Shown here one piece after another: positions 1 to 64,000 of a stretch of DNA of 64,000 nt (positions are counted from its first letter, which is position 1; each line of letters begins with the position of its first letter). The stretch comes from a virus. Location of the stretch: positions 1 through 64,000 of IMG/VR virus record IMGVR_UViG_3300022916_000006. One strand, written 5' to 3'. The translations under genes and the position numbers were made by a program. Below the pieces are notes generated by a model. That model saw only the letters and a list, made by a program, of their open reading frames with translations, had not been told where the DNA came from and searched no databases.

Positions 1-381
1 AAAACAATATTAGCAGAAAATGTTATCAATGAGACTCTTAATACTGATGGTGTTATAAAGAGAACATTAGTAAATCAAATATATAAACAAATTGGCCCAA
101 TAACTAAAGGCTTTTTTAGAGACAATGCATGGCAAGGAATTCATAAAGTATTTGATAAATTCTCAACATTAGGATTAGATTATAGTATAACAGATTCCTA
201 TTATGGTAATCATAAGCACGACAATACAATGCCAATGGAAAGAAAACGTTGGTTCTTTGAGATAGAGCTTACAAATAAACGAGGTAGACCTGATAAGATA
301 AAAGGTGTAATGACAGCCGCTGGTGCAGGCACACTTGATGATCCATTAGATAAATATGATATAACAGTTGTTATGTCGTAA
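1..381 (+). CDS. Hypothetical protein, 5'-truncated by the window edge (probably virion-associated)
   Basis: Frame 1 is open from base 1 (KTILAENVINETLN...YDITVVMS) to TAA at 379-381 and is followed by an AGGAG RBS for the next gene. Absent from the track because it lacks a start codon. Confidence 0.75.
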   Translation, partial: KTILAENVINETLNTDGVIKRTLVNQIYKQIGPITKGFFRDNAWQGIHKVFDKFSTLGLDYSITDSYYGNHKHDNTMPMERKRWFFEIELTNKRGRPDKIKGVMTAAGAGTLDDPLDKYDITVVMS

Positions 382-395
382 GGAGAAATTAGAAT

Positions 396-677
396 ATGAA
401 ACTAACAGAATCAAAACTAAGAGAAATTATAAAAGAAGAAATTCAAAAGTTGAAAGAAAACTCAGCATATTTGCCATTAAAATCTAATCGTTATTTTTAT
501 AATAAACGAGATGATAAAACATTAAAAATAGTATCAGTTGATGGTGATGATATAGGTGTACAATATTATGATTATAAGACAAAAAAGCCAACTGGAAAAC
601 AAGTACATTATAATAAATCTGAAGTAGATTATTGGATTAAAAAAGGTGCATGGTCAGTATACAAACAGAAATTTTAA
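396..677 (+). CDS. Small protein with MKLTESKLREIIKEEIQKL leader (putative virion internal protein)
   Basis: AGGAG RBS upstream; the N-terminal 19 aa are nearly identical to those of the next gene. Confidence 0.8.
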   Translation: MKLTESKLREIIKEEIQKLKENSAYLPLKSNRYFYNKRDDKTLKIVSVDGDDIGVQYYDYKTKKPTGKQVHYNKSEVDYWIKKGAWSVYKQKF

Positions 678-690
678 TAGGGGGTATAGT

Positions 691-978
691 ATGAAATTAA
701 CAGAATCAAAATTAAGAAAAATCATCAAAGAAGAAATTCAGAAGTTGAATGAAGCTAATAAATTTAGTGTATATGTTCAGAAATATACATCATCTAACTA
801 TGATGAGTATGATCCTGATAGGGGTAAAACGTTTCCAAAACTTGATTACAAGGAGTTTGAAACTAAACCTGAAGCAAATAAATATAAACGTCAATTATTG
901 AAAAAGTATAATATGAATAAACACTATAATAATGGAATTAATTTTAAAAAACAACTTGAATTATTCACTAATTATTAA
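691..978 (+). CDS. Small protein with MKLTESKLRKIIKEEIQKL leader (paralog of 396..677)
   Basis: Start reassigned from 646 to the ATG at 691, which follows a GGGGG RBS-like run and matches the paralog's leader. Confidence 0.8.
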   Translation: MKLTESKLRKIIKEEIQKLNEANKFSVYVQKYTSSNYDEYDPDRGKTFPKLDYKEFETKPEANKYKRQLLKKYNMNKHYNNGINFKKQLELFTNY

Positions 979-1002
979 AAAAAAAATAAATAAGAGGTCA
1001 CA

Positions 1003-1755
1003 ATGACAGAAAACACGTTTCCAACAGAATTCATAGAGTTACCAAGCCAAGGATTAGTATATCCAAAAAGTAGTCCATTAAGTACAGGTAAAATTGAATT
1101 AAAATTTCCAACAGCAAGAGAAGAAGATATATTATCAAGCAACAGTTTAATAAAAAATGGAACTGTTATTGAGAAATTTATGGATTCATTAATTGTTGAT
1201 AAGAAAATAAAAGCTACTGAATTAATTGGTGGTGATTCTGATGTAGTATTAATATCAGCTAGAGTATTGGCATATGGTCCAAAATATGAGACAGAGATCA
1301 GTATTCCAGGTGAAGGTAAGATTAAACACGTATTCAATTTAACTGAATGTGAATTTAAACCACTACCAGATGATGTAAAATATAACAATAAAAATGAATT
1401 TAAATTTACATTACCACAATCAAAATCAGTTATCACATTCAAACTATTAACATACGGTGAAAGTGAATTAGTTGAAAAAAGAATAAAGACCATCACTAAG
1501 AAAACTGGAATGAGTGTATCACCTACAGTCACAACTAGATTAAAAGAGGCTATAATTGCAATAGATGGTAATGCTGATAGATCAACTGTATATTCAGCAA
1601 TTGATAATATGTTAGCTATTGATTCATTAGAGTTAAGAAAAGAGATTCAAAGGGTTACACCAATATTAAATACAGAATATATTATAGAAGTTGGAGGTGA
1701 AGACGTTACGGTAACATTGCCAATAGCGTTGGACTTTTTTTGGCCCAACATCTAA
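1003..1755 (+). CDS. T4 gp26-like baseplate hub / tail assembly chaperone
   Basis: FPTEFIELPSQGLVYP...TAREEDIL N-terminus, FTLPQSKSVITFKLLT core and FFWP end; lies upstream of the tape measure gene. Confidence 0.7.
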   Translation: MTENTFPTEFIELPSQGLVYPKSSPLSTGKIELKFPTAREEDILSSNSLIKNGTVIEKFMDSLIVDKKIKATELIGGDSDVVLISARVLAYGPKYETEISIPGEGKIKHVFNLTECEFKPLPDDVKYNNKNEFKFTLPQSKSVITFKLLTYGESELVEKRIKTITKKTGMSVSPTVTTRLKEAIIAIDGNADRSTVYSAIDNMLAIDSLELRKEIQRVTPILNTEYIIEVGGEDVTVTLPIALDFFWPNI

Positions 1756-1930
1756 TCTGACAATAAATGCCCATAGTGAAATATTTGATCTAGTATACTA
1801 TGGGCATTTTACACAGTCAGATGCATATAATATGCCAATCAACATAAGAAGGTTTTATTTAAATCGATTGATCACATCGAAAAAAACAGAACAAGAATCT
1901 ATAGATAACTTGAATAAAAAACAGAAGTAA
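1736..1930 (+). CDS. Probable frameshift extension of the tail chaperone (G/GT-like)
   Basis: Frame 2 is open from the T7 run (1735-1741): FFGPTSNLTINAHSEIFDLVYYGHFTQSDAYNMPINIRRFYLNRLI...QK*. No ATG until 1832; frame closed upstream by TAG at 1724. Confidence 0.6.
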   Translation, partial: FFGPTSNLTINAHSEIFDLVYYGHFTQSDAYNMPINIRRFYLNRLITSKKTEQESIDNLNKKQK

Positions 1931-1946
1931 CCTATATTTATTTATA
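1931..1946 (+). promoter_or_regulatory. CCTATATTTATTTATA motif, putative phage promoter
   Basis: Intergenic. The CCTATATTTA core recurs at 8069, 11791 and 32796, and TATATTTATA recurs near 51664. Confidence 0.45.
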
Positions 1947-1984
1947 TACAAACAAATAAAGTTTATTCATAGGAGAATACGATT

Positions 1985-2227
1985 GTGAAGAAAAAGAAAT
2001 CTATATTAAATCCAAAAAACATCATCTCTGAAGGCATTTTTGATATAATAAAATCATCTAAATTGGTTAAGATTATTAAAGCGGCAACAAAAGCTGGAGC
2101 AACTGATCATGTGAAAAGTATAAATACTTCAATAGAACGATTAGAAAAATCATTAAATGTTGGAAAGAAACCAGAAGATCAAATTAAGTTGCAAAAAGTT
2201 AAATTAATAGACTTTTTTAGAAAGTAA
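1985..2227 (+). CDS. Hypothetical protein
   Basis: GTG start with AGGAG RBS; fills the gap before the tape measure gene. Confidence 0.7.
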   Translation: MKKKKSILNPKNIISEGIFDIIKSSKLVKIIKAATKAGATDHVKSINTSIERLEKSLNVGKKPEDQIKLQKVKLIDFFRK

Positions 2228-2237
2228 AATAATTTAG

Positions 2238-4154
2238 ATGCCTACCTCAGCTGAAATACAAATACAAAACGAATTATTAAAAACTCATAAATCGTTATTG
2301 AGTGATATCAATGATCAATTATCTGAAAGTGATGAGGGATTTGCTGATCGTACCCGAGCTCAAAAGATTATGTTGAGTAACTATAGATCAATATTAAATT
2401 CTTCAAAAGATGACAATGCTACCAATAAATTAGGCAATAAACAGTTTGCTGAAAGATTGCGAGTCGTTGGGTTGATATTAGATGATAATAAATCTATAAA
2501 AGATTTAAATAAGGTAATAGCCACTAAAACAAAAGATATAAATAGATTAAAGAAAATAGGTCATGATTTTATAGCAGATGAAGTTCAAAATACAGTTGAT
2601 TTATTATCTCAAGAACGAGATAGGCTGGAGAAGGGTGAAGCATTAAATGCTCTACAAAGTGAATTTGGTAGTTTAACTGGTGGTATAATGGGTAGTCTTG
2701 ATCAAATCAAATCAAAAGGTGCATTGGCATTTGCTATAGGATCAGCATTCACAATATTGAAATTATTTTCAGATACATTGGATGATATTGGTGCTAAGTT
2801 CGGTACAATTGGTGTTACAGAGTTTAGTAGAGAATTGGGATTTGCAGGAGCTAAAGCTAATAAACTTGGATTTGGGCTATCTGATGCAATGGATAGTGCT
2901 GAAGTATTATCATCAGAATTTGGTATAGCATTTGATTCAGCGATTGGTATGACTCAAGAAGTAGCTAATATCTCAAGAATATTAGGAATGTCAGTATCAG
3001 AAGGTGCAAAATTGGTTGGTGTATTGACTACAACAATGGGATTGTCAATTGAGCAATCAACATCAATGGCACAACAAGTGGAGTTATTATCAAAACAACA
3101 TAAAGTAGCACCAACAGCAGTAATGAAAGATATTGCAGAATCAGCTGAAACTATCGCTAAATTTACAAGTGCTGGTACAGATAATATTACAAAAGCGGCA
3201 ATTCAAGCTAAAAAATTAGGAACTACTTTAGATGTGACTGCTCAAATTGCAGAAGGTTTATTAGATTTTGAGTCATCGATTCAGAGTGAGATTCAAGCAT
3301 CATTATTAATTGGTAGAAGATTAAATTTTCAAAAGGCAAGAGAATTAGCATTAAATAATGACATTGCAGGAGCGATGGGTGAGGTAGTAAGTCAACTTGG
3401 TAGTGAAAGTGAATTTAATGCATTGAATGTAATTCAACGAAAAGCACTTGCAGAATCAATTGGTGTTGGAGTGGATGTATTGGCTAAGTTTGTTAGACAT
3501 CAAAAGAAATCACTTACATTGACAGAATCACTTGCGAATAAAAAAGGATTCAGTGAAATAATGGGTGAAGATGCAATATCAAATTTAACAGAATTAATAT
3601 TTCAGTTTAAAAGTTTAGGTGCAACATTGGTACAAACATTAGGACCTGCACTCAATATAATTGTTGGAGTTGTTGGTAGTCTCGTTAAATTAATTGATAA
3701 ATTTATTGGATTGGCTCCACTTGCTATAACATTAACAGGGTTATGGGCAGTTAATACTGCAAGATTAGCAATTGCACAATTATTTGCAAAAGGGGCATTA
3801 CTTGGTATTGCTGGAATAGCAGCCGCGGTAATTGGAACTAGTTTGGTGATAAAAGCTATGTCAAGTGTTCCCAAATTGGCTGATGGTGGTGTTGTAATGC
3901 CACGAGCTGGTGGAACTATTGTTAGAGTTGGTGAAGCAGGAAGTCCAGAAGCGATTGTACCATTGAATAAAGCAGGAATTGGTACAACAAGCTCAAATGA
4001 TACACTTGCATTGAAACGTGATATTTCAGCGTATAAAATGGAATTAATAGGATTGCGATCAGACTTGAAGAAATACTTTGGTACTGGTGGAAGTGCAATT
4101 AATGGTATTGGTAAATCAGTCAGTAAAAATATTGAAAATATAGCAACCGTATAA
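2238..4154 (+). CDS. Tail tape measure protein
   Basis: Ala/Gly/Leu-rich helical sequence; LDFESSIQSEIQASLLIGRRLNFQKARELAL segment, hydrophobic stretch and LADGGVV...VGEAGSPEAIVPL motif; tail-gene context. Confidence 0.85.
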   Translation: MPTSAEIQIQNELLKTHKSLLSDINDQLSESDEGFADRTRAQKIMLSNYRSILNSSKDDNATNKLGNKQFAERLRVVGLILDDNKSIKDLNKVIATKTKDINRLKKIGHDFIADEVQNTVDLLSQERDRLEKGEALNALQSEFGSLTGGIMGSLDQIKSKGALAFAIGSAFTILKLFSDTLDDIGAKFGTIGVTEFSRELGFAGAKANKLGFGLSDAMDSAEVLSSEFGIAFDSAIGMTQEVANISRILGMSVSEGAKLVGVLTTTMGLSIEQSTSMAQQVELLSKQHKVAPTAVMKDIAESAETIAKFTSAGTDNITKAAIQAKKLGTTLDVTAQIAEGLLDFESSIQSEIQASLLIGRRLNFQKARELALNNDIAGAMGEVVSQLGSESEFNALNVIQRKALAESIGVGVDVLAKFVRHQKKSLTLTESLANKKGFSEIMGEDAISNLTELIFQFKSLGATLVQTLGPALNIIVGVVGSLVKLIDKFIGLAPLAITLTGLWAVNTARLAIAQLFAKGALLGIAGIAAAVIGTSLVIKAMSSVPKLADGGVVMPRAGGTIVRVGEAGSPEAIVPLNKAGIGTTSSNDTLALKRDISAYKMELIGLRSDLKKYFGTGGSAINGIGKSVSKNIENIATV

Positions 4155-4166
4155 TGGAGAAATGAA

Positions 4167-5414
4167 TTGGGTTTAGAAAGTTTAACAAGTGCATTTTCAC
4201 GATTAAATACAGATGAACGACAAGCATTTGATTTAACAGAATTAAGTACAAATCTTGATTTAGATAGTACTGATGTCAGATTCAAAGCTGGTATTGGTTT
4301 TCCTGGTGCTAAAACAAAATTGGTAGTTTCAACAAAAGGGATAGATGCAAGTTTCTTCTATATAGATACACCAACGGGCAATATTAAAACTTATTCTAAT
4401 ATTATTGGTATAAGTGGTGCTGTGAATAACTTAGGACCAATATCAGATGTATTATCTAGTTTGGGTATAAATACACCAAATATACCATTTGGAGCATCAA
4501 TTGATGTAACTAAAGAAGCCAAGAAAATTGATGAATTTGTTAAAGATAAGAAGAATTCAATCAAGGATTTCTTTGGTGTTCAAGCTACAGCAACTATGGA
4601 TGCTAATGAATTACCAAATATAGATAAAGCCACACAAAGTGAAATACTAAATGAAGATGAATTTAAAAAGAATAAATCCATTGTAGAAAATAGTATATTA
4701 AATGATACGTACAAAAATCAAAAAGTAATTTCAGAAATTAAAGGGTTCCCACTATATTTTAAAGATTTACGAAATAATACATACATAATATTTAGAGGAT
4801 ATATTGAAGGATTGACTGATAATATTGCTCCAAGTTGGAATGCTGAAACATATCCAGGTAAAAGTTCACCAACATATATTTATGAAAATACAAGTAGAGA
4901 TATTTCATTCACATTAAAATTAATGGCACATAGTCAAAAAGAATTATCATCTATATATAAAAAATTAAATAGGTTGGTATCATTGTGTTATCCAGAATAT
5001 AAAATTGATGATGGGTTGAGTATGACAAAGAGTACACCACAAACTGAAATCATAAATACAGGAGATAGTGGATTTGATACATCAGAGATAGGCTTTGAAG
5101 CATCAGAAGATGTAACAGTAACTACTACAATATCTGATAAAATACGAATGAAGGCTCCTGTATTAAAACTTAGAATTGGTGACGTGTTTGGTACACCAGG
5201 GTCTGGATTGATTGGGCATTTAACAAATATAAATCCAACATTTCCAGATGAATCACCGTGGGAAATTGAGCTTGGCAAAAAAGTACCAAAGTTTATTGAT
5301 GTTGCAATTACATATCAAGTAATGCATAGTGAAGTACCAGGAATTGAAGTATCAGAGAGTGGTGAAACAACACAAACAAATTTCTATGGATATGTAGGAG
5401 ATAGTGATGCGTAG
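4167..5414 (+). CDS. Putative baseplate / tail-tube initiator protein
   Basis: FRGYIEGLTDNIAPSW...TSRDISFTLKL...PVLKLRIGD...PWEI pattern of contractile-tail baseplate proteins; lies between the TMP and LysM genes. Confidence 0.55.
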   Translation: MGLESLTSAFSRLNTDERQAFDLTELSTNLDLDSTDVRFKAGIGFPGAKTKLVVSTKGIDASFFYIDTPTGNIKTYSNIIGISGAVNNLGPISDVLSSLGINTPNIPFGASIDVTKEAKKIDEFVKDKKNSIKDFFGVQATATMDANELPNIDKATQSEILNEDEFKKNKSIVENSILNDTYKNQKVISEIKGFPLYFKDLRNNTYIIFRGYIEGLTDNIAPSWNAETYPGKSSPTYIYENTSRDISFTLKLMAHSQKELSSIYKKLNRLVSLCYPEYKIDDGLSMTKSTPQTEIINTGDSGFDTSEIGFEASEDVTVTTTISDKIRMKAPVLKLRIGDVFGTPGSGLIGHLTNINPTFPDESPWEIELGKKVPKFIDVAITYQVMHSEVPGIEVSESGETTQTNFYGYVGDSDA

Positions 5415-5682
5415 ATATAAAGGTACAAAAAGATCAATTGATGATGCTACTGGTAAATTGAAATATGATACTACATTATATCAAACAATTCCAGATCGAG
5501 ATGGTGATTTATTTATTATAACTCAAGATGGTGATAGATTAGATAATCTTGCATATAGATTTTATAAAGATTCTTCATTATGGTGGTATATAGCAAATGC
5601 TAATAATATACAAACTATGAATGTAGAGTCGGGTTTACAATTAAGAATACCAGTTTCATTATCCAATGCTAAAGGATTTTAA
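5404..5682 (+). CDS. LysM/tail-X domain baseplate protein
   Basis: ITQDGDRLDNLAYRFYKDSSLWWYIANAN...GLQLRIP is a LysM signature. Confidence 0.85.
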   Translation: MMRRYKGTKRSIDDATGKLKYDTTLYQTIPDRDGDLFIITQDGDRLDNLAYRFYKDSSLWWYIANANNIQTMNVESGLQLRIPVSLSNAKGF

Positions 5683-5685
5683 AAA

Positions 5686-8556
5686 ATGATTGATATTAAT
5701 AAACGTGTATTTGGAAATCAAATTCCAAATGAAGTTCGTGAAGTATTAGAAACTAGAAAACAGTTATCCAGAGGTAAAGGACCAAACGAAGAATTAGAAG
5801 TCTCAACAGATATGGTATTAAACTTTGATGGTGAAGCTGAATTATCATCACGTACACCATTTATTAGAATGTGGACTGCAATTGCGGCTACTCAAGGAAA
5901 TAGTACTGGTGGTATTATATATGAAGTTGGAAATAATATATATAATAATTTAAGATTAGATGAACAATTTGGAAATATCACAGGAAATTCAACCAGATGG
6001 GGTGCTAATATGTCTGAAATATTACCAATGGAATTTGAATTAAATAAGAATGATTTTCTACGATATCCAGCCGCTATCAAAAGTTTAACATCAGAAACAA
6101 AAGGTACATTAGGAATAACTCGTGAAACTACAATTGAATTTGTTGTACATAATATTTATGATTATAATAATATATATAGTGTGTTCTTTACAAAACCAGG
6201 TGCTCAGATATTTGTTGATTATGGTTGGGATACTGCAAAATTGTACGATACGAAGGATATAGTATCAGGTGATAGTCTAGGTATATCTAAACTGATATAC
6301 GGCGATAATGGGGCAATTTTGGGCTCCAGAGGCGACTTAAATGTAGTGTATGGTGTTGTTACAGATTTTACAGTTACACCAACTACTACTGATTCATTCG
6401 ATATAAGTTTAACAATATTATCAAAAAATACAACAATATTAAATTCTAGCTTAGTTGATGGATATGATGATGCAAAACAAACATTGATTAAATTATTAGA
6501 TATTAAAGTTATTGATTATGCGGCTCGATTTTTCATTGATCCAAATACAGGAGCACCTTATAGTTTTTTGATTGATGGGTGGATATATTTAGAAGATAAA
6601 GAAACATACATAAACAGAGCAAAAATGTTTGCATCATTAAAATTAAGTGGAGCTGAAGGAAATATAACTGAAAATGAATTATTATCTGGGGTGTATTGGC
6701 AAACAACAGATGATGGTGATCCAAATATTGATGGTGAGGATAGTGTATTTATATCATGGGGCTTATTTGAAGATTTAATATTGAATGCTGAATTTGGTGT
6801 TGGGACTGATATTAAAACTATATTGGAAGGTAAGAATTTTGAAGGTAGATTTGACTCATCACAATCATTAATTCGATATAATAGACGATTGGTAGATAAG
6901 CAAAATTATAATGAAAATAAAGAATTGTCTGCATTTTTATATCCACCTAAACATTTAGTCGTTGGTGATGATGCAAAAACATTCAATACGATTACAAATA
7001 AATCAGTTGAATATAAATATGATACTGCATCATTTATACCAATGAGAGAATTATTTGTTAAGGTATCAGTGATTAAACATGCGATTAGTACTCAAGATAC
7101 ATTACGTAAAGCACTTGCTGAAATATTTAGAATGATAAATTTGGCATCAAATGATGTGTTTTCTTTGAAATTGATGTCTGGTGATTTATCTGATTCTGTA
7201 TTATCAGTTATTGATCAAAATTCAATGTTTACTAAAGCTGAGGAATCTGATAATTTTAATGATATGTTTGTGTTTGAATTAAATTCACCAAATTCATTGG
7301 TTAAAGATTATTCATTTTCATATTCATTAGGTGGTGGTGATTTGCAGAGTATGTACGCAATACAGGGTGCTAGTGCCAATAATACATTCTTCCCAACAAA
7401 TAATATGATCGATAAGTTTTTAACAATGAAGGGTGCTTTATATCAACCAGATGAGGGTATTCAATTATATAATGTACCAACAACTGATACAATACTTACA
7501 CATAAAACTGATAGAATATTGGTTAATATGGACATGCAACATGAATATATCAATAGACGAGCATATGACGATGTTAATTTTATAAAAGAAATTGGTAATC
7601 TTGGTGAATTAACAGCTGATGAGCTTGGATTAATAATACCAGAAAAAGATAAAACACCTATACAAAATGAATCAATTTCAGCTGAAGATAAAGAAGATAT
7701 AATAAAAGATGAACGTGAATTATATGCAAAAAATGACATGATAATCAATGAAAATTTATTATTACCTACCACAATAGATTCATATTTTGAAGATAAAATA
7801 AATGAAAATTTTATATTGAATGATAAATCAACATACGTTGGTATTGAATTTTCTATGGATATATATGGAATATCATCATTATCATATGGTGATGTGTTTA
7901 GAATTGATCATTTACCAGAGCGATATAGTGACATGGTTTATTTTCAAATAACAGGTATATCAGATGATGTATCGACATCAGGTTGGACTACTAAATTAAC
8001 TACAATAATGCGTTTACGTAGTAATATTAAAAAAAATAATAAAAAACTTATGGTTTTCACGGATATCACCTATATTTATATAAGTAAAGTAGTTTTAAGC
8101 AACATTATAAAGGGTAATTCAGTTAACAATAAATTTATATATAAATTAGTACCAATTCCATCATATTTTAAAAATATAAAATATGCATTCACATTTGAAT
8201 CAGCTGAAGATGGTACGTTTGAAAATAATACTGGTAGAGATAAGGATGGCAAAGGTAACGATTTTTTAATACCATTAACTGATAACATTATAAATGCTGG
8301 TGTTGTTAATACATTTTCACAAATTAATACTGACACAATTGAAGACTCTGAAGTCTCATATGGAGTTGTAGGTGCTGATGCTGAGGTTATAACGACAACC
8401 TATCTTACAGTAAAAAATACTAATTTGAAAAAAAGTGATAAATGTTTATTGCTTGTTGGTGATAACAATATAAGCATTTGTCACAAGTTACAACCAACTG
8501 ATAATATGAAACAACTACAAACAGGATTCTCAAAAGCATTCTTAGCAACAGTATAG
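5686..8556 (+). CDS. Large baseplate hub-like structural protein
   Basis: Follows the LysM gene; C-terminal GIEFSMDIYGISSLSYGDVFRID...YFQITGISDDVSTSGWTTKL resembles hub (gpD/gp27-like) domains. Confidence 0.5.
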   Translation: MIDINKRVFGNQIPNEVREVLETRKQLSRGKGPNEELEVSTDMVLNFDGEAELSSRTPFIRMWTAIAATQGNSTGGIIYEVGNNIYNNLRLDEQFGNITGNSTRWGANMSEILPMEFELNKNDFLRYPAAIKSLTSETKGTLGITRETTIEFVVHNIYDYNNIYSVFFTKPGAQIFVDYGWDTAKLYDTKDIVSGDSLGISKLIYGDNGAILGSRGDLNVVYGVVTDFTVTPTTTDSFDISLTILSKNTTILNSSLVDGYDDAKQTLIKLLDIKVIDYAARFFIDPNTGAPYSFLIDGWIYLEDKETYINRAKMFASLKLSGAEGNITENELLSGVYWQTTDDGDPNIDGEDSVFISWGLFEDLILNAEFGVGTDIKTILEGKNFEGRFDSSQSLIRYNRRLVDKQNYNENKELSAFLYPPKHLVVGDDAKTFNTITNKSVEYKYDTASFIPMRELFVKVSVIKHAISTQDTLRKALAEIFRMINLASNDVFSLKLMSGDLSDSVLSVIDQNSMFTKAEESDNFNDMFVFELNSPNSLVKDYSFSYSLGGGDLQSMYAIQGASANNTFFPTNNMIDKFLTMKGALYQPDEGIQLYNVPTTDTILTHKTDRILVNMDMQHEYINRRAYDDVNFIKEIGNLGELTADELGLIIPEKDKTPIQNESISAEDKEDIIKDERELYAKNDMIINENLLLPTTIDSYFEDKINENFILNDKSTYVGIEFSMDIYGISSLSYGDVFRIDHLPERYSDMVYFQITGISDDVSTSGWTTKLTTIMRLRSNIKKNNKKLMVFTDITYIYISKVVLSNIIKGNSVNNKFIYKLVPIPSYFKNIKYAFTFESAEDGTFENNTGRDKDGKGNDFLIPLTDNIINAGVVNTFSQINTDTIEDSEVSYGVVGADAEVITTTYLTVKNTNLKKSDKCLLLVGDNNISICHKLQPTDNMKQLQTGFSKAFLATV

Positions 8557-8563
8557 GATATAT

Positions 8564-9826
8564 ATGTATATAGTTTTACCAATATTTTCAGACGTAAAAG
8601 AACATTATATGGATAATAGATTATCTTTATTATATGTTGAAGATTATGATACTGGACAATCTGATATATATTCCATCAATAATTGTGATAAATATGATAC
8701 ATTAGATTTTGAATTCTTGAACACTGCTGATATTATAACATTCAATAAAAAGGAATTATATAATATTATTGATATAGACAGAGATAATGTATATGATATC
8801 AATTTGTTAAATTATTTCATTGAGAATAAAAAGATGAATTTTAGTAGTGATGCAGATACAAGTTTAAATTGGTATAAGTTAAAATATAGGCATCTTAAAA
8901 ATGTAAATGATATAATACCATCAGTGAAACATAAGCAATATTTACGAGGATTGTCTACAGAGCTTAAACGAGTGTGGAATGCTAAGGATACAATACAATT
9001 TGATAGTTATGCAGATTATAATAATAAAGTACTATCAGCATTCAATTCATTAGATAGAATTAAATTATCATTATCGACACGACAGAGTTTAAATTCATTA
9101 ATAGATAAAAATCATATATATCAGAACTTTAATATATATACCAAAACAGGTAGAACGAGTAACACATTCAATTCTGTTAATTTTCTTGCTATGACAAAAG
9201 AAATGCAAAAATGCTTTGTTGCTTCAAATGATGTATTTCTATCATATGATTATGATGCATATCATGTAAGATTAATTGCCAATTTAATAAATTATAACTT
9301 CAACAATGTTGAGTCTGTTCATTCATTATTTGCTGATAATTATGGATGTTCATATGATGAAGGTAAGTCACGAACATTTAGAATTATGTATGGTGGAATA
9401 ACAGATGAAGATTTGAAGATTGAATTCTTTTTTAGAGTGAATGAATATGTCAATGAATTATGGAATAAGTATATAACAGATAGATATATAGAGACTCCAA
9501 TATATAGAAGAAGAATGTATAAGAGAAATTTAACAATCAATAACAAATATAAACTATTAAGTTATTTGGTACAAGCATATGAAACTGAACTTAATGCAAA
9601 CATTATAACCAAATTACAAGAATATTTGAAAGACAAAGAGAGTAAATTGATACTGTATAATTATGACAGTTTCACATTTGATATTTCATATAAAGATGGT
9701 ATAAATGTGATACCAGATACTAAGAATATAATAGAGAATAATATATTTAAAGCAAAGGTATATTACGGCAAATCTTTAGATAATTTAACAAACGTTACGG
9801 AGAAAGTAAATGAGAGATATAAATAA
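8564..9826 (+). CDS. Compact family A DNA polymerase-like protein
   Basis: Motif A SYDYDAYHVRLIA, motif B KSRTFRIMYG, motif C LYNYDSFTF, and TKTGRTS. Confidence 0.75.
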   Translation: MYIVLPIFSDVKEHYMDNRLSLLYVEDYDTGQSDIYSINNCDKYDTLDFEFLNTADIITFNKKELYNIIDIDRDNVYDINLLNYFIENKKMNFSSDADTSLNWYKLKYRHLKNVNDIIPSVKHKQYLRGLSTELKRVWNAKDTIQFDSYADYNNKVLSAFNSLDRIKLSLSTRQSLNSLIDKNHIYQNFNIYTKTGRTSNTFNSVNFLAMTKEMQKCFVASNDVFLSYDYDAYHVRLIANLINYNFNNVESVHSLFADNYGCSYDEGKSRTFRIMYGGITDEDLKIEFFFRVNEYVNELWNKYITDRYIETPIYRRRMYKRNLTINNKYKLLSYLVQAYETELNANIITKLQEYLKDKESKLILYNYDSFTFDISYKDGINVIPDTKNIIENNIFKAKVYYGKSLDNLTNVTEKVNERYK

Positions 9827-10148
9827 AAGTACATTCATAGATGATGTATTACTAGAATTATCAATGAGAGTTGATAATGGAATGCCAGATTTAAATGATA
9901 AAGCACATCTCAAGGTATTACGAGAGATATTAATTGAATGGAACGTTGATGAGACATTCATACGACAATATATTAAAAATATAAAAGATGGTCCAGTTGA
10001 AACGATATATGAAGTTGATCTAACTGGGGATGTTGCTAAGGATTTACAAAAGCAACAAAAAATTGATGATAAAAAAGAAAAGAAAGAGGATGATGAAGAT
10101 GAAAAGAAAGACGATGAAAGAGATGAGAAATTAAATGATAAAGACTGA
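9810..10148 (+). CDS. Hypothetical protein with charged C-terminal tail
   Basis: ORF overlaps both neighbours and ends in an Asp/Glu/Lys-rich tail. Confidence 0.75.
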   Translation: MRDINKSTFIDDVLLELSMRVDNGMPDLNDKAHLKVLREILIEWNVDETFIRQYIKNIKDGPVETIYEVDLTGDVAKDLQKQQKIDDKKEKKEDDEDEKKDDERDEKLNDKD

Positions 10149-10575
10149 TAATAACAACACAACTACAGCGTATGTGAAAACGCAACTATTGTGTACATTT
10201 ACAGATAGGATAAGTTTACTACGAGTTGTAGATAAAATACAAGACATATATAAAATACCAACTGGTAAAATATATATACTACAGAACACTGATAATATTC
10301 AAGAGTTCATATGTACATATAATATTGAGATAGCTGAGAGTATGGATTTTTCACAAATACCGAATACAATAACAGTGCATAGAAAAAAACATACCAGAAC
10401 TATATATACAATTAATAGTCTGAATGAACTTATTAAAAACTTCAATAATGGTGTGCTTGATACGTCATTTGAAGTGCCGTGGGAAAACTTTCAAGATATG
10501 GTCATTGTGAGCAATAATAATGAACTTCAAAAAATAAACACGAAACTGTATAAAGTAGTCAATGTAATCGATTAA
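10135..10575 (+). CDS. Hypothetical phage protein
   Basis: Operon-packed ORF (QLLCTFT...HRKKHTRTIYTINSLN). Confidence 0.75.
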   Translation: MIKTDNNNTTTAYVKTQLLCTFTDRISLLRVVDKIQDIYKIPTGKIYILQNTDNIQEFICTYNIEIAESMDFSQIPNTITVHRKKHTRTIYTINSLNELIKNFNNGVLDTSFEVPWENFQDMVIVSNNNELQKINTKLYKVVNVID

Positions 10576-10592
10576 TTAAATAAGAGGGATAT

Positions 10593-11366
10593 ATGAATAA
10601 AAAAGAGATTTATTTCTTTTTTTCTATAGGATGTGCATATTGCAAAAAAGCAGAACCACATATTGAAAAATTGAATAAAGAAGGTTACAACGTTACAAAA
10701 TTAGACGTTGCAGATATAAAAAATAAAAAAGCATTTGCTGAAATAAAAAAAGAACTTGATATTAAATGTGGAACACCACTATTTGTTGATGTAGAATCTG
10801 ATAGATTTCTATGTGGATATAGAGACTTCGATACATTACATAGTTGGTTAGAAGGTGCTGATGTACCATCACATATAGGTCCAATTACAAAACCACCAAT
10901 ATTACCACTAATGGATGCAAAATCAACTGAAGTTGATAAGTTCAAGAAAGAATATAAAAAATGGGTATCAGATAATTCACATATGGAGAATATGCGAAAT
11001 GTTGATGATATGTTGAAAAACAGACCTAAGACTAAACCACCAGTACCACCTAAAAATATAACAGATGTCACATTGAAAGCATTTAAGAAAGAGTATACTA
11101 CATGGCAATCTGAAAATACACATTTGAAGAATTTAATAGATGTTGATAAAGTCATACAGATGTTAAAACAAAGAGCGAATGTTACCAATACAGCATCTAC
11201 AGGTGTTACCATACCACATGTTAAAACTATAAATACATCATTTTATTATATGGTTGAAAATGGTAAAAATGTTAAAGTATATGCAGATAGTGAATATATA
11301 AAAAAACTACAACAAACTCATTATATGAGAGATACTACAGGTAAATTAACAAAAGTTGTAATTTAA
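10593..11366 (+). CDS. Thioredoxin/glutaredoxin-like protein with a repeated C-terminal domain
   Basis: CAYC (CxxC) near the N-terminus, CGTPLF cis-Pro loop, and an internal repeat of about 45-48 aa. Confidence 0.75.
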   Translation: MNKKEIYFFFSIGCAYCKKAEPHIEKLNKEGYNVTKLDVADIKNKKAFAEIKKELDIKCGTPLFVDVESDRFLCGYRDFDTLHSWLEGADVPSHIGPITKPPILPLMDAKSTEVDKFKKEYKKWVSDNSHMENMRNVDDMLKNRPKTKPPVPPKNITDVTLKAFKKEYTTWQSENTHLKNLIDVDKVIQMLKQRANVTNTASTGVTIPHVKTINTSFYYMVENGKNVKVYADSEYIKKLQQTHYMRDTTGKLTKVVI

Positions 11367-11762
11367 ATGAAGAAGTTTGATATAACACCCGTAGATGAGG
11401 GTGAATTAACTGAATCTGAATTGGTAGAGGTTTCAAACATTGAAAGTGTAGTAGATGAAGAGAATGTCAAGAAGTTCCCGTCACGGTTCAATATGGCACG
11501 ATCATTTGCTATTCAGAGTTGGAAAGAGATAAAGTCACGAGTTAAATTAAAAAATGCACCACAATCAATTGATGAGTCCAATCGAAGATGGGAGATATGT
11601 AAAACATGTCCATTTTTAGTATTTGATGAAACCAATCCCGATACTGGAAAGAAAGATGGTAGATGTATTCATTGTGGATGTTTCATGGCAATCAAAGTGC
11701 ATTACATCACAGCTGAATGTCCAGAAGAAAAGTGGGATGAAAAAGAAAATGAAAATAAATGA
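11367..11762 (+). CDS. Cys-rich metal-binding protein
   Basis: CKTCP...RCIHCGC...K......CPEEKW pattern. Confidence 0.7.
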   Translation: MKKFDITPVDEGELTESELVEVSNIESVVDEENVKKFPSRFNMARSFAIQSWKEIKSRVKLKNAPQSIDESNRRWEICKTCPFLVFDETNPDTGKKDGRCIHCGCFMAIKVHYITAECPEEKWDEKENENK

Positions 11763-11806
11763 AGAAAAGTTGTTGACTTGCGACTTTTACCCTATATTTA
11801 TATATA
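11746..11806 (+). promoter_or_regulatory. Promoter, copy 1 of a 61-bp repeat, upstream of the SSB gene
   Basis: AAAATGAAAATAAATGAAGAAAAGTTGTTGACTTGCGACTTTTACCCTATATTTATATATA; 59/61 identical to 32751..32811; contains TTGACT and TATATTTA. Confidence 0.75.
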
Positions 11807-11874
11807 CACTACGAATTAAGTGTAGTGTCAATAAACAATAAATAATAAAATAAAAAATAATAACAATAGGAGTT

Positions 11875-12675
11875 ATGATTATGGATGTAAATGCCGCAAT
11901 TAAAAAGTTACAAAAATTACAAAACGTTACGAGCACAGCAAAGAACATTTGGAAACCTACTGGAAAATCAACTGTTAGAATAGTACCTTATAAATTCAAT
12001 AAGGATAACCCATTTCTTGAATTATATTTTCATTATAATTTAGGTGATAACAAAACACATCTTTCACCAGTATCGTATGGTAGACCTGATCCGATTCAAG
12101 AGTATGCTGATAAACTAAAAGCTACTGGAGAAAAGCAAGATTTTGTTGAGGGAAGAAAGCTTGAACCTAAAATGAGAACATTTTTACCAATCGTCGAAAG
12201 AGGAAAAGAAGATGAAGGTGTCAAATTTTGGGGATTTGGTAAAACAGTATATACAGAATTGTTAGGTACTATTGCTGATCCTGAATATGGTGATATTACA
12301 CGAATTGAAGAAGGTCGTGATATTAACATTGAAAAGCAAACACCACAACAAGCAAACAATCAATATGGGAAAGTACTAATTAGAGTTAGTCCTAGAGTGT
12401 CACCATTACATGAGGATGCAACGGTAACTAAATCATTATTAGAAGATCAGCTTGATATTAATGATGTGTATGAGGAACCTTCATATGATGAGTTAGATAG
12501 ATTATTTAAGAATCTAATATCTCCAGAAGATGATGATTCTAATGGATCAAATGGTGAGAGTACGGAATCACATGCAGAACCTGCTGGTGATGTTGAAACT
12601 ACACAACCTGCACAAGCAACAACCGATCCAACAGAAGTTGGTGATGCGTTTGAACAAGCGTTCGGATCAAAATAA
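11875..12675 (+). CDS. Single-stranded DNA-binding protein (T4 gp32-like)
   Basis: IWKP..GKSTVRIVP, VKFWGFGKTVY, YGDIT..EEGRDI and an acidic C-terminal tail. Confidence 0.85.
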   Translation: MIMDVNAAIKKLQKLQNVTSTAKNIWKPTGKSTVRIVPYKFNKDNPFLELYFHYNLGDNKTHLSPVSYGRPDPIQEYADKLKATGEKQDFVEGRKLEPKMRTFLPIVERGKEDEGVKFWGFGKTVYTELLGTIADPEYGDITRIEEGRDINIEKQTPQQANNQYGKVLIRVSPRVSPLHEDATVTKSLLEDQLDINDVYEEPSYDELDRLFKNLISPEDDDSNGSNGESTESHAEPAGDVETTQPAQATTDPTEVGDAFEQAFGSK

Positions 12676-12708
12676 GGTTCACACTATAACCTCGTAGTTA
12701 TGTAAACG

Positions 12709-12736
12709 AATATGCCCCCTTTGGGGGCATATTTTA
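12709..12736 (+). terminator. Rho-independent terminator
   Basis: AATATGCCCCC-TTT-GGGGGCATATT is a perfect 11-bp inverted repeat ending in a short T-run, after the SSB gene. Confidence 0.75.
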
Positions 12737-12770
12737 CAACAATTTATAAATATATAATCAGGAGCTGTAT

Positions 12771-13871
12771 ATGTCAAAAACTAATACGGACACATTGGCT
12801 GGAGTCTTAGCCAATGATTTAAACAAACAATTTAAAGATAACGACAAAGTGGCGTTCTTTTTAGATGACGCAAAAGGATCACCTACTGATGTAGTTGATT
12901 TCGTTTCAACAGGATCATCAATTTTAGATTTAATAATTTCAAATAGAAAAAATGGTGGATTACCATACGGTAAAATAGTAGAGTTTCAAGGGTTAGAAGC
13001 ATCAGGAAAATCATTAATATGTTCACATGTAATTGCTGAAGTACAGAAGCAGGATGGAATTGGTATATACATAGATACTGAATCTGCGGCATCTCAAGAG
13101 TTTTTAACTGCTATTGGAGTGGATAACAGTCAAATGTTATATTTGAGTTTTGATACGGTTGAAGATATTTTCAGTTCAATTGAAGCATTAGTAACAAGAA
13201 TAAGATCATCAGATCGAGACAGAAAAGTTGTGATAGTGGTTGATTCTATATCAGCCGCATCAAGTAAAGTTGAAATGGAAGCTGATTTTGATCAAGCTGG
13301 TTGGGCAACTGCAAAAGCTATTATTATTTCAAAAGCTATGAGAAAATTAACACAAATGATTGCCAAACAAAAAATATGCTTAATATTCACATCACAATTA
13401 CGAATTAATCTTGGTGTATCATTTGGTGACAAATACATAACATCAGGTGGTAAAGCATTAGGATTTCATGCATCAGTTATTGTTAGATTAACAAAATCAT
13501 TAAAAATCAAAAACCCAAAAGGTGATATAATTGGAATTCAAGCGAAGGCTAAAATTCATAAAAATAGAATAGGACCCCCATTACGAGAAACTACTATATT
13601 GATATATTTTGATCGTGGGATTGATGATATTAACGGATGGTTGCAATTTTTGAAGATTCGAAAGTTAGTAAAATCAGGTGGGTCTTGGTACACAATTACA
13701 CATCCAACTACAAAAGAAGACATTAAATTTCAAGCAAAAGATTGGGAAAATAAACTTAAAGATCCTGTATTGAAAAGTCATGTGTATGATATTATATGTG
13801 ATGATTTAATATTAACATACAAAAAACGTGAAGATCGTAATTTAGATAATATTAACGTAGTAGATGAATGA
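12771..13871 (+). CDS. recA: RecA/UvsX recombinase
   Basis: VSTGSSILD, Walker A GLEASGKS, YIDTESA, IVVDSISA, TSGGKALGFHASV. Confidence 0.95.
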   Translation: MSKTNTDTLAGVLANDLNKQFKDNDKVAFFLDDAKGSPTDVVDFVSTGSSILDLIISNRKNGGLPYGKIVEFQGLEASGKSLICSHVIAEVQKQDGIGIYIDTESAASQEFLTAIGVDNSQMLYLSFDTVEDIFSSIEALVTRIRSSDRDRKVVIVVDSISAASSKVEMEADFDQAGWATAKAIIISKAMRKLTQMIAKQKICLIFTSQLRINLGVSFGDKYITSGGKALGFHASVIVRLTKSLKIKNPKGDIIGIQAKAKIHKNRIGPPLRETTILIYFDRGIDDINGWLQFLKIRKLVKSGGSWYTITHPTTKEDIKFQAKDWENKLKDPVLKSHVYDIICDDLILTYKKREDRNLDNINVVDE

Positions 13872-13878
13872 GTAATGA

Positions 13879-14883
13879 ATGAATGCTAATGATAATATCT
13901 TAATTGTAGACGGATTCAACACCTTCAAGAGAGTATTTGCAGTCAATAGCTCAGTTAATTCAATTGGTGAGCATGTTGGTGGTATTGTTGGATTTTTATA
14001 TTCATTACGTAAAGCGATAAATATAATCAATCCAAGTAGATGTATCATTGTATTTGATGGAAAAGATGGGTCTAAATATAGACGTAAAATATATCCAGAA
14101 TATAAGATGAATAGACGTAATAAACATAGTTACAATCGACATAAACAGTTCAGCACGGGCGTATCAGAAGAACAACAAATCATAAATGAATTGAGACATT
14201 TAATTACATATCTGGAAGTGTTACCATTAAACATAATATCAATAGATGGTATTGAAGCTGATGACACGATAGCATATATAGTGAATACTCTATCTCATGA
14301 TAAAAATAAAACAACAATAATGTCTACAGACAAAGATTTCTATCAATTAATCAATGATAACGTTATAGTGTGGAGCCCAACTAAAAATATATTAGTTACT
14401 AAAACTGAAGTAAATGATGAATTTGGTATTATTCCAGATAACTTTATTGTATTGAAAACATTAATTGGTGATAATAGTGACAACATATCTGGTATAAAAG
14501 GTGCAGGGTCAAAGACAGTGAAGAAGTATTTTCCAGAGTTATTTACGAGTGATGTTATGGATATGAAAGAGTTTTTCAAATATGCAAAAGAATGTAGTGT
14601 AGATTCTAAATTAAAAATACATGATAATGTGATTAATAATATTGATATATTAAAAAGAAATTATATATTAATGCAACTAAAAAACCCACCAGTGAATAAT
14701 AGAAATAAATTGAAAATAACAAACATAGTGAATGGAGATATACCAGAATTGATAAAATATAAATTGCAAGTTACATTCTTACAAGATAATCTATCATCAA
14801 ATATAAAGAATTTTGAATCATTTATTAGATCATTTAATATATTACATTTTAATGCATGTGATCATAATAAAAATATAACATGA
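13879..14883 (+). CDS. 5'-3' exonuclease / flap endonuclease (T4 RNase H-like)
   Basis: LIVDGFN, VFDG, EADD, STDKDFYQL, GDNSDNISGIKGAG. Confidence 0.92.
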   Translation: MNANDNILIVDGFNTFKRVFAVNSSVNSIGEHVGGIVGFLYSLRKAINIINPSRCIIVFDGKDGSKYRRKIYPEYKMNRRNKHSYNRHKQFSTGVSEEQQIINELRHLITYLEVLPLNIISIDGIEADDTIAYIVNTLSHDKNKTTIMSTDKDFYQLINDNVIVWSPTKNILVTKTEVNDEFGIIPDNFIVLKTLIGDNSDNISGIKGAGSKTVKKYFPELFTSDVMDMKEFFKYAKECSVDSKLKIHDNVINNIDILKRNYILMQLKNPPVNNRNKLKITNIVNGDIPELIKYKLQVTFLQDNLSSNIKNFESFIRSFNILHFNACDHNKNIT

Positions 14884-16235
14884 AAAATATAGAATACTTA
14901 AAATATGGTTACAATTTCCAAATAAAATTAATTGTTGCACTGATGCTTGATAGAACGTTTTTAGAACAGATATATGATATATTGGATGTTAAATTAATAG
15001 AAGCTGAATCATTGAAATGGATATTTAAAAAAATGAAAACATATTTTGAAAAATATCAAAAGTCAATTACATTTGATATATTTAAAATTGAAATGGAAAC
15101 AGATAAAGTATCTGATATAATAAAAAGTGACATTATAGATAAGCTACGAGATGTACATAAAAATTACAATGCTACAGATTTGGATTTTATAAAAGATAAA
15201 TCAGTTGAATTTTTTAAAAATCAAAATTTAAAAGGTGCAATAGTTGAGACTGCATCATTGATGGAAAACACATCACAAGATTATGATAAAATAAGAACAA
15301 TAATAAATAACGCATTAAATGCGGGAACAGAGAGAAACATAGGACATGAATATTTAACAATGATAACAGAAAGATATGATGAAGAAAACAGAAATACAAT
15401 ACCAACACCCTGGTCACATTTTAATGAGGCTATGGATGGTGGTTTAAGTGCTGGTGAATTAGGTGTGATAGTTGCACCAAGTGGAGTTGGTAAGAGTTGG
15501 ATATTACAAGCAATGGCGGCTCATATGATACAAGAAGGCAAGGATGTGGTGTATTACACAATGGAATTAAATGAGATATATGTTGGTAAACGAGTTGATA
15601 GTATATTGAGTGGAATAAATTATCAAGAATTAAAATATCGTGAAGATGAAATTCACCCGATAGTTAATAAAATACCAGGTAAGTTAACGATTAAATATTT
15701 TCCAACAAAGTATCCAACAGCACATACATTGTTGGCACATACTAAAAAATTAAGAGCAATGGGAATTGGATGTGATGCTATAATAGTCGATTATGCAGAT
15801 ATTATTAAAGATGCACAAGCCAATACTGAAATGAGACATGCATTAGGTAATATATATGAAGATTTGAGAGGTATTGCTGGTGAATTAGAAGTACCTATGT
15901 GGACAGCATCACAAGCAAATAAGAGTGCATTACAAGATGACATAATTGAAGCTGAAAGAATTGCAGAATCATATCAAAAGATAATGACAGCAGATTTTGT
16001 ATTATCATTATCACGACATAAAGAAGATAAGATTGCAAATACTGGAAGGTTTCATGTTATAAAGAATAGATTTGGGCCTGATGGGATGTCATATAGTGCT
16101 GAAATTGATACCAATAAAGGTTATATACGAATATTAAAAGCATATAATGAAGTAAAGACGCTATCTCCAACAGAAACTAAAGCTTATCATGGAAAACGTC
16201 ATAAAGAAATATTTGGTAAAGCTACTAGGAGTTAA
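14880..16235 (+). CDS. Replicative DNA helicase (DnaB/gp41-like)
   Basis: Walker A APSGVGKS, YTMEL, IVDYADI, WTASQAN, VIKNRFG. Confidence 0.93.
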   Translation: MKNIEYLKYGYNFQIKLIVALMLDRTFLEQIYDILDVKLIEAESLKWIFKKMKTYFEKYQKSITFDIFKIEMETDKVSDIIKSDIIDKLRDVHKNYNATDLDFIKDKSVEFFKNQNLKGAIVETASLMENTSQDYDKIRTIINNALNAGTERNIGHEYLTMITERYDEENRNTIPTPWSHFNEAMDGGLSAGELGVIVAPSGVGKSWILQAMAAHMIQEGKDVVYYTMELNEIYVGKRVDSILSGINYQELKYREDEIHPIVNKIPGKLTIKYFPTKYPTAHTLLAHTKKLRAMGIGCDAIIVDYADIIKDAQANTEMRHALGNIYEDLRGIAGELEVPMWTASQANKSALQDDIIEAERIAESYQKIMTADFVLSLSRHKEDKIANTGRFHVIKNRFGPDGMSYSAEIDTNKGYIRILKAYNEVKTLSPTETKAYHGKRHKEIFGKATRS

Positions 16236-16240
16236 AGAAT

Positions 16241-18262
16241 ATGAATATAAAATCATTTAAATTATCAAAACAATTTGTTGAAAGATATAAGAAAATAAAT
16301 CCAGAATTTGGATTTGATGGTCTTGGTGAATTAGTGTACATGAGAACCTATTCAAGAATTAAAGACGATGGTACAAATGAAGTGTGGTGGGAAACTGTAC
16401 AACGTGTGGTTGAAGGAACCTACACCATGCAAAAGAATCATATTGAAAATTCTAATTTGGGTTGGAATGCATGGAGAGCACAGAAATCAGCACAAGAGAT
16501 GTACAGACGAATATTCACTATGAAGTTTTTACCACCAGGTCGTGGATTGTGGGCAATGGGAACACCAATAACAGAGGAACGTGGATTATATGCCGCATTA
16601 AATAATTGTGCATTTGTTTCAACCAAAACATTAAAAGAAGATTTGTCAAAACCATTTTGTTTTTTGATGGATGCATCAATGTTAGGAGTTGGTGTTGGTT
16701 TTGATGTGAGAGGTGCTGAACAAATAATCATTAAACCACCTAGAGTATCATCATTAAAAGAGAAATATGTTGTTCCAGATGATCGTGAAGGTTGGGTTGA
16801 AAGTTTGAAATTATTACTTGATAGTTATTTCATGGGTACTGGTGAAATTGAATTTGATTATTCATTAATTAGAGCTGAAGGTGCTTTAATTAAAGGATTT
16901 GGTGGAGTGAGTAGTGGTGCAGGACCATTAAAAAAAGTACACAAAGACATTCGAAGAGTATTGAACGGTAATATTGATGATCCAATAACGATTACCACGA
17001 TTGTTGATATTATGAATTTAATTGGAACATGTGTTGTAGCTGGTAACGTGAGAAGAAGTGCTGAGATTGTATTTGGTGAAGCTACTAATGATGAATATAT
17101 CAATTTAAAAAATTATGAAATGAATCCAGAACGAGAAGAATATGGTTGGACATCAAACAATTCAGTATTTGCTAATGTAGATACTGATTATTCACAGTTT
17201 GTTGATAGAATATGTGACAATGGTGAGCCTGGGATATTTTGGTTAGATAATGCAAGAAAATATGGTAGAATGTCAAATGGTCCAGACAACAAAGACTTTC
17301 GAGCTGATGGTACAAATCCATGTGCAGAGCAAGTATTAGAATCGTATGAATTATGTTGTTTGGTTGAAACATTTCCAGATAGACATGAATCATTAGATGA
17401 TTTTTTAACTACTCTTAAATATGCATATTTATATGCAAAGACGGTGACTCTTGGTAAAACTCAATGGTCTGACACAAATAGAGTGATGTTGAGAAATAGA
17501 AGAATTGGATGCAGTGTGAGTGGAGTGGCACAATTTATATCACATCAGGGATTAACTACATTAAAGAAATGGTTAGATGTTGGATATAATGCAATTAAAG
17601 AGTGGGATGAGAAATATTCTGATTGGTTTGCAATACCAAAAAGCATTAGAGTTTCAAGTGTGAAACCAAGTGGTACAATCTCATTATTAGCTGGTGCAAC
17701 ACCAGGAATTCATTATCCAGAGAGTAGATTTTATATACGTCGAATTAGATTATCAAATACAAGCAAATTATTAACACCATTGAAGAGAGCTGGATATGTT
17801 ATTGAACCTGCATTTGGTAGTGAAGATTCTACAGTTGTAGTTGAGATTCCAATTGATGTTGGTGAAGGAGTAAGAACGTTAGATGACGTGGGGATGTATG
17901 AGCAATTATCATTGGCGGCATTTATGCAGAAGTATTGGTCTGATAATTCAGTAAGTTGTACAATTACATTTGATAGGGAGACTGAAGGACCACTAATTGA
18001 ACAAGCATTGAATTATTTTCAATATCAATTAAAGAGTGTTTCATTCTTACCAAAATTAGACAATACTACATATAAACAAATGCCATATGAACATATAACT
18101 GAAGATGATTATAATACAATTACTAAGAAGATCAAGAAATTGAATTTCAAAAGCGTTAAAGGAAATGAAGCTGAGATTGATAGATTTTGTACAACAGATT
18201 ATTGTGAATTAGGATCAGAAATTAGTGAAATAAAATCAACACAAAATGTAGGAAAAAAATAG
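16241..18262 (+). CDS. nrdJ: Class II adenosylcobalamin-dependent ribonucleotide reductase (monomeric RTPR type)
   Basis: FLPPGRGLWAMG, LNNC, VAGNVRRSA, thiyl-site NPCAEQ, VKPSGTISLLAG and C-terminal FCTTDYC; no beta subunit nearby. Confidence 0.92.
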   Translation: MNIKSFKLSKQFVERYKKINPEFGFDGLGELVYMRTYSRIKDDGTNEVWWETVQRVVEGTYTMQKNHIENSNLGWNAWRAQKSAQEMYRRIFTMKFLPPGRGLWAMGTPITEERGLYAALNNCAFVSTKTLKEDLSKPFCFLMDASMLGVGVGFDVRGAEQIIIKPPRVSSLKEKYVVPDDREGWVESLKLLLDSYFMGTGEIEFDYSLIRAEGALIKGFGGVSSGAGPLKKVHKDIRRVLNGNIDDPITITTIVDIMNLIGTCVVAGNVRRSAEIVFGEATNDEYINLKNYEMNPEREEYGWTSNNSVFANVDTDYSQFVDRICDNGEPGIFWLDNARKYGRMSNGPDNKDFRADGTNPCAEQVLESYELCCLVETFPDRHESLDDFLTTLKYAYLYAKTVTLGKTQWSDTNRVMLRNRRIGCSVSGVAQFISHQGLTTLKKWLDVGYNAIKEWDEKYSDWFAIPKSIRVSSVKPSGTISLLAGATPGIHYPESRFYIRRIRLSNTSKLLTPLKRAGYVIEPAFGSEDSTVVVEIPIDVGEGVRTLDDVGMYEQLSLAAFMQKYWSDNSVSCTITFDRETEGPLIEQALNYFQYQLKSVSFLPKLDNTTYKQMPYEHITEDDYNTITKKIKKLNFKSVKGNEAEIDRFCTTDYCELGSEISEIKSTQNVGKK

Positions 18263-18264
18263 AT

Positions 18265-18687
18265 ATGGAATTAAAAGTGAAAAGATTAACTCGACATGCT
18301 AGATTACCAGAAAAAGCACATGCTGATGATTTGGGGTATGATATATTTTCATCAGAACCTTATCAATTTGAACCTGGTGATATTAGAACAATAAAGACTG
18401 GAATATGTATATCACCAAATAATAATTCATATGGGTGTATTATCAAAGATAGAAGCTCACTTGCTATGAAAGGGATGTTTGTACATGCTGGTATTATTGA
18501 TGCTGGATATAGAGGTGAGGTAAAAATACTATTTCATAATGCATCAAAGAAGGCATATCAAATCGATACTGGTGATAAAGTTGCACAGTTGATTCCACAT
18601 AAGATTATCAATTTTACAATTACTGATCAATATGATCTACATAACACAAAAAGAGGAGCTAAAGGCTTTGGAAGTACAGGTAAATGA
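18265..18687 (+). CDS. dut: Trimeric dUTPase
   Basis: GYDI, DRSSLA, AGIIDAGYRGE, KVAQLI, RGAKGFGSTG. Confidence 0.95.
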   Translation: MELKVKRLTRHARLPEKAHADDLGYDIFSSEPYQFEPGDIRTIKTGICISPNNNSYGCIIKDRSSLAMKGMFVHAGIIDAGYRGEVKILFHNASKKAYQIDTGDKVAQLIPHKIINFTITDQYDLHNTKRGAKGFGSTGK

Positions 18688-19028
18688 ATATGGCAGTAGG
18701 TGATCCAACATGCCCAAAGTGTGGATTTTATTATGCACATACATATGATATTATGAATGGGCATCATGTATGTGTAATTGTGAATAAATCGGATAATAAA
18801 GATGATACAGTTGCAACAAAAATAGAACCAATACCACACGGTAAAGGTCCAAATATTCATGATCTATTGAAAGTTGATATTGAGGAACGTGCAATATTAG
18901 GAGAAAATAGATATGGAGAAAAATTAAAGCCATTCAATGGCAGAGAGGTACTAGTAGATGCATATCAAGAAGCTCTTGATTTGTCAGTATATCTACGACA
19001 ATTAATATATGAAAAATATGGAGAATAA
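18684..19028 (+). CDS. Zn-ribbon plus helical domain protein, possibly a MazG-like NTP pyrophosphohydrolase
   Basis: CPKC...HVC at the N-terminus, then ERAILGENRYG...NGREVLVDAYQEALDLSVYL; lies between dut and polB. Confidence 0.4.
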   Translation: MNMAVGDPTCPKCGFYYAHTYDIMNGHHVCVIVNKSDNKDDTVATKIEPIPHGKGPNIHDLLKVDIEERAILGENRYGEKLKPFNGREVLVDAYQEALDLSVYLRQLIYEKYGE

Positions 19029-19035
19029 AAAATAA

Positions 19036-21552
19036 ATGTATCAAAATATACACATTACAAGATTAAAAAACGCATATAAAGTTCATCTATGGGATGATGC
19101 TGATGGATATTCAGAATATATACACAAAACATATGCATACGTAAAAAATACTAAGGGTAAATATCTATCATTATATGGTGATAAAGTTAAAAAGGTTGAC
19201 CATTGGAGTAAAGAAGACTTACAAGCAGGTAAGATATTTGAAAGTGATATCCCACCAGAAACACGAGTCTTAATTGATAAATATGGTGAATCTGATGAAG
19301 TATCAATTAATCATAGAGAATTATATTTTGATATAGAAACTGAAGTAACACAAGGATTTCCTGATAAAAATAGAGTGGATAATAAAATAACATCAATAGC
19401 ATTATATGATAAATCAAAAGATGCATATTGTGTATTTATCACATCAGAAGATAATTTAAATTATATAGAAGATAATGTAACGGTGGAATCGTTTGATACT
19501 GAAGAATTAATGTTACATCGATTTTATGAAGAATATGTGACAATATCACCTACCATATTGAGTGGTTGGAATATTGATGGATTTGATGTTCCATATTTAT
19601 ATAATAGAACGAATAGATTGTTTGGTGAAGAATATGCAAATTCACTATCTCCCATCGGAATTGTTCAATATAATGAGTATAGTGATACATATAAAATTGC
19701 AGGAGTATCTTGTTTGGATTATTTAGCATTATATAAAAAGTTTGCAATTAAACAACAATCTTCATATCAATTGGGTGCCATTGGTCAACTTGAGGTTGAC
19801 ACAGGTAAGATTGAATATAGAGGATCATTGAATGATCTATATAAAAATGATATTAAAAAGTTTATTAAATATAACTTAAATGATGTTGTAATTATTAAAA
19901 AATTAGATGATAAATTAAAATATATTGAAATTGCTATGGGTATTGCTCACATTGGACATGTGCCATATGATACCATATATCATAGTAGTAGATATCTTGA
20001 TGGTGCAATTCTTACATATTTGAAGAAAAATAATATAATAGCACCGAATAGAAAACAAATAACAAAAGAAGCTAAAGATTCACATTTCAGTGGTGCATAT
20101 GTAAAAGAACCAATTCCTGGTAGATATGATTGGGTATATGATTTGGATTTGACATCAATGTATCCAAGCATAATTATGTCATTAAATATATCACCAGAAA
20201 CTAAAATAGGTAAATTTGAAAATTGGGATGATACATCTCTCATTGATGAAAATAAAGATGATCATATATTTATAAAAACCGATGGTACTAAATATGAATT
20301 GACACATAGTAAGATGAGGGAAATACTTGATAATAACGAGATGACCATTTCATCAAATGGAGTGATGTATGATAATGATCGAGTAGGAGTGATTCCTACA
20401 ATATTGAACACTTGGTTTGATCAACGAGTGCATTATAGAAAGTTAATGGCACAATATGATGAGTCTGGTGATATTAAACAGAGAGATTTTTATGATAAAC
20501 GTCAACATGTTCAAAAGATTATATTGAATAGTTTGTATGGTGTATTAGGATTATCAGTATTTAGATTTTATGATATTGATAATGCTGAGGCAACTACATT
20601 GACTGGTCAAGCTCTTATTAAATATACTCAAAAGATGGCTAATTATTATTATAATAATGAATTGAACGATGATAAGGATCATGTAATATATACAGATACT
20701 GATTCAATATATTGTTCTGCTGTACCAATAATAAAGAATAGATTTCCTAATATAGATGTGTCAGATGATAAAATTATGACAGAAAAAATATTGGATGTAA
20801 CATCAAATGTGCAAACATTTATTAATAAAAGTTATGATATGTTTGCTGATAAACTTTTAAACTGTAAATCGCATAAATTTAACATAAAGCAAGAAGTGAT
20901 TTCAAAATCAGCATTTTGGGTTACTAAAAAAAGATATGGTCAATGGATTATAAATGATGGTGGGACTCCATGTAATAAATTAGATGTTAAAGGACTTGAT
21001 ATTGTTAAAAGTAATTTCCCAGTATCATTCAGAGGTATTATGACTAAATTGTTAAATGGGATATTAAATCATGATCCTAAATCTCAGATAGATGATATGT
21101 TATCAAATTTTAAAATGAAAATGAAAACATTACCATTAAGTGATATTGCATCTCCAACTGGAGTAAATAATATGAAAAAATTTAAACATAAACCTAGGAC
21201 AATATATAATTCAAATATGATATTCACGAAGACTAAAAAAGGAGCACCAGCTCATGTCAAAGCTGCTATAGTTTATAATGATTTATTGGAATATTTTAAA
21301 CTTACGAATATAGTACCAATTACTAGTTCAGATAAGATAAGATGGGTATATTTAATAGAAAATCCTCTAAACATAGAACAGATTGCATTTAAGGGATATG
21401 ATGACCCTGAAGAAATCATGAGTTATATTAATATGTATGTTGATCGTAATAAAATATTTAACAAATTATTGCAGAAAAAGATAGACATGTTTTATGATAG
21501 CATGAGTTGGGTATTTGTTGATACTCAAAATACATTAGAACGTTTTTTTTAA
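19036..21552 (+). CDS. Family B DNA polymerase (gp43-like)
   Basis: Exonuclease motifs FDIET and GWNIDGFDVPY; polymerase motifs DLDLTSMYPSI, KIILNSLYG, YTDTDS, KKRY; C-terminal QNTLERFF. Confidence 0.97.
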   Translation: MYQNIHITRLKNAYKVHLWDDADGYSEYIHKTYAYVKNTKGKYLSLYGDKVKKVDHWSKEDLQAGKIFESDIPPETRVLIDKYGESDEVSINHRELYFDIETEVTQGFPDKNRVDNKITSIALYDKSKDAYCVFITSEDNLNYIEDNVTVESFDTEELMLHRFYEEYVTISPTILSGWNIDGFDVPYLYNRTNRLFGEEYANSLSPIGIVQYNEYSDTYKIAGVSCLDYLALYKKFAIKQQSSYQLGAIGQLEVDTGKIEYRGSLNDLYKNDIKKFIKYNLNDVVIIKKLDDKLKYIEIAMGIAHIGHVPYDTIYHSSRYLDGAILTYLKKNNIIAPNRKQITKEAKDSHFSGAYVKEPIPGRYDWVYDLDLTSMYPSIIMSLNISPETKIGKFENWDDTSLIDENKDDHIFIKTDGTKYELTHSKMREILDNNEMTISSNGVMYDNDRVGVIPTILNTWFDQRVHYRKLMAQYDESGDIKQRDFYDKRQHVQKIILNSLYGVLGLSVFRFYDIDNAEATTLTGQALIKYTQKMANYYYNNELNDDKDHVIYTDTDSIYCSAVPIIKNRFPNIDVSDDKIMTEKILDVTSNVQTFINKSYDMFADKLLNCKSHKFNIKQEVISKSAFWVTKKRYGQWIINDGGTPCNKLDVKGLDIVKSNFPVSFRGIMTKLLNGILNHDPKSQIDDMLSNFKMKMKTLPLSDIASPTGVNNMKKFKHKPRTIYNSNMIFTKTKKGAPAHVKAAIVYNDLLEYFKLTNIVPITSSDKIRWVYLIENPLNIEQIAFKGYDDPEEIMSYINMYVDRNKIFNKLLQKKIDMFYDSMSWVFVDTQNTLERFF

Positions 21553-21565
21553 AAAAGGAGTTAAC

Positions 21566-22093
21566 ATGATAAAATATAACATAGCAAAAGAATTTAACTT
21601 TGATTATGGGCATAGGGTATGGCCTCAAAAACTAAATTCTGAATTTAGCTTAGATTGTGAATTGGCGTGTAGACATTTACATGGACATAGAGGTACTGTA
21701 ATTGTTCACTTAGAATCAGAGGAGTTGGATAACCAAGGAATGGTGACTGATTTTCATCATTTAAATTGGTTTAAGAAGTTCCTAGATGATGCAATTGATC
21801 ATAAATTTATATTGGATAGAAATGATCCGTTGTTACTTGATTTATTTCCACTATTGGTATTGGAGGAAATGAAAGAATATGCAGTAGCTAACTTAAATGA
21901 TGTACCAGTATTATTGTGGGAAATATATGAAGGATTAGTTATAGTTGATTTTATACCAACTTCAGAAAATATGGCAAAGTGGTTATTAGATATTGTTAGC
22001 CATAAAATGAAACCATTATCTGTATTGGTATCTCATATAGAATTTTTTGAAACACCAAAATCACAAAGTGTATGTTATCAAGGAACTATGTAA
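21566..22093 (+). CDS. queD: 6-carboxy-5,6,7,8-tetrahydropterin synthase
   Basis: FDYGHRV, CRHLHGH, DFHHL, DHKFI, PTSEN, ETPKS. Confidence 0.92.
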   Translation: MIKYNIAKEFNFDYGHRVWPQKLNSEFSLDCELACRHLHGHRGTVIVHLESEELDNQGMVTDFHHLNWFKKFLDDAIDHKFILDRNDPLLLDLFPLLVLEEMKEYAVANLNDVPVLLWEIYEGLVIVDFIPTSENMAKWLLDIVSHKMKPLSVLVSHIEFFETPKSQSVCYQGTM

Positions 22094-22840
22094 ATGAATT
22101 ATAATGATATTATTCCCGTAAATGAAGTGTATCCATGTATACAAGGTGAGGGTAGATTAATTGGTGTTCCTCATCTTTTAATCAGAACTACTGGATGTAG
22201 ATTGAAATGTCAATTCTCTGGAGGATCATTTTGTGATACACCATATAGTAGTTGGAATCCTGAAAAGGGTAAATTCTCATTAAATAATATAGTTGATATA
22301 TATAAGGAATTTCCTAATATACGTCATACTATGATAACTGGTGGAGCTCCAACTTTACATTCAAAGTTATTACAAGAATTATGTACAATTGGAAAAGAAT
22401 TTGGGCACTATATTACAATTGAAACAGAGGGTAGTGAATATGTATATACTAAAGCTGATTTGATATCATTATCACCAAAACTATCAAATTCAATTCCAAT
22501 ACCTGGATCAAAAATGGGACAACAAACTGTGACAGATAATGATAGACGGCAACACGTTAAATGGTATAGAAATATAGAAGCTATGAAGGATTTAATAAAA
22601 CACCATCATGATTATCAAATTAAACCAGTAATTTCACAACAATCAGATTTGAATGAGGTTGAAGAATTATTGAAAGAATTAGATGTAGCAAAATGTAAAG
22701 TATATCTAATGCCAGAAGGATTGACTAAAGATCAATTGGAGAGTAGAAGAAAGTGGTTAATACAATTGTGTATTGATCGTGGTTATAATTTCACTGATAG
22801 GCTACATATAATAGCTTATGGTGATAAACGAGGAGTTTAA
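22094..22840 (+). CDS. queE: 7-carboxy-7-deazaguanine synthase (radical SAM)
   Basis: IQGEG, IRTTGCRLKC...FCDT, ITGG, IETEG, LSPKL, RLHI. Confidence 0.92.
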   Translation: MNYNDIIPVNEVYPCIQGEGRLIGVPHLLIRTTGCRLKCQFSGGSFCDTPYSSWNPEKGKFSLNNIVDIYKEFPNIRHTMITGGAPTLHSKLLQELCTIGKEFGHYITIETEGSEYVYTKADLISLSPKLSNSIPIPGSKMGQQTVTDNDRRQHVKWYRNIEAMKDLIKHHHDYQIKPVISQQSDLNEVEELLKELDVAKCKVYLMPEGLTKDQLESRRKWLIQLCIDRGYNFTDRLHIIAYGDKRGV

Positions 22841-22841
22841 T

Positions 22842-23456
22842 ATGGGAACAAAGAAACCATCAAGTAATAAATTATTTAATAAACAATTTTCAAAGGGTAA
22901 AGTAGGTGAAGAATATTTTGAACATGTAATAGCTAAAGATTATTTTGATGAATTATACATGTATAATGATTTTAATAATCCTGTTGACAGGCGATATCAG
23001 ATTGATGGCATAGATGGGTATATAAAGGATAATAAGTGGGATAACAAATATTTTATAGAGATTAAAAGTAATTTGACATATAATCCAATACTTAAAGATT
23101 TTTCAGCTTGTTTAGAATTTAATAAGTGGGATATAAGTGAACAACAACATCATGGAAATGATGAGGAAGAGGGATATATTCAGGATTCAAAGGCACATCG
23201 AATTTATCATCTGGAAGTGATAAATACGAAAAATACAAAATCAGGATTTGTGGGCACTGGAAATTGGGTATATTATGATTTACCAACGATGAGAAATTTT
23301 ATACACCGTGAATGGAATAAACCAAAGGCAACAAATTGGATACGTGCCCTATCGTTTGTTGGAGGATATAATTCTAATTATGCAAGATTAATTTCAATGT
23401 CAGTAAAGGATTCTAGGTTCCCACTTCACAATAAGCGGTCTATAACATACAGATGA
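22842..23456 (+). CDS. Putative PD-(D/E)XK nuclease within the deazaguanine cluster
   Basis: GKVGEEYF...QIDGIDGYI...FIEIKSN follows the E..D..ExK layout. Start reassigned to ATG 22842, which follows an AGGAG RBS. Confidence 0.5.
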
Positions 23457-24079
23457 TAAAAAAAATAAAAAGTAATGAAAATATAATTAGATCAACATCA
23501 GATCGAGATGAGATGTTGTTGGATGCTACTAAATATTATGGTAAGTTTCTTGATAGTTTGGGATTCGATTGGAAACATGACCCTAATATGATGGATACTC
23601 CAAATCGTGTAGCTAAAATGTTCATTGATGAATTGTATGCTGGAAGTTTTAATGCACCACCAAATATAACAGCATTTGATAATGTAGATGGATATGATGG
23701 TATGGTGTTTCAAGGAAATATTAAGATGCAATCTACTTGTAGTCATCATGCAGTTCCGTTTGTTGGAGTTGCCCATATAGCATATATCCCATCAGCTGAT
23801 GGTAAAATAATAGGTTTGAGTAAATTAAATAGGATTGTTGAATATTATGCAAGAAGACCACAAGTTCAAGAAAACTTAACTATGCAAATACATTCACATG
23901 TTGATCAAATGTGTGAGGGAAATATAGGAGTAGCTGTTATGATAGAAGCAAATCATATGTGTGTGCAAGTGCGTGGGGTGGAACATGATTCTATAATGAA
24001 GACTACTAAATTATCAAAAAGATTCTTAACAGAAGATAAAGTATTAAATGAACTTTATCAATTTATAAATGGACAATAA
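23453..24079 (+). CDS. folE: GTP cyclohydrolase I
   Basis: [32 protein letters not shown]. Confidence 0.95.
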
Positions 24080-24082
24080 TAA

Positions 24083-24745
24083 ATGAGTAAAATTAAGAAA
24101 GTAATTATATATTCTGGTGGATTAGATTCATATACGATGTTGATGGATTTATTGTATAAAAACAAATCTATATCAGCCATATCATTTGATTATGGACAGC
24201 GACATGATAAAGAACTTGAGTTTGCTAAACGAGTGTGTAGTAAACATGATATTGAGCATATAGTTGTTGACATAAATTCAATAAATAAACTAATGCAAGG
24301 ATCATCATTAACATCTGATATTGATATACCAGAAGGACATTATGAAGATGAAAACATGAAATCGACAGTTGTACCAAATAGAAACATGATCTTCATATCG
24401 CTTGCAACAGCCTATGCTGTGTCAATAGGGGCGAATGAAGTGTGGACTGGTGTACATGCTGGAGATCATGCGATATACCCTGATTGTCGGGGTGAATTTA
24501 TTGATAAAATAAATGAAGTTACTAAAATTTCAAATTATGAATCTGTTGAAGTAAAAGCTCCATTTATTGAAATGTCTAAAATAGGTATAGTAGATATTGG
24601 TAAACGATTGGGAATTGATTATTCTGATGCATGGACCTGTTATAAGGGTAATGAATTTGCATGTGGAAAGTGTGGATCATGTCAGGAAAGACTTGAAGCA
24701 TTTGATCAAAATGACATTAAGGATCCGATGAGATATGAAACATAA
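24083..24745 (+). CDS. queC: 7-cyano-7-deazaguanine (preQ0) synthase
   Basis: SGGLDS, YGQRH, VPNRN, YPDC, CY...[10 protein letters not shown]. Confidence 0.95.
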
Positions 24746-25421
24746 TTCTGGTGATGAAAAGTTAATACCAATGTTAGAATGGGGAGTACCAGCTGATATT
24801 CAAGGAAGTGATGAAATTGTTTTAAATTCACCAATAATGATCAAGGCACAAGAAAAGATTATTGAATTATTTAAACCAAAAAGTAATACTGCATTTGTTT
24901 CATTATGTACTTCAACTAGACCATATTCATCAGGAAGAAAATGGAACAAATTCATAAAAGAATTTAATGATGTTGATTTTATAATATCATCAAATGGTGG
25001 TGTAATTCCCATTGAATATGAAAATTCATATCCATATTTGACTTATGATGCACATGGTACGATAGAATATGATGAGGTATATAAATTATATACGACAAGA
25101 AATTTAATAAGATTTTTTATACTTAAAAAATATGAGAATATAGTATTTAATTTCAGACCTAATTTAAGAAATAGTAAATCTGCAAAAATTGCTGGGGATT
25201 ATCTTTTTGAAAAAGGACATATAAAAAGTTATTGCATTATACCAAATATTGATTTGTATAATGAGGCACAGAATGATGGATTTACAAAACTTGGATTGTC
25301 AATGTATCCAGATTTACATCCAATAATATTGACAAAATTAAAAGAATCAGTGATTAAATATACAAAAAATACAACGATAAAAAAAGAAAAGGATGAAAAT
25401 GATATTAATTTATTTTGGTGA
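24735..25421 (+). CDS. ArcS-like (DUF5591-type) protein, possible archaeosine-forming amidinotransferase
   Basis: [17 protein letters not shown] resembles the ArcS LPCSxxKPYS motif; lies between queC and dpdA. Confidence 0.55.
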
Positions 25422-25456
25422 ACTATCAATCAAAACTCACACTGGAGGAAGATATA

Positions 25457-26647
25457 ATGAGTAACTTTATTTATATACCATCATTCTTTTCTGGTGAATA
25501 TGGTGGGACTATGAAAAAGAATTTTAGATTTTCTAAATCTAATATGACATGTAGATATTATGCTGATGATTTTCCAGAAAAATATCAACATAAATATGCT
25601 TTGATTAGTGCAGGTGCAAATTCATCAAAAACATATAGACACGACTTGGGATTAGACAATTCATTTGTGTTGGGTGATTCTGGTGGTTATCAAATAGCGT
25701 CTGGTGCAATGAAGTGGGATATTAAACATAGAGATAGAATTTTTAACTGGTTAGAAACTAACTCAGATGTTGCTATTAATTTGGACATTCCACCACGAAT
25801 GAAATATGCTGGTAAATTTAATGAATGTTTGGATATTAGTAAAGATAATTTTAAATATTTTTATGAAAATCAAACTGGAAATACTAAATTTTTAAATGTA
25901 TTGCAAGGTGAAAATGAACTATCTTATTTAAATTGGTATAATGGTGTGAAAGATTTCCAGTTTAATGGATGGAGTATTGGAGGAGTTCGGGGTAATTTAT
26001 ATAGAATGTTATCAGGCATATATACTTTAATTAACAATAAAGAACATTTGAATCTTAATAATGATTATTTTCATATATTGGGGGCATCTAGGGTTAGAGA
26101 CTTTTTAATGTTAATTCAATTGCAAAAATCACTTGAGGATATTGGATCAAATATAACGGTTACTACAGATAGTTCAACACCAGATAGGCACGTAGTGTAT
26201 GGATTATATTTCATTAATTATAGCATTAAGCATGAAAATTTAGATGCTATTACGTTTCCAAATGGAAGCAATAATCCAGATATTATTGATTGGTTTAAGA
26301 CAACGAATCAAACTATACCCAAATTTACAGAATTTGATAATATAATAGGGGAAGAATTTTCATGGAAAGATGTTGCTGATTGGAATTTAGATTGTAAGAT
26401 TGGTATGAGATTGCATAATTTTTATTTATTAAAAGATGCAATTCAAGCAATTACTTGGTTAGTGTATGGGCATGATTACATATTGAAACAAAGTATAAAT
26501 TCTAATACATATAAAATTTTACAGTCAATTGATGAGATGGTGAAATCAAGTAATCCAACAAAGATATTTGAAAAATATAAACCATTATATATGAAATTAA
26601 GTAATATGTCAATTAAAACTGATGTTAAAAATCACGATTTTTTTTAA
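25457..26647 (+). CDS. dpdA: DNA 7-deazaguanine transglycosylase (TGT fold)
   Basis: LGDSGGYQ, NLDIPP, NVLQG, WSIGG, HILG, TTDSS; next to preQ0 genes. Start reassigned to ATG 25457, which follows a GGAGG RBS. Confidence 0.8.
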   Translation: MSNFIYIPSFFSGEYGGTMKKNFRFSKSNMTCRYYADDFPEKYQHKYALISAGANSSKTYRHDLGLDNSFVLGDSGGYQIASGAMKWDIKHRDRIFNWLETNSDVAINLDIPPRMKYAGKFNECLDISKDNFKYFYENQTGNTKFLNVLQGENELSYLNWYNGVKDFQFNGWSIGGVRGNLYRMLSGIYTLINNKEHLNLNNDYFHILGASRVRDFLMLIQLQKSLEDIGSNITVTTDSSTPDRHVVYGLYFINYSIKHENLDAITFPNGSNNPDIIDWFKTTNQTIPKFTEFDNIIGEEFSWKDVADWNLDCKIGMRLHNFYLLKDAIQAITWLVYGHDYILKQSINSNTYKILQSIDEMVKSSNPTKIFEKYKPLYMKLSNMSIKTDVKNHDFF

Positions 26648-26664
26648 AGAAAGAGGAAAGTTAA

Positions 26665-27390
26665 ATGCAGAAAAATAAATTAGATACGTTCATTCAAAAA
26701 TATAATTTGGGTGGAACTATAAATAGTGTAAAATGGATGTCAGATGGGTCCAGATTGATAACCAAATTTATGAGTGAAGACAAGTCATTGATGGGGAAAG
26801 TATGTTTAGATAATTTTAAATTTGATCCCGTGGAGATAGGGATATATCAAACTGATCAATTGAAATCATTATTGGGAGTATTGGGGGATGATATAAATTT
26901 AACATTAGTTAAAGTTGACGATAAACCAGTAGCACTTAAAATAAAGCATAAATCAACTTCAATAGATTATATGTTAACTGATACTGATATAATAGATGAT
27001 CCACCTAATATGAAACAGATTCCAAACTTTGAAACAAAAATTAAATTAAATAGTGATTTTATTTCTACATTCATTAAAGGCAAAAATGCATTATCTGATG
27101 TAAATACATGTACACTTATTGATAATACTGATACTAAAAGTGTTGATGTTGTTATTGGATTCTCATCTATTAATACTAATCGAATTAATATTGCTACTGA
27201 AACATTAATTAATGGAATTGATGATAATATATCGTTTAATGCTAATTTATTTAAAGAAATATTAATAGCAAATAAGGAATGTAAATCAGCCATTTTGGAA
27301 ATATCAAATAAGGGATTATTAAAAATTCAATTTAAAACTGATGATTATACATCTAATTATATGGTAGTTGCTACTCAAAATATAGGATAA
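26665..27390 (+). CDS. DNA sliding clamp (gp45-like)
   Basis: Size of 241 aa, FIQKYNLGG..NSVKW N-terminus, IGIYQTDQLKSLL; near the clamp loader genes. Confidence 0.75.
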   Translation: MQKNKLDTFIQKYNLGGTINSVKWMSDGSRLITKFMSEDKSLMGKVCLDNFKFDPVEIGIYQTDQLKSLLGVLGDDINLTLVKVDDKPVALKIKHKSTSIDYMLTDTDIIDDPPNMKQIPNFETKIKLNSDFISTFIKGKNALSDVNTCTLIDNTDTKSVDVVIGFSSINTNRINIATETLINGIDDNISFNANLFKEILIANKECKSAILEISNKGLLKIQFKTDDYTSNYMVVATQNIG

Positions 27391-27394
27391 TGTA

Positions 27395-28750
27395 ATGAAT
27401 AATGATGATAAACAATCATTTATTATCCACAATGGTAATTGTTTGGATGTTATGAAAACTATGGAGGATAATTCAGTGGATTCCATTGTAACTGATCCAC
27501 CATATGGATTGGTTGGAGTTTCACGAAATGGTAGTAGCCAACCTGGAGATTTAGAAACTCCATATGGTAGAAGTGGGCCAAGCAAGAAACGAGGATTTAT
27601 GGGGTTTGAATGGGATGGACAAATACCTTCAGTTGAAATATGGAAAGAATGTTTGAGAGTGTTAAAACCTGGAGGTCATTTATTATCATTCGCTGGAACT
27701 AGAACACAACATAGAATGGCAGTAAATATTGAAGATGCTGGATTTGAAATTAGAGATATGATTTCATGGGTGTATGGTAGTGGATTTCCTAAGAGTCATA
27801 ATATAAGTAAAGCAATTGATAAAATGGCTGGAGTAAAAAGAGAAGTTATTGGTCAAAATCAAGTTATTTTAAATAAACAAAAGAAAGAGTTTGAGTGTGG
27901 TATTCGTAATGTGAAATCTGTCATGAATAAAGGAGCACCAGAAAGGAATAATGGATTTGTAACATTATCTGCTGATATTACTAAACCAGCTACTCCAAAC
28001 GCAATCCAATGGGAAGGTTGGGGTACTGCATTAAAACCAGCATTTGAACCAATTACAGTAGCAAGAAAACCAGTATCAGAAAAGACTATTGCAAAGAATG
28101 TATTAAAACATGGTACAGGTGGGATTAATATTGATGGGTGTAGGATTGAATTAAATGGTGATTATAAATGTAAAGCTAACGGGAGACCGTCACAAACTGG
28201 GTTATCTGATAATTATAATTCAGAACAAGCAAATCAACAAGATACAAAAGGTAGATTTCCAGCTAATTTTATTCATGATGGTAGTGATGAAGTTGAAGAA
28301 TTGTTCCCTAATACGAAAAGTGGTGCGATAAAAAAAGGAACGTTAGCTGGCACAAATAATAATTTATATGGTGCTTATAAAGGATATAAAAGTGAAGAAT
28401 TTAAAAAGAGTGAAGGTTCAGCATCAAGATTTTTCTATTGTGCAAAAACTAGTAAAACAGATAGAAATGAAGGATTGGATGATCAATTAAATAATCATCC
28501 TACGGTTAAACCAACTAAACTTATGCAATATCTTGTAAGATTAGTAACTCAGCCAAATGGTATTGTATTGGACCCATTTATGGGAAGTGGATCAACTGGT
28601 AAGGCATGTAAATTGGAAGGATTCAACTTCATTGGTATTGATTTAGATGAAAATTATTGTGAAATTGCTGAAGCTAGAATAAAATTAGCAGAAATATCAT
28701 ATAAAAATGAAGAAATAAAAAAACAAAATACATTAGAAAGGTTTATGTAA
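27395..28750 (+). CDS. DNA adenine-N6/cytosine-N4 methyltransferase (beta class)
   Basis: DPPY catalytic motif precedes the LDPFMGSGSTG SAM-binding motif; HPTVKP; C-terminal QNTLERFM. Confidence 0.93.
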   Translation: MNNDDKQSFIIHNGNCLDVMKTMEDNSVDSIVTDPPYGLVGVSRNGSSQPGDLETPYGRSGPSKKRGFMGFEWDGQIPSVEIWKECLRVLKPGGHLLSFAGTRTQHRMAVNIEDAGFEIRDMISWVYGSGFPKSHNISKAIDKMAGVKREVIGQNQVILNKQKKEFECGIRNVKSVMNKGAPERNNGFVTLSADITKPATPNAIQWEGWGTALKPAFEPITVARKPVSEKTIAKNVLKHGTGGINIDGCRIELNGDYKCKANGRPSQTGLSDNYNSEQANQQDTKGRFPANFIHDGSDEVEELFPNTKSGAIKKGTLAGTNNNLYGAYKGYKSEEFKKSEGSASRFFYCAKTSKTDRNEGLDDQLNNHPTVKPTKLMQYLVRLVTQPNGIVLDPFMGSGSTGKACKLEGFNFIGIDLDENYCEIAEARIKLAEISYKNEEIKKQNTLERFM

Positions 28751-28752
28751 AA

Positions 28753-29682
28753 ATGAATAATAATAATAACAATAACGATCATACATTATGGGCTGAAAAA
28801 TATAGACCTGTTAACTTGGATACTTACATTGGTAATCAACATTTGAAAGATAAAGTAACTAGATATATTAAGAGTGGAGATGTTCCACATTTATTACTAT
28901 ATGGTGTGGCTGGTACTGGTAAAACAACATTAGCTAAAATCATTGCAAATTGTATTGCATGTGATAAGTTATATATAAATGCAAGTGATGAAAATAATGT
29001 TGATAATGTTCGAACTAAAATAAAGAACTTTGCATCGACTATTGGATTTCAAGATTTGAAAATTGTTATATTAGATGAAAGTGATTTTCTTACACCAAAT
29101 GCACAAGCGGCATTAAGAAATCTAATGGAAACATTTTCTAAACATTGTAGATTTATATTAACATGCAATTATGTTGAACGCATAATTGATCCAATACAAT
29201 CCAGATGTCAATCTTATAAAATCATACCACCATCAAAACGAGATGTTGGAATGCATATGGTTAAAATGTTAGATGCTGAAGGTGTTAAATATGAGATGGG
29301 TGATATTGCAGAAATAATACATGTGAGTTATCCTGATATTCGTAGAGTGATAAACTCAACACAACGACAAGTAATAGATGGTGGGTTAATTATAGATAAA
29401 ACATCAATCATTCAAAATGATTATAAAAATAAGCTATTAGATTTGATTAAATCAAATGCAAAACTATCAGAAATACGACAATTGATTGTTGATACCAATC
29501 TATCAGATTATACAGATTTATATAGATTCTTATATGACAAGTTAGATGAGTTTTCAAATGGTCAGGATGTTGGTTGCATATTAGCATTAGCAGATGGTCA
29601 ATATCATGATAGTTTTGTAGCTGATCATGAAATTAATTTTATGGCAACGATGGTGAAGTTGTTAGAAGTTATTAGGATTTAA
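28753..29682 (+). CDS. Clamp loader large subunit (RFC/gp44-like)
   Basis: LWAEKYRP, GVAGTGKT, INASD, ILDESD, FILTCN, IQSRC. Confidence 0.95.
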   Translation: MNNNNNNNDHTLWAEKYRPVNLDTYIGNQHLKDKVTRYIKSGDVPHLLLYGVAGTGKTTLAKIIANCIACDKLYINASDENNVDNVRTKIKNFASTIGFQDLKIVILDESDFLTPNAQAALRNLMETFSKHCRFILTCNYVERIIDPIQSRCQSYKIIPPSKRDVGMHMVKMLDAEGVKYEMGDIAEIIHVSYPDIRRVINSTQRQVIDGGLIIDKTSIIQNDYKNKLLDLIKSNAKLSEIRQLIVDTNLSDYTDLYRFLYDKLDEFSNGQDVGCILALADGQYHDSFVADHEINFMATMVKLLEVIRI

Positions 29683-29683
29683 T

Positions 29684-30127
29684 GTGAGCCCATTTGATTG
29701 GATCAATCAGATATTGGTGTATAGAAAACCGTGGGAATCGTTCTCTGAAGCAGAACAGAAATCATTCTCATCATATATGGTGAATAGAATATTATCTATG
29801 GATATGGAATTCTTAGATATAGTGAATTTATTTCAAAAATATGCAATTGGTACACTTGAACGTAGAGAAGTGTATAAATGGTATTGTGCTGTATTACCAA
29901 CAGGTAAAAGGTACAATAAATATATAAAAAGAAAAAATGAAAATAAATACCCAAAATGGTTAGTTGAATTGTTGACAAAGCATTATGAATTGGGTAGTAA
30001 TGATGTTATTGATTATTTAGATATATTATATAAGACTATTGATGGTAAATGTGTCCTTAAGGATATACTTATTAGATATGGTACAGACTCTAAAAAGATT
30101 AAAACATTAAAACTGGAGAATAAATAA
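29684..30127 (+). CDS. Clamp loader small subunit (gp62-like)
   Basis: PFDWINQI...FSSYMVNRILSM...YNKYIK; directly follows the large subunit. Confidence 0.75.
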   Translation: MSPFDWINQILVYRKPWESFSEAEQKSFSSYMVNRILSMDMEFLDIVNLFQKYAIGTLERREVYKWYCAVLPTGKRYNKYIKRKNENKYPKWLVELLTKHYELGSNDVIDYLDILYKTIDGKCVLKDILIRYGTDSKKIKTLKLENK

Positions 30128-31347
30128 TGGAATGTAATAATTGTGGAAAACCTAAAGCTAGAAATGGTTATAAAGTAAATGGTGATCAGCGATATAAATG
30201 TACACATTGTAGTGTAGAAAAATATGATGATAATGAGATGGATATTGATATGGATGAAATAACAGATGTCAATGTGAAACTACATAAGAAGATACAAAAA
30301 CTGACGGATACCCAACGTATTGAGAGAAAAGCTGTAAGGGATTATGTTAGACAAGAGAATGCATTAGTTGAGTTAAATAATGAGTTGGTTAAGGTGATAT
30401 CTGATAATTCATTGTCAAAAGTAACAAAAGTTCGCAGTGCTAAACGTGCAAAGGTGACTGGTATAATACAAGTAACCGATGTACATTTCAATGAATTAGT
30501 ACATGCTTGTGGTGATGGAAGTAATTCCTACGACTTTAAAGTAGCCGCTAAGAGGTTTAAATTGTATATTGATGAATCAGTTCGATATTTAAAGTTTATA
30601 GGCGTTAAGGCTGTGTTATTGGCGTTTACTGGTGATCTATTAACATCAGATAGAAGAATGGATGAGATATTACATTTGGCAACAAATAGAAGTAAAGCCA
30701 TATTTCTATCAGTGGACATATTACAACAAGTGATATTGGATTTAAATAAAGAATTTAATGTAACAGTTGCATATGTAACTGGTAATGAAGGTAGAACACA
30801 TGATGATAATTCATTTAGTGAAATAATGGCATCTGATAATTATGATTGGGTTATATGTAATACGTTATCATTATTATTTAAGGGTTCGAAGGGTGTTAAA
30901 TTTGTAACTGGTCATGCTAAAGAAGTTGTGGTTGAAGTCCAAGGTCAGAATGTACTATTAATACACGGTGATTCAAAAAGTTTAAAAGGTGCTAATACAA
31001 CACGTAATGTTCAAAATGTAATTGGTAAATATGCATCTAAAGGTACACAGATATCATTTGTTCTATTAGGGCATAAACATGAAGTTGAAATAGGACCATT
31101 CTTTGCACGAGGTGGTAGTATGGTTGGTGCAAATGAATATTCAGATAAAGATTTACAATTCATAAGTCGAGCAACACAATGCATTCACACAATCGATGAT
31201 GTGGGACACATTAATAGTTTAAAAATAGACTTACAAAATGTAGATCATATAAAGGGTTATAATATAGATGAGTCACTTGAGGAATATAATCCACAGGCAC
31301 ATAAAAAATTGTTCAAACAAACAACAATAGTAAAAGTAGTAATATAA
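30127..31347 (+). CDS. Calcineurin-like metallophosphoesterase with N-terminal Zn ribbon
   Basis: TDVH, TGDLL, TGNEG, IHGD and LGHKH motifs; N-terminal CNNC...NG.QRYKCTHC. Confidence 0.75.
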   Translation: MECNNCGKPKARNGYKVNGDQRYKCTHCSVEKYDDNEMDIDMDEITDVNVKLHKKIQKLTDTQRIERKAVRDYVRQENALVELNNELVKVISDNSLSKVTKVRSAKRAKVTGIIQVTDVHFNELVHACGDGSNSYDFKVAAKRFKLYIDESVRYLKFIGVKAVLLAFTGDLLTSDRRMDEILHLATNRSKAIFLSVDILQQVILDLNKEFNVTVAYVTGNEGRTHDDNSFSEIMASDNYDWVICNTLSLLFKGSKGVKFVTGHAKEVVVEVQGQNVLLIHGDSKSLKGANTTRNVQNVIGKYASKGTQISFVLLGHKHEVEIGPFFARGGSMVGANEYSDKDLQFISRATQCIHTIDDVGHINSLKIDLQNVDHIKGYNIDESLEEYNPQAHKKLFKQTTIVKVVI

Positions 31348-31366
31348 AAACAAAACAGGAGGTTCT

Positions 31367-31606
31367 ATGAAAAGAACACAAAAGAGTATCAGTAACAGAA
31401 TTCATAATTTTATGAAAATCTCAATCAATAGACGTAAAGATAAACAATTTTCTGGTAAGGAATTAATGAATTCAAAAACATTGATTAATGAAAATCCAGC
31501 AAGTGTGATGAGAACATTACGTTGGATGAAAGAAACTGATAAGTTGCAATATGATTGTACCAGTCAATATTTTTCTAAATATGTTTTAACTGAACTGGAT
31601 AGATAA
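31367..31606 (+). CDS. Small basic protein, possible winged-helix DNA-binding protein
   Basis: GGAGG RBS; PASVMRTLRWMKE helix. Confidence 0.6.
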   Translation: MKRTQKSISNRIHNFMKISINRRKDKQFSGKELMNSKTLINENPASVMRTLRWMKETDKLQYDCTSQYFSKYVLTELDR

Positions 31607-31617
31607 ATAATAATAAG

Positions 31618-31642
31618 CACACCCAGTTAAATACTGGGTGTG
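31618..31642 (+). promoter_or_regulatory. Intergenic stem-loop (terminator or RNA-stability hairpin)
   Basis: CACACCCAGT-TAAAT-ACTGGGTGTG is a perfect 10-bp stem without a strong U-tract. Confidence 0.5.
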
Positions 31643-31662
31643 TTAAACAACAAGGATTAAAG

Positions 31663-31866
31663 ATGAGTAAAAATATAAATTTAAGCAGTATGGATGATGT
31701 ATTATGTGATGAGTGTAAAAATGATACATTTAAAGAAACTATAAGATTTAAATCACAATCTAAAATAATGTCACCAGATGGTAAGAATAAGTTAATACCG
31801 ATACAAACGTTCATGTGTGAAAAGTGCGGTCACGTTAATACACTTTTTAAAGGAAGTACTACCTAA
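31663..31866 (+). CDS. Zn-ribbon protein
   Basis: CDEC...CEKCGH. Confidence 0.75.
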   Translation: MSKNINLSSMDDVLCDECKNDTFKETIRFKSQSKIMSPDGKNKLIPIQTFMCEKCGHVNTLFKGSTT

Positions 31867-32757
31867 ATGCATGTATCAAATTCACAATTAACATTATATA
31901 GTCAATGTCCATTACATTGGAAATTGAGATATATAGATAGATTATCTATTAATCATGGGAGCATTCATACTTTATTTGGTACAGCAATGCACAATACCCT
32001 TCAAGATTATTTGACCATTTTATTTAATAAATCAATAAAAGAAGCAGAGTCATTAGATTTGTATAAAATGTTATTGGATAATATGGTAGAGGAATTTACT
32101 AAGATAAAAGATACTCATAATGTTCATATTTGTACTAAAGAAGATTTGGTTGAATTTTATAATGATGGTGTTGAGATAATAAAAGAATTTAAGGCACAGC
32201 GAACATCGTTATTTAATACTGATGAATATGACTTAATAGGATGTGAAATTCCATTAGATGTTGAAATATCAAATGGAGTTAAGTGTATTGCATATTTAGA
32301 TGTGGTGTTGTGTAATAAAAAGAATGGTATGATTAAAATAATTGATCTAAAAACTGCAACATATGGATGGAATAAATATGCGAAAACAGATAAAGCAAAA
32401 GTGAATCAACTTGTTCTATATAAATATCTATATGCAACTCAATATAATATTGATATAACAACCATCGATATTGAGTATTTAATATTAAAGAGAAAACTAT
32501 ATGAAAATGCTAAATTTAAAATAAATAGAATGCAAAAGTTTACACCAGCGAGTGGTCATGTTACAGTGGGAGGTGTTGTTAGATCATTACAGAAGTTTGT
32601 CACAGAAGCATTTCTATTAACAAGTGAATATAATATGTCTGCAAAGTATGGTAGTTGCAAGGGTGTTGGTAATAAGAATTGTACATATTGTGAATTCAAA
32701 AATAAACCAAAACTGTGTGATCCAAAAGGTAGAAAAACCACATTATTATTAAAATGA
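31867..32757 (+). CDS. PD-(D/E)XK exonuclease (RecB/Cas4-like, Fe-S staple)
   Basis: SNSQLTLYSQCP, YLDVV...IIDLKT, QLVLY and C-terminal C..CTYC...C. Confidence 0.85.
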   Translation: MHVSNSQLTLYSQCPLHWKLRYIDRLSINHGSIHTLFGTAMHNTLQDYLTILFNKSIKEAESLDLYKMLLDNMVEEFTKIKDTHNVHICTKEDLVEFYNDGVEIIKEFKAQRTSLFNTDEYDLIGCEIPLDVEISNGVKCIAYLDVVLCNKKNGMIKIIDLKTATYGWNKYAKTDKAKVNQLVLYKYLYATQYNIDITTIDIEYLILKRKLYENAKFKINRMQKFTPASGHVTVGGVVRSLQKFVTEAFLLTSEYNMSAKYGSCKGVGNKNCTYCEFKNKPKLCDPKGRKTTLLLK

Positions 32758-32811
32758 AAATAAATCAAGAAAAGTTGTTGACTTGCGACTTTTAGCCTAT
32801 ATTTATATATA
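32751..32811 (+). promoter_or_regulatory. Promoter, copy 2 of the 61-bp repeat, upstream of the glycosylation island
   Basis: 59/61 identical to 11746..11806. Confidence 0.75.
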
Positions 32812-32851
32812 TAAACAAATAAAAAAACAATGTTGCAGATAAAGGGAAATT

Positions 32852-34270
32852 ATGACAAAGAAAGTTAACACAAATTCTGAAATTCCATTCAAAGATAGAA
32901 AAAAGATATTAATATTAGCAGATGATTTACGAACACATTCTGGTGTAGGAGTTATGACAAAAGAGATTGTTATGGGAATGTTACATCAATATAAAATATG
33001 TCAAATTGGAAGTGCTTTGAATCATCCAAATAGTGGTGAGATTTCAGATTTAAGTGATGCTGTGAAAAAAGATTTAAATCTCAATGATGCATATTTAAAA
33101 ATATATGCAAACAAAGGATATGGTAATCCTGATTTATTGAGAGAAATAATATCAATGGAAAAACCAGATGCTATATTAATTTATACTGATCCAAGATATT
33201 TTGAATGGTTGTTTACTATGGAACATGAAGTGAGACAGACTGTTCCAATTTCATATTATACAATATGGGATGACTTACCTGATCCACTATACAATAAACA
33301 ATATTATAAATCATGTGATCTACTACTACCAATTAGTAAGCAAACACATGGATTATTGCATAGAATTTTAAAAGATGAGAATCTACCAGACTGGGCTATT
33401 CAATATATACCACATGGTATAAATCCAAAACGATTCTTTAAAGTAGATGATGCAGATGAAAAATATGTTGAATTTAAAAATATATTTAAGTTAGATGATT
33501 ATAAATTTAAAATATTATATTCAAATAGAAATATCAGACGTAAAAATCCAGGTGATGTAATATTAGCATATAAACATTTTGTAGATAAACTACCAAAAGA
33601 TAAGGTTAAAGAAGCATTGTTAATATTTCATACTGCACCAGTTGATAATAATGGAACAGATTTACGTGCTGTATGTAAAGATTTATTACCTAAAGAATAT
33701 AATGTATTATTTACACATGATGTGTTTGGTAGACCATTCACCGATGAAGAGATGAACTACATTTTTAATTCAGCTGATATGTATATCAACATGGCATCAA
33801 ATGAAGGATTTGGATTGGGTAGTGCAGAAGCGTTGGCAGTTGAAACTCCAATCATAGTGAATGTCACAGGTGGATTACAAGATCAGTGTGGATTTAGAGA
33901 TGATAATGGTAAATTATTGACAGCAGATGATTATATTGAACTTGGATCAAATCATGAAAAACGATATTTAGATTATGGTGATTGGTGTGAGGCTGTGTTC
34001 CCAAAAGTGTTAACACTTCAAGGTTCTCCACCAACACCGTATATCTACGATGATAAAGCTGATTACAAAGACTTTGGTGATGGATTATTTAAGTGGTATA
34101 ATAAGACTGAAGAAGAACGTGCTGAAGCTGGTAAACATGGTAGAGAGTTCTTATATGGACCCGATGCGTGTATGGGAGTGGATGATATGTGTGCAAGATT
34201 CATTAATGCATATGAAGATTTATTTGCTAATTGGAAACCAAGAACTAGATTTGAATTGTATAAGGTATAA
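32852..34270 (+). CDS. Glycosyltransferase, GT-B (GT4-like)
   Basis: ILILADDLRTHSGVG, YIPHGIN, NRNIRRKN, EGFGLGSAEALA...GGLQDQ. Confidence 0.9.
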   Translation: MTKKVNTNSEIPFKDRKKILILADDLRTHSGVGVMTKEIVMGMLHQYKICQIGSALNHPNSGEISDLSDAVKKDLNLNDAYLKIYANKGYGNPDLLREIISMEKPDAILIYTDPRYFEWLFTMEHEVRQTVPISYYTIWDDLPDPLYNKQYYKSCDLLLPISKQTHGLLHRILKDENLPDWAIQYIPHGINPKRFFKVDDADEKYVEFKNIFKLDDYKFKILYSNRNIRRKNPGDVILAYKHFVDKLPKDKVKEALLIFHTAPVDNNGTDLRAVCKDLLPKEYNVLFTHDVFGRPFTDEEMNYIFNSADMYINMASNEGFGLGSAEALAVETPIIVNVTGGLQDQCGFRDDNGKLLTADDYIELGSNHEKRYLDYGDWCEAVFPKVLTLQGSPPTPYIYDDKADYKDFGDGLFKWYNKTEEERAEAGKHGREFLYGPDACMGVDDMCARFINAYEDLFANWKPRTRFELYKV

Positions 34271-34273
34271 TGA

Positions 34274-34531
34274 ATGAATAAAAATAAGAAATTTGCAGAT
34301 GCATTAAAAATTGTAACTGATGAAATAAAAAAAGACCCTGGATTATATATAAGCTATCAATCAAATATAGCTATGATGTTCTATGATACTGTTCTTGATG
34401 ATGCTTATCAAGAAAGAAAATCTCATATAGAAGTAAAAGATATGCATAGATTAGTAAATGAGGCATCAGATAACTTTTTAAGAAGATGGTGTGAATTTAC
34501 AGATGCTGAATGGGTAGCTAAAAAATTATAA
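34274..34531 (+). CDS. Hypothetical protein
   Basis: Operon-packed ORF (YQSNIAMMFYD...EASDNFL). Confidence 0.7.
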   Translation: MNKNKKFADALKIVTDEIKKDPGLYISYQSNIAMMFYDTVLDDAYQERKSHIEVKDMHRLVNEASDNFLRRWCEFTDAEWVAKKL

Positions 34532-34538
34532 GGATAAT

Positions 34539-35888
34539 ATGAAAAAACAAATTGCAATATGTGCTCCAGTCACATCAAAATCTGGATATGGGGCACACTC
34601 AAGAGATATAGTAAGAGCAATATTAAGTCTAAATAAATATGAGTTAAAGATACTTGATGTTAGATGGGGTAGTTGTCAAAGAAATGCATTAGATGAAATT
34701 AAAGATAAGAATATCATTGATTGTTTTTCTGATCAATTAACAAGAAAACCAGATGCATATATTGATATTAGAATACCAAATGAATTTGAACAGATATGTG
34801 ATATAAATATTGGAATAACAGCTGGGATTGAAACAACATCAGTATCAACTAAATGGATTGAAGGTTGTAATAAAATGACATCAATTATAGTTCCATCAGT
34901 GCATTCTGCTAATTCATTTCTTAATACATCATATGATATGTTAGATACCAAAGATAATAATAAAAAGATTGGATCACTTAAAGTTGAAAAGCCAATGCAT
35001 GTTATTTTCGAGGGTGCTGATGCAAATATATATAAACCACTTAAAGTGAATGAGATGGATACTAATATATTGAAATTGTTGAATGATACAATATCAGAAC
35101 AGTTTTGTTTCTTATTTGTTGGTCAATGGGGTAAAGGTAATATGGGTGAAGATCGAAAAGATATTGGCACATTAATTAAAACATTCATTGAAACATTTGC
35201 TAATAGAAGCAAACAACCTGCCTTGATTTTGAAAACAAATGGTGCTGGATATTCATGTGGTGAAGAATCAAATATAATCAATAATATAAATTTAATTAAA
35301 GCAATGTTTCCAGATACTGTGAAAATGCCAAATATATATTTATTGCATGGTGATCTAACAGATGATGAAATGAATAGTTTATATAATCATCCAAAAGTTA
35401 AAGCGATGGTATCATTTACACATGGTGAAGGATATGGAAGACCATTATTGGAAGCGACTATGGTTGGATTACCTGTCATTGCATCTGATTGGAGTGGACA
35501 AAAGGATTTCTTAACTGGTGAACATTCAATATTGTTGGGTGGAGAATTGCAACAAATACCACAAAATATTGTGTGGAAAGATATTCTAATTCCTGAAAGT
35601 GCATGGTTTAATATCAATATAGATCAAGCACGACAATCACTATCATACATGTTTTCGAACTATATGATTATGAAACGTAAGGCTGAAACATTAATGCGAA
35701 TGAATAGAGACAAGTTCACATTGAAGAAGATGGCAGTTCAGTTTGATAAATATCTTGATAGTATTTTTAATTCCTTTGGTGAACAACAAATAAAATTACC
35801 AGAAAAGATAAAATTACCAAAATTGAAAAAAGTTGAAAAACCACAAAAAATTGAATTACCTAAATTAAAGCGAATTGTGAAAAAATAA
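34539..35888 (+). CDS. Glycosyltransferase, GT-B (GT4-like)
   Basis: SKSGYGAHSRD, FLFVGQW, RKDIG, HGEGYGRPLLEA, SDWSGQKDF. Confidence 0.9.
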   Translation: MKKQIAICAPVTSKSGYGAHSRDIVRAILSLNKYELKILDVRWGSCQRNALDEIKDKNIIDCFSDQLTRKPDAYIDIRIPNEFEQICDINIGITAGIETTSVSTKWIEGCNKMTSIIVPSVHSANSFLNTSYDMLDTKDNNKKIGSLKVEKPMHVIFEGADANIYKPLKVNEMDTNILKLLNDTISEQFCFLFVGQWGKGNMGEDRKDIGTLIKTFIETFANRSKQPALILKTNGAGYSCGEESNIINNINLIKAMFPDTVKMPNIYLLHGDLTDDEMNSLYNHPKVKAMVSFTHGEGYGRPLLEATMVGLPVIASDWSGQKDFLTGEHSILLGGELQQIPQNIVWKDILIPESAWFNINIDQARQSLSYMFSNYMIMKRKAETLMRMNRDKFTLKKMAVQFDKYLDSIFNSFGEQQIKLPEKIKLPKLKKVEKPQKIELPKLKRIVKK

Positions 35889-35895
35889 GGAAAAC

Positions 35896-36366
35896 ATGGA
35901 ACAAAATAGAATAACAACAAATTGCCCACTGTGTGATTCATTGGGAACATTAGATGTAGTGACATTACCAAGTACAATACAGAATATGCAATGTATATCA
36001 TGTGGGTATACAACTTCAACAGATTATGATGCAACAAATATGGAATTTCATACTGCATATATTAATATTGAAGAGAAATTAAAACAACATATCAAGATTA
36101 AAAATGATACCTTTTGGATTCCAATTGTTATGATGTTACCAAGTGGAGCTATTACACCATCTGCTAGTAAAGATGATTCATTAAAATGGAATGTATCTCT
36201 ATTGGTAGATATTCCAGAAGAAGAACAGTTTGCTTATCCAGATAGTACGGGTGGTTTTTATCAACAGAGGTATGATGTAGAACATTATGTTATTTTTGAC
36301 ACGTTCAAAGGTGCATTAAATTCATTAATAGATTTGAACAATAGAATTGCAGATAATAGATCATAG
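35896..36366 (+). CDS. Hypothetical Zn-binding protein
   Basis: CPLC...CISCGY. Confidence 0.7.
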   Translation: MEQNRITTNCPLCDSLGTLDVVTLPSTIQNMQCISCGYTTSTDYDATNMEFHTAYINIEEKLKQHIKIKNDTFWIPIVMMLPSGAITPSASKDDSLKWNVSLLVDIPEEEQFAYPDSTGGFYQQRYDVEHYVIFDTFKGALNSLIDLNNRIADNRS

Positions 36367-36814
36367 ACGTAAGATAACACTTAGGCAATCAGTTTATCAT
36401 ATAAATAAACTATTACCTGGTATGATAATTCAATTTTCATATTATGGTGAGGAACGGGTTGATAAGCGACCATTGATATTATTTTTATATCATGATAGAA
36501 CGAAAAAACTAGTACATGGTATTAATTTAAATTATATATATGATTATGAAGTGCAACAAATATTTGATAATGCGGCTAAAATAACAAAAGTTAAAATGGA
36601 AAATGAATCAATATTATCAGAGAAAGAATATACAAGAATACTTATTCCAAGAAGTAGATCAGAGCAAACAACCAAGAAGTTATATGAGAATATAATTAAA
36701 CCAACTCTGATTGAATATGATATATATCGAACGTATAAACCAGCTAAAATTAGAAGAATTAAATTGGTTACATATAAATTAGGTAGAGGCAAGATCACTA
36801 AACAAAAATTATAA
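36347..36814 (+). CDS. Putative DNA end-protector protein (T4 gp2-like)
   Basis: PGMIIQFSY...DKRPLILFL...HGINLNYI...YRTY pattern. Confidence 0.55.
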   Translation: MQIIDHRRKITLRQSVYHINKLLPGMIIQFSYYGEERVDKRPLILFLYHDRTKKLVHGINLNYIYDYEVQQIFDNAAKITKVKMENESILSEKEYTRILIPRSRSEQTTKKLYENIIKPTLIEYDIYRTYKPAKIRRIKLVTYKLGRGKITKQKL

Positions 36815-36823
36815 GAGGTAGAC

Positions 36824-37672
36824 ATGAAAATATCATACGCCATTATGTGCCATAATGAGGGTGATGAGTTGAGAACATTAATAGATACTATTGTAGAACA
36901 TATTACAGACGAAGATGAGATAGTATTATTGGATGATTATTCAACAAACAAAGAGACAAAATTATTAATAGATACTTATGTTCCAATACATAATATCGTA
37001 TATGAACAACGTCATTTATATAGTGACTTCGCTGGACAAAAGAATCATTTAAGAAAGATGTGTTCAGGTGATTATATTTTTAATTTAGATGCCGATGAAG
37101 TTCCACATAAATGGTTATTAGCTAATATAAAAGAAGTGTTGTCATTAAATGATAATGTAGATTTATATTTATTGCCTAGACTTAATGTGGTACATGGCAT
37201 TGGTATGTCTCATGTGAATAAATGGGGTTGGAATATATCAGCACATCCACGTCATATTAAATATGAAGTTTTTGATACTGACACAGATCAATATGAATTA
37301 TTAAAGAAATCAGACTTAATTATAAATGAATATTTACCATCTGAATTGAGTACCAAATTAGCTGGTGATACTAAATTATTAACTGGATTATATAAGAGTA
37401 AATATAATAACAAAAATTTAGGTGAGTTCATGGCTGAAGTAGATGGAACTAAACAAGTTGTAGTATATAAAGCACCAATAGTTAATTGGCCTGATAGACA
37501 AGGTAGGATATGGAAAAACATACCAAATATAAGATGGGAAGGGTATGTGCATGAACGAATAGTTGGATACACAAAATACTCAAGATTTCCAGATGATATG
37601 CAATATTCAATTATACACGTCAAGGAAATAGCAAAACAAGTTACACAGAACGAATTCTACGATACAATATAA
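36824..37672 (+). CDS. Glycosyltransferase family 2
   Basis: KISYAIMCHNE, LDDYS, DFAGQKN, LDADE, WEGYVHE. Confidence 0.9.
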   Translation: MKISYAIMCHNEGDELRTLIDTIVEHITDEDEIVLLDDYSTNKETKLLIDTYVPIHNIVYEQRHLYSDFAGQKNHLRKMCSGDYIFNLDADEVPHKWLLANIKEVLSLNDNVDLYLLPRLNVVHGIGMSHVNKWGWNISAHPRHIKYEVFDTDTDQYELLKKSDLIINEYLPSELSTKLAGDTKLLTGLYKSKYNNKNLGEFMAEVDGTKQVVVYKAPIVNWPDRQGRIWKNIPNIRWEGYVHERIVGYTKYSRFPDDMQYSIIHVKEIAKQVTQNEFYDTI

Positions 37673-37680
37673 GAGATAAT

Positions 37681-38529
37681 ATGCATTTTTGGAGAATAGT
37701 AGATAATGTTCTATATAAAGTCAATGATACTGACAATTTGGGATTCACAATTAATGATCCGTCATACATACCAGATGAATATTTAGATGATCAAAAGTTT
37801 TGCATTATGAGAACTTGTCATGGTATTGGAGATTGGGGAATCATATCGGCAATGCCTAGATTGTTAAAAGAGAAGTATCCAAAATGTACAGTGCAAGTTC
37901 CAAGTGAAATGATGATGAATACTATATTTGGTGATAATAATACTAAACATAAAATGTCCAATGTGATATTTAAAAACAATCCATATGTTGATGACTTTAT
38001 TGATTCAGTAGATGGTGATGTATATCATGACCATTATAGAATTTATGATGATAATAATGCTAATACACCACTCATCAATCAAATACTTAAATTCTGGCAA
38101 TTCGATGCTAATGAGTATGTAGATAATCAACCAGAAATATATTGGACTAGTGATGAAAAGAAATTAGGTAATGATATAATAGATGAATATGTGGGTGGTG
38201 GTAAGTTTGGATGTTTATTATTATCAGATAGATATGACTATAAACGAAATGATATGATATCAAAATATTTAAGATTACATAGAGATATTAAATGGTTATA
38301 TTGGACATCAAAACCATTATCTGAAATTGATATATATAAACCAGAATTTGTATTGGATATGAGACATATTGATATTAGAGTTCAACTATACATTAAATCT
38401 AAAGCTACGTTAAATTTAGGAAGTCAAACAGGAATGACTCAAACAGTTGCACGTTATTCAAATTTATTAACAATACAGAGACAGTTTCCAATTGGAAGTA
38501 ATTATGTTAAAGGTGAAATATATATATGA
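37681..38529 (+). CDS. Putative glycosyltransferase (GT9/heptosyltransferase-like)
   Basis: HGIGDWGIISAMPRLLKEKYP, FKNNPYVD, QPEIYW. Confidence 0.55.
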   Translation: MHFWRIVDNVLYKVNDTDNLGFTINDPSYIPDEYLDDQKFCIMRTCHGIGDWGIISAMPRLLKEKYPKCTVQVPSEMMMNTIFGDNNTKHKMSNVIFKNNPYVDDFIDSVDGDVYHDHYRIYDDNNANTPLINQILKFWQFDANEYVDNQPEIYWTSDEKKLGNDIIDEYVGGGKFGCLLLSDRYDYKRNDMISKYLRLHRDIKWLYWTSKPLSEIDIYKPEFVLDMRHIDIRVQLYIKSKATLNLGSQTGMTQTVARYSNLLTIQRQFPIGSNYVKGEIYI

Positions 38530-39482
38530 AAATAGTTGTTATATCACCCAAAGACAAGATGGATTATTTAGCTGAAACTATAATTGAAGGGTTGTATGCA
38601 AATGATGTTGAAATATATGCATCAGACGCAGGCAATGGTATAAAACCAAATGATGTATATAGTGATTTTGATATATTGAAACATTCGAAAACGTGTGATT
38701 TCATTTTTGTGATTTGGGGAAAAGTTATTGGTGGATATACTGGACCTAAATATTATTTACATGATATGATAAATTTACCACATAAGACAATATATATTGA
38801 TGGTAGTGAGTGGACACAAACAGGACATCCAAAACATAACCAAGTTAAACTAGCAAAAGCTGATCAGACTCTTCGTAGAGGAATGCCGTGGATTAATGAG
38901 AAGATGCTAACATCATGCAATTGGTATTTCAAGAGAGAATGTTATCCAGCTGATGTGGAGCTTGGAATTATACCATTGTTATTTGGGACACTTGATAGGA
39001 ATTTCTATAATGAAACTACTGATAAAGAATATGATGTATTCTGTGCATTTGGGCAATTGAATGATGGTTTGCGATCTGAAATAACGGAAGTGTGTCGTAA
39101 AATAAAATCAGATGGATATAATGTCATAGTAGATAGTGGTATGGAATATGATGAATATAAGATGAAATTATCAAAATCATACATATCAATTGATTCATGG
39201 GGTGGTGGTGATTGTTGTGCTAGATTGTGGGAAATATTTGCCAATAAGTCATGTGCATTTTCACAGAGATATAATATAGAATTTCCAGACAAATTCATTG
39301 ATGGTGTGAGTTTTGTAGAATTTGATACCATCAATAACTTTGAGGATAAATTGAGATATTATTTATACAATAGAGAAAAAACATTAGCAATAGCAGAAGC
39401 TGGTTATGATCACATGATGAAATATCATACAGCTAAATATAGAGTTGAATATATATTTAATATGATTGGATGCCCATTATGA
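38526..39482 (+). CDS. Glycosyltransferase-like protein (CgeB/GT1-type C-terminus)
   Basis: RLWEIFANKSCAF...FIDG...VEF...KLRYYL...IAEAGY...HT...RVEYI. Confidence 0.7.
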   Translation: MKIVVISPKDKMDYLAETIIEGLYANDVEIYASDAGNGIKPNDVYSDFDILKHSKTCDFIFVIWGKVIGGYTGPKYYLHDMINLPHKTIYIDGSEWTQTGHPKHNQVKLAKADQTLRRGMPWINEKMLTSCNWYFKRECYPADVELGIIPLLFGTLDRNFYNETTDKEYDVFCAFGQLNDGLRSEITEVCRKIKSDGYNVIVDSGMEYDEYKMKLSKSYISIDSWGGGDCCARLWEIFANKSCAFSQRYNIEFPDKFIDGVSFVEFDTINNFEDKLRYYLYNREKTLAIAEAGYDHMMKYHTAKYRVEYIFNMIGCPL

Positions 39483-40378
39483 AACGTTTAATAACTGGTG
39501 GTAGTGGATTCATTGGTAAGAATTTAATTGGTGATATTAAGCTATCAAGTGCAAATATAGATTTAACTAATTATGATAATACGATTAATTGTTTTAGATT
39601 TCATTCACCAGATGTTATAATACACTGTGCCGCTAAACATGGAAATTATCTTAATATGAAGAATAATCCTGTAGATCATTTCACTGAAAATATGGCTATA
39701 AATATGAATGTATTAAGATCAGCTATGGAATTGGATATTGATAAAGTTATAATGTTTTCATCAGTTACAGCTTTTCCACATTCAGTTTGGGCGTGTGAAG
39801 AGTCATTGTTACATTTAGGTGAACCACATGCTGAATCGTATGGTCATGGGTATGCTAAACGTATGATTGAAGTGTTGGTTCGGGCATATAGAGAACAGTA
39901 TGGATTGAATTATGTGTGTATGTTTATGTCAAATGTATATGGTCCTCATAATGATTTTAATGTAGAAACGTCTACAGTTGTATCAAATTTAATACGTAAA
40001 TGTCACACAGCTAAAATTAAGAATGAAAATCTAACTGTATATGGTGATGGTACACCAGAGCGTGATTTTATGTATGTGAATGATATTAATGATGTGGTAG
40101 ATCGAGTGATAGATAATTTTGATGATGATACAGGTGGAAGTGTAATAATATCAAATAGCCATCCAGTATCGATTAAACAATTAGTTAATATCATATCAGA
40201 TGCTATGGACTTTAAAGGTAAGATTATATGGCAACCAAATGCCAATGTTGGTCAATCAATTAAAGTATCTAACAATTCAAAGTTGATGAGTATGTATCCA
40301 GATTTAAAATTCACTGATATAGAAGATGGGATAAGAATGACCGTTGAGTGGTTTTTATCTAATGTGAGTAAGATATGA
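39479..40378 (+). CDS. fcl: GDP-L-fucose synthase-like NAD-dependent epimerase/reductase
   Basis: TGGSGFIG, IHCAA, N..INMNV, YGYAKR, NVYGP.DNF, GDGTPERDFMY. Start at 39479 gives an ATGA overlap. Confidence 0.85.
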   Translation: MKRLITGGSGFIGKNLIGDIKLSSANIDLTNYDNTINCFRFHSPDVIIHCAAKHGNYLNMKNNPVDHFTENMAINMNVLRSAMELDIDKVIMFSSVTAFPHSVWACEESLLHLGEPHAESYGHGYAKRMIEVLVRAYREQYGLNYVCMFMSNVYGPHNDFNVETSTVVSNLIRKCHTAKIKNENLTVYGDGTPERDFMYVNDINDVVDRVIDNFDDDTGGSVIISNSHPVSIKQLVNIISDAMDFKGKIIWQPNANVGQSIKVSNNSKLMSMYPDLKFTDIEDGIRMTVEWFLSNVSKI

Positions 40379-41166
40379 TAACAGTAGTGACTCCAATATA
40401 TATCAACACGGATGATAGACTTAGATATTTTAGAGAAACGATTGAGTCATTTTATGAACATTTAGAATATGATCAAGATATAATACATAATTTAGTAAAT
40501 GATAGATCAGACGATAAATATACTGAAGACATTCAAGAAATATGTGAAGATTATAATATAAACATTATACATACTATGCCTTCAAATAGAGAGTATTTTT
40601 CTGATGTTATTAAAATATTATTATCATCAGTTGATACAGAATATTATTTGTATTTAGAACCAGATTATCATTTTTATTTGAATTATGATTATATTACACC
40701 AATCTTGAAATTGTATGAGATTAGACCAGAATTACATCAAGTATATCTCAGACATGGTATACATAATAATAAAGGTCGTAGTGCATTTAAGAAACTATAT
40801 ATGCGAGATGATAAATTAATAACACCAGATAATACTATTTTGAATAGGCATGTTATTGATGATAATAATGTTGGGTGGACTGGTAAGGGAACTGAACATG
40901 AAACATTTTCAACAAATCCATCAATATTTAAATTGAGTACAGTGTTACCATATTTTAGTCAGAATTTAAACTTTAAAACACCAGGAACATTTGAAACACA
41001 TTGGTGGAGAGAATGGGAAAATAAAAAAGAAGTTGGTTATTTAAATGGACAAAGTTTTTGTTATCACATTGGTAAATTGGGTGGACTAAACAATAATAAA
41101 TTATATGCGGCATTGGAAATCAATGATATTGATTATGAATCAGTATATTCTAATAAATTCGTATAA
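40375..41166 (+). CDS. GT2-like glycosyltransferase
   Basis: ITVVTP, VNDRS, LYLEPDY, FSTNPSIF, CYHIG. Confidence 0.7.
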   Translation: MITVVTPIYINTDDRLRYFRETIESFYEHLEYDQDIIHNLVNDRSDDKYTEDIQEICEDYNINIIHTMPSNREYFSDVIKILLSSVDTEYYLYLEPDYHFYLNYDYITPILKLYEIRPELHQVYLRHGIHNNKGRSAFKKLYMRDDKLITPDNTILNRHVIDDNNVGWTGKGTEHETFSTNPSIFKLSTVLPYFSQNLNFKTPGTFETHWWREWENKKEVGYLNGQSFCYHIGKLGGLNNNKLYAALEINDIDYESVYSNKFV

Positions 41167-41181
41167 TAATTGGAGATGAAG

Positions 41182-41829
41182 ATGAGATATTTGACAGAGC
41201 TTGGAAATAAGTATGGTACTGACAGAGCTAGTGTGGTTGGATGTAAACATAATTACACTGAAATATATGATGAGATATTCGGGACATATAGACATGATGT
41301 TAAACGAGTATTAGAGATTGGGACATATTTAGGTGCTGGTTTGAAGATGTGGCAAGATTACTTTCCAAATGCTACAATATATGGTCTGGAGTATAAGCGA
41401 TTTCCAGATGTAAAATATGATGATACTGATGAGAGAATAATATCAGTGATTGGTGATCAAACAAGTAGAACAGATTGGAGTTCATTTATTGACACATATG
41501 GTGGTGACTTTGATATAATAATAGACGATGGTGAACATGATACGTTTCACCATCAAATTAGTATGGGTATGTTATTTAAACATTTAAATAGTGATGGATG
41601 TTATATCATAGAGGACTTATTTACAACAAGAGCAACAGACACAAGAAATTTGATAACAACTTATGAACAATCAGGTAAAATTGTTGGAAGTCATTTTACT
41701 GAGGATGAAAGAAAATATATTGCATCTAATATTAAATCTCATATTAAGCATAATGGATATTGGCGTGGTAATAGTAAGAATCCTGGTAGTAATGACATAT
41801 TAAAATTATGGGTGGTGACTAAGAAATGA
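41182..41829 (+). CDS. Class I SAM-dependent (sugar O-)methyltransferase
   Basis: HNYTEIY, VLEIGTYLGAGLKMW..YFPNA.IYGLE, GDQ, DIIIDDGEH, YIIEDL. Confidence 0.85.
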   Translation: MRYLTELGNKYGTDRASVVGCKHNYTEIYDEIFGTYRHDVKRVLEIGTYLGAGLKMWQDYFPNATIYGLEYKRFPDVKYDDTDERIISVIGDQTSRTDWSSFIDTYGGDFDIIIDDGEHDTFHHQISMGMLFKHLNSDGCYIIEDLFTTRATDTRNLITTYEQSGKIVGSHFTEDERKYIASNIKSHIKHNGYWRGNSKNPGSNDILKLWVVTKK

Positions 41830-42638
41830 AAAACAATAAGATATTGGTTGTAATACCAACAACAGCAGGTAGATTGCCATTACTTAAAAAGGTATTAACA
41901 TCAGTGTATTCTAATACAGATTATGATATTAAAACGATAGTTGTTAAAAATGGTACATTCTCAGATTCAGAATATAATGATTTTGATTTTGAAATACCTA
42001 ATGTGATAAAAACAACATCAGATGTTGGAGGTCATATTGCAATGGCGATGAACGTAGGACTTGGATATTTAACAGATGAGCATTGGTTTTTATATCAAGA
42101 AGATGATTTTGTAATATCAACTGAAGATTGGTTGAATCAGATAATTAATACATATGAATCGATTAATAACTGTGGTGCATTGGGAGTTAGATTACATGGT
42201 AGTCAACGTAATAGAGTGATTAAAGACTTCAAGATCAAAGATAAAGACACGTATGAAGTATATTGGTCTGATGGTATAACATTGATAGATGCTGATATAA
42301 TTAGACAGCATAATTTAATATATGATCCACACATGATGACTGTACCTAATGCTGATATAAATCTACAGTTATTGGCATTAAAATATGAAAACTGGAGAAC
42401 AGAATTAACATATACACACCATCATACACCAGGATCGAAAACAGGCACACCAAAATGGAGATATGCAGATACATATGTTGATATGGATGTTGGTGATTGT
42501 CAAATATATTTGAAATATAATAATTCTGGTAATGATAAAATACAAGCATGGGTAGATTCTGATACAGTACGAGCTACCAATTGGTTAATTCGTAATAATC
42601 GACAAAATGAAGATTACAAAAAATTTAAAACTTTATAG
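41826..42638 (+). CDS. GT2-like glycosyltransferase
   Basis: LVVIPT, AMNVG, LYQEDD. Confidence 0.7.
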   Translation: MKNNKILVVIPTTAGRLPLLKKVLTSVYSNTDYDIKTIVVKNGTFSDSEYNDFDFEIPNVIKTTSDVGGHIAMAMNVGLGYLTDEHWFLYQEDDFVISTEDWLNQIINTYESINNCGALGVRLHGSQRNRVIKDFKIKDKDTYEVYWSDGITLIDADIIRQHNLIYDPHMMTVPNADINLQLLALKYENWRTELTYTHHHTPGSKTGTPKWRYADTYVDMDVGDCQIYLKYNNSGNDKIQAWVDSDTVRATNWLIRNNRQNEDYKKFKTL

Positions 42639-42646
42639 GATATAAT

Positions 42647-43804
42647 ATGAAAATTAGAAAAACACCATTGAAAGTATTAGGACCATGTGGTGATGAGGAT
42701 GACGTTCAAGCAATACGAGAAGTTATTGAAAGTGGATGGTGGGGTAAAGGTTCAAAAGTTGATGAGTTCGAAGATAAGTTTGCTAAAATGGTTGGTGCTA
42801 AACATGCGATTGCTGTTACAAGCAATTCACATGGTCAAGATTTGGTAATGAAAGCTATGGGATTTAATGGTATTGATGTTATAAATCCAACAATGTCATT
42901 TGTTGCAACAGCAGTGATACCACATTGGAATAATTGTACATCCAACATAGTAGATGTCGATAGTAGAACATTAAACATAACAGCAGATGAAGTGATGAAA
43001 TATAAAAAACCATCGAGTGAAGTTTGTGTAGCAGTTAATATGGCTGGAATACCTGCACCAATCGATGAGATACGAAAGATATTTGGTGGATTCATAATTG
43101 AAGATTGTGCTCATAGTTGTTATGCAAAGGGTGCTGGAACTAAAGGTGACGTTGCTGTTTGGTCATTTCAAGCAGTCAAAACATTACCAACTGGTGATGG
43201 TGGTATGATAACACTTAATGATGATGCATTAGCAGATAAAATAAGAAATTTACTTTGGTTTGGTGTATCATCTACTTGGAGTAGAGCATCAAATCGATCT
43301 GATATTAATCGTAAATATGTATGGGATTATCAAGTTGAAGAGTTGGGTTATAAATATTACATGACAGATATTGTAGCGGCATTAGGATTATCACAATTAA
43401 AGAAATTACCTAAATTCTTGGACAATAGAAGACACATTCAAAAACGATATAATGAAGAATTACATAGTGTAATAATAAGACCAGAACATTCAGAGACTGT
43501 ACAATATTATTGTGCTAGATTATCAGATAGAATACATGATATTGCACCAGATAATAGTGGATATTCAACTGTTGGTAGAAATAGTTTAATGGCATATTTG
43601 GTAGATAAAAATATTCATACATCAGTACATTTTAAACCATTACATCAATATGATTATTTAAAAACTGATAGATCATATCCAGTTGCAGATGTAGAGTGGT
43701 TAAAACTAGTATCACTACCATGTCACAATGGCATGACAGACGATGATATAAGTTATGTTGTATACTGGGTGAATAAATACATAACTGAGGTGTATAATTC
43801 GTGA
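42647..43804 (+). CDS. DegT/DnrJ/EryC1/StrS sugar aminotransferase
   Basis: G..V.EFE..FA, IEDCAH, WSFQAVKTLPTGDGGMI, GYKYYMTD. Confidence 0.92.
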   Translation: MKIRKTPLKVLGPCGDEDDVQAIREVIESGWWGKGSKVDEFEDKFAKMVGAKHAIAVTSNSHGQDLVMKAMGFNGIDVINPTMSFVATAVIPHWNNCTSNIVDVDSRTLNITADEVMKYKKPSSEVCVAVNMAGIPAPIDEIRKIFGGFIIEDCAHSCYAKGAGTKGDVAVWSFQAVKTLPTGDGGMITLNDDALADKIRNLLWFGVSSTWSRASNRSDINRKYVWDYQVEELGYKYYMTDIVAALGLSQLKKLPKFLDNRRHIQKRYNEELHSVIIRPEHSETVQYYCARLSDRIHDIAPDNSGYSTVGRNSLMAYLVDKNIHTSVHFKPLHQYDYLKTDRSYPVADVEWLKLVSLPCHNGMTDDDISYVVYWVNKYITEVYNS

Positions 43805-44493
43805 GATATTTAATATTAGGTGATGGATTGCTTGGTAATGAATTGATAAGCCAAAGTGGTTGGGACTACATAAGTAGAACAACTGTTGGTGTAGATTTCA
43901 CTGATATAGATTCGTATTCTGAATATCTACATAAATATGATGTTATCATTAATTGTATTGGTTATTGTAATACATATGATACTGACAGAGATGTACATTG
44001 GGATGTAAATTATGCTGGAGTAGTATCATTAGTTGACTTCGTTAATAAATATGATAAGAAGTTAGTTCATATATCAACTGATTATATATATTCAAATTCA
44101 GATTCAAATGCATCTGAAGAGGATGTACCAGTTCATTGTAATACGTGGTATGGTTATACTAAATTATTATCTGATGCGTATGTACAGTTAAGATTAAATG
44201 ATTATTTATTAATTAGAGGAACGCATAAAGAAACACCATTTATATATGAAAAAGCATATATAAATCAAGTTGGTAATTTTGATTATGTTAATGTGATTGC
44301 TAAAATAATACATGATTTAATAAAAGATAATATCATTGGAATATACAACGTTGGTACTGAATTGAAAACGATGGTCGAATTGGCACGTAAAACTAAAAGT
44401 GTAGTTGAACCAACAACCAAGAAATTCAATGACGCAATGCCATCTGATATTAGTATGGATTTAACTAAATTGGATAAATACTATGATAAATAA
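43801..44493 (+). CDS. dTDP-4-dehydrorhamnose reductase-like (RmlD family)
   Basis: LILGDGLLG, INCIGY, VHISTDYIY, YGYTK. Confidence 0.8.
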   Translation: MRYLILGDGLLGNELISQSGWDYISRTTVGVDFTDIDSYSEYLHKYDVIINCIGYCNTYDTDRDVHWDVNYAGVVSLVDFVNKYDKKLVHISTDYIYSNSDSNASEEDVPVHCNTWYGYTKLLSDAYVQLRLNDYLLIRGTHKETPFIYEKAYINQVGNFDYVNVIAKIIHDLIKDNIIGIYNVGTELKTMVELARKTKSVVEPTTKKFNDAMPSDISMDLTKLDKYYDK

Positions 44494-45178
44494 TAAAAAG
44501 ATAGCATTCGTATGTGCAGTGCATGAAAGTGTTGAGCATAGACCTACAGGATTTACTATGTTTAATAATTATTTTAAATCATTGAGAGAATCATGTAAAT
44601 ATCCATTCAAATTGTTTGCATATGATAATGCATCAAAACCAGTACCATATACAATAGATGGTGAATCTGATAAGATTAGAGTTATTAGGGTTGAAGATCA
44701 ATATGCTGGTGGTTGTACATATACTTGGAATGAGGGTATAAAATTAGCAATGAATGAGTCGTATGATGCAGTGATAATAATGTCTGATGATCAATTGGTT
44801 GATCATACTATAAATAATTTCATCGATACGATATTAACACATGAACTTAATGATGATGCAATATTTGGACCACTTAGTAATAATCCAAATAATAAACATC
44901 AATTGGGTGATAAACCAACTGGTGATATATTTGAAATATCAGGAGCTCCAGGACATGAGTTAAATGGATTCTGTATGGGTATGTCAGCGATCACTATTGC
45001 AAATAATTATTTTGATAAAGATGGTAATTTTTTCAATACTGGACCTAGTTACAGCTGGGGTGCTCAAGATGTAGAAGTACAAAAGAGAGTGAAGCATTCA
45101 ATTGTAGTTGGAACATGTTATGTTTATCATATGAAACACGGTGGGTGGCGTGAAATTAGGAGAGGTTATCGTGGATAA
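44483..45178 (+). CDS. GT2-like glycosyltransferase
   Basis: YDNAS, TWNEG, MSDD, FGPLSN, VYHMK. Confidence 0.65.
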   Translation: MINNKKIAFVCAVHESVEHRPTGFTMFNNYFKSLRESCKYPFKLFAYDNASKPVPYTIDGESDKIRVIRVEDQYAGGCTYTWNEGIKLAMNESYDAVIIMSDDQLVDHTINNFIDTILTHELNDDAIFGPLSNNPNNKHQLGDKPTGDIFEISGAPGHELNGFCMGMSAITIANNYFDKDGNFFNTGPSYSWGAQDVEVQKRVKHSIVVGTCYVYHMKHGGWREIRRGYRG

Positions 45179-46853
45179 AAAAGTAGTATATACTGCAATC
45201 ATAGGTGGATATGATGAATTGGTAGAAATTGACAATAAACCAAGTGATTGGGATTTTGTATGTTTCAGTGATAGAGATTTAAAATCTGACACTTGGGAAA
45301 TTCGTAATGTAATACCATTATATTCTGATAACACTAGAACAGCACGTAAATATAAATTATTACCACATAGATGGTTTCCAAAATATACATATAGTTTATG
45401 GTTGGATGGTAATATTAAACCACGAGGTGATATTAACGAATTGTTGACTTATTTGGATGATTGTAATTATGCAACATATAGTCACAATCAAAATAAACTT
45501 GATCCACGAGATTGTATATATGAGGAAGCATCTACAATATTACAATTGGGTGATAAGAATATTAAACGAAATCCAAAACGTGGCATGTTGTGTTATAAAG
45601 ATAATCCAAATCTAATACGACAGCAGATGATTAATTATCAAAATGTTGGATATCCAACACATCATGGTTTGGTAGTTCAGATGGAAGTATTACGTAGACA
45701 TAATGAATCTGATGTGAAGAATGCAATGGAAGATCATTGGGTTGAATTGAAACATAATAGTAAACGTGAACAGTTGAGCTTTAATTATATAGCGTGGAAG
45801 AATGGATTGAAATTTAATTATATAGATGGTGATTCTAGGGACAATGAATATTTCTTAAATATGGGTAAGCATATACGTGGTGAATCAATACCAGATGTGA
45901 TCAAGACTCATCAACCGATATCTATGCAATATTTTTTAAACATGGAACTACAACCAGGTGGTGGTGGTAAGAGAGAAATATTGGATAATTATACCCTAAG
46001 AACAGTCGAGGATGTAGTAAAACAGTGGGAAAATATGAACGTGACACTCAAGTATCAAAAAACATTAATACCCTCTAATTATCAATATTTTAATGCAATG
46101 GTAGGTGAGTTCAGGCATGGAGTTGAAGACCATCATAAAATTGGATGGGATAAATTAACTAGTGATTATTTTGAATCTAAAGAATTAATGACAGATGATG
46201 AAATAGCTGAGATGCTTAAATCGAATCCTGCTGAATTTGATAATGGATATATTAAACATAGTTATCATAGAGCATGTGCGATGATTGGTAGACTGATACG
46301 TGGAAAATCATATATTCCATTTTACATGAAAACTGAAGACATATTTGATAATCCTAGAGAGAAAGATAATATGCATAGAATAAAATCACCAATATATGAT
46401 GTAAAATATTTATTAGAAATAGAACATAAATTGGGAATACCACGTAGTGAGTTTACGGTTTGTCAAAGTGGCATATTGGCATTGATGGGAATTCGAGAGA
46501 ATGATGATATAGATATTATAATATCACAACATGCACGAGATAGCATATTTAATGGTAATAAGAAGTTTATGAGATTTGGTAAGTTTGAAATATTTGAATT
46601 AGGTAAAAGTAAATTTATGAAATATGGTGCTACAGATGAAGATGATTTAATAAATAATTACAGTATACAAGTGGATGGGTTTAATTTCTTAGAACCAAGA
46701 TTCTATTTTAGTAGAAAGAATAATAAGACTGCAAAGGATATGTCTGATTGGTCAGGAATACGTAAATTCTTTGATGATGAATCACATATTGGATATCCAT
46801 TTAATGAGATAACATTGAAACAGTGGGGACATGAGTTCATATGCCAAATGTAG
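45171..46853 (+). CDS. Multidomain protein: DUF616-like glycosyltransferase, ParB-like segment and nucleotidyltransferase-like domain
   Basis: VVYTAIIGGYD, DFVCFSD, KLLPHRWF, WLDGN, REQLSFNY; then IKHSYHRACA; then QSGILALMGIRENDDIDII. GTG start at 45171 follows an AGGAG RBS. Confidence 0.7.
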   Translation: MDKKVVYTAIIGGYDELVEIDNKPSDWDFVCFSDRDLKSDTWEIRNVIPLYSDNTRTARKYKLLPHRWFPKYTYSLWLDGNIKPRGDINELLTYLDDCNYATYSHNQNKLDPRDCIYEEASTILQLGDKNIKRNPKRGMLCYKDNPNLIRQQMINYQNVGYPTHHGLVVQMEVLRRHNESDVKNAMEDHWVELKHNSKREQLSFNYIAWKNGLKFNYIDGDSRDNEYFLNMGKHIRGESIPDVIKTHQPISMQYFLNMELQPGGGGKREILDNYTLRTVEDVVKQWENMNVTLKYQKTLIPSNYQYFNAMVGEFRHGVEDHHKIGWDKLTSDYFESKELMTDDEIAEMLKSNPAEFDNGYIKHSYHRACAMIGRLIRGKSYIPFYMKTEDIFDNPREKDNMHRIKSPIYDVKYLLEIEHKLGIPRSEFTVCQSGILALMGIRENDDIDIIISQHARDSIFNGNKKFMRFGKFEIFELGKSKFMKYGATDEDDLINNYSIQVDGFNFLEPRFYFSRKNNKTAKDMSDWSGIRKFFDDESHIGYPFNEITLKQWGHEFICQM

Positions 46854-47626
46854 TATTTATACCAAATATAGATTTAGGTAATAACAGAAATGATTCATAT
46901 AAATATTCAATCAAAAGTTGGAAATATTGGTGCAATATACATAATTGTGAATTAGTATTATTTGAAGATTTATTAGTGCCAGTTGAACAGATGAAAATTA
47001 CTTGGCAACGATATTATTTGTTTGATTTATTAGAAGAATCAAATATTGATTATAATCGAATATTAATGGTCGATGCTGATACAATAGTACATCCAGATAC
47101 ACCAAACTTTTTTGATATGTTGGGTATGGATACACGATATTGCGGAGTATTTAATAATGGTGATTATGAGTGGTTATCACGATCAATTAGGGATTTTGGT
47201 AAGTTATTATTTAAAGGTAAAAAGATTGATACATGGAAATATATCAACGGTGGATTTCAAATAGTAAATCCTACACATCGACGATTTTTTGATATAATGA
47301 AACAATATTATATTGATAATACATCTGAAATAATATCAGCAATTGATCAAGTTAAAGCTGGTACAGATCAAACAATATTAAACTATCAATTACAATTAAA
47401 TAACATTGATGTTAAAATATTACCAGAGTGCTTTAATCTACAAGATTTGAGTAGAAAGAACTTATTATATTATCACCCAAATCAGTGGTGGGGTGATACA
47501 TTAGAAAATCTTTATGCATCAGGATGGGTATATCATTTCAATGCTATACCAAAGAATCCTATGAATAGAGATGCTAACTACTGGATAAAACGAGTATACG
47601 GAGAATTATATGCTAATAAGCAATAA
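46841..47626 (+). CDS. Glycosyltransferase (GT8/GT34-like)
   Basis: WKYWC, WQRY, LMVDAD, INGGF, TDQTILNY, HFNA. Confidence 0.8.
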   Translation: MPNVVFIPNIDLGNNRNDSYKYSIKSWKYWCNIHNCELVLFEDLLVPVEQMKITWQRYYLFDLLEESNIDYNRILMVDADTIVHPDTPNFFDMLGMDTRYCGVFNNGDYEWLSRSIRDFGKLLFKGKKIDTWKYINGGFQIVNPTHRRFFDIMKQYYIDNTSEIISAIDQVKAGTDQTILNYQLQLNNIDVKILPECFNLQDLSRKNLLYYHPNQWWGDTLENLYASGWVYHFNAIPKNPMNRDANYWIKRVYGELYANKQ

Positions 47627-48044
47627 CAGCGCAACTGTGCCACAATTTACAATAACTTCAGGGTCATATGGAACTAATTCCAATTCACCAGTTTATTTTA
47701 CAACAAGTGGTGGGAGTAACGCATATACAATACCATCAAATACTGGTTGCACAGGAGTTGGAGTACAATCACCAGCAAATGGACTAGCTGTTAGCCCATC
47801 ATATATTATAAAAGTAAATGATAATAATTACGATGAAATAGCTAGAATTGAATCAAATGGAACTGTCATCGTCAGTCAGTATGGTGATTATAAAACATCA
47901 GCAAAAGTATTTTGGAAATCAATACAATTTGAAGGTAAATCATTATATGTTAAAATTGAAGATTTAGAAAATAATAATGAAGCATTGTTGCGAGAAGTTA
48001 AACGTTTGAAAAGACAAATAAAGGATAAGTCGTGCAAAAAATGA
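47610..48044 (+). CDS. Ser/Thr/Gly-rich protein with C-terminal coiled coil
   Basis: Composition of the N-terminal half; IEDLENNNEALLREVKRLKRQIK heptads. Confidence 0.65.
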   Translation: MLISNNSATVPQFTITSGSYGTNSNSPVYFTTSGGSNAYTIPSNTGCTGVGVQSPANGLAVSPSYIIKVNDNNYDEIARIESNGTVIVSQYGDYKTSAKVFWKSIQFEGKSLYVKIEDLENNNEALLREVKRLKRQIKDKSCKK

Positions 48045-48979
48045 AAATAGGTTTTTTAAGTGAAAATGGATATTCTGGTAAAGTAGATAGAATGATGAAC
48101 AATTGCCGAACAGAATATGCATGGCAGATAGCATTAGATGCTGTACACATGCCGATGTATGGTAAATCACAAATTCCAACTGAAAAATTAGATTTGTTAA
48201 TATGGATAATACCAAAATCAAATATATCAAAAATGCAAAATCTTGATTGGTTAGTTTATATGAGATTACATGCAAATAAAATAGCAATCATGCAAGAAGG
48301 ACCACATTGGTATTTTCAAGATTTACCTATGGGTGAACAGATATGGTTTTATAATCAATTGAATAATGTTGATTATGTATTTTGCCATAATGAATATGAT
48401 AGAAAATATTATTCTGGATTATTAGGTACACATAATGTTCACACGATGCAGTCATTGATGATATTAGATACAGTTAAAGATGGATTGAGTGACACAAAAG
48501 AAGATGTTATTATTGGTGGTAATATGAAATCATGGTATGGTGGATTTGATTCATATATAGTTGCTCGTGAATTTGATACGGAAATATATGCACCATCAAT
48601 GGGAAGACGTGCTGAAAATGAATCAGATATTGCAGGTATATTTTTTTTAAACTATATGTCATGGACAACGTGGATAAAAAAACTATCAGAGTTTAAATAT
48701 GCTGTGCATCTTATGAGAACATTTGCGGCTGGTACATTTGCTATGAATTGTTCATATCTTGGAATACCTTGCATTGGATATAATGGATTAGATACACAAT
48801 CAACACTACATCCTTTAACAACAGTTGAAGTTGGTGATATGGAAAAGGCAATACAATTAGCAAACAATTTAAAAGAAGATAGATTTTATAATCTATGTGT
48901 AGAAACTACAAAGAAAAGATTCAATAAATACTATACAGAACAAGCATTTATTGACAAATGGGATAAATATAACTTATAA
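48041..48979 (+). CDS. Putative GT-B glycosyltransferase
   Basis: Island context; LSEFKYAVHLM..FAAGTFAMNCSYLGIPCIG. Start at 48041 gives an ATGA overlap. Confidence 0.55.
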   Translation: MKIGFLSENGYSGKVDRMMNNCRTEYAWQIALDAVHMPMYGKSQIPTEKLDLLIWIIPKSNISKMQNLDWLVYMRLHANKIAIMQEGPHWYFQDLPMGEQIWFYNQLNNVDYVFCHNEYDRKYYSGLLGTHNVHTMQSLMILDTVKDGLSDTKEDVIIGGNMKSWYGGFDSYIVAREFDTEIYAPSMGRRAENESDIAGIFFLNYMSWTTWIKKLSEFKYAVHLMRTFAAGTFAMNCSYLGIPCIGYNGLDTQSTLHPLTTVEVGDMEKAIQLANNLKEDRFYNLCVETTKKRFNKYYTEQAFIDKWDKYNL

Positions 48980-48989
48980 GGAATAAAGA

Positions 48990-49433
48990 ATGAAAAACAT
49001 ATATTCAAAAAGTGGTGAATTATTACATAAAATAAATAGATTTGTTGATATAACTGGAAGAACAGATATATCAGATGCAAAAGAACATTTACAATTAGCT
49101 ACGTTGCGATTAGAGAAGGGTAAAACATTTAAACCACATAAACATATATATAAACAGGGTGAACCACAAATCATTGCTCAAGAATCTTGGGTTATAATTA
49201 GTGGTAAGGTAAGAGTATATTTTTATGATACTGATAATTCATTTATTGAATCTGATATTTTATATCAGGGAGATTGTTCATTGACATATAGTGGAGGTCA
49301 TACATATGAAATATTAGCAGATGATACAGTAGTATATGAATATAAAACAGGACCTTACACTGGAATAGAGAATGATAAAGTTCAATTCGTAGATGATAAC
49401 AACAAACACTTTGGAGTAAATAAAGATGAATAA
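48990..49433 (+). CDS. Cupin-fold sugar isomerase/epimerase (WbuC-like)
   Basis: HKH...QESW...GGH..E cupin motifs, YEYKTGPY. Confidence 0.7.
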   Translation: MKNIYSKSGELLHKINRFVDITGRTDISDAKEHLQLATLRLEKGKTFKPHKHIYKQGEPQIIAQESWVIISGKVRVYFYDTDNSFIESDILYQGDCSLTYSGGHTYEILADDTVVYEYKTGPYTGIENDKVQFVDDNNKHFGVNKDE

Positions 49434-49980
49434 AATTAAATTACATATTGGATGTGGTAAACGAGATTTTGGTGATGATTGGATTCATATTGATGGAGAC
49501 GCTGAGAACTTTGATCATATAGATCATCATGATATTACTAAATTGAAATTTGGTAGTGATACAGTCGATTTGATTTACGCCTCACATGTCATATCTTACT
49601 TTGATGCAACTGAAGTATTGGATGTATTACAAGAATGGAAAAGAGTATTAAAACCAGGTGGAATTTTAAGATTAGCCGTACCAGATTTTAGAGCAATTGC
49701 TAAACTATATTATATACAAGGGCATATGCTTGATAGATTTATTGGACCGTTATATGGGAAGATGCAAATGTATAGTAAAACAATATATCACAAAATGGTA
49801 TATGATGAAGAGTCGTTGAGATATTTATTGTTAACTGATCTACAATTTAAATCATGTGATTTATGGAATTGGCAAGATGTATCTCATGGTCACTTTGATG
49901 ATCATTCTCAAGCCTATTTACCACATATGGATAAAGAACGTGGCACATTGATATCATTAAATATAGAAGCTATAAAATGA
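49426..49980 (+). CDS. SAM-dependent methyltransferase (type 11-like)
   Basis: LHIGCG, IYASHVISY, RVLKPGGILRLAVPD. Confidence 0.88.
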   Translation: MNKIKLHIGCGKRDFGDDWIHIDGDAENFDHIDHHDITKLKFGSDTVDLIYASHVISYFDATEVLDVLQEWKRVLKPGGILRLAVPDFRAIAKLYYIQGHMLDRFIGPLYGKMQMYSKTIYHKMVYDEESLRYLLLTDLQFKSCDLWNWQDVSHGHFDDHSQAYLPHMDKERGTLISLNIEAIK

Positions 49981-50978
49981 TTTTAACAGTGAATATAGAT
50001 AATATAAAAATTAGATTATTTAATGAAGATCAAATAATTATACCACATAAAATTGAAAATACACCACATTATAAATTGTTATGTGGAGAGCATGAACCAT
50101 ATAATAATTATTATGATAGAATGCATACCTTCAAAAAAGCAAAGCGTAATTATATGAATGATGCTGAGTATTTAGAATTTTGTCAATATTTTAGATATTT
50201 GGATGCACCATATGAATCTGATTATATTCAAGTAAAATTAATTGGTAATCGATTTGAATCGGTGGATGGTGATCATCGATTGTGTATATTAAAAAAACAA
50301 AAATATAAATATGTTCAAGTGAATATCATTGGTGGTGATTGTAAACATACCAGCTATTCGAATTTAATTAATATTGCAAGAGATGTTCATGAGCTTGAAG
50401 ATTATGTTGTTATAAAATCGAATAGTTTTTTTCCAGATTATTATGATTATGATGATTTGGATATTATGTGTAAAGATGTAACTAAATCTGCAATACAGTT
50501 ACAAGATGCATTCAAAATAAACTATCCAGAATTCAAATGTACATATACTAATAAAGGTATACGAGTTCATTTAGATTTGATACCACCTAATTTCACCAAG
50601 TTGAATTTTAGATATGACTTATTAAGTAAATTTCCATATGAATTAGCATTGGATCATGAACATAATATAGTTAAAGTGGAAGAAGAATATTTATCATTAA
50701 TATTTGATCGAAAAGTTAAGCGTGTAGTAAAAACACCAGTTGCATTTGATGAAGAAGAATTTGATATATATTTTCCACATGAAATGGATGATTTAGTTAT
50801 TAGTTTTCTTGAATGGGTATGGCAACCACATAAAACAAGACACATATTAACGGTGAGAGATAATTTTAAAAATGGAGCTGAGTTTATAGATATTGTGAAT
50901 AAATATACAAACGTTGAAATTGATTCAGAATATATCAATACAGTATTTGAGAGTATAAAAGATAGGGTGATTGAATGA
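49977..50978 (+). CDS. ParB/Srx-like plus nucleotidyltransferase-like fusion protein
   Basis: IQV...VDGDHRLCIL; then DDLDIMC...HLDL...RYDL. Confidence 0.5.
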   Translation: MILTVNIDNIKIRLFNEDQIIIPHKIENTPHYKLLCGEHEPYNNYYDRMHTFKKAKRNYMNDAEYLEFCQYFRYLDAPYESDYIQVKLIGNRFESVDGDHRLCILKKQKYKYVQVNIIGGDCKHTSYSNLINIARDVHELEDYVVIKSNSFFPDYYDYDDLDIMCKDVTKSAIQLQDAFKINYPEFKCTYTNKGIRVHLDLIPPNFTKLNFRYDLLSKFPYELALDHEHNIVKVEEEYLSLIFDRKVKRVVKTPVAFDEEEFDIYFPHEMDDLVISFLEWVWQPHKTRHILTVRDNFKNGAEFIDIVNKYTNVEIDSEYINTVFESIKDRVIE

Positions 50979-51568
50979 GCTTTGAAATAGTAACTAAATT
51001 TGAAAATGAAATAGCAAAATATTTCAATGCACCATATGCTGTTGCAGTAGATTGTTGTACACATGGAATTGAATTGTGTTTAAGATATTATGATCTAAGG
51101 ATTATTCATGTACCAAAAAGAACATATGCATCAATTCCAATGTTAGCAAATAAATTAGGAATTGAATTAATGTGGAAAGATGAAAATTGGACTGATTATT
51201 ATCATCTTGCATTTGGTGCTAATATAATTGATGCGGCTGTATATTGGAAGCGAGGTGGATATATACCAAATACTCATATGTGTTTGAGTTTTCAATTTCA
51301 AAAGCATTTGAGTTTAGGTAGAGGTGGTATGATTCTAACTGATAATAAATTTGTAAGTGATAATCTTAGAAAAATGTCATATGATGGTAGATTACCAAAT
51401 GTACCGTGGAGAGATCAAAACATTAGTACAATGGGATATCATTATTATCTTACACCTGAGACAGCACAAATGGGATTGAAAAAGTTACCATTAGCTATTA
51501 TGGAGAAACCAAGACAATGGACAATAAACGATTGGCCTGATTTAACAAAAATGGATGTATTTAAATGA
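50975..51568 (+). CDS. Short DegT-family PLP-dependent aminotransferase
   Basis: FENEIAKYF...AVAVDCCT, IIDAA, LSFQFQKHL..GRGGMILTD, GYHYYL; only 197 aa. Confidence 0.75.
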   Translation: MSFEIVTKFENEIAKYFNAPYAVAVDCCTHGIELCLRYYDLRIIHVPKRTYASIPMLANKLGIELMWKDENWTDYYHLAFGANIIDAAVYWKRGGYIPNTHMCLSFQFQKHLSLGRGGMILTDNKFVSDNLRKMSYDGRLPNVPWRDQNISTMGYHYYLTPETAQMGLKKLPLAIMEKPRQWTINDWPDLTKMDVFK

Positions 51569-51624
51569 ATAAAAAACGAAAAGCGGTAATATCAGGGATA
51601 GCAGGTCAGTTAGTAGTGGACTAA
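51565..51624 (+). pseudogene. gmd: Stranded 5' fragment of gmd
   Basis: MNKKRKAVISGIAGQ-LVVD*, ATGA-coupled to the upstream gene; matches the gmd N-terminus MKKRKAMITGINGQ at 52428. Confidence 0.8.
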
Positions 51625-51702
51625 TATAATGTGAGTTATTTCACTAATAAATGTTCTTTCATATATATTTATATATATATGCAAATATAATGGGAGAATA
51701 TA

Positions 51703-52422
51703 ATGAAAGTGAAACGTACAATTAAATTAACATGCAAGGGTATAAAATGTGATAAAGAATTTGAAGTACCAGATACAAAACGAGGTAGAAGTAAAATGTG
51801 TTGTTCACAATCATGTGCTAGCAGATTAAATAATACTGGTAAAAGGCACACTGAAGAATGGAAAAAAATGATTAGTGAAGGGCAATTAGGGGAAAAGAAT
51901 CATTTCTATGGTAGAACACATTCAGATAAAACAAAAGCTCAGATTGGAAAAAAGAATAGTGGTACATATGAGGAAAAATATGGAGAAGAGAAAGCGAATT
52001 TAATACGAGCAAAAATAAGTGAATCACAGATTGGTGAAAAGAATCATTTTTATGGTAAAACACATACGAGTGAAAGTAGAGCAAAATTAGGTAGAGATAT
52101 GAATGGTGAAAATAATCCAATGTATGGTAAAGGTTATTTATTAAAGGGTGATAAAAATGGAGCTTGGAAAGGTGGAATATCATTATTATATGGTGAAGAG
52201 TTTAATAATGAATTGAAGACTGAAATTAGAAAACGTGATAAGTTTACATGTGGAGTTTGTGAAAAAAATGGATATATAGTACACCATATAGATTATAATA
52301 AACATAATAACAATAAAAATAATTTAATAACACTATGCAGTTCAGATCATGGAAAAACGGGATTCAATAGAGAATCTTGGCAAGTGTTTTTTAAATTAAT
52401 AATGGAAAAAAAGGAAATATAA
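51703..52422 (+). mobile_element. Free-standing HNH homing endonuclease with NUMOD3 repeats
   Basis: Repeated GEKNHFYG(R/K)TH motifs, NPMYG and C-terminal CGVC...VHHIDYNKHNN...NLITLC..DH; a TATTTATA motif at 51666 and a GGGAG RBS lie upstream. Confidence 0.88.
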
Positions 52423-52427
52423 ATATA

Positions 52428-53408
52428 ATGAAAAAACGAAAAGCTATGATTACAGGAATTAATGGGCAGGATGGAAGTTTTTTAGCAGAGCACCTGTTAA
52501 GTAAAGATTATGATGTGTATGGGATTGTACGTAGAAATTCAGTAGCAGAACATCAAGAAAGTAGAATTGACCATTTAATAGGTAATGGTGTTCACACTGA
52601 ATATGGTGACTTATTAGATGTTGGTTCAATCGACAGAATGATAAAAGCAGTACAACCCGATGAGATATATAATATAGCGGCACAGTCACATGTTAGAATT
52701 AGTTTTGATATACCACAATTTACAGCACAGACAAATGCATTAGGTGTGTTGAATATGTTGGAATCATACAGATCACATTGCCCAACAGCTAAATTTTATC
52801 AAGCAAGTAGTAGTGAGATGTTTGGTAATTCATTTGATGGTGATCATTATCAAAGAGAAACTACAAAGATGTTACCAGTAAGTCCATATGGATGTAGTAA
52901 AATATTTGGATATAATATTGTAAGAACATATCGAAAAGCATATAATCTATTTGCATGTAATGGTATATTATTCAATCATGAATCACCAAGACGTGGTTCT
53001 AATTTTGTAACAAATAAAGTTGTTCAAGCGGCTGTTAAAATAAAGGTTGGATTGCAAGATCAATTGGAACTTGGTAACATGGATGCATATAGAGATTGGG
53101 GACATTCAAAAGATTATGTACGAGCAATGCATATGATATTAAATCATACGGAACCAGATGATTTTGTTGTTGCTACTGGAATTACACATTCAGTTAGAGA
53201 ATTATGTGATCATGTGTTTAGTAGACTTGGGATGGATTATAGAGATTATGTAGTTCAAAATCAAAAGTTTTTAAGACCTGATGAGTTGAAATATCTAAGA
53301 GGGGATTCAACTAAAGTTAGAGAAACATTGGGTTGGAAACCAGACTATACATTCGAAACGTTGTTAGATGAGATGGTCGATCATTGGATGATTAAATATG
53401 AAGATTAG
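52428..53408 (+). CDS. gmd: GDP-mannose 4,6-dehydratase
   Basis: ITGINGQDGSFLAEHLL, YNIAAQSHV.ISF, FYQASSSEMFG, SPYGCSK, LFNHESPRRG, RDWGHSKDYV. Confidence 0.96.
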   Translation: MKKRKAMITGINGQDGSFLAEHLLSKDYDVYGIVRRNSVAEHQESRIDHLIGNGVHTEYGDLLDVGSIDRMIKAVQPDEIYNIAAQSHVRISFDIPQFTAQTNALGVLNMLESYRSHCPTAKFYQASSSEMFGNSFDGDHYQRETTKMLPVSPYGCSKIFGYNIVRTYRKAYNLFACNGILFNHESPRRGSNFVTNKVVQAAVKIKVGLQDQLELGNMDAYRDWGHSKDYVRAMHMILNHTEPDDFVVATGITHSVRELCDHVFSRLGMDYRDYVVQNQKFLRPDELKYLRGDSTKVRETLGWKPDYTFETLLDEMVDHWMIKYED

Positions 53409-54108
53409 TATAGTACAGAATTTCATATGCACATTGGACACTCGGTTGAAAATACTACAAGACAATATATCTAAATATTCTGAAGTATTCACTGATTGTA
53501 ATTTTGTTGTTAATTTTAATGATACAGTTAATTTTGACATAATAAATCATTTATATTCAACTGAACTTGATATAAATGGTGATGTATTTCTATTCAATAA
53601 TCTAATACGAGATTGGGCATTGACTACATTATCAATGATGGAATATGTTAATACTCCATATGTATTATATCTATGTGAAGATCAAGTTCCGAATATGACC
53701 AAATTAGATTTTGATAATATTATAAATGAATTTTCAGATGAGCTGGATATGGATTATATGTTGTTAACAAGAATAGGTAAATATACAGAAGATATATATA
53801 CTAAAAATTACACTGAACATAAATATGGATATTCGTATTTATGTGAAAATGCACCACATAAGAGATTATCATTAGATGCAATATATAGAACTGATTTTTT
53901 CAAAGAACGATTGGAAGAGTTCATATTGAATCATGATAAGTGTACACATGATATACCATTTAGACAGATAAACTTACCAAATTTTTATGAAGGTTATTAT
54001 GACTTTTATAATGGAACAGCAAGATTTAGTGGAGTGAAATGTTACATACCGAAACAGAATATATTAGTGGAGTACAACGATGAACGTGAAAAATATACCT
54101 ATATCTAA
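53398..54108 (+). CDS. Putative glycosyltransferase-like protein
   Basis: Island context; YVLYLCED DxD-like motif. Confidence 0.45.
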   Translation: MKISIVQNFICTLDTRLKILQDNISKYSEVFTDCNFVVNFNDTVNFDIINHLYSTELDINGDVFLFNNLIRDWALTTLSMMEYVNTPYVLYLCEDQVPNMTKLDFDNIINEFSDELDMDYMLLTRIGKYTEDIYTKNYTEHKYGYSYLCENAPHKRLSLDAIYRTDFFKERLEEFILNHDKCTHDIPFRQINLPNFYEGYYDFYNGTARFSGVKCYIPKQNILVEYNDEREKYTYI

Positions 54109-54364
54109 TCCATTTTATATTATTCAATATAAACCAATGGGATTTTCTGTAAATCCAGTATATGTTGTTATTGATTTAACTCAAGTGGATGATTCAGATA
54201 TTAGAGAAGCACGAAAATTTGCAACAAAAGAATTAGCAGCCAAAGAAATACTTAATATTGTATATGAAGAAATGTTCGACATAGATGATGCGAGAGACTT
54301 GTTTACAATTATAGAGCATACTGTAGAGACAATAGAATCTACACATGTAGCTCAATTATTATGA
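54080..54364 (+). CDS. Detached member of the YY(I)I...ELxxxLL small-protein family
   Basis: FYIIQY, EARKFATKELA, C-terminal THVAQLL. Confidence 0.65.
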   Translation: MNVKNIPISNPFYIIQYKPMGFSVNPVYVVIDLTQVDDSDIREARKFATKELAAKEILNIVYEEMFDIDDARDLFTIIEHTVETIESTHVAQLL

Positions 54365-56115
54365 AAATAACAACAGTGAATACATTAGACTTTGATTTAT
54401 TAGAAATCATAAAGGATAAATCAAATAGAGTAATTGATGGAGTGAATCATGGTAGAATTACTTACTATGATCGTATAAGGGATCGATATATAAAGATATT
54501 TGATGAGGACTACTGTAGACTATCATATTTTAAGAACGCTATTAAATGTGGATATTATGATACATTAGCTCCAGCACTATCATCGGTCATATTTGATAAT
54601 GGCAATATAATTGGTTATATAACGAATGCTGGTAAAGTGTTAAATGATTTAAATCTATTAAAAGAATATGAAAATAAAATAATTGATGTATGTGATGCAA
54701 GTGGATTATTTTATTATGATTTAGTTCCAGAAAATGTAATACAATTACCAAATGGTGAGTTAAGCTTAATTGATTTGGATGGTGTATATGATATTTCAGA
54801 TTACAGTTTGATGAATTCACATAATGCAGAAATCAAACCAAATACATTAAAAAAATATATACAACAAAAATGGAGTGATAAATATATGAAGCCAATTAGT
54901 TTTATAATACCAAGCAGAACAAATCTAAAATATTTAAAACAAGCATATAATTCAATAAGACAAAATCTACATCCAATGCATGAAATTTGTATTGCCGATG
55001 ATGCTTCAACAGATGATACTTGGAAGTGGTTGACTGAAAAAGTCAAAACAGATGTTAATTTAAAATTATATAAAAATGAAGGTCCAGATAGATTAGGTCA
55101 CACAATATTATATGATACATTGGTGAATGAAATATCAACAAAGGATATTATCTGTATATTTCATGCTGATATGTATGCATGTAAAGGATTAGATGATGAG
55201 TTTATTAAATATCTAAAGCCAAGTGTAGTTGTGTCAGGTACTCGAATTGAACCACCATTACATCCAGACGGTCCTGAAAAGATAATAAAAGATTTTGGAA
55301 TAGAACCAGAAGAATTTAAAGAAAGTGAATTAAACGATTTTGTTGAAAATTTAAAAAATCAACATAGAACCAAATTAACAAATGGTATATTTGCACCCTG
55401 GGCTATGTATAAAGATGACTTTCAATCAATTCATGGACACGATCCATTATATGCCCCACAATCAAAAGAAGATTCGGACATCTTTAATAAGATGCATCTT
55501 GCTGGATATGATTTTATTCAGACTTGGAATGGTTTTGTATATCATATGACATGTCGTGGAAGTAGATTTGCTGATGGTGCAAAGAGAAATCCAAATGGTG
55601 AAGTATTTATGAAAAATCGTGAGACTGATGAATGGTTGACTCAGAATAAAAAATCACATAGAAACTTCATTCGTAAATGGAGCTCAACGGTATTACATGA
55701 TGCATATTTGAAACCAATAGTAAAGAATAAATATAATATTGGATTAGTAATATCAAATGCTAACTATGAATTAATTGAAATACTTGAACCATTCTTTGCA
55801 ACATTATATGTAGATTGTGATTTTAAAATATATGTTGACAATGAACAACCAAACACATTATATTCAATGATGGATAGAGTACAGAATATTGATGTTACAC
55901 CACATAATGATATTGTTGTAGAATTCGATGCATCAAAATTAACAAATGAATTGCTCAATGAATTCTTGATAAAATTATCAGATGTGATTGCAGATTCTGG
56001 TGAAATTGGTGAGTTCGAATATGAGATATTTAAAATAAAAATAAAAAGTGTTTCATCATATCAAAAAGATTTATTATATTATGATAACAATATAATCAAT
56101 AAAAGAGCGTTTTAA
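54361..56115 (+). CDS. Kinase-like domain fused to a GT2 glycosyltransferase
   Basis: YIKIF, YYDLVPENV, LIDLDG; then ISFIIP, IADDASTD, FHADM, EDSD, VYHMTCR. Confidence 0.8.
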   Translation: MKITTVNTLDFDLLEIIKDKSNRVIDGVNHGRITYYDRIRDRYIKIFDEDYCRLSYFKNAIKCGYYDTLAPALSSVIFDNGNIIGYITNAGKVLNDLNLLKEYENKIIDVCDASGLFYYDLVPENVIQLPNGELSLIDLDGVYDISDYSLMNSHNAEIKPNTLKKYIQQKWSDKYMKPISFIIPSRTNLKYLKQAYNSIRQNLHPMHEICIADDASTDDTWKWLTEKVKTDVNLKLYKNEGPDRLGHTILYDTLVNEISTKDIICIFHADMYACKGLDDEFIKYLKPSVVVSGTRIEPPLHPDGPEKIIKDFGIEPEEFKESELNDFVENLKNQHRTKLTNGIFAPWAMYKDDFQSIHGHDPLYAPQSKEDSDIFNKMHLAGYDFIQTWNGFVYHMTCRGSRFADGAKRNPNGEVFMKNRETDEWLTQNKKSHRNFIRKWSSTVLHDAYLKPIVKNKYNIGLVISNANYELIEILEPFFATLYVDCDFKIYVDNEQPNTLYSMMDRVQNIDVTPHNDIVVEFDASKLTNELLNEFLIKLSDVIADSGEIGEFEYEIFKIKIKSVSSYQKDLLYYDNNIINKRAF

Positions 56116-56390
56116 TGAAATATCCATGTTATATAGTCAAGATGAAGTCAACCAACAATATGGCGTTTAGTTGTAGTCCAGCATATTTAACCAAAGCATC
56201 AACAGGTGTTGTGACTGGTAAAATATGGATAGATTCTAATATTAATGATGCTATTAGATTTGAAAGAAACGTAGATATAAAAAACTTACATAAACATGAA
56301 ATTCCAATTAATTTATCAATATTAGTGGCTAAATATGGCGAACCAATGAAAATAAATTCAGAAGCTGAATGGGTAGCAATGATGTTATGA
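56115..56390 (+). CDS. Small-protein array member 1
   Basis: MKYPCYIV...DAIRF...SEAEWVAMML. Confidence 0.75.
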   Translation: MKYPCYIVKMKSTNNMAFSCSPAYLTKASTGVVTGKIWIDSNINDAIRFERNVDIKNLHKHEIPINLSILVAKYGEPMKINSEAEWVAMML

Positions 56391-56605
56391 AATATTATAT
56401 GATATATGATCCAGGTATGAGTGCCACCGAATTAAAATTTGTTTTTTATAATAGAGCATTGACTGTTTATAAATATACAACTGACTTTAGCAATAGTGAT
56501 ATTGTAGTATCAGATTCTAGAGATAAATTAAATAGTAATAGTGGTAAACGTTGGGGAAATGTTAAAGTATTTTCTGAAAATGAAATTATACCATATATAT
56601 TGTAA
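56387..56605 (+). CDS. Small-protein array member 2
   Basis: MKYYMI...SENEIIPYIL; start reassigned to the ATGA overlap at 56387. Confidence 0.75.
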   Translation: MKYYMIYDPGMSATELKFVFYNRALTVYKYTTDFSNSDIVVSDSRDKLNSNSGKRWGNVKVFSENEIIPYIL

Positions 56606-56610
56606 AACAT

Positions 56611-56835
56611 ATGAAATATTATATTATAAGACCCAAGACAGATATAAAAAATCCATATATTGCCCAAATGTCTAAGAATGATTATTATGCTACCCGTAAT
56701 GTTGAAGACATTGTATCATTTAAAACCAAGTCTGAAGCTCAAAGAGTGATAGCACATGAAAGTATGAGGTATCCTGAGTTCTGGTGTGATGCTTATGTGA
56801 TAGATGAAAATGAACTGATACCCCATCTGTTATGA
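56611..56835 (+). CDS. Small-protein array member 3
   Basis: MKYYII...FKTKSEA...DENELIPHLL. Confidence 0.8.
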   Translation: MKYYIIRPKTDIKNPYIAQMSKNDYYATRNVEDIVSFKTKSEAQRVIAHESMRYPEFWCDAYVIDENELIPHLL

Positions 56836-57062
56836 AATATTATATTATACGAATAAGTGATAATGAAAACCATTACAAATATGTTATGACAAGTGGATCA
56901 GGGTTACATTATGGGGCATCACCAGACTATACAAGGATAACAGCATTCAAGTCCAAAACACAAGCACAAAACATAATAACTGCAGGCTGTAAACGTGATA
57001 TGAATTTTTGGCATGATATGGTGGTAGTAAATGAGAATGAATTGGTTGCACATATTTTATGA
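56832..57062 (+). CDS. Small-protein array member 4
   Basis: MKYYII...FKSKTQA...NENELVAHIL. Confidence 0.8.
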   Translation: MKYYIIRISDNENHYKYVMTSGSGLHYGASPDYTRITAFKSKTQAQNIITAGCKRDMNFWHDMVVVNENELVAHIL

Positions 57063-57313
57063 AACGTTATTATATTGTATGGAAATATGTTGATATTGAT
57101 AAGAGTTCAGTTGGAAATTGGCTCTGGCATTATGCTTACATGCGTAAGTATGTAATTGATGATGAACATGATGTTTTTTATTGGACATTTAATATAAATG
57201 AAGCACGGGTTTTTAATTATAAACTTTATGCTAAATGGTACATGTGGAGTCGAAAACGAACAGCTCATATGTGTATATTATCAGAACAAGAATTAGTATT
57301 GAAATTATTATGA
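57059..57313 (+). CDS. Small-protein array member 5
   Basis: MKRYYIV...EARVF...SEQELVLKLL. Confidence 0.8.
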   Translation: MKRYYIVWKYVDIDKSSVGNWLWHYAYMRKYVIDDEHDVFYWTFNINEARVFNYKLYAKWYMWSRKRTAHMCILSEQELVLKLL

Positions 57314-57522
57314 ACAAATATTATATTGTATATCGTGTTAGTAGCTCAAATGAGTACGTATATAGAGGATCGAATGGGTGGTTGAGTACAACAAATGATA
57401 GAAAAATTATACCATATGAATCATATGAACATGCTATGGTGGATTATGTTGGGTTGCATTGGGATATAGCGGATAACACATCAATAATGGATGAAATTGA
57501 ATTGCTTGCTAAATTATTATGA
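57310..57522 (+). CDS. Small-protein array member 6
   Basis: MNKYYIV...YESYEHA...DEIELLAKLL; start reassigned to the ATGA overlap at 57310. Confidence 0.8.
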   Translation: MNKYYIVYRVSSSNEYVYRGSNGWLSTTNDRKIIPYESYEHAMVDYVGLHWDIADNTSIMDEIELLAKLL

Positions 57523-57833
57523 ACAAAACGCTCAAACCAAGAATATATCCATATTATGTATTAAGATTAAAAGATGGTAAAAAAGGATATGCATCTCAAG
57601 TACATCATCGTAAAACATCTCACATATTTAGACGACAATTTGGATCATTTAAACAAACAGTCAAGCGACCTAAGATAATACATTCAGTGGATATGTTGGA
57701 AGCTCATAAATTTAAAACCTTTATTGAAGCATATGCTATGTGCAATATTAGTGTGAAATGGACCAATGAAGATAGTTTATATGATATAATTAAAATATCA
57801 GATGAAGCATGTGAAATGGTATATTTATTATGA
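57519..57833 (+). CDS. Small-protein array member 7
   Basis: PYYVL...EAHKFKTFIEA...EACEMVYLL. Confidence 0.8.
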   Translation: MNKTLKPRIYPYYVLRLKDGKKGYASQVHHRKTSHIFRRQFGSFKQTVKRPKIIHSVDMLEAHKFKTFIEAYAMCNISVKWTNEDSLYDIIKISDEACEMVYLL

Positions 57834-58072
57834 AACATTATATAATATATAAAGATGAAAGAGATAGTGGATATGTTCAATATGATATTACGGCAAATTC
57901 TTATGAATTAACTAAAAATATTAATAATATTATTGGATTTGATTCCAAAAGAAAAGCACAATTTATGATTACAGAGAGAATTAATTATTGTATTAAGCGT
58001 GGGTATAATTATCACTTCTGGAGTTATGTAACAATAGTGACAGAAAGTGAATTGGTTGCATATTTATTATGA
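57830..58072 (+). CDS. Small-protein array member 8
   Basis: MKHYII...FDSKRKA...TESELVAYLL. Confidence 0.8.
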   Translation: MKHYIIYKDERDSGYVQYDITANSYELTKNINNIIGFDSKRKAQFMITERINYCIKRGYNYHFWSYVTIVTESELVAYLL

Positions 58073-58311
58073 AATATTATATTATAGCAATAAAGGGTGA
58101 TACAACATATTACAGATCATATTTCTTAAGGAGACATGAAGATATATATTCATACTGGTCAATAAAATTTAAAAAAGCAATAGAATTTATATCTAGGGAT
58201 GAAGCAACTAAGTTTACAAAAACTCATAGCTATAAATATACAGTTGGTGTACCATCTATGAGTGATCTTAAAATTGTATCAGAAACTGAATTAGTTGCAT
58301 ATTTATTATAG
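58069..58311 (+). CDS. Small-protein array member 9
   Basis: MKYYII...KAIEFISRDEA...SETELVAYLL. Confidence 0.8.
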   Translation: MKYYIIAIKGDTTYYRSYFLRRHEDIYSYWSIKFKKAIEFISRDEATKFTKTHSYKYTVGVPSMSDLKIVSETELVAYLL

Positions 58312-58346
58312 TGTAAGAGAATAACATATGAATAAGGAAAATTAAA

Positions 58347-58493
58347 ATGACAAAGGTGGATTACAATGCCTTTGATGATGATAAGAATGACGGCTTTAAA
58401 AAAAGCAAGAAGCGCATCAAACGAATAAAAAAACGAAAAAGTGGCTATGATAAGAAATCATCAGATCACAGAAAAAACAAACCAAAGAGGTAA
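58347..58493 (+). CDS. 48-aa highly basic protein (not in the ORF track)
   Basis: MTKVDYNAFDDDKNDGFKKSKKRIKRIKKRKSGYDKKSSDHRKNKPKR*; an AAGGA RBS lies upstream and the ORF fills the intergenic gap. Confidence 0.6.
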   Translation: MTKVDYNAFDDDKNDGFKKSKKRIKRIKKRKSGYDKKSSDHRKNKPKR

Positions 58494-58498
58494 GTTAC

Positions 58499-58723
58499 AT
58501 GTTGGATTTTTCAAGAATGATAGCATTTGTTGAAAATGGTGTAAAGAAGATAAAATTACCAAAATTATGCGTAATTGGAATTCATAAATTTTCAAAGTGG
58601 GAAATTGTGGACGAAGGTGATCGTATTAATAATATATCAAAAGCACCAATTGGCAGATATATAGAACAAAAAAAAGAATGCCCAAAATGTGGTATAGTAA
58701 AACTTAGAATAGAACTTTCTTAA
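58499..58723 (+). CDS. Small Cys/His protein
   Basis: LCVIGIHKF...ECPKCG. Confidence 0.65.
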   Translation: MLDFSRMIAFVENGVKKIKLPKLCVIGIHKFSKWEIVDEGDRINNISKAPIGRYIEQKKECPKCGIVKLRIELS

Positions 58724-58751
58724 ATAAAACAAAAAAAGGATATATAATTAT

Positions 58752-58964
58752 ATGGAAAATGATGCAGTAGATGTCGGTCAAGTAGACTGGGAAAAAGAGA
58801 GATTTGGAATGGTGGATGAATCAACAATATTTTGGTTAAAACCAAGAGTTGGGCACTTAGAACCATCATTTAGAAAATTAGATGATAATCATGCAATGAA
58901 TTTAAGGAGTAGAGCTACGATACTATTACAGTATGATTCTACAATATATCTGAAAGAATATTAA
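58752..58964 (+). CDS. Hypothetical protein
   Basis: ORF with an AAGGA RBS. Confidence 0.6.
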   Translation: MENDAVDVGQVDWEKERFGMVDESTIFWLKPRVGHLEPSFRKLDDNHAMNLRSRATILLQYDSTIYLKEY

Positions 58965-58967
58965 ACA

Positions 58968-59498
58968 ATGTGTGATAATGGAGAAAAATTAAAACCAACG
59001 TTATTACCAATAAAATTACCAAATAAGCATCTACCATTAACCAAAGAGTTAATATTAGAAGCTCAAAGGCATACAAAATCTGGTGGAGCAGCCGCTAGAT
59101 TTCTTGGTGTTCATATTGTCACATATACAAAATATGCAAGAATATATGGAATATATGAATCACATAAAAATCAAAGTGGATTTGGAATTAGAAAAGGTAG
59201 AGCCGCACCAAAATTTGAAATGAGTAGAATATTCGATGGTGAACGACCACATAGATTTAATTGGAGATATTTTAAACGTAGATTGGTTGAAGAAGGATAT
59301 TTCAAAGAAGAATGTGGTATATGTGGATTCAATGAGATCAATTTAAATTCAGGTAGAGTGTGTCTTCATGTTGATACTGTGAATGGTGATCGTACTGATT
59401 TAGCATATGATAATGTAAGATTATTATGTCTTAATTGCTACGTGTCAAATAATGGATATTTACCAGCATCACCATTAAAGATATTTTGTGGTTGGTAA
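58968..59498 (+). CDS. HTH plus HNH-like protein with degenerate catalytic residues
   Basis: AAARFLGV HTH; CGICG...LHVDTVNGD...NVRLLCLNCY. Confidence 0.7.
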   Translation: MCDNGEKLKPTLLPIKLPNKHLPLTKELILEAQRHTKSGGAAARFLGVHIVTYTKYARIYGIYESHKNQSGFGIRKGRAAPKFEMSRIFDGERPHRFNWRYFKRRLVEEGYFKEECGICGFNEINLNSGRVCLHVDTVNGDRTDLAYDNVRLLCLNCYVSNNGYLPASPLKIFCGW

Positions 59499-59681
59499 AT
59501 GTTTAAAATCAATGATATGGTGCGAATTAAAATTGATGTATATATAAATAAGAAAAGAGTTTTAAAGTATGGTGATTTAGTTGTAATATTAGGTATGGGA
59601 TATCCAGATAAAGATTTATGTGTGGGTACCAGTGACGATAGAATATATTATATTGATGATTACCAAGTAGAAGAAGAATGA
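59499..59681 (+). CDS. Small SH3/KOW-like hypothetical protein
   Basis: MFKINDMVRIK...GDLVVI pattern. Confidence 0.55.
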   Translation: MFKINDMVRIKIDVYINKKRVLKYGDLVVILGMGYPDKDLCVGTSDDRIYYIDDYQVEEE

Positions 59682-59690
59682 GAAAGAAAA

Positions 59691-60065
59691 ATGATAAAGT
59701 TACAATTAGAGACTATTAGAAATATAATTCAACATTATGATGTGGAATGTTCTGTGATCATCACATCCAATGCAGATTTCTATGCTATGTACAATGTGGA
59801 CACAAACACTATTACGATATCGAGAGATGATAATAACTCAATAGCCAGATTAGTGAAATCACTATTGCATGAAATTCAACATGCAATCACTGCTAAAGAA
59901 CTTGGTAAAGAAAAATATAAAATTGATTATGAATTGGAAATGGAAGTGTTAATGCAAAAAGGATACTCTCATGAAAAAGCATATAAAAATAATAAATATG
60001 AGAAGATTGCCAACAAGTTTGCAAAAGATAATTTAAAAAAAATAAAAAAGTTGTTTTTTTATTGA
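59691..60065 (+). CDS. HExxH zinc metalloprotease-like protein
   Basis: SLLHEIQHA, with distal NKYEKIA. Confidence 0.7.
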   Translation: MIKLQLETIRNIIQHYDVECSVIITSNADFYAMYNVDTNTITISRDDNNSIARLVKSLLHEIQHAITAKELGKEKYKIDYELEMEVLMQKGYSHEKAYKNNKYEKIANKFAKDNLKKIKKLFFY

Positions 60066-60085
60066 GTAAATATGTTATAACTTTC
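60045..60085 (+). promoter_or_regulatory. Putative promoter for the AAA/vWA operon
   Basis: AT-rich tract followed by an extended -10-like TGTTATAAC (60073-60081). Confidence 0.45.
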
Positions 60086-60143
60086 ATTGCATGAAAAATT
60101 GAATAAAGATAAAATAGAGTTTTAAACAAAAAAGGAACCGTAA

Positions 60144-61271
60144 ATGAGAATAATCAAAACGACTGAATATGCTACCATACTGGAATTGTGCTACACTGCA
60201 AAACAGCCACTATTTATACAAGGTGGACCTGGAGTTGGTAAGAGTGAAATTCCACGACAAGTATTTTCTGAAATCGCTAAACGAGATAAACTTGAATTTG
60301 TCGAATGGGACAAATGCTCAAATGAGAAGAAGGCTAATTTATTTGTTAATCCAGATAAATATTTTGTATTTTGTGATCAGAGATTATCACAAATGGATAC
60401 GACTGATTTAGGTGGGCTACCAATGCCAAGTGAAGCAAAAGATCGACTGTTGAAAATTCCACAAGCGTGGATTGTTTATTTTTGTGATCAAAAATCAAAT
60501 GGTGTTATTTTCTTTGATGAAATTAACTTAGCACCACCTGTTGTTACTGGATCAGCATATCAGATCATTCTTGATAGATCAATGTCTGACATGAAATTAT
60601 CCGATAATGTTTATGTGATGGCTGCTGGAAATAGATCAGAAGATCAAGCGTTCACACATCAAATGCCATTGCCACTACGTGACCGATTTAATGAAATTGA
60701 AATACGACCTGATAAGAAATCTTGGGTTAGTTGGGCATCTAAAAATGGTGTGAATCCTCACTTGATTGCATTCATTAACTGGAAAGAAAGTTATCTATAC
60801 AAAGTTGATCAAAACGCATCAAATAAAAGTGTAACTCCTCGTGGTATTGTTCGGGCATCACATTTGCTTGGTGATTTGAATTTCTTGGGAAGTGTATCGA
60901 ATACAAAGAAAGCAAGATTGTATCTTGATATTTCTGTTGGTGAAGGATTCTCACAAGAGTTCATGGCTTACATCAAATATTACAAAAAACTCAAATGGGA
61001 TACTATTTACAAAAACCCAAAAGAAGCACTTGCTAAACTTGAACGAAATGAAATCTTTGCTGTTACTGGTGGATTGATTGAACATTACATGGGAACTAAA
61101 TACAGCACTGATCAAATCATCAATGTCATTAAGTACTTGGGATCAGAATTCTCAATCATGACACTACGAATGATTAAAGATACTGATGAAGCTAAATTTA
61201 TGAAAGTTGCATTGAAGAATAAAACTTTCATCTCTGAAATCACTGACGATATTAAAAAATACTTACTATAA
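60144..61271 (+). CDS. MoxR-like AAA+ ATPase
   Basis: Walker A GGPGVGKS, Walker B IFFDEINLA, AAGN, PLRDRF, TPRG. Confidence 0.9.
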   Translation: MRIIKTTEYATILELCYTAKQPLFIQGGPGVGKSEIPRQVFSEIAKRDKLEFVEWDKCSNEKKANLFVNPDKYFVFCDQRLSQMDTTDLGGLPMPSEAKDRLLKIPQAWIVYFCDQKSNGVIFFDEINLAPPVVTGSAYQIILDRSMSDMKLSDNVYVMAAGNRSEDQAFTHQMPLPLRDRFNEIEIRPDKKSWVSWASKNGVNPHLIAFINWKESYLYKVDQNASNKSVTPRGIVRASHLLGDLNFLGSVSNTKKARLYLDISVGEGFSQEFMAYIKYYKKLKWDTIYKNPKEALAKLERNEIFAVTGGLIEHYMGTKYSTDQIINVIKYLGSEFSIMTLRMIKDTDEAKFMKVALKNKTFISEITDDIKKYLL

Positions 61272-61304
61272 ATTTTAATATCAAAAAGCAAAAAGGAGAA
61301 GTGA

Positions 61305-62600
61305 GTGAGTAGTAATAATACAAGTCACACGTTAAATGCTGAAGACAGATTGCTTCGTGGTAAAATTAAACTACAACGTGAACAGCCATTTTATGCATAT
61401 CTATTACTGGGGTTGGAATGTGTTAAAAACAATAAAATTCCAACTGCTGGTGTTGATATGGGAAGACACATGTATTACAATGAGAAGTGGGTTCAAAACT
61501 TATCTGATGAACATTTAAAGTTTGTCCTATGTCATGAAATCTTACATGTTGTGTTGTGTCATTTGATTCGTGGTGGAACTAGAAAACATCGTTTATTTAA
61601 TATTGCGGCTGATATAGTTATAAATGCTATGTTGGTTGAAGATGGATTTTCTACACCACCAGACGTAATTCAAATTGTTGATAACAGATGGGAATACAAA
61701 GACGCAAAAGGCAAAAAACATTACATTGACAAGTGCTCAGAAAAATCATCAGAAGAAGTATATGATGAACTTCAAAAGATTTCTGAAGATATGGATGAAC
61801 GAGATGCACATTATAAATGTGATGGTAATTGTCAACCTGGTGATGGTGATGGTCAGTGTAAAGGTGGTGGTGAATGTACTTGTGGTAATGAATTTGGTGA
61901 TGTTGATCAATTTGATGAACACATGAGAGAATCAGGAATGTCACAAGATGAAATCGATGAAGCCAAAGAGGAGTTCAGAAGACAAATGGTTGAAGCCGCT
62001 ACCCATGCAAAAAGTAGAGGCAACATGCCAGGATCAATGAAACGAATCTTAGATGATTTGTTAAACCCTCAACTTGATTGGAAAACATTATTATATAATT
62101 ATATCACAAAAGATATAATATATGATTTCACAATGAAACGCCCAGGTAGAAGAAGCTTTGCGGCAGGAGTATATCTACCAACCGTATTGAGAGAAAATCT
62201 TGATATTGATATTACAATTGATACATCTGGTTCAATTGGTGCAGAAGAATATAAGTCATTCATGAGTGAAGTGATTGGTATTGCAAATGCATTTGAAAGT
62301 ATCAAAATGAACATTATCTTTTGGGATACTCAAGTTAGAGAACCAATTGAAAAAGTTACAATGGGAAACAAAGAGCATTTGTTAAAAATGACACCAAAAG
62401 GTGGTGGTGGAACTACAATGTCATGTCTTGGTAAATACTATGAAGGTAAACAATTACCAAAATTGATTGTCACCCTAACAGACGGATATGTTGAATGTAA
62501 TCCTAAATTACCAATGGGTGTACAACATCTGTTTGTGCTATCAAAAGATAGCTCAGATGAACAGCTTAAAGGTCTTGGAGTCATAACCAAGTTAAAATGA
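61305..62600 (+). CDS. vWA-domain protein with N-terminal metallopeptidase-like domain (DUF2201-type)
   Basis: TAGVD...YYN, CHEILHV..H, NIAADIVIN; MIDAS motif IDTSGSI, GGGGTTM, TLTDGY. Confidence 0.88.
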   Translation: MSSNNTSHTLNAEDRLLRGKIKLQREQPFYAYLLLGLECVKNNKIPTAGVDMGRHMYYNEKWVQNLSDEHLKFVLCHEILHVVLCHLIRGGTRKHRLFNIAADIVINAMLVEDGFSTPPDVIQIVDNRWEYKDAKGKKHYIDKCSEKSSEEVYDELQKISEDMDERDAHYKCDGNCQPGDGDGQCKGGGECTCGNEFGDVDQFDEHMRESGMSQDEIDEAKEEFRRQMVEAATHAKSRGNMPGSMKRILDDLLNPQLDWKTLLYNYITKDIIYDFTMKRPGRRSFAAGVYLPTVLRENLDIDITIDTSGSIGAEEYKSFMSEVIGIANAFESIKMNIIFWDTQVREPIEKVTMGNKEHLLKMTPKGGGGTTMSCLGKYYEGKQLPKLIVTLTDGYVECNPKLPMGVQHLFVLSKDSSDEQLKGLGVITKLK

Positions 62601-62953
62601 GCAAGTCAGATAAAAACAAAAATGATAATAAAACAAGATCATCAGGAACACCACCTGATGATCTTCTTCAACATATATTAAATTCTAAAACTACAGAATT
62701 GGATGATATTATCCTGCAATTACTGGGCACTGGAAAAATGAAAGATGATGATGAATTCTTTACTGTGTCGGATATTAATGTAGAACAATTTACACTTGAT
62801 GAAATTTTAGTCATGATAAAAGAGACATTACAAATAACATATGATACATCAAATAATGTAGTCAATATTAGTTTTAAAGGTGTTGATGCAAACAAATTCA
62901 ACAAACAAATTCAACAAAAATTAACAGCAGGTGCAGTGACTGATAAATTATAA
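62597..62953 (+). CDS. Hypothetical protein
   Basis: ATGA-coupled to the vWA gene. Confidence 0.65.
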   Translation: MSKSDKNKNDNKTRSSGTPPDDLLQHILNSKTTELDDIILQLLGTGKMKDDDEFFTVSDINVEQFTLDEILVMIKETLQITYDTSNNVVNISFKGVDANKFNKQIQQKLTAGAVTDKL

Positions 62954-62960
62954 TATAAAA

Positions 62961-62996
62961 TTACTTGATAGATGTTATGATTTAATCGTAATTTTA
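62961..62996 (+). promoter_or_regulatory. Putative sigma70-type promoter
   Basis: TTGATA (62965-70), 18-nt spacer, TAATTT (62989-94), in an intergenic gap. Confidence 0.5.
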
Positions 62997-63039
62997 AGTA
63001 GTTATGACAGATAAGAATTAAACAAAGGATAAAAATAAA

Positions 63040-63243
63040 ATGAATGAAATCACAGTACATTATTGGCATGGTACAAAATATGAAGATATCAATTTTAATC
63101 ATGGAGCAGTGTTTCCGTATACAGTTCGCAAACGAAATCAAATTATTAATGCAGTTCAAAATGCTGGAAAATCAATCATGTTAAGACCATCTGGTGATAG
63201 CTTACAGATATGGATTGATGATGGTATGTTTAGGCAGAGGTAG
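63040..63243 (+). CDS. Hypothetical protein
   Basis: AAGGA RBS; 67-aa ORF. Confidence 0.65.
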   Translation: MNEITVHYWHGTKYEDINFNHGAVFPYTVRKRNQIINAVQNAGKSIMLRPSGDSLQIWIDDGMFRQR

Positions 63244-63246
63244 ATT

Positions 63247-63681
63247 ATGAAAAACGATATAAGAAATGCCACAAGAGGAACACCATCAGAGATTAAACTG
63301 GTGCTATATACTCAACTTGGTATTATCGGATTATTGATGCTTGTTATATTTAAAATATCTGGTATTTTTACTGTTATATTTGGTGCAATAAGTGTGTATA
63401 TGGCGTTCGATGCATTGGTAATAATCATTAATGCAATATCTCAAAATAAAACAACTCCATCACATTCTAAAAATATATTTGATGATAGAGTTAGAGACTG
63501 TTATACTACAGGCATATCTAATAATACATTTTGGGTTATGACTTGGAGTAAAGTATTTATACTTCTATTTGCTGGTTGGTATTTTTATGCTGTTCTATGG
63601 TTAATCATTGGATGGGTGCATACTGAAGTTCGAAATACTGCAATTGAAAAATATGTCACAAAAACAAATAAAGGTAAATGA
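63247..63681 (+). CDS. Membrane protein
   Basis: Three to four hydrophobic segments. Confidence 0.7.
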   Translation: MKNDIRNATRGTPSEIKLVLYTQLGIIGLLMLVIFKISGIFTVIFGAISVYMAFDALVIIINAISQNKTTPSHSKNIFDDRVRDCYTTGISNNTFWVMTWSKVFILLFAGWYFYAVLWLIIGWVHTEVRNTAIEKYVTKTNKGK

Positions 63682-63685
63682 TATT

Positions 63686-64000
63686 ATGAAAGCTCGCTTA
63701 GTAACAAATCACGCTGTAGATTTTATATTAACTGCATTATTAATAACATTAATTGGTGCATTTGTGATATCAATGTTTGCTGGTGATCCAGATGATTCTG
63801 TATATGCTAATAGTCCTGAAACCATTTTACAACCAACAACACCAACAGATGTAAATGTGGTCACATATGATATGTCAATTGAAGTGACAAGACATAATGG
63901 TGATGTTGATACATTATCATATTCACATAGTACTAATAAATTATGGATTGATGGAAAAGGTGATCGTACATATTTAATGACATCATATCCAGAATCAGAA
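63686..64000 (+). CDS. Membrane-anchored protein, 3'-truncated by the window edge
   Basis: MKARLVTNHAVDFILTALLITLIGAFVISMFAG..., open to the end of the window. Confidence 0.65.
   Translation, partial: MKARLVTNHAVDFILTALLITLIGAFVISMFAGDPDDSVYANSPETILQPTTPTDVNVVTYDMSIEVTRHNGDVDTLSYSHSTNKLWIDGKGDRTYLMTSYPESE

Follow-up and report, generated by a model that had tools for sequence, protein, structure and literature searches.

Gene organization around polB and the clamp gene

The window (the whole 64,000-nucleotide stretch of DNA that was analyzed) belongs to an uncultured phage with a 114-kb genome (113,597 bp). The genes and features considered here are as follows.

19036–21552, plus strand: PolB, a family B DNA polymerase of the T4/RB69 gp43 type (838 aa)
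21526–21549, plus strand: PolB tail QNTLERFF, the presumed clamp-binding peptide (stop codon, 21550–21552)
21566–24745, plus strand: preQ0 synthesis genes queD, queE, folE and queC, and the nuclease-like orf212
24735–25421, plus strand: ArcS-like protein (DUF5591 only), ending DINLFW (25401–25418)
25415–26647, plus strand: DpdA-like DNA transglycosylase, divergent TGT superfamily, ending KNHDFF (26627–26644)
26665–27390, plus strand: sliding clamp, two-domain PCNA/gp45-like protomer (241 aa)
27395–28750, plus strand: DNA methyltransferase (MTase), beta-class N6_N4 with a DPPY motif (451 aa)
28679–28747, plus strand: C-terminal appendage of the MTase, linker plus tail
28724–28747, plus strand: MTase tail QNTLERFM
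28753–29682, plus strand: clamp loader large subunit (phrog_168, 1.6e-79)
29684–30127, plus strand: clamp loader small subunit (phrog_225, 6.8e-16)

PolB carries a DNA_pol_B domain (Pfam, 1.6e-39) and an exonuclease domain (1.5e-21), and among PDB entries it matches RB69 gp43 best (E = 3e-73); a PDB search with only the C-terminal 238 residues gave no match. The clamp ORF matched no Pfam, PHROG or NCBIfam model, and its lone PDB sequence-profile match, to RB69 gp45 (1b77/1b8h), was weak (E = 0.023). With the AlphaFold2 model of the clamp (pLDDT 92.9, pTM 0.90), the top Foldseek matches were PCNA chains (probability 1.00, TM 0.7–0.8, E about 1e-13). According to this model, the predicted product of 26665–27390 is a protein with a PCNA/gp45-like clamp fold.

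The genes downstream of the preQ0 set are arranged in the order ArcS-like, DpdA, clamp, MTase, clamp loader large subunit and clamp loader small subunit. An earlier note on this DNA, made from the letters alone, had given the order as dpdA, clamp, MTase and clamp loaders, and this was confirmed, the clamp being recognized by its fold and the loaders by PHROG. The order polB, clamp, clamp loader was found in 80 related loci. Relative to these phages the MTase gene is an insertion, because their polB, clamp and clamp loader genes occur without an MTase between them. The genes that carry the tails described below flank the clamp gene both here and in relatives.

PolB and the MTase end in nearly the same peptide

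A tail of the form [TS][LI]x[RK]FF was kept in 75 of 76 related PolBs (41–62% identity). Its conserved core is [TS][LI][ED][RK]FF, and the Q ahead of it varies among relatives, where K, I, A or V also occur. Across the 80 related loci, no PolB-type tail was found on any other ORF. Such conservation marks the PolB tail as a functional element; T4 gp43 binds the gp45 clamp through its C-terminus (PMC2988020). The tail had previously been described as PIP-box-like. The L-x-x-F-F part of that description is conserved, and PolB of this phage fits it, but the Q varies among relatives and the MTase ends in Met. The strict PIP box, Q-x-x-[LIM]-x-x-[FY]-[FY], was therefore ruled out, since the Q is not conserved in PolBs and the MTase lacks the final aromatic residue.

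The MTase matched Pfam N6_N4_Mtase (PF01555) with 126.6 bits (1.8e-36; cut-off, 26.7) and also phrog_67 (2.9e-81), and its D34-P35-P36-Y37 is invariant across the homologue alignment. It is probably adenine-specific; NCBIfam adenine MTase models match it below their cut-offs. R428 is the last invariant core residue, the alignments to all homologues end at about residue 430–437, and the confidence of the structural model (pLDDT) drops to 59 and then 52 over the last residues. Residues 429–443 constitute a 15-residue linker, which is rich in Lys/Glu and unalignable. These alignments indicate that the tail is an appendage, added beyond R428, where the core ends.

Seven of the eight tail residues are identical between PolB (QNTLERFF, 21526–21549) and the MTase (QNTLERFM, 28724–28747), as had been reported. 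The two proteins are otherwise unrelated, and such a match, equally far from both C-termini, is far beyond chance. Among the ORFs of the whole 113,597-bp genome, NTLERF is present in PolB and the MTase only. The 15 shared nucleotides were likewise verified: within the window, CAAAATACATTAGAA occurs at 21526 and 28724 only (0.06 matches expected by chance), and the sequence flanking it is unrelated between polB and the MTase gene. The accompanying suggestion that the tail was copied from polB did not find support. In these 15 nucleotides both genes use the commonest codon for each of the five residues (P about 0.06 once the peptide is the same), so that their identity is a weak sign of copying, and the tail Arg codon differs at two positions (CGT in polB and AGG in the MTase gene, both Arg).

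When the 112 plus-strand ORFs of at least 100 aa in the whole genome were compared, exactly four ended in F[F/W/M], whereas 0.36 would be expected from composition. These four encode PolB, the ArcS-like protein, DpdA and the MTase, all of which are predicted to act on DNA. A gp33- or gp55-like protein bearing the PolB/MTase tail was not found in the genome. Four further ORFs were considered as clamp clients and rejected: those at 646–978, 1985–2227 and 59691–60065, which are small and have hydrophobic ends, show no relationship to gp33 or gp55, and the ORF at 1003–1755 is a baseplate hub.

The earlier note had also raised the point that related MTases might lack the tail. This particular tail is indeed absent from the MTase homologues (identity ≤61%), but other clamp-motif-like ends were found in 52 of 113 non-redundant homologues, as compared to 15 of 841 control ORFs, a comparison in which the motif classes were set after the data were seen and the counts are non-independent, the homologues being related. 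About half of the family is tail-less, including the MTases of Klebsiella phage e270.1, mycobacteriophages Eyeball and Palpatine, and Bacillus phage BSP18. Paralogous MTases within one locus have common tails (loci L048, L208 and L230). The closest relatives of the phage are without this MTase and thus offer no orthologues in which to trace the tail; a PF01555 search of five long contigs from these relatives yielded two unrelated MTase-like ORFs, with no such tails.

Tails on the 7-deazaguanine enzymes

The dpdA gene is clustered with the preQ0 synthesis genes folE, queD, queE and queC, the set being identified by the Pfam families PTPS, Radical_SAM, GTP_cyclohydroI and QueC. The DpdA-like protein has 119 homologues with 48–61% identity, some of which are named queuine/archaeosine tRNA-ribosyltransferase, and 16 of 21 DpdA homologues match Pfam TGT (PF01702) weakly (best E, 1.2e-4). 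The protein of the window itself gave no Pfam, PHROG or NCBIfam match, and no match was obtained when the DpdA profile was compared with PDB sequences. The ArcS-like protein matches Pfam DUF5591 (8e-11) and, below the cut-off, NCBIfam ArcS (2.6e-8).

The ends KNHDFF and DINLFW, noted earlier, were confirmed from the ORFs. The proposal that the deazaguanine enzymes carry clamp-binding tails fared differently for the two proteins. For DpdA the tail is family-wide, with F[FW] within the last 8 residues in 117 of 119 homologues, but a hydrophobic end was observed in only 7 of 86 ArcS-like homologues, most of which stop before the linker (about 20 residues) that is appended ahead of the tail in the protein of this phage. 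The tails of DpdA and the ArcS-like protein here have only the aromatic pair in common with PolB.

The neighboring preQ0 region served as an internal control. The products of queD, queE, orf212, folE and queC, which work on small molecules, are without an aromatic tail, and so are their homologues in loci L178–L195. In relatives, a glycosyltransferase-like gene adjoining dpdA ends in [IM]E[KRE]WF followed by two more residues, an end of a kind that FolE, QueD and QueE lack. The presence of tails on enzymes with a DNA substrate, and their absence from the preQ0-synthesis enzymes, fits recruitment to DNA. No clamp was found in a search of five DpdA-bearing contigs of another phage type (15–29% complete).

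Tail covariation across genomes

Covariation was examined in eight genomes that hold both PolB and an MTase, two mismatches included; a PolB search in 20 IMG/VR contigs carrying MTase homologues yielded none that was usable. The MTase tail follows the PolB tail of its own genome in five of the eight, and in a permutation test only 2 of 40,320 arrangements were as good as that observed (p = 5e-5). In Microcystis phage Mel-JY01, PolB and the MTase both have KFFN, alone among 534 ORFs. The two proteins both end in DNLFEF in locus L198 and in EWL in L245, and both have TLEDFF in L204. There are two counterexamples: in megaphage LR756508.1, five MTases have a common HxFW end as against the PolB end QKFFSM, and in P-TIM68 an MTase of another subfamily mismatches the polymerase tail.

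Possible coupling of DNA modification to the clamp

From these sequence and model data, we infer that the tail binds the clamp and thereby couples modification to replication. We lean toward the view that the MTase is a client of the phage's own gp45/PCNA-like clamp and would modify new DNA while it is being copied. A flexible linker of about 15 residues would present the polymerase-like peptide on the MTase, and this gp43-type peptide would insert into a clamp protomer's hydrophobic pocket. Each clamp ring offers three such pockets, and a clamp remains on the DNA after the fork has passed. Because of this, the MTase could be held on the newly made duplex, where it would slide along and methylate promptly. 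The DpdA-like protein and, in this phage, the ArcS-like protein have related ends, a linker followed by Phe-Phe or Phe-Trp, and would probably use the same dock, in which case the insertion of 7-deazaguanine would also be replication-coupled.

The evidence for a shared partner (PolB conservation, covariation and the DpdA ends) is silent on the identity of that partner, and the tail might bind another common replisome component, such as the single-strand-binding protein, the primase-helicase or the clamp loader, instead of the clamp. In T4, the clamp loader and gp43 bind the same face of the clamp (PMC2988020). We regard this alternative as unlikely, considering that the homologous T4/RB69 polymerases bind their clamp with the C-terminal tail, that structure 1b8h contains the RB69 clamp together with this polymerase peptide, and that the tail-bearing genes lie on either side of the clamp gene.

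We assign a similarly low probability to the view that the tails compete rather than tether, with those of the MTase, DpdA and the ArcS-like protein filling clamp pockets and so limiting or timing access of the polymerase, or acting as a C-terminal stability or turnover signal common to replication-phase proteins. A near-identical peptide would contest the polymerase's own site, and at the level of sequence tethering and competition would look alike. However, the clamp offers three pockets, T4 gp33 and gp55 and DNMT1 are recruited and not inhibitory, and the tails are found on enzymes with DNA as substrate and on none of the preQ0-synthesis enzymes. Very improbable is a functionless by-product, in which a short 3′ segment of polB recombined onto an incoming MTase gene: the 15 identical nucleotides and the insertion of the MTase relative to related phages would suit it, but the identical codons are the commonest ones (P about 0.06), the Arg is kept with a different codon, the regions beside the 15-mer are unrelated, tail-matching recurs with other peptides in unrelated genomes, and tails are widespread in the MTase family.

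The clamp-client reading has precedents. The C-termini of T4 gp43, gp55 and gp33 are similar and interchangeable and bind gp45 (PMC2988020). As in T4/RB69, where the very C-terminus of each gp45 client is a short hydrophobic/acidic peptide borne on a variable, flexible linker, and where polymerase and non-polymerase client tails are nearly identical within one phage (PMC2988020), the tails here are terminal, and that of the MTase is nearly identical to the polymerase tail. The clients here would be DNA-modifying enzymes (MTase, DpdA-like and ArcS-like), not transcription factors, and the motif is [TS][LI][ED][RK]FF as opposed to the LDFL type of T4. Eukaryotic DNMT1, a maintenance methyltransferase, is recruited to newly replicated DNA via a motif, the PIP box, that binds the clamp PCNA (PMC9690074). 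The phage clamp is PCNA-like in fold and the hydrophobic residues of the tail follow the L-x-x-F-F pattern, but the enzymes are non-homologous (beta-class N6_N4 here, C5 in DNMT1), and the motif here is C-terminal, with the PIP Q unconserved in related PolBs and Met in place of the final aromatic residue in the MTase. Phage Mu MuC binds the host beta clamp via terminal clamp-binding motifs, which couples its activity to replication (PMC12867686). MuC thus is likewise a non-polymerase phage protein with a terminal clamp-binding motif, but it is a transcription activator on the host beta clamp, whereas the clamp here is phage-encoded and the candidate clients modify DNA.

Phage DpdA, FolE, QueD, QueE and QueC, together with ArcS or Gat-QueC, are predicted to exchange preQ0/G+ bases into DNA (Hutinet 2019, PMC6884629), and the same 7-deazaguanine gene set is present here. 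That paper contains no mention of clamp coupling or C-terminal tails, and leaves undecided whether amidation precedes or follows insertion into DNA. Compared with the systems it describes, an FF or FW end is almost universal among the DpdA homologues here, and dpdA adjoins the polB and clamp region.

Clamp-coupled maintenance methylation in eukaryotes and clamp-coupled late transcription in T4 and Mu are already known; our literature search found no paper on phage DNA-modifying enzymes as clamp clients. A broader reading, which we offer tentatively and at somewhat less than even probability, is that phages with their own clamp have a "modification toolbelt", in which the tails co-evolve with the clamp peptide of the polymerase and hypermodification is coupled to the replisome. 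Its members might be MTases, DpdA, glycosyltransferase-like and ArcS-like partners and perhaps some nucleases, and in clamp-less phages homologous MTases would bear host beta-clamp-type tails (QxxLF) instead. On the same reading, the ArcS-like tail would mean that preQ0 is first inserted into DNA and only there acquires its final form.

If correct, clamp coupling would explain how nascent phage DNA is protected from restriction fast enough, and it would confer processivity on DpdA, a base-exchange enzyme that needs to scan duplex DNA. Within a modification pathway, it would also predict which enzymes have DNA and which have free precursors as substrate, and the rule that a protein "ends like its own polymerase" would serve to find replisome clients in uncultured phages.

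A C-terminal ending shared by PolB and a DNA methyltransferase

Re-reading of the sequence gave, for two proteins, the same endings and coordinates as the earlier note:

19036–21552, plus strand: PolB (838 aa), C-terminal QNTLERFF at 21526–21549
27395–28750, plus strand: N6_N4-type DNA methyltransferase (MTase; 451 aa), C-terminal QNTLERFM at 28724–28747

The 15-mer common to their 3′ ends had no further copy in the window, and NTLERF was confined to these two among the proteins of the whole 113,597-bp genome. An F[FWM] C-terminus was observed in 4 of 112 large plus-strand ORFs (0.36 expected), namely PolB, an ArcS-like protein, a DpdA-like protein and the MTase. The gene order is polB, queD, queE, orf212, folE, queC, ArcS-like (DUF5591), DpdA-like, clamp, MTase, and the large and small clamp loader genes.

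A run of 80–104-aa ORFs (34274–34531 and 54080–58311), part of the genome's large small-protein array, has a conserved C-terminal ending like E-x-E-[LW]-V-A-x-L-L. A baseplate-hub-like protein (phrog_150; 1003–1755) ends DFFWPNI, and a 298-aa ORF of Microcystis phage Mel-JY01 (35112–36008) ends NFFWPK. Such an end is probably structural and conserved, with no relation to the clamp tails.

The polymerase tail and the clamp

The best solved relatives of PolB were the RB69 and T4 gp43 polymerases (E 3e-73). Among 80 related IMG/VR loci gathered via the clamp (46–61% identity), 75 of 76 PolB C-termini ended in [TS][LI]x[RK]FF, an ending carried by none of the non-PolB ORFs of these loci, and by this comparison the PolB tail is a conserved element. 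Because the "Q" position of these related tails is occupied by Q, K, I, A or V, the strict PIP-box reading (QxxLxxFF) is ruled out, and only the L-x-x-F-F part of the tail originally proposed is kept.

The 241-aa clamp ORF (26665–27390) had no match in Pfam, PHROG or NCBIfam, and its sole match among PDB sequence profiles was a weak one to the RB69 gp45 clamp (1b77/1b8h; E 0.023). An alignment of 28 relatives yielded a predicted two-domain clamp protomer fold (pLDDT 92.9) resembling PCNA chains (TM 0.7–0.8). T4, in which gp43, gp55 and gp33 bind gp45 through similar, interchangeable C-termini (PMC2988020), provides a direct precedent: a tail resembling that of the polymerase, when carried by a second protein, can be read as a signal for docking on the clamp.

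An appended tail on the MTase

The MTase belongs to the beta class and its DPPY motif is invariant; its nearest homologues in a search of 5.8 billion proteins were at most 61% identical, a fragment of the same phage excepted. Homologue alignments end near residue 430; the final invariant core residue, R428, is followed by a 15-residue Lys/Glu-rich stretch and then the 8-residue motif, and structure-model confidence drops across this linker and tail. The tail is thus an appendage to the enzyme core. No MTase gene intervenes among polB, clamp and clamp loader in related phages, so the gene itself is an insertion in this lineage.

Three classes of clamp-motif-like end were distinguished (L-x-x-F-F; Q-x-x-L-F, the bacterial beta-clamp type; and LF[ED]F), and such an end was found in 52 of 113 non-redundant MTase homologues vs 15 of 841 other phage ORFs, a count that is indicative only, because the classes were set post hoc and the sequences are related. 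Among the cultured phages compared, LF-type ends occurred in Caulobacter phage DMCA, Pontimonas phage phiPsal1 and a Cylindrospermopsis virus, and clamp-motif-like ends were absent from Klebsiella phage e270.1, two mycobacteriophages and Bacillus phage BSP18. In a relative of the window phage (L035/L036; primase-helicase 55% identical), a same-family MTase directly upstream of the helicase gene (L035, 8797–10257) ends QHDFF, nearer to the window DpdA end (NHDFF) than to the PolB end.

Covariation of the PolB and MTase tails

The comparison took in all examined genomes that encode an MTase alongside a gp43-type PolB (n = 8, with two mismatches).

C-terminal ends of PolB and MTase in other genomes
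Microcystis phage Mel-JY01: PolB, NLSKFFNFK; MTase contains NIAKFFNM
IMG/VR locus L198: PolB, DNLFEF; MTase, DNLFEF
Locus L204: PolB, TLEDFF + one residue; MTase, TLEDFF + one residue
Locus L245: PolB, EWL; MTase, EWL
Locus L241: PolB, QEWW; MTase, LFEW
Megaphage LR756508.1: PolB, QKFFSM; five MTase paralogues with H-x-F-W
Cyanophage P-TIM68: ends mismatched; MTase of another subfamily

When the last 16 residues were scored for every PolB × MTase combination, the observed within-genome sum was reached in only 2 of 40,320 permutations (p = 5e-5; eight genomes), and for five PolBs the top-ranked match was their own MTase. KFFN near the C-terminus was limited in Mel-JY01 to PolB and MTase (2/534 ORFs). 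Distinct MTase paralogues of one locus had common endings at L048, L208 and L230.

LR756508.1 is a 484-kb uncultured megaphage whose clamp is 34% identical to that of the window. In the region at about 257–302 kb, its PolB is broken up into ORFs that lie several kb from one another; introns, inteins or inserted genes may account for the split. At least five tandem MTase paralogues there all end in the H-x-F-W motif.

Tails on 7-deazaguanine enzymes

The DpdA-like protein itself had no family match; some of its 119 homologues (48–61% identity) are named queuine/archaeosine tRNA-ribosyltransferase, and 16 of 21 matched Pfam TGT weakly. The complete set of preQ0 genes lies alongside, matching the phage systems described in Hutinet 2019 (PMC6884629). 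F[FW] falls inside the last eight residues in 117 of the 119, following a polar, variable stretch. In relatives L190–L194, dpdA immediately adjoins polB and the clamp gene. A GT4-like gene (331–344 aa; Pfam matches weak and under the cut-off) invariably accompanies dpdA in L178–L195, directly upstream of it (e.g. L190, 8974–10008); its product, which may be a DNA glycosyltransferase working on the deazaguanine base, ends [IM]E[KRE]WF plus two residues, near the PolB core motif. In L190–L194, FolE, QueD and QueE lack tails of this kind. Since most ArcS-like homologues terminate before the tail and a hydrophobic end occurs in only 7 of 86, the ArcS-like tail is here a lineage-specific addition, as with the MTase tail. 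Tails are found on enzymes with a DNA substrate and not on precursor-making enzymes.

The product of orf212 (22818–23456), between queE and folE, had no family match; homologues (36–40% identical) occupy the equivalent position in related deazaguanine clusters (L185, L187, L188, L190, L193, L195), so orf212 belongs to the conserved content of the cluster. In L179, an HNH endonuclease gene (240–815; Pfam HNH_3, weak) adjoins a dpdA cluster, and its product ends EHSFWEN, which is of the H-x-F-W type, like the LR756508.1 MTases.

Proposed docking on the sliding clamp

We infer docking of the tails on the clamp from the comparative data together with the T4/RB69 precedent. They would occupy a hydrophobic pocket in clamp protomers that stay on newly replicated DNA or move along with it; docking would keep the MTase on the nascent duplex, and DpdA and the ArcS-like protein would probably be held there likewise. 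The similarity of the MTase tail to that of PolB might also reflect a different replisome partner common to the tailed proteins, which we consider unlikely, or a role of the tail in competition or turnover signalling, to which we give an equally low probability. Neutral copying is less probable still. The earlier note's suggestion that the MTase tail may have been copied from polB is possible, but the shared nucleotides make a weak case for it: each of the five identical codons is the commonest for its residue in this genome (identity expected ~6% of the time given the same peptide) and the Arg codons differ (CGT and AGG); copied or otherwise, the peptide was retained while the coding changed.

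As for clamp docking, a literature search returned DNMT1–PCNA, T4 gp33/gp55 and Mu MuC as clamp clients and nothing on phage methyltransferases or DpdA in this role. The comparisons support well the view that phage DNA-modifying enzymes would be a novel class of clients that dock by an already established principle.

Follow-up and report, generated by a model that had tools for sequence, protein, structure and literature searches.

The window analysed here is a stretch of 64,000 nucleotides of DNA from an uncultured large phage, part of a 113.6-kb record that is about 53% complete. On its + strand, nine successive open reading frames of 70–104 aa occupy positions 56115–58311 (array A), exactly as an earlier note on this DNA had claimed. 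The first gene, A1 (56115..56390, 91 aa, MKYPCYIV...SEAEWVAMML), overlaps with its start the stop codon of an upstream 584-aa GT2-like gene (TAATG). It is followed by A2 (56387..56605, 72 aa from MKYYMIY), which ends in TAA and is separated by a 5-nt spacer from A3 (56611..56835, 74 aa); this is the sole junction in the window that is not of the ATGA type. A4 (56832..57062, 76 aa) is the sister of A3 in the tree of members, and A5 (57059..57313, 84 aa) starts with MKRYYIV and is rich in Trp. A6 (57310..57522, 70 aa from MNKYYIVY) has a strain variant, P0078, that differs by one residue. The most divergent member is A7 (57519..57833, 104 aa, pI 9.7), which carries an N-terminal extension and a long insertion. 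A8 (57830..58072, 80 aa) and A9 (58069..58311, 80 aa, stop codon TAG) close the array. Two starts, at 56387 and 57310, were refined to the methionines of MKYY and MNKYY. The junction between A8 and A9 (58041..58086) serves as an example: the codons for ..S-E-L-V-A-Y-L-L run into a TTATGA stop/start overlap from which M-K-Y-Y-I-I is read.

A profile built from the nine genes scores every one of them at E 1e-17 to 5e-29, which bears out the proposal that they form one family. Iteration of this HMM over the 113.6-kb record gave 43 members, and two more recognized by eye bring the number to 45 of about 176 predicted genes, or about a quarter. The nine-gene array is real but is the smaller of two, and the earlier note understated the size of the family: array B comprises 36 members at contig positions 102032–110978, just beyond the window. 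At least 12 additional family proteins are recorded on contigs of which the longest, as for A9 (P0001), measures 126,796 bp; they appear to share this 126.8-kb sister contig, and the family continues past the end of the record. The genome is densely coding (coding fraction 0.94), and these genes fill about 10% of it. The members are 61–110 aa long and all 45 reading frames are intact. Identity between paralogs averages about 24% and reaches 43% at most. The tree is star-like, its end branches have a median length of 1.12 substitutions per site, and the two arrays do not form separate clades. Neighbouring genes are scarcely more alike than distant ones (0.25 vs 0.24).

The N-terminal, central and C-terminal motifs described before were found again in an alignment of 72 sequences. 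Conserved positions are K2, Y3, Y4 (100%), I5, Y15, W22, F32, S/T34 and A38, together with the C terminus I-V-S-E-x-E-L-V-A-x-L-L, so that about 17 positions are fixed per protein. The remaining columns have an entropy above 3 bits and insertions are confined to three loops. The pI ranges from 4.1 to 9.9 and the net charge from −12 to +9, with 20 of the 45 members being acidic (pI below 6).

A common fold, as suggested for the paralogs, is predicted by two confident AlphaFold models. The AlphaFold2 model of A9 (mc6ff6ad2234b, pLDDT 83.6, pTM 0.75) has the topology b1-b2-b3-a1-b4-a2, and the second model (pLDDT 93.5) shows the same order of three strands, helix, strand and helix, an agreement that is partly built in since both models use the family's own alignment. 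Together, models and alignment place the conserved residues in the hydrophobic core and in two S-x-x-E helix-capping boxes. The ELxxxLL tail, proposed earlier as a possible docking or sorting signal, is predicted with high confidence to form helix 2 at the end of the fold, complete with its capping box, and not a free tag.

Relatives of known function were sought at the level of sequence and of structure. In agreement with the expected absence of a known domain, the members match no Pfam, PHROGs or NCBIfam family, and searches of these collections with all members gave scattered single sub-threshold matches with no recurring family. A sequence profile search of the PDB gave no match below E 0.1 and no relative among characterised Acr proteins, and neither model found a match in the PDB with Foldseek. 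With VIA-align against 48,161 chains, both models had the same 70-aa chain, 8g9s_A, as best match (Z 5.0 and 3.3; at Z 5.0, rmsd 3.5 over 58 aligned residues), scores that do not reach the noise level of about 7–8 given for the tool. The entry 8g9s comes from the study of the type I-C anti-CRISPRs AcrIC8/AcrIC9, the identity of chain A not being confirmed, and the predicted resemblance is a lead only. A structure search of the ESM Atlas returned only unnamed viral clusters, with DUF2849 at 0.84 again as a lead only. Foldseek against BFVD matched many unnamed phage proteins of 60–100 aa (TM 0.5–0.68) from Cellulophaga, Vibrio ICP1, cyanophage, crAss-like and other phages. The profile also matches long proteins in which 2–7 copies of the b1-b2-b3-a1-b4 part are fused, chiefly through its central part. 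Inspection by eye of one such fused protein, P0059, showed repeat units that end before the ELVAYLL helix found at the C terminus of the array members, and a few other small profile matches lack this tail as well. SPOR (PF05036) is matched by none of the members in Pfam and by structure only at Z 3.2 (2lfv); sub-threshold SPOR matches occur on some of the long fused relatives.

The tight coupling of the genes by ATGA stop–start overlaps, seen earlier at seven of the eight junctions in the window, extends to 35 of the 42 within-array junctions when both arrays are considered. Such overlaps are commoner here than elsewhere in the genome, occurring at 33 of 45 family junctions versus 16 of 130 non-family ones, a whole-record comparison based on one crude gene call with ATG starts only. 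The junction consensus of about 35 bp also exists, with copies that are 63–93% identical, but it is not conserved beyond what peptides and codon usage account for. Synonymous-codon identity is 0.62 at the junctions (0.55 expected) and 0.63 inside the genes (0.58 expected). The excess at junctions is no greater than inside genes, which argues against independent conservation of the junction as DNA; only the final TTA codon is constrained at the synonymous level, by the overlap. Compared with a codon-resampled null, exact junction matches are in marginal excess (P 0.045–0.075). The repetition follows from conserved peptide ends, an AT-rich codon bias and the ATGA overlap, and the junction repeat comes from coding sequence, not from a dedicated recombination site. 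A few pairs share 25–28 nt including rare codons, namely the junctions B19/B20 and B20/B21, and the heads of B31 and B36, while exact matches in the interiors are 17 nt at most. Some junctions contain 4-codon mini-ORFs and one an (ATGAA)x5 run, which have a scar-like look.

Junction windows fold no better than shuffled sequences (−4.8 vs −5.3 kcal/mol), and such inverted repeats as the array contains are weak, consist of A and T only and do not lie at the junctions. The reported absence of attC-like palindromes thus holds, in that no hairpin-like structure occurs at the junctions. Reverse transcriptase and tyrosine integrase are likewise absent from the 113.6-kb record (~53% complete), where PF00078 and PF00589 match nothing. 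A RecA/UvsX-like gene lies at window positions 12771–13871. Scans for sigma-70 promoters, terminators and T4 late promoters (TATAAATA) performed no better than on shuffled sequence, and no terminators or excess of promoters were found within the arrays.

Copy number and content were proposed to vary, and they do so between two haplotypes with identical flanks, one of which has a complete additional cassette at a junction. The variant locus L017 matches the reference exactly for 1073 and 2703 nt on the two sides, and 228 nt replace 4 nt of the reference. The extra sequence adds one family member of 71 aa, and the N-terminal extension of the next gene is altered. A clean crossover between two junctions does not fit these breakpoints (4 nt vs 228 nt).

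Copy number also varies between phages. An unrelated phage contig, G001, encodes 12 members, grouped in two clusters. Mel-JY01, the closest cultured phage according to PolB, encodes none; the phage studied here carries a T4-type family B polymerase. The best matches between phages are only 38–45% identical, which singles out no member as a conserved ortholog. A tblastn search with two members against 50,697 cultured-phage records gave no match, and a search for related loci with the single members A9 (window 58069–58308), P0032 and P0002 found nothing. The junction DNA pattern was found in IMG/VR only on contig G001, in JGI metagenomes at 8 loci, L017 being the only one with family members, and in GTDB genomes as 3 chance matches without family members. 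A literature search on phage tandem paralog arrays, phage gene accordions and Mel-JY01 yielded nothing directly relevant.

The arrays are best read as a translationally coupled viral multigene family that combines a constant scaffold with a variable surface. Paralog expansions are a hallmark of host–virus arms races in large eukaryotic viruses. The MGF100/110/360/505 families of ASFV and the host-range families of poxviruses consist of tandem, co-directional, diverged paralogs with whole-gene gain and loss between strains; they are thought to act in host interaction, and their genes have their own promoters. Many diverged tandem paralogs and differences in gene content between strains and lineages are found here too. 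The phage family differs from these examples in its small genes of 61–110 aa, the chaining by ATGA, the other fold and its share of about a quarter of the genes in the record. To our knowledge, no phage paralog expansion on such a scale has been described.

In the earlier note the array was proposed to be a recombination-driven accordion. In this reading the ~35-bp junction would be kept as a DNA homology arm, with the phage recombinase actively reordering cassettes, multiplying them and losing them within short times. The one-cassette indel between identical flanks, the RecA/UvsX-like gene, the few junction pairs with 25–28 shared nucleotides including rare codons and the scar-like mini-ORFs and (ATGAA)x5 run would all agree with this. 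Yet near-identical copies do not occur, adjacent genes are barely closer than distant ones, junction synonymous sites vary as codon usage predicts with a marginal excess of exact matches, and a clean junction-to-junction exchange would not give the indel breakpoints seen. An accordion of recent copies is contradicted by the 43% maximum identity and the star-like tree, and we consider the explanation as a whole unlikely. The gene accordion of poxviruses (K3L amplification) is a transient run of near-identical copies. In it, recombination changes the copy number of an adaptive gene in a large DNA virus, as it probably does in the phage arrays, but paralogs that are on average 24% identical indicate an old birth-and-death family instead. 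Integron arrays are similar in having promoterless small genes on one strand that are present or absent cassette by cassette. However, their attC-like palindromes and integrase are missing from the 113.6-kb record, the phage cassettes are all drawn from a single protein family, and what is repeated is coding sequence. A diversity-generating retroelement was rejected given that PF00078 is without a match in the 113.6-kb record and that the longest interior exact match is 17 nt.

A second possibility is that a small domain for binding DNA or RNA radiated to give the family, with members acting as site-specific regulators or nucleic-acid chaperones. The profile matches P0067, in which two copies of a related domain precede an HNH endonuclease, and this fusion, like the repeated copies of the domain in long phage proteins, could mean that the members bind nucleic acids. 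The ESM Atlas also lists an HNH endonuclease cluster (TM 0.67), and there are weak resemblances to SPOR, RRM and topoisomerase domains (Z 2.5–3.3), although these fold matches lie under the tool's stated noise level. Against such a role, the acidic members are numerous, with charges down to −12, and a conserved basic patch is lacking because only core residues are conserved. The AP2 and INT_rpt DNA-binding domains were considered as candidates, but PF00847 (E up to 1) and PF14882 (E up to 10) match nothing in the record and hhalign of the family with an INT_rpt protein gave a probability of 18%. A nucleic-acid-binding family is improbable in our view.

The expansion could also be largely neutral or selfish, with genes that are retained owing to their low cost and their coupling to neighbours and that individually have no useful function. 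This would fit the absence of the family from the nearest cultured relative and the presence or absence of single cassettes among circulating haplotypes. It is distinctly improbable, however, since all frames have remained intact despite about 1.1 substitutions per site on the end branches and the same 17 core positions are kept in each member, which requires purifying selection on foldability in every copy; giving about 10% of a tightly packed genome to such genes also argues against neutrality.

In T-even phages, the polymorphic internal-protein loci share only a short N-terminal targeting peptide, which is cleaved, and the bodies are unrelated. By analogy, the fixed ends could be packaging or protease signals of virion-packaged proteins whose variable bodies enter the host along with the DNA and confront its defences; the T4-type polymerase and the pattern of variable small genes with short constant terminal peptides around a variable middle agree with this, but it is highly improbable because the ends are predicted to be the core of one compact fold, with MKYYI as b1 and the C terminus as b4 and helix 2 (pLDDT 92–95), a virion that takes in 45 or more distinct proteins seems implausible, and no capsid or protease genes adjoin the arrays.

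The best explanation overall, to which we assign a probability somewhat short of even, is a repertoire of small binders or inhibitors directed against many host or rival targets and evolving by birth and death. The binders might serve host takeover, anti-defence or toxin neutralisation, although no member matches a known anti-defence protein. A comparable logic is found in polyimmunity loci (SUKH, Imm), where tandem, small, diverged paralogs with a conserved scaffold are each thought to neutralise a different protein toxin, and some of these proteins have been recruited by DNA viruses (PMC3113570, PMC3482391). The phage family has no sequence or fold match to SUKH or Imm and no toxin genes are nearby, so the likeness is one of logic only.

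In the proposed binder repertoire, each gene would encode a stand-alone cytoplasmic mini-protein of 61–110 aa. Its core would be formed by b1 (KYYI), one aromatic residue each in b2 and b3, b4 and the amphipathic helix 2; an F-x-S/T-x-x-E/D-A capping box would open helix 1, and the S-E-x-E-L-V-A-x-L-L capping box would belong to helix 2. Loops and exposed faces could then vary almost freely in sequence, length and charge. The arrays would be read from long co-directional transcripts, with translation handed from gene to gene by termination–reinitiation at the TTATGA overlaps, which leave TTA as the sole choice for the last codon and AAA or AAG for the second. The repertoire would evolve by long-term birth and death, in which old paralogs stay intact and single cassettes are gained or lost, probably by recombination within 15–28 nt of incidental identity that exists because head and tail codons are conserved. 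A more specific version can be proposed tentatively: a heritable library of 50 to ~90 single-domain binders on an undescribed mini-fold, each tuned to a different defence, toxin or takeover target, expressed as a chain and edited cassette by cassette.

If it exists, such a library would be to this phage what the immune-evasion multigene families are to large eukaryotic viruses, and it would also provide a natural scaffold for small binders. Members that bind distinct targets would provide a panel for finding new defence systems and inhibitors, as well as a compact scaffold of 60–80 aa with ~17 fixed residues for engineering. Binders of this kind would also offer a clear case of translational coupling and protein constraints creating incidental recombination hot spots. 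Because strains differ by one cassette, the dynamics of this evolution can be measured directly in metagenomes. According to cluster look-ups, the flanking gene B30 is present on 30 public contigs, the reference form of B31 on 23 and its variant form on 7, and the extra cassette is found on 8.

Nine genes for proteins of 70-104 aa (A1-A9, array A) follow one another on the plus strand at window positions 56115-58311. Their products start with M-K-Y-Y-I/V, carry a central F-x-S/T-x-x-E/D-A motif and end with S-E-x-E-L-V-A-Y-L-L. A profile built from the nine scores each of them at an E value between 1e-17 and 5e-29, which argues for a real family and against a chance likeness. The start of A1 overlaps the stop of an upstream 584-aa GT2-like gene (TAATG), and ATGA stop-start overlaps occur at seven of the eight internal junctions. 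The array of nine paralogs with shared motifs and overlapping ends, as described in the earlier note, is thus confirmed by the open reading frames, the profile scores and the junction count. The GT2 domain of the gene abutting A1 covers residues 180-296 and is preceded by a 180-residue N-terminal region without a Pfam match. Immediately upstream of the array, window positions 32852-56115 hold a long series of glycosyltransferase-like genes (GT4, GT2 and TOD1/MUCI70-like).

The window corresponds to positions 37928-101927 of a 113,597-bp IMG/VR phage record with about 29% GC, a single coding strand for all genes and an estimated completeness of about 53% (CheckV). The genome search proposed in the earlier note, performed with the nine-member profile, found 36 more members beyond the window. 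These form array B (B1-B36), which lies just past the window end at contig positions 102032-110978 (2033-10979 of stretch L009) and is interrupted once, by an unrelated 97-aa protein with CxxC...CxxC motifs and a sub-threshold zinc-RING match (L009:3964-4257). With array A the record therefore encodes 45 members, which take up about 10% of its DNA and, with roughly 176 genes predicted, about one quarter of the genes. The family includes at least 12 more proteins that the record does not encode; each is recorded on contigs of which the longest is 126,796 bp, as is the case for A9, so the true number of members must exceed 45. The neighborhood of the arrays also includes a MoxR-like AAA_5 ATPase gene followed by one for a DUF2201 protein with a putative metallopeptidase and a VWA-like domain (window 60144-62600), and a second, stand-alone DUF2201 VWA-like protein is encoded between arrays A and B (L009:61-528). 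The phage encodes a RecA/UvsX-like recombinase (window 12771-13871) as well as a family B DNA polymerase of T4 type (window 19036-21552). The best cultured match of the polymerase, in Microcystis phage Mel-JY01 (44% identity), places the phage among distant T4-like myoviruses.

The evidence for cassette turnover comes from one contig and from counts of public contigs. In L017, a metagenome contig of 4 kb, two flanks of 1073 and 2703 nt that match the reference without a difference enclose a segment of 228 nt; the reference has only 4 nt (ATAT) at this place. The longer segment holds the complete gene of a further member (P0049, 71 aa), located between B30 and B31, and it changes the N-terminal extension of B31 from MKHM to MNKKNNQK. 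Among public contigs, 30 carry the flanking B30, 23 carry B31 in its reference form and seven in its variant form, and eight carry the extra cassette. An assembly artefact is excluded, as both B31 forms and the extra cassette recur on several contigs. The identical flanks and the contig counts establish two circulating haplotypes that differ by exactly one cassette and by nothing else nearby. The breakpoints fall within head codons, i.e. those for the conserved N-terminal peptide, yet their pattern is not what a simple junction-to-junction crossover would leave.

Three junctions of array B may carry scars of turnover. At B23/B24 (L009:8034-8060) an (ATGAA)x5 run, which looks prone to slippage, places four successive mini-frames of Met-Lys-stop ahead of the real start. 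Four-codon mini-ORFs (MKYI*, MRYI*), running from the upstream ATGA to the next, are found at B15/B16 (L009:6170-6190) and B24/B25 (L009:8250-8270), and resemble what the deletion of a cassette would leave behind, head joined to tail. A stretch of 28 nt is common to the two junctions flanking B20, and one of 25 nt to the heads of B31 and B36; both stretches include rare codons.

The junction repeat of about 35 bp is real, with copies that are 63-93% identical, but the proposal that it is a conserved DNA element is not supported. Three coding constraints explain it: the conserved peptide ends, a strong AT-rich codon bias (GAA 81%, TAT 91%, AAA 79%) and the overlap itself, because of which the last codon can only end, and the second codon only begin, with A. 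TTA is the last codon in 38 of the 45 genes. Codon agreement at amino acids shared by two members is 62% for tails, 76% for heads and 63% for gene interiors, against expectations of 55%, 69% and 58%, respectively. When synonymous codons were resampled with peptides and overlaps held fixed, the identity was nearly reproduced: 13 pairs with exact matches of at least 20 nt were observed against 6.4 +/- 3.1 (P ~0.05), and the longest match was 28 nt against 23.9. Secondary structure in the junction windows did not exceed that of shuffled sequences, palindromes were absent from the junctions, and neither a tyrosine integrase nor a reverse transcriptase was found in the 113.6-kb record, in agreement with the earlier note. 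The junction thus does not qualify as a dedicated site of recombination. Still, many gene boundaries have 15-28 nt of incidental identity in common. Within the arrays ATGA overlaps are strongly enriched: one crude gene call of the record counts them at 33 of 45 junctions there and at 16 of 130 outside. This enrichment fits translational coupling by termination-reinitiation. Of the proposed gene accordion with homology arms, the coupling and the gain or loss of cassettes at gene ends (L017) are thus retained, but not a junction selected as DNA, nor recent amplification, since no two paralogs exceed 43% identity.

Mean identity between paralogs is 24%. Arrays A and B do not form separate groups, and adjacent members are scarcely more similar than distant ones. 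Confident AlphaFold2 models based on the family alignment were obtained for A9 (pLDDT 83.6, pTM 0.75) and B18 (pLDDT 93.5, pTM 0.80). The common fold anticipated earlier is predicted, with the identical element order b1-b2-b3-a1-b4-a2, although the agreement is not fully independent evidence because one alignment served both models. Searches of Pfam, PHROGs and NCBIfam with the members gave no recurrent match, and none at all was obtained with the family profile against PDB sequences or with Foldseek of the two models against the PDB. An exhaustive structural aligner gave best Z scores of 5.0 and 3.3, both for chain 8g9s_A (70 aa), which comes from work on type I-C anti-CRISPRs; these lie within noise by the tool's own calibration, so the match is no more than a lead. 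Many small, unnamed phage proteins among predicted viral structures have a similar fold (TM 0.5-0.68).

A comparison of 72 sequences shows conservation at about 17 positions: K2, Y3, Y4, I5, Y15, W22, F32, S/T34, A38, I55, V56 and the S-E-x-E-L-V-A-x-L-L end. Combining sequence and predicted secondary structure on the B18 model, these fall into two classes, namely hydrophobic residues in strands and helices, and two S-x-x-E/D helix-capping boxes, one opening each helix. The ELxxxLL tail had been proposed as a possible docking or sorting signal; ELVAYLL is instead predicted with high confidence as the last helix of the domain and is no free tag. The remaining columns are near random, insertions are confined to three loops and net charge ranges from -12 to +9, so that no surface site is conserved. 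According to the models, members would share a scaffold and differ in everything exposed.

The family also occurs in a 57.5-kb phage contig, G001, which has almost no other genes in common with the record. Its 12 members, mostly ATGA-linked, form two clusters, one on each strand. In a star-like tree with long end branches they interleave with members of the record, and the best matches between the two phages reach 38-45% identity. No member was found in Mel-JY01, whose DNA polymerase is the closest among cultured phages, in cultured phage genomes (tblastn of two members) or in GTDB genomes (search with the junction DNA pattern). The profile also matches proteins of other phages in which the domain is fused (P0067, P0021, P0028, P0059 and P0065). 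P0067 has two domain copies N-terminal to an HNH endonuclease; the others (380-2400 aa) have two to seven tandem copies, matched chiefly by the central part of the profile, and one of them has a 2'-5' RNA ligase-like domain. The repeat units of P0059, read by eye, do not include the tail helix.

In view of the above, we tentatively favor, at somewhat less than an even chance, an old birth-and-death multigene family whose scaffold-plus-variable-surface proteins act as binders or inhibitors with different targets. The arrays would be expressed as translationally chained units, and the repertoire would evolve by birth and death, cassette by cassette in nature. Possible targets would lie in host takeover, anti-defence or toxin neutralisation. 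The binder or inhibitor role is suggested by the conservation of the core only, the diversity of charge and loops, the very large size of the family, and a copy number that varies between strains and phages.

Other readings are unlikely. In one, to which the fusion in P0067 could point, the members are nucleic-acid-binding modules. A neutral expansion is slightly less probable still; reading frames are intact in all members. Packaging of the members in the virion is the most doubtful reading.

Apart from the family, a very large repetitive protein (contig 1-5178, open at the contig start) is about 25% identical to one encoded at G001:2683-9093, one of only two clear protein matches between the two phages.
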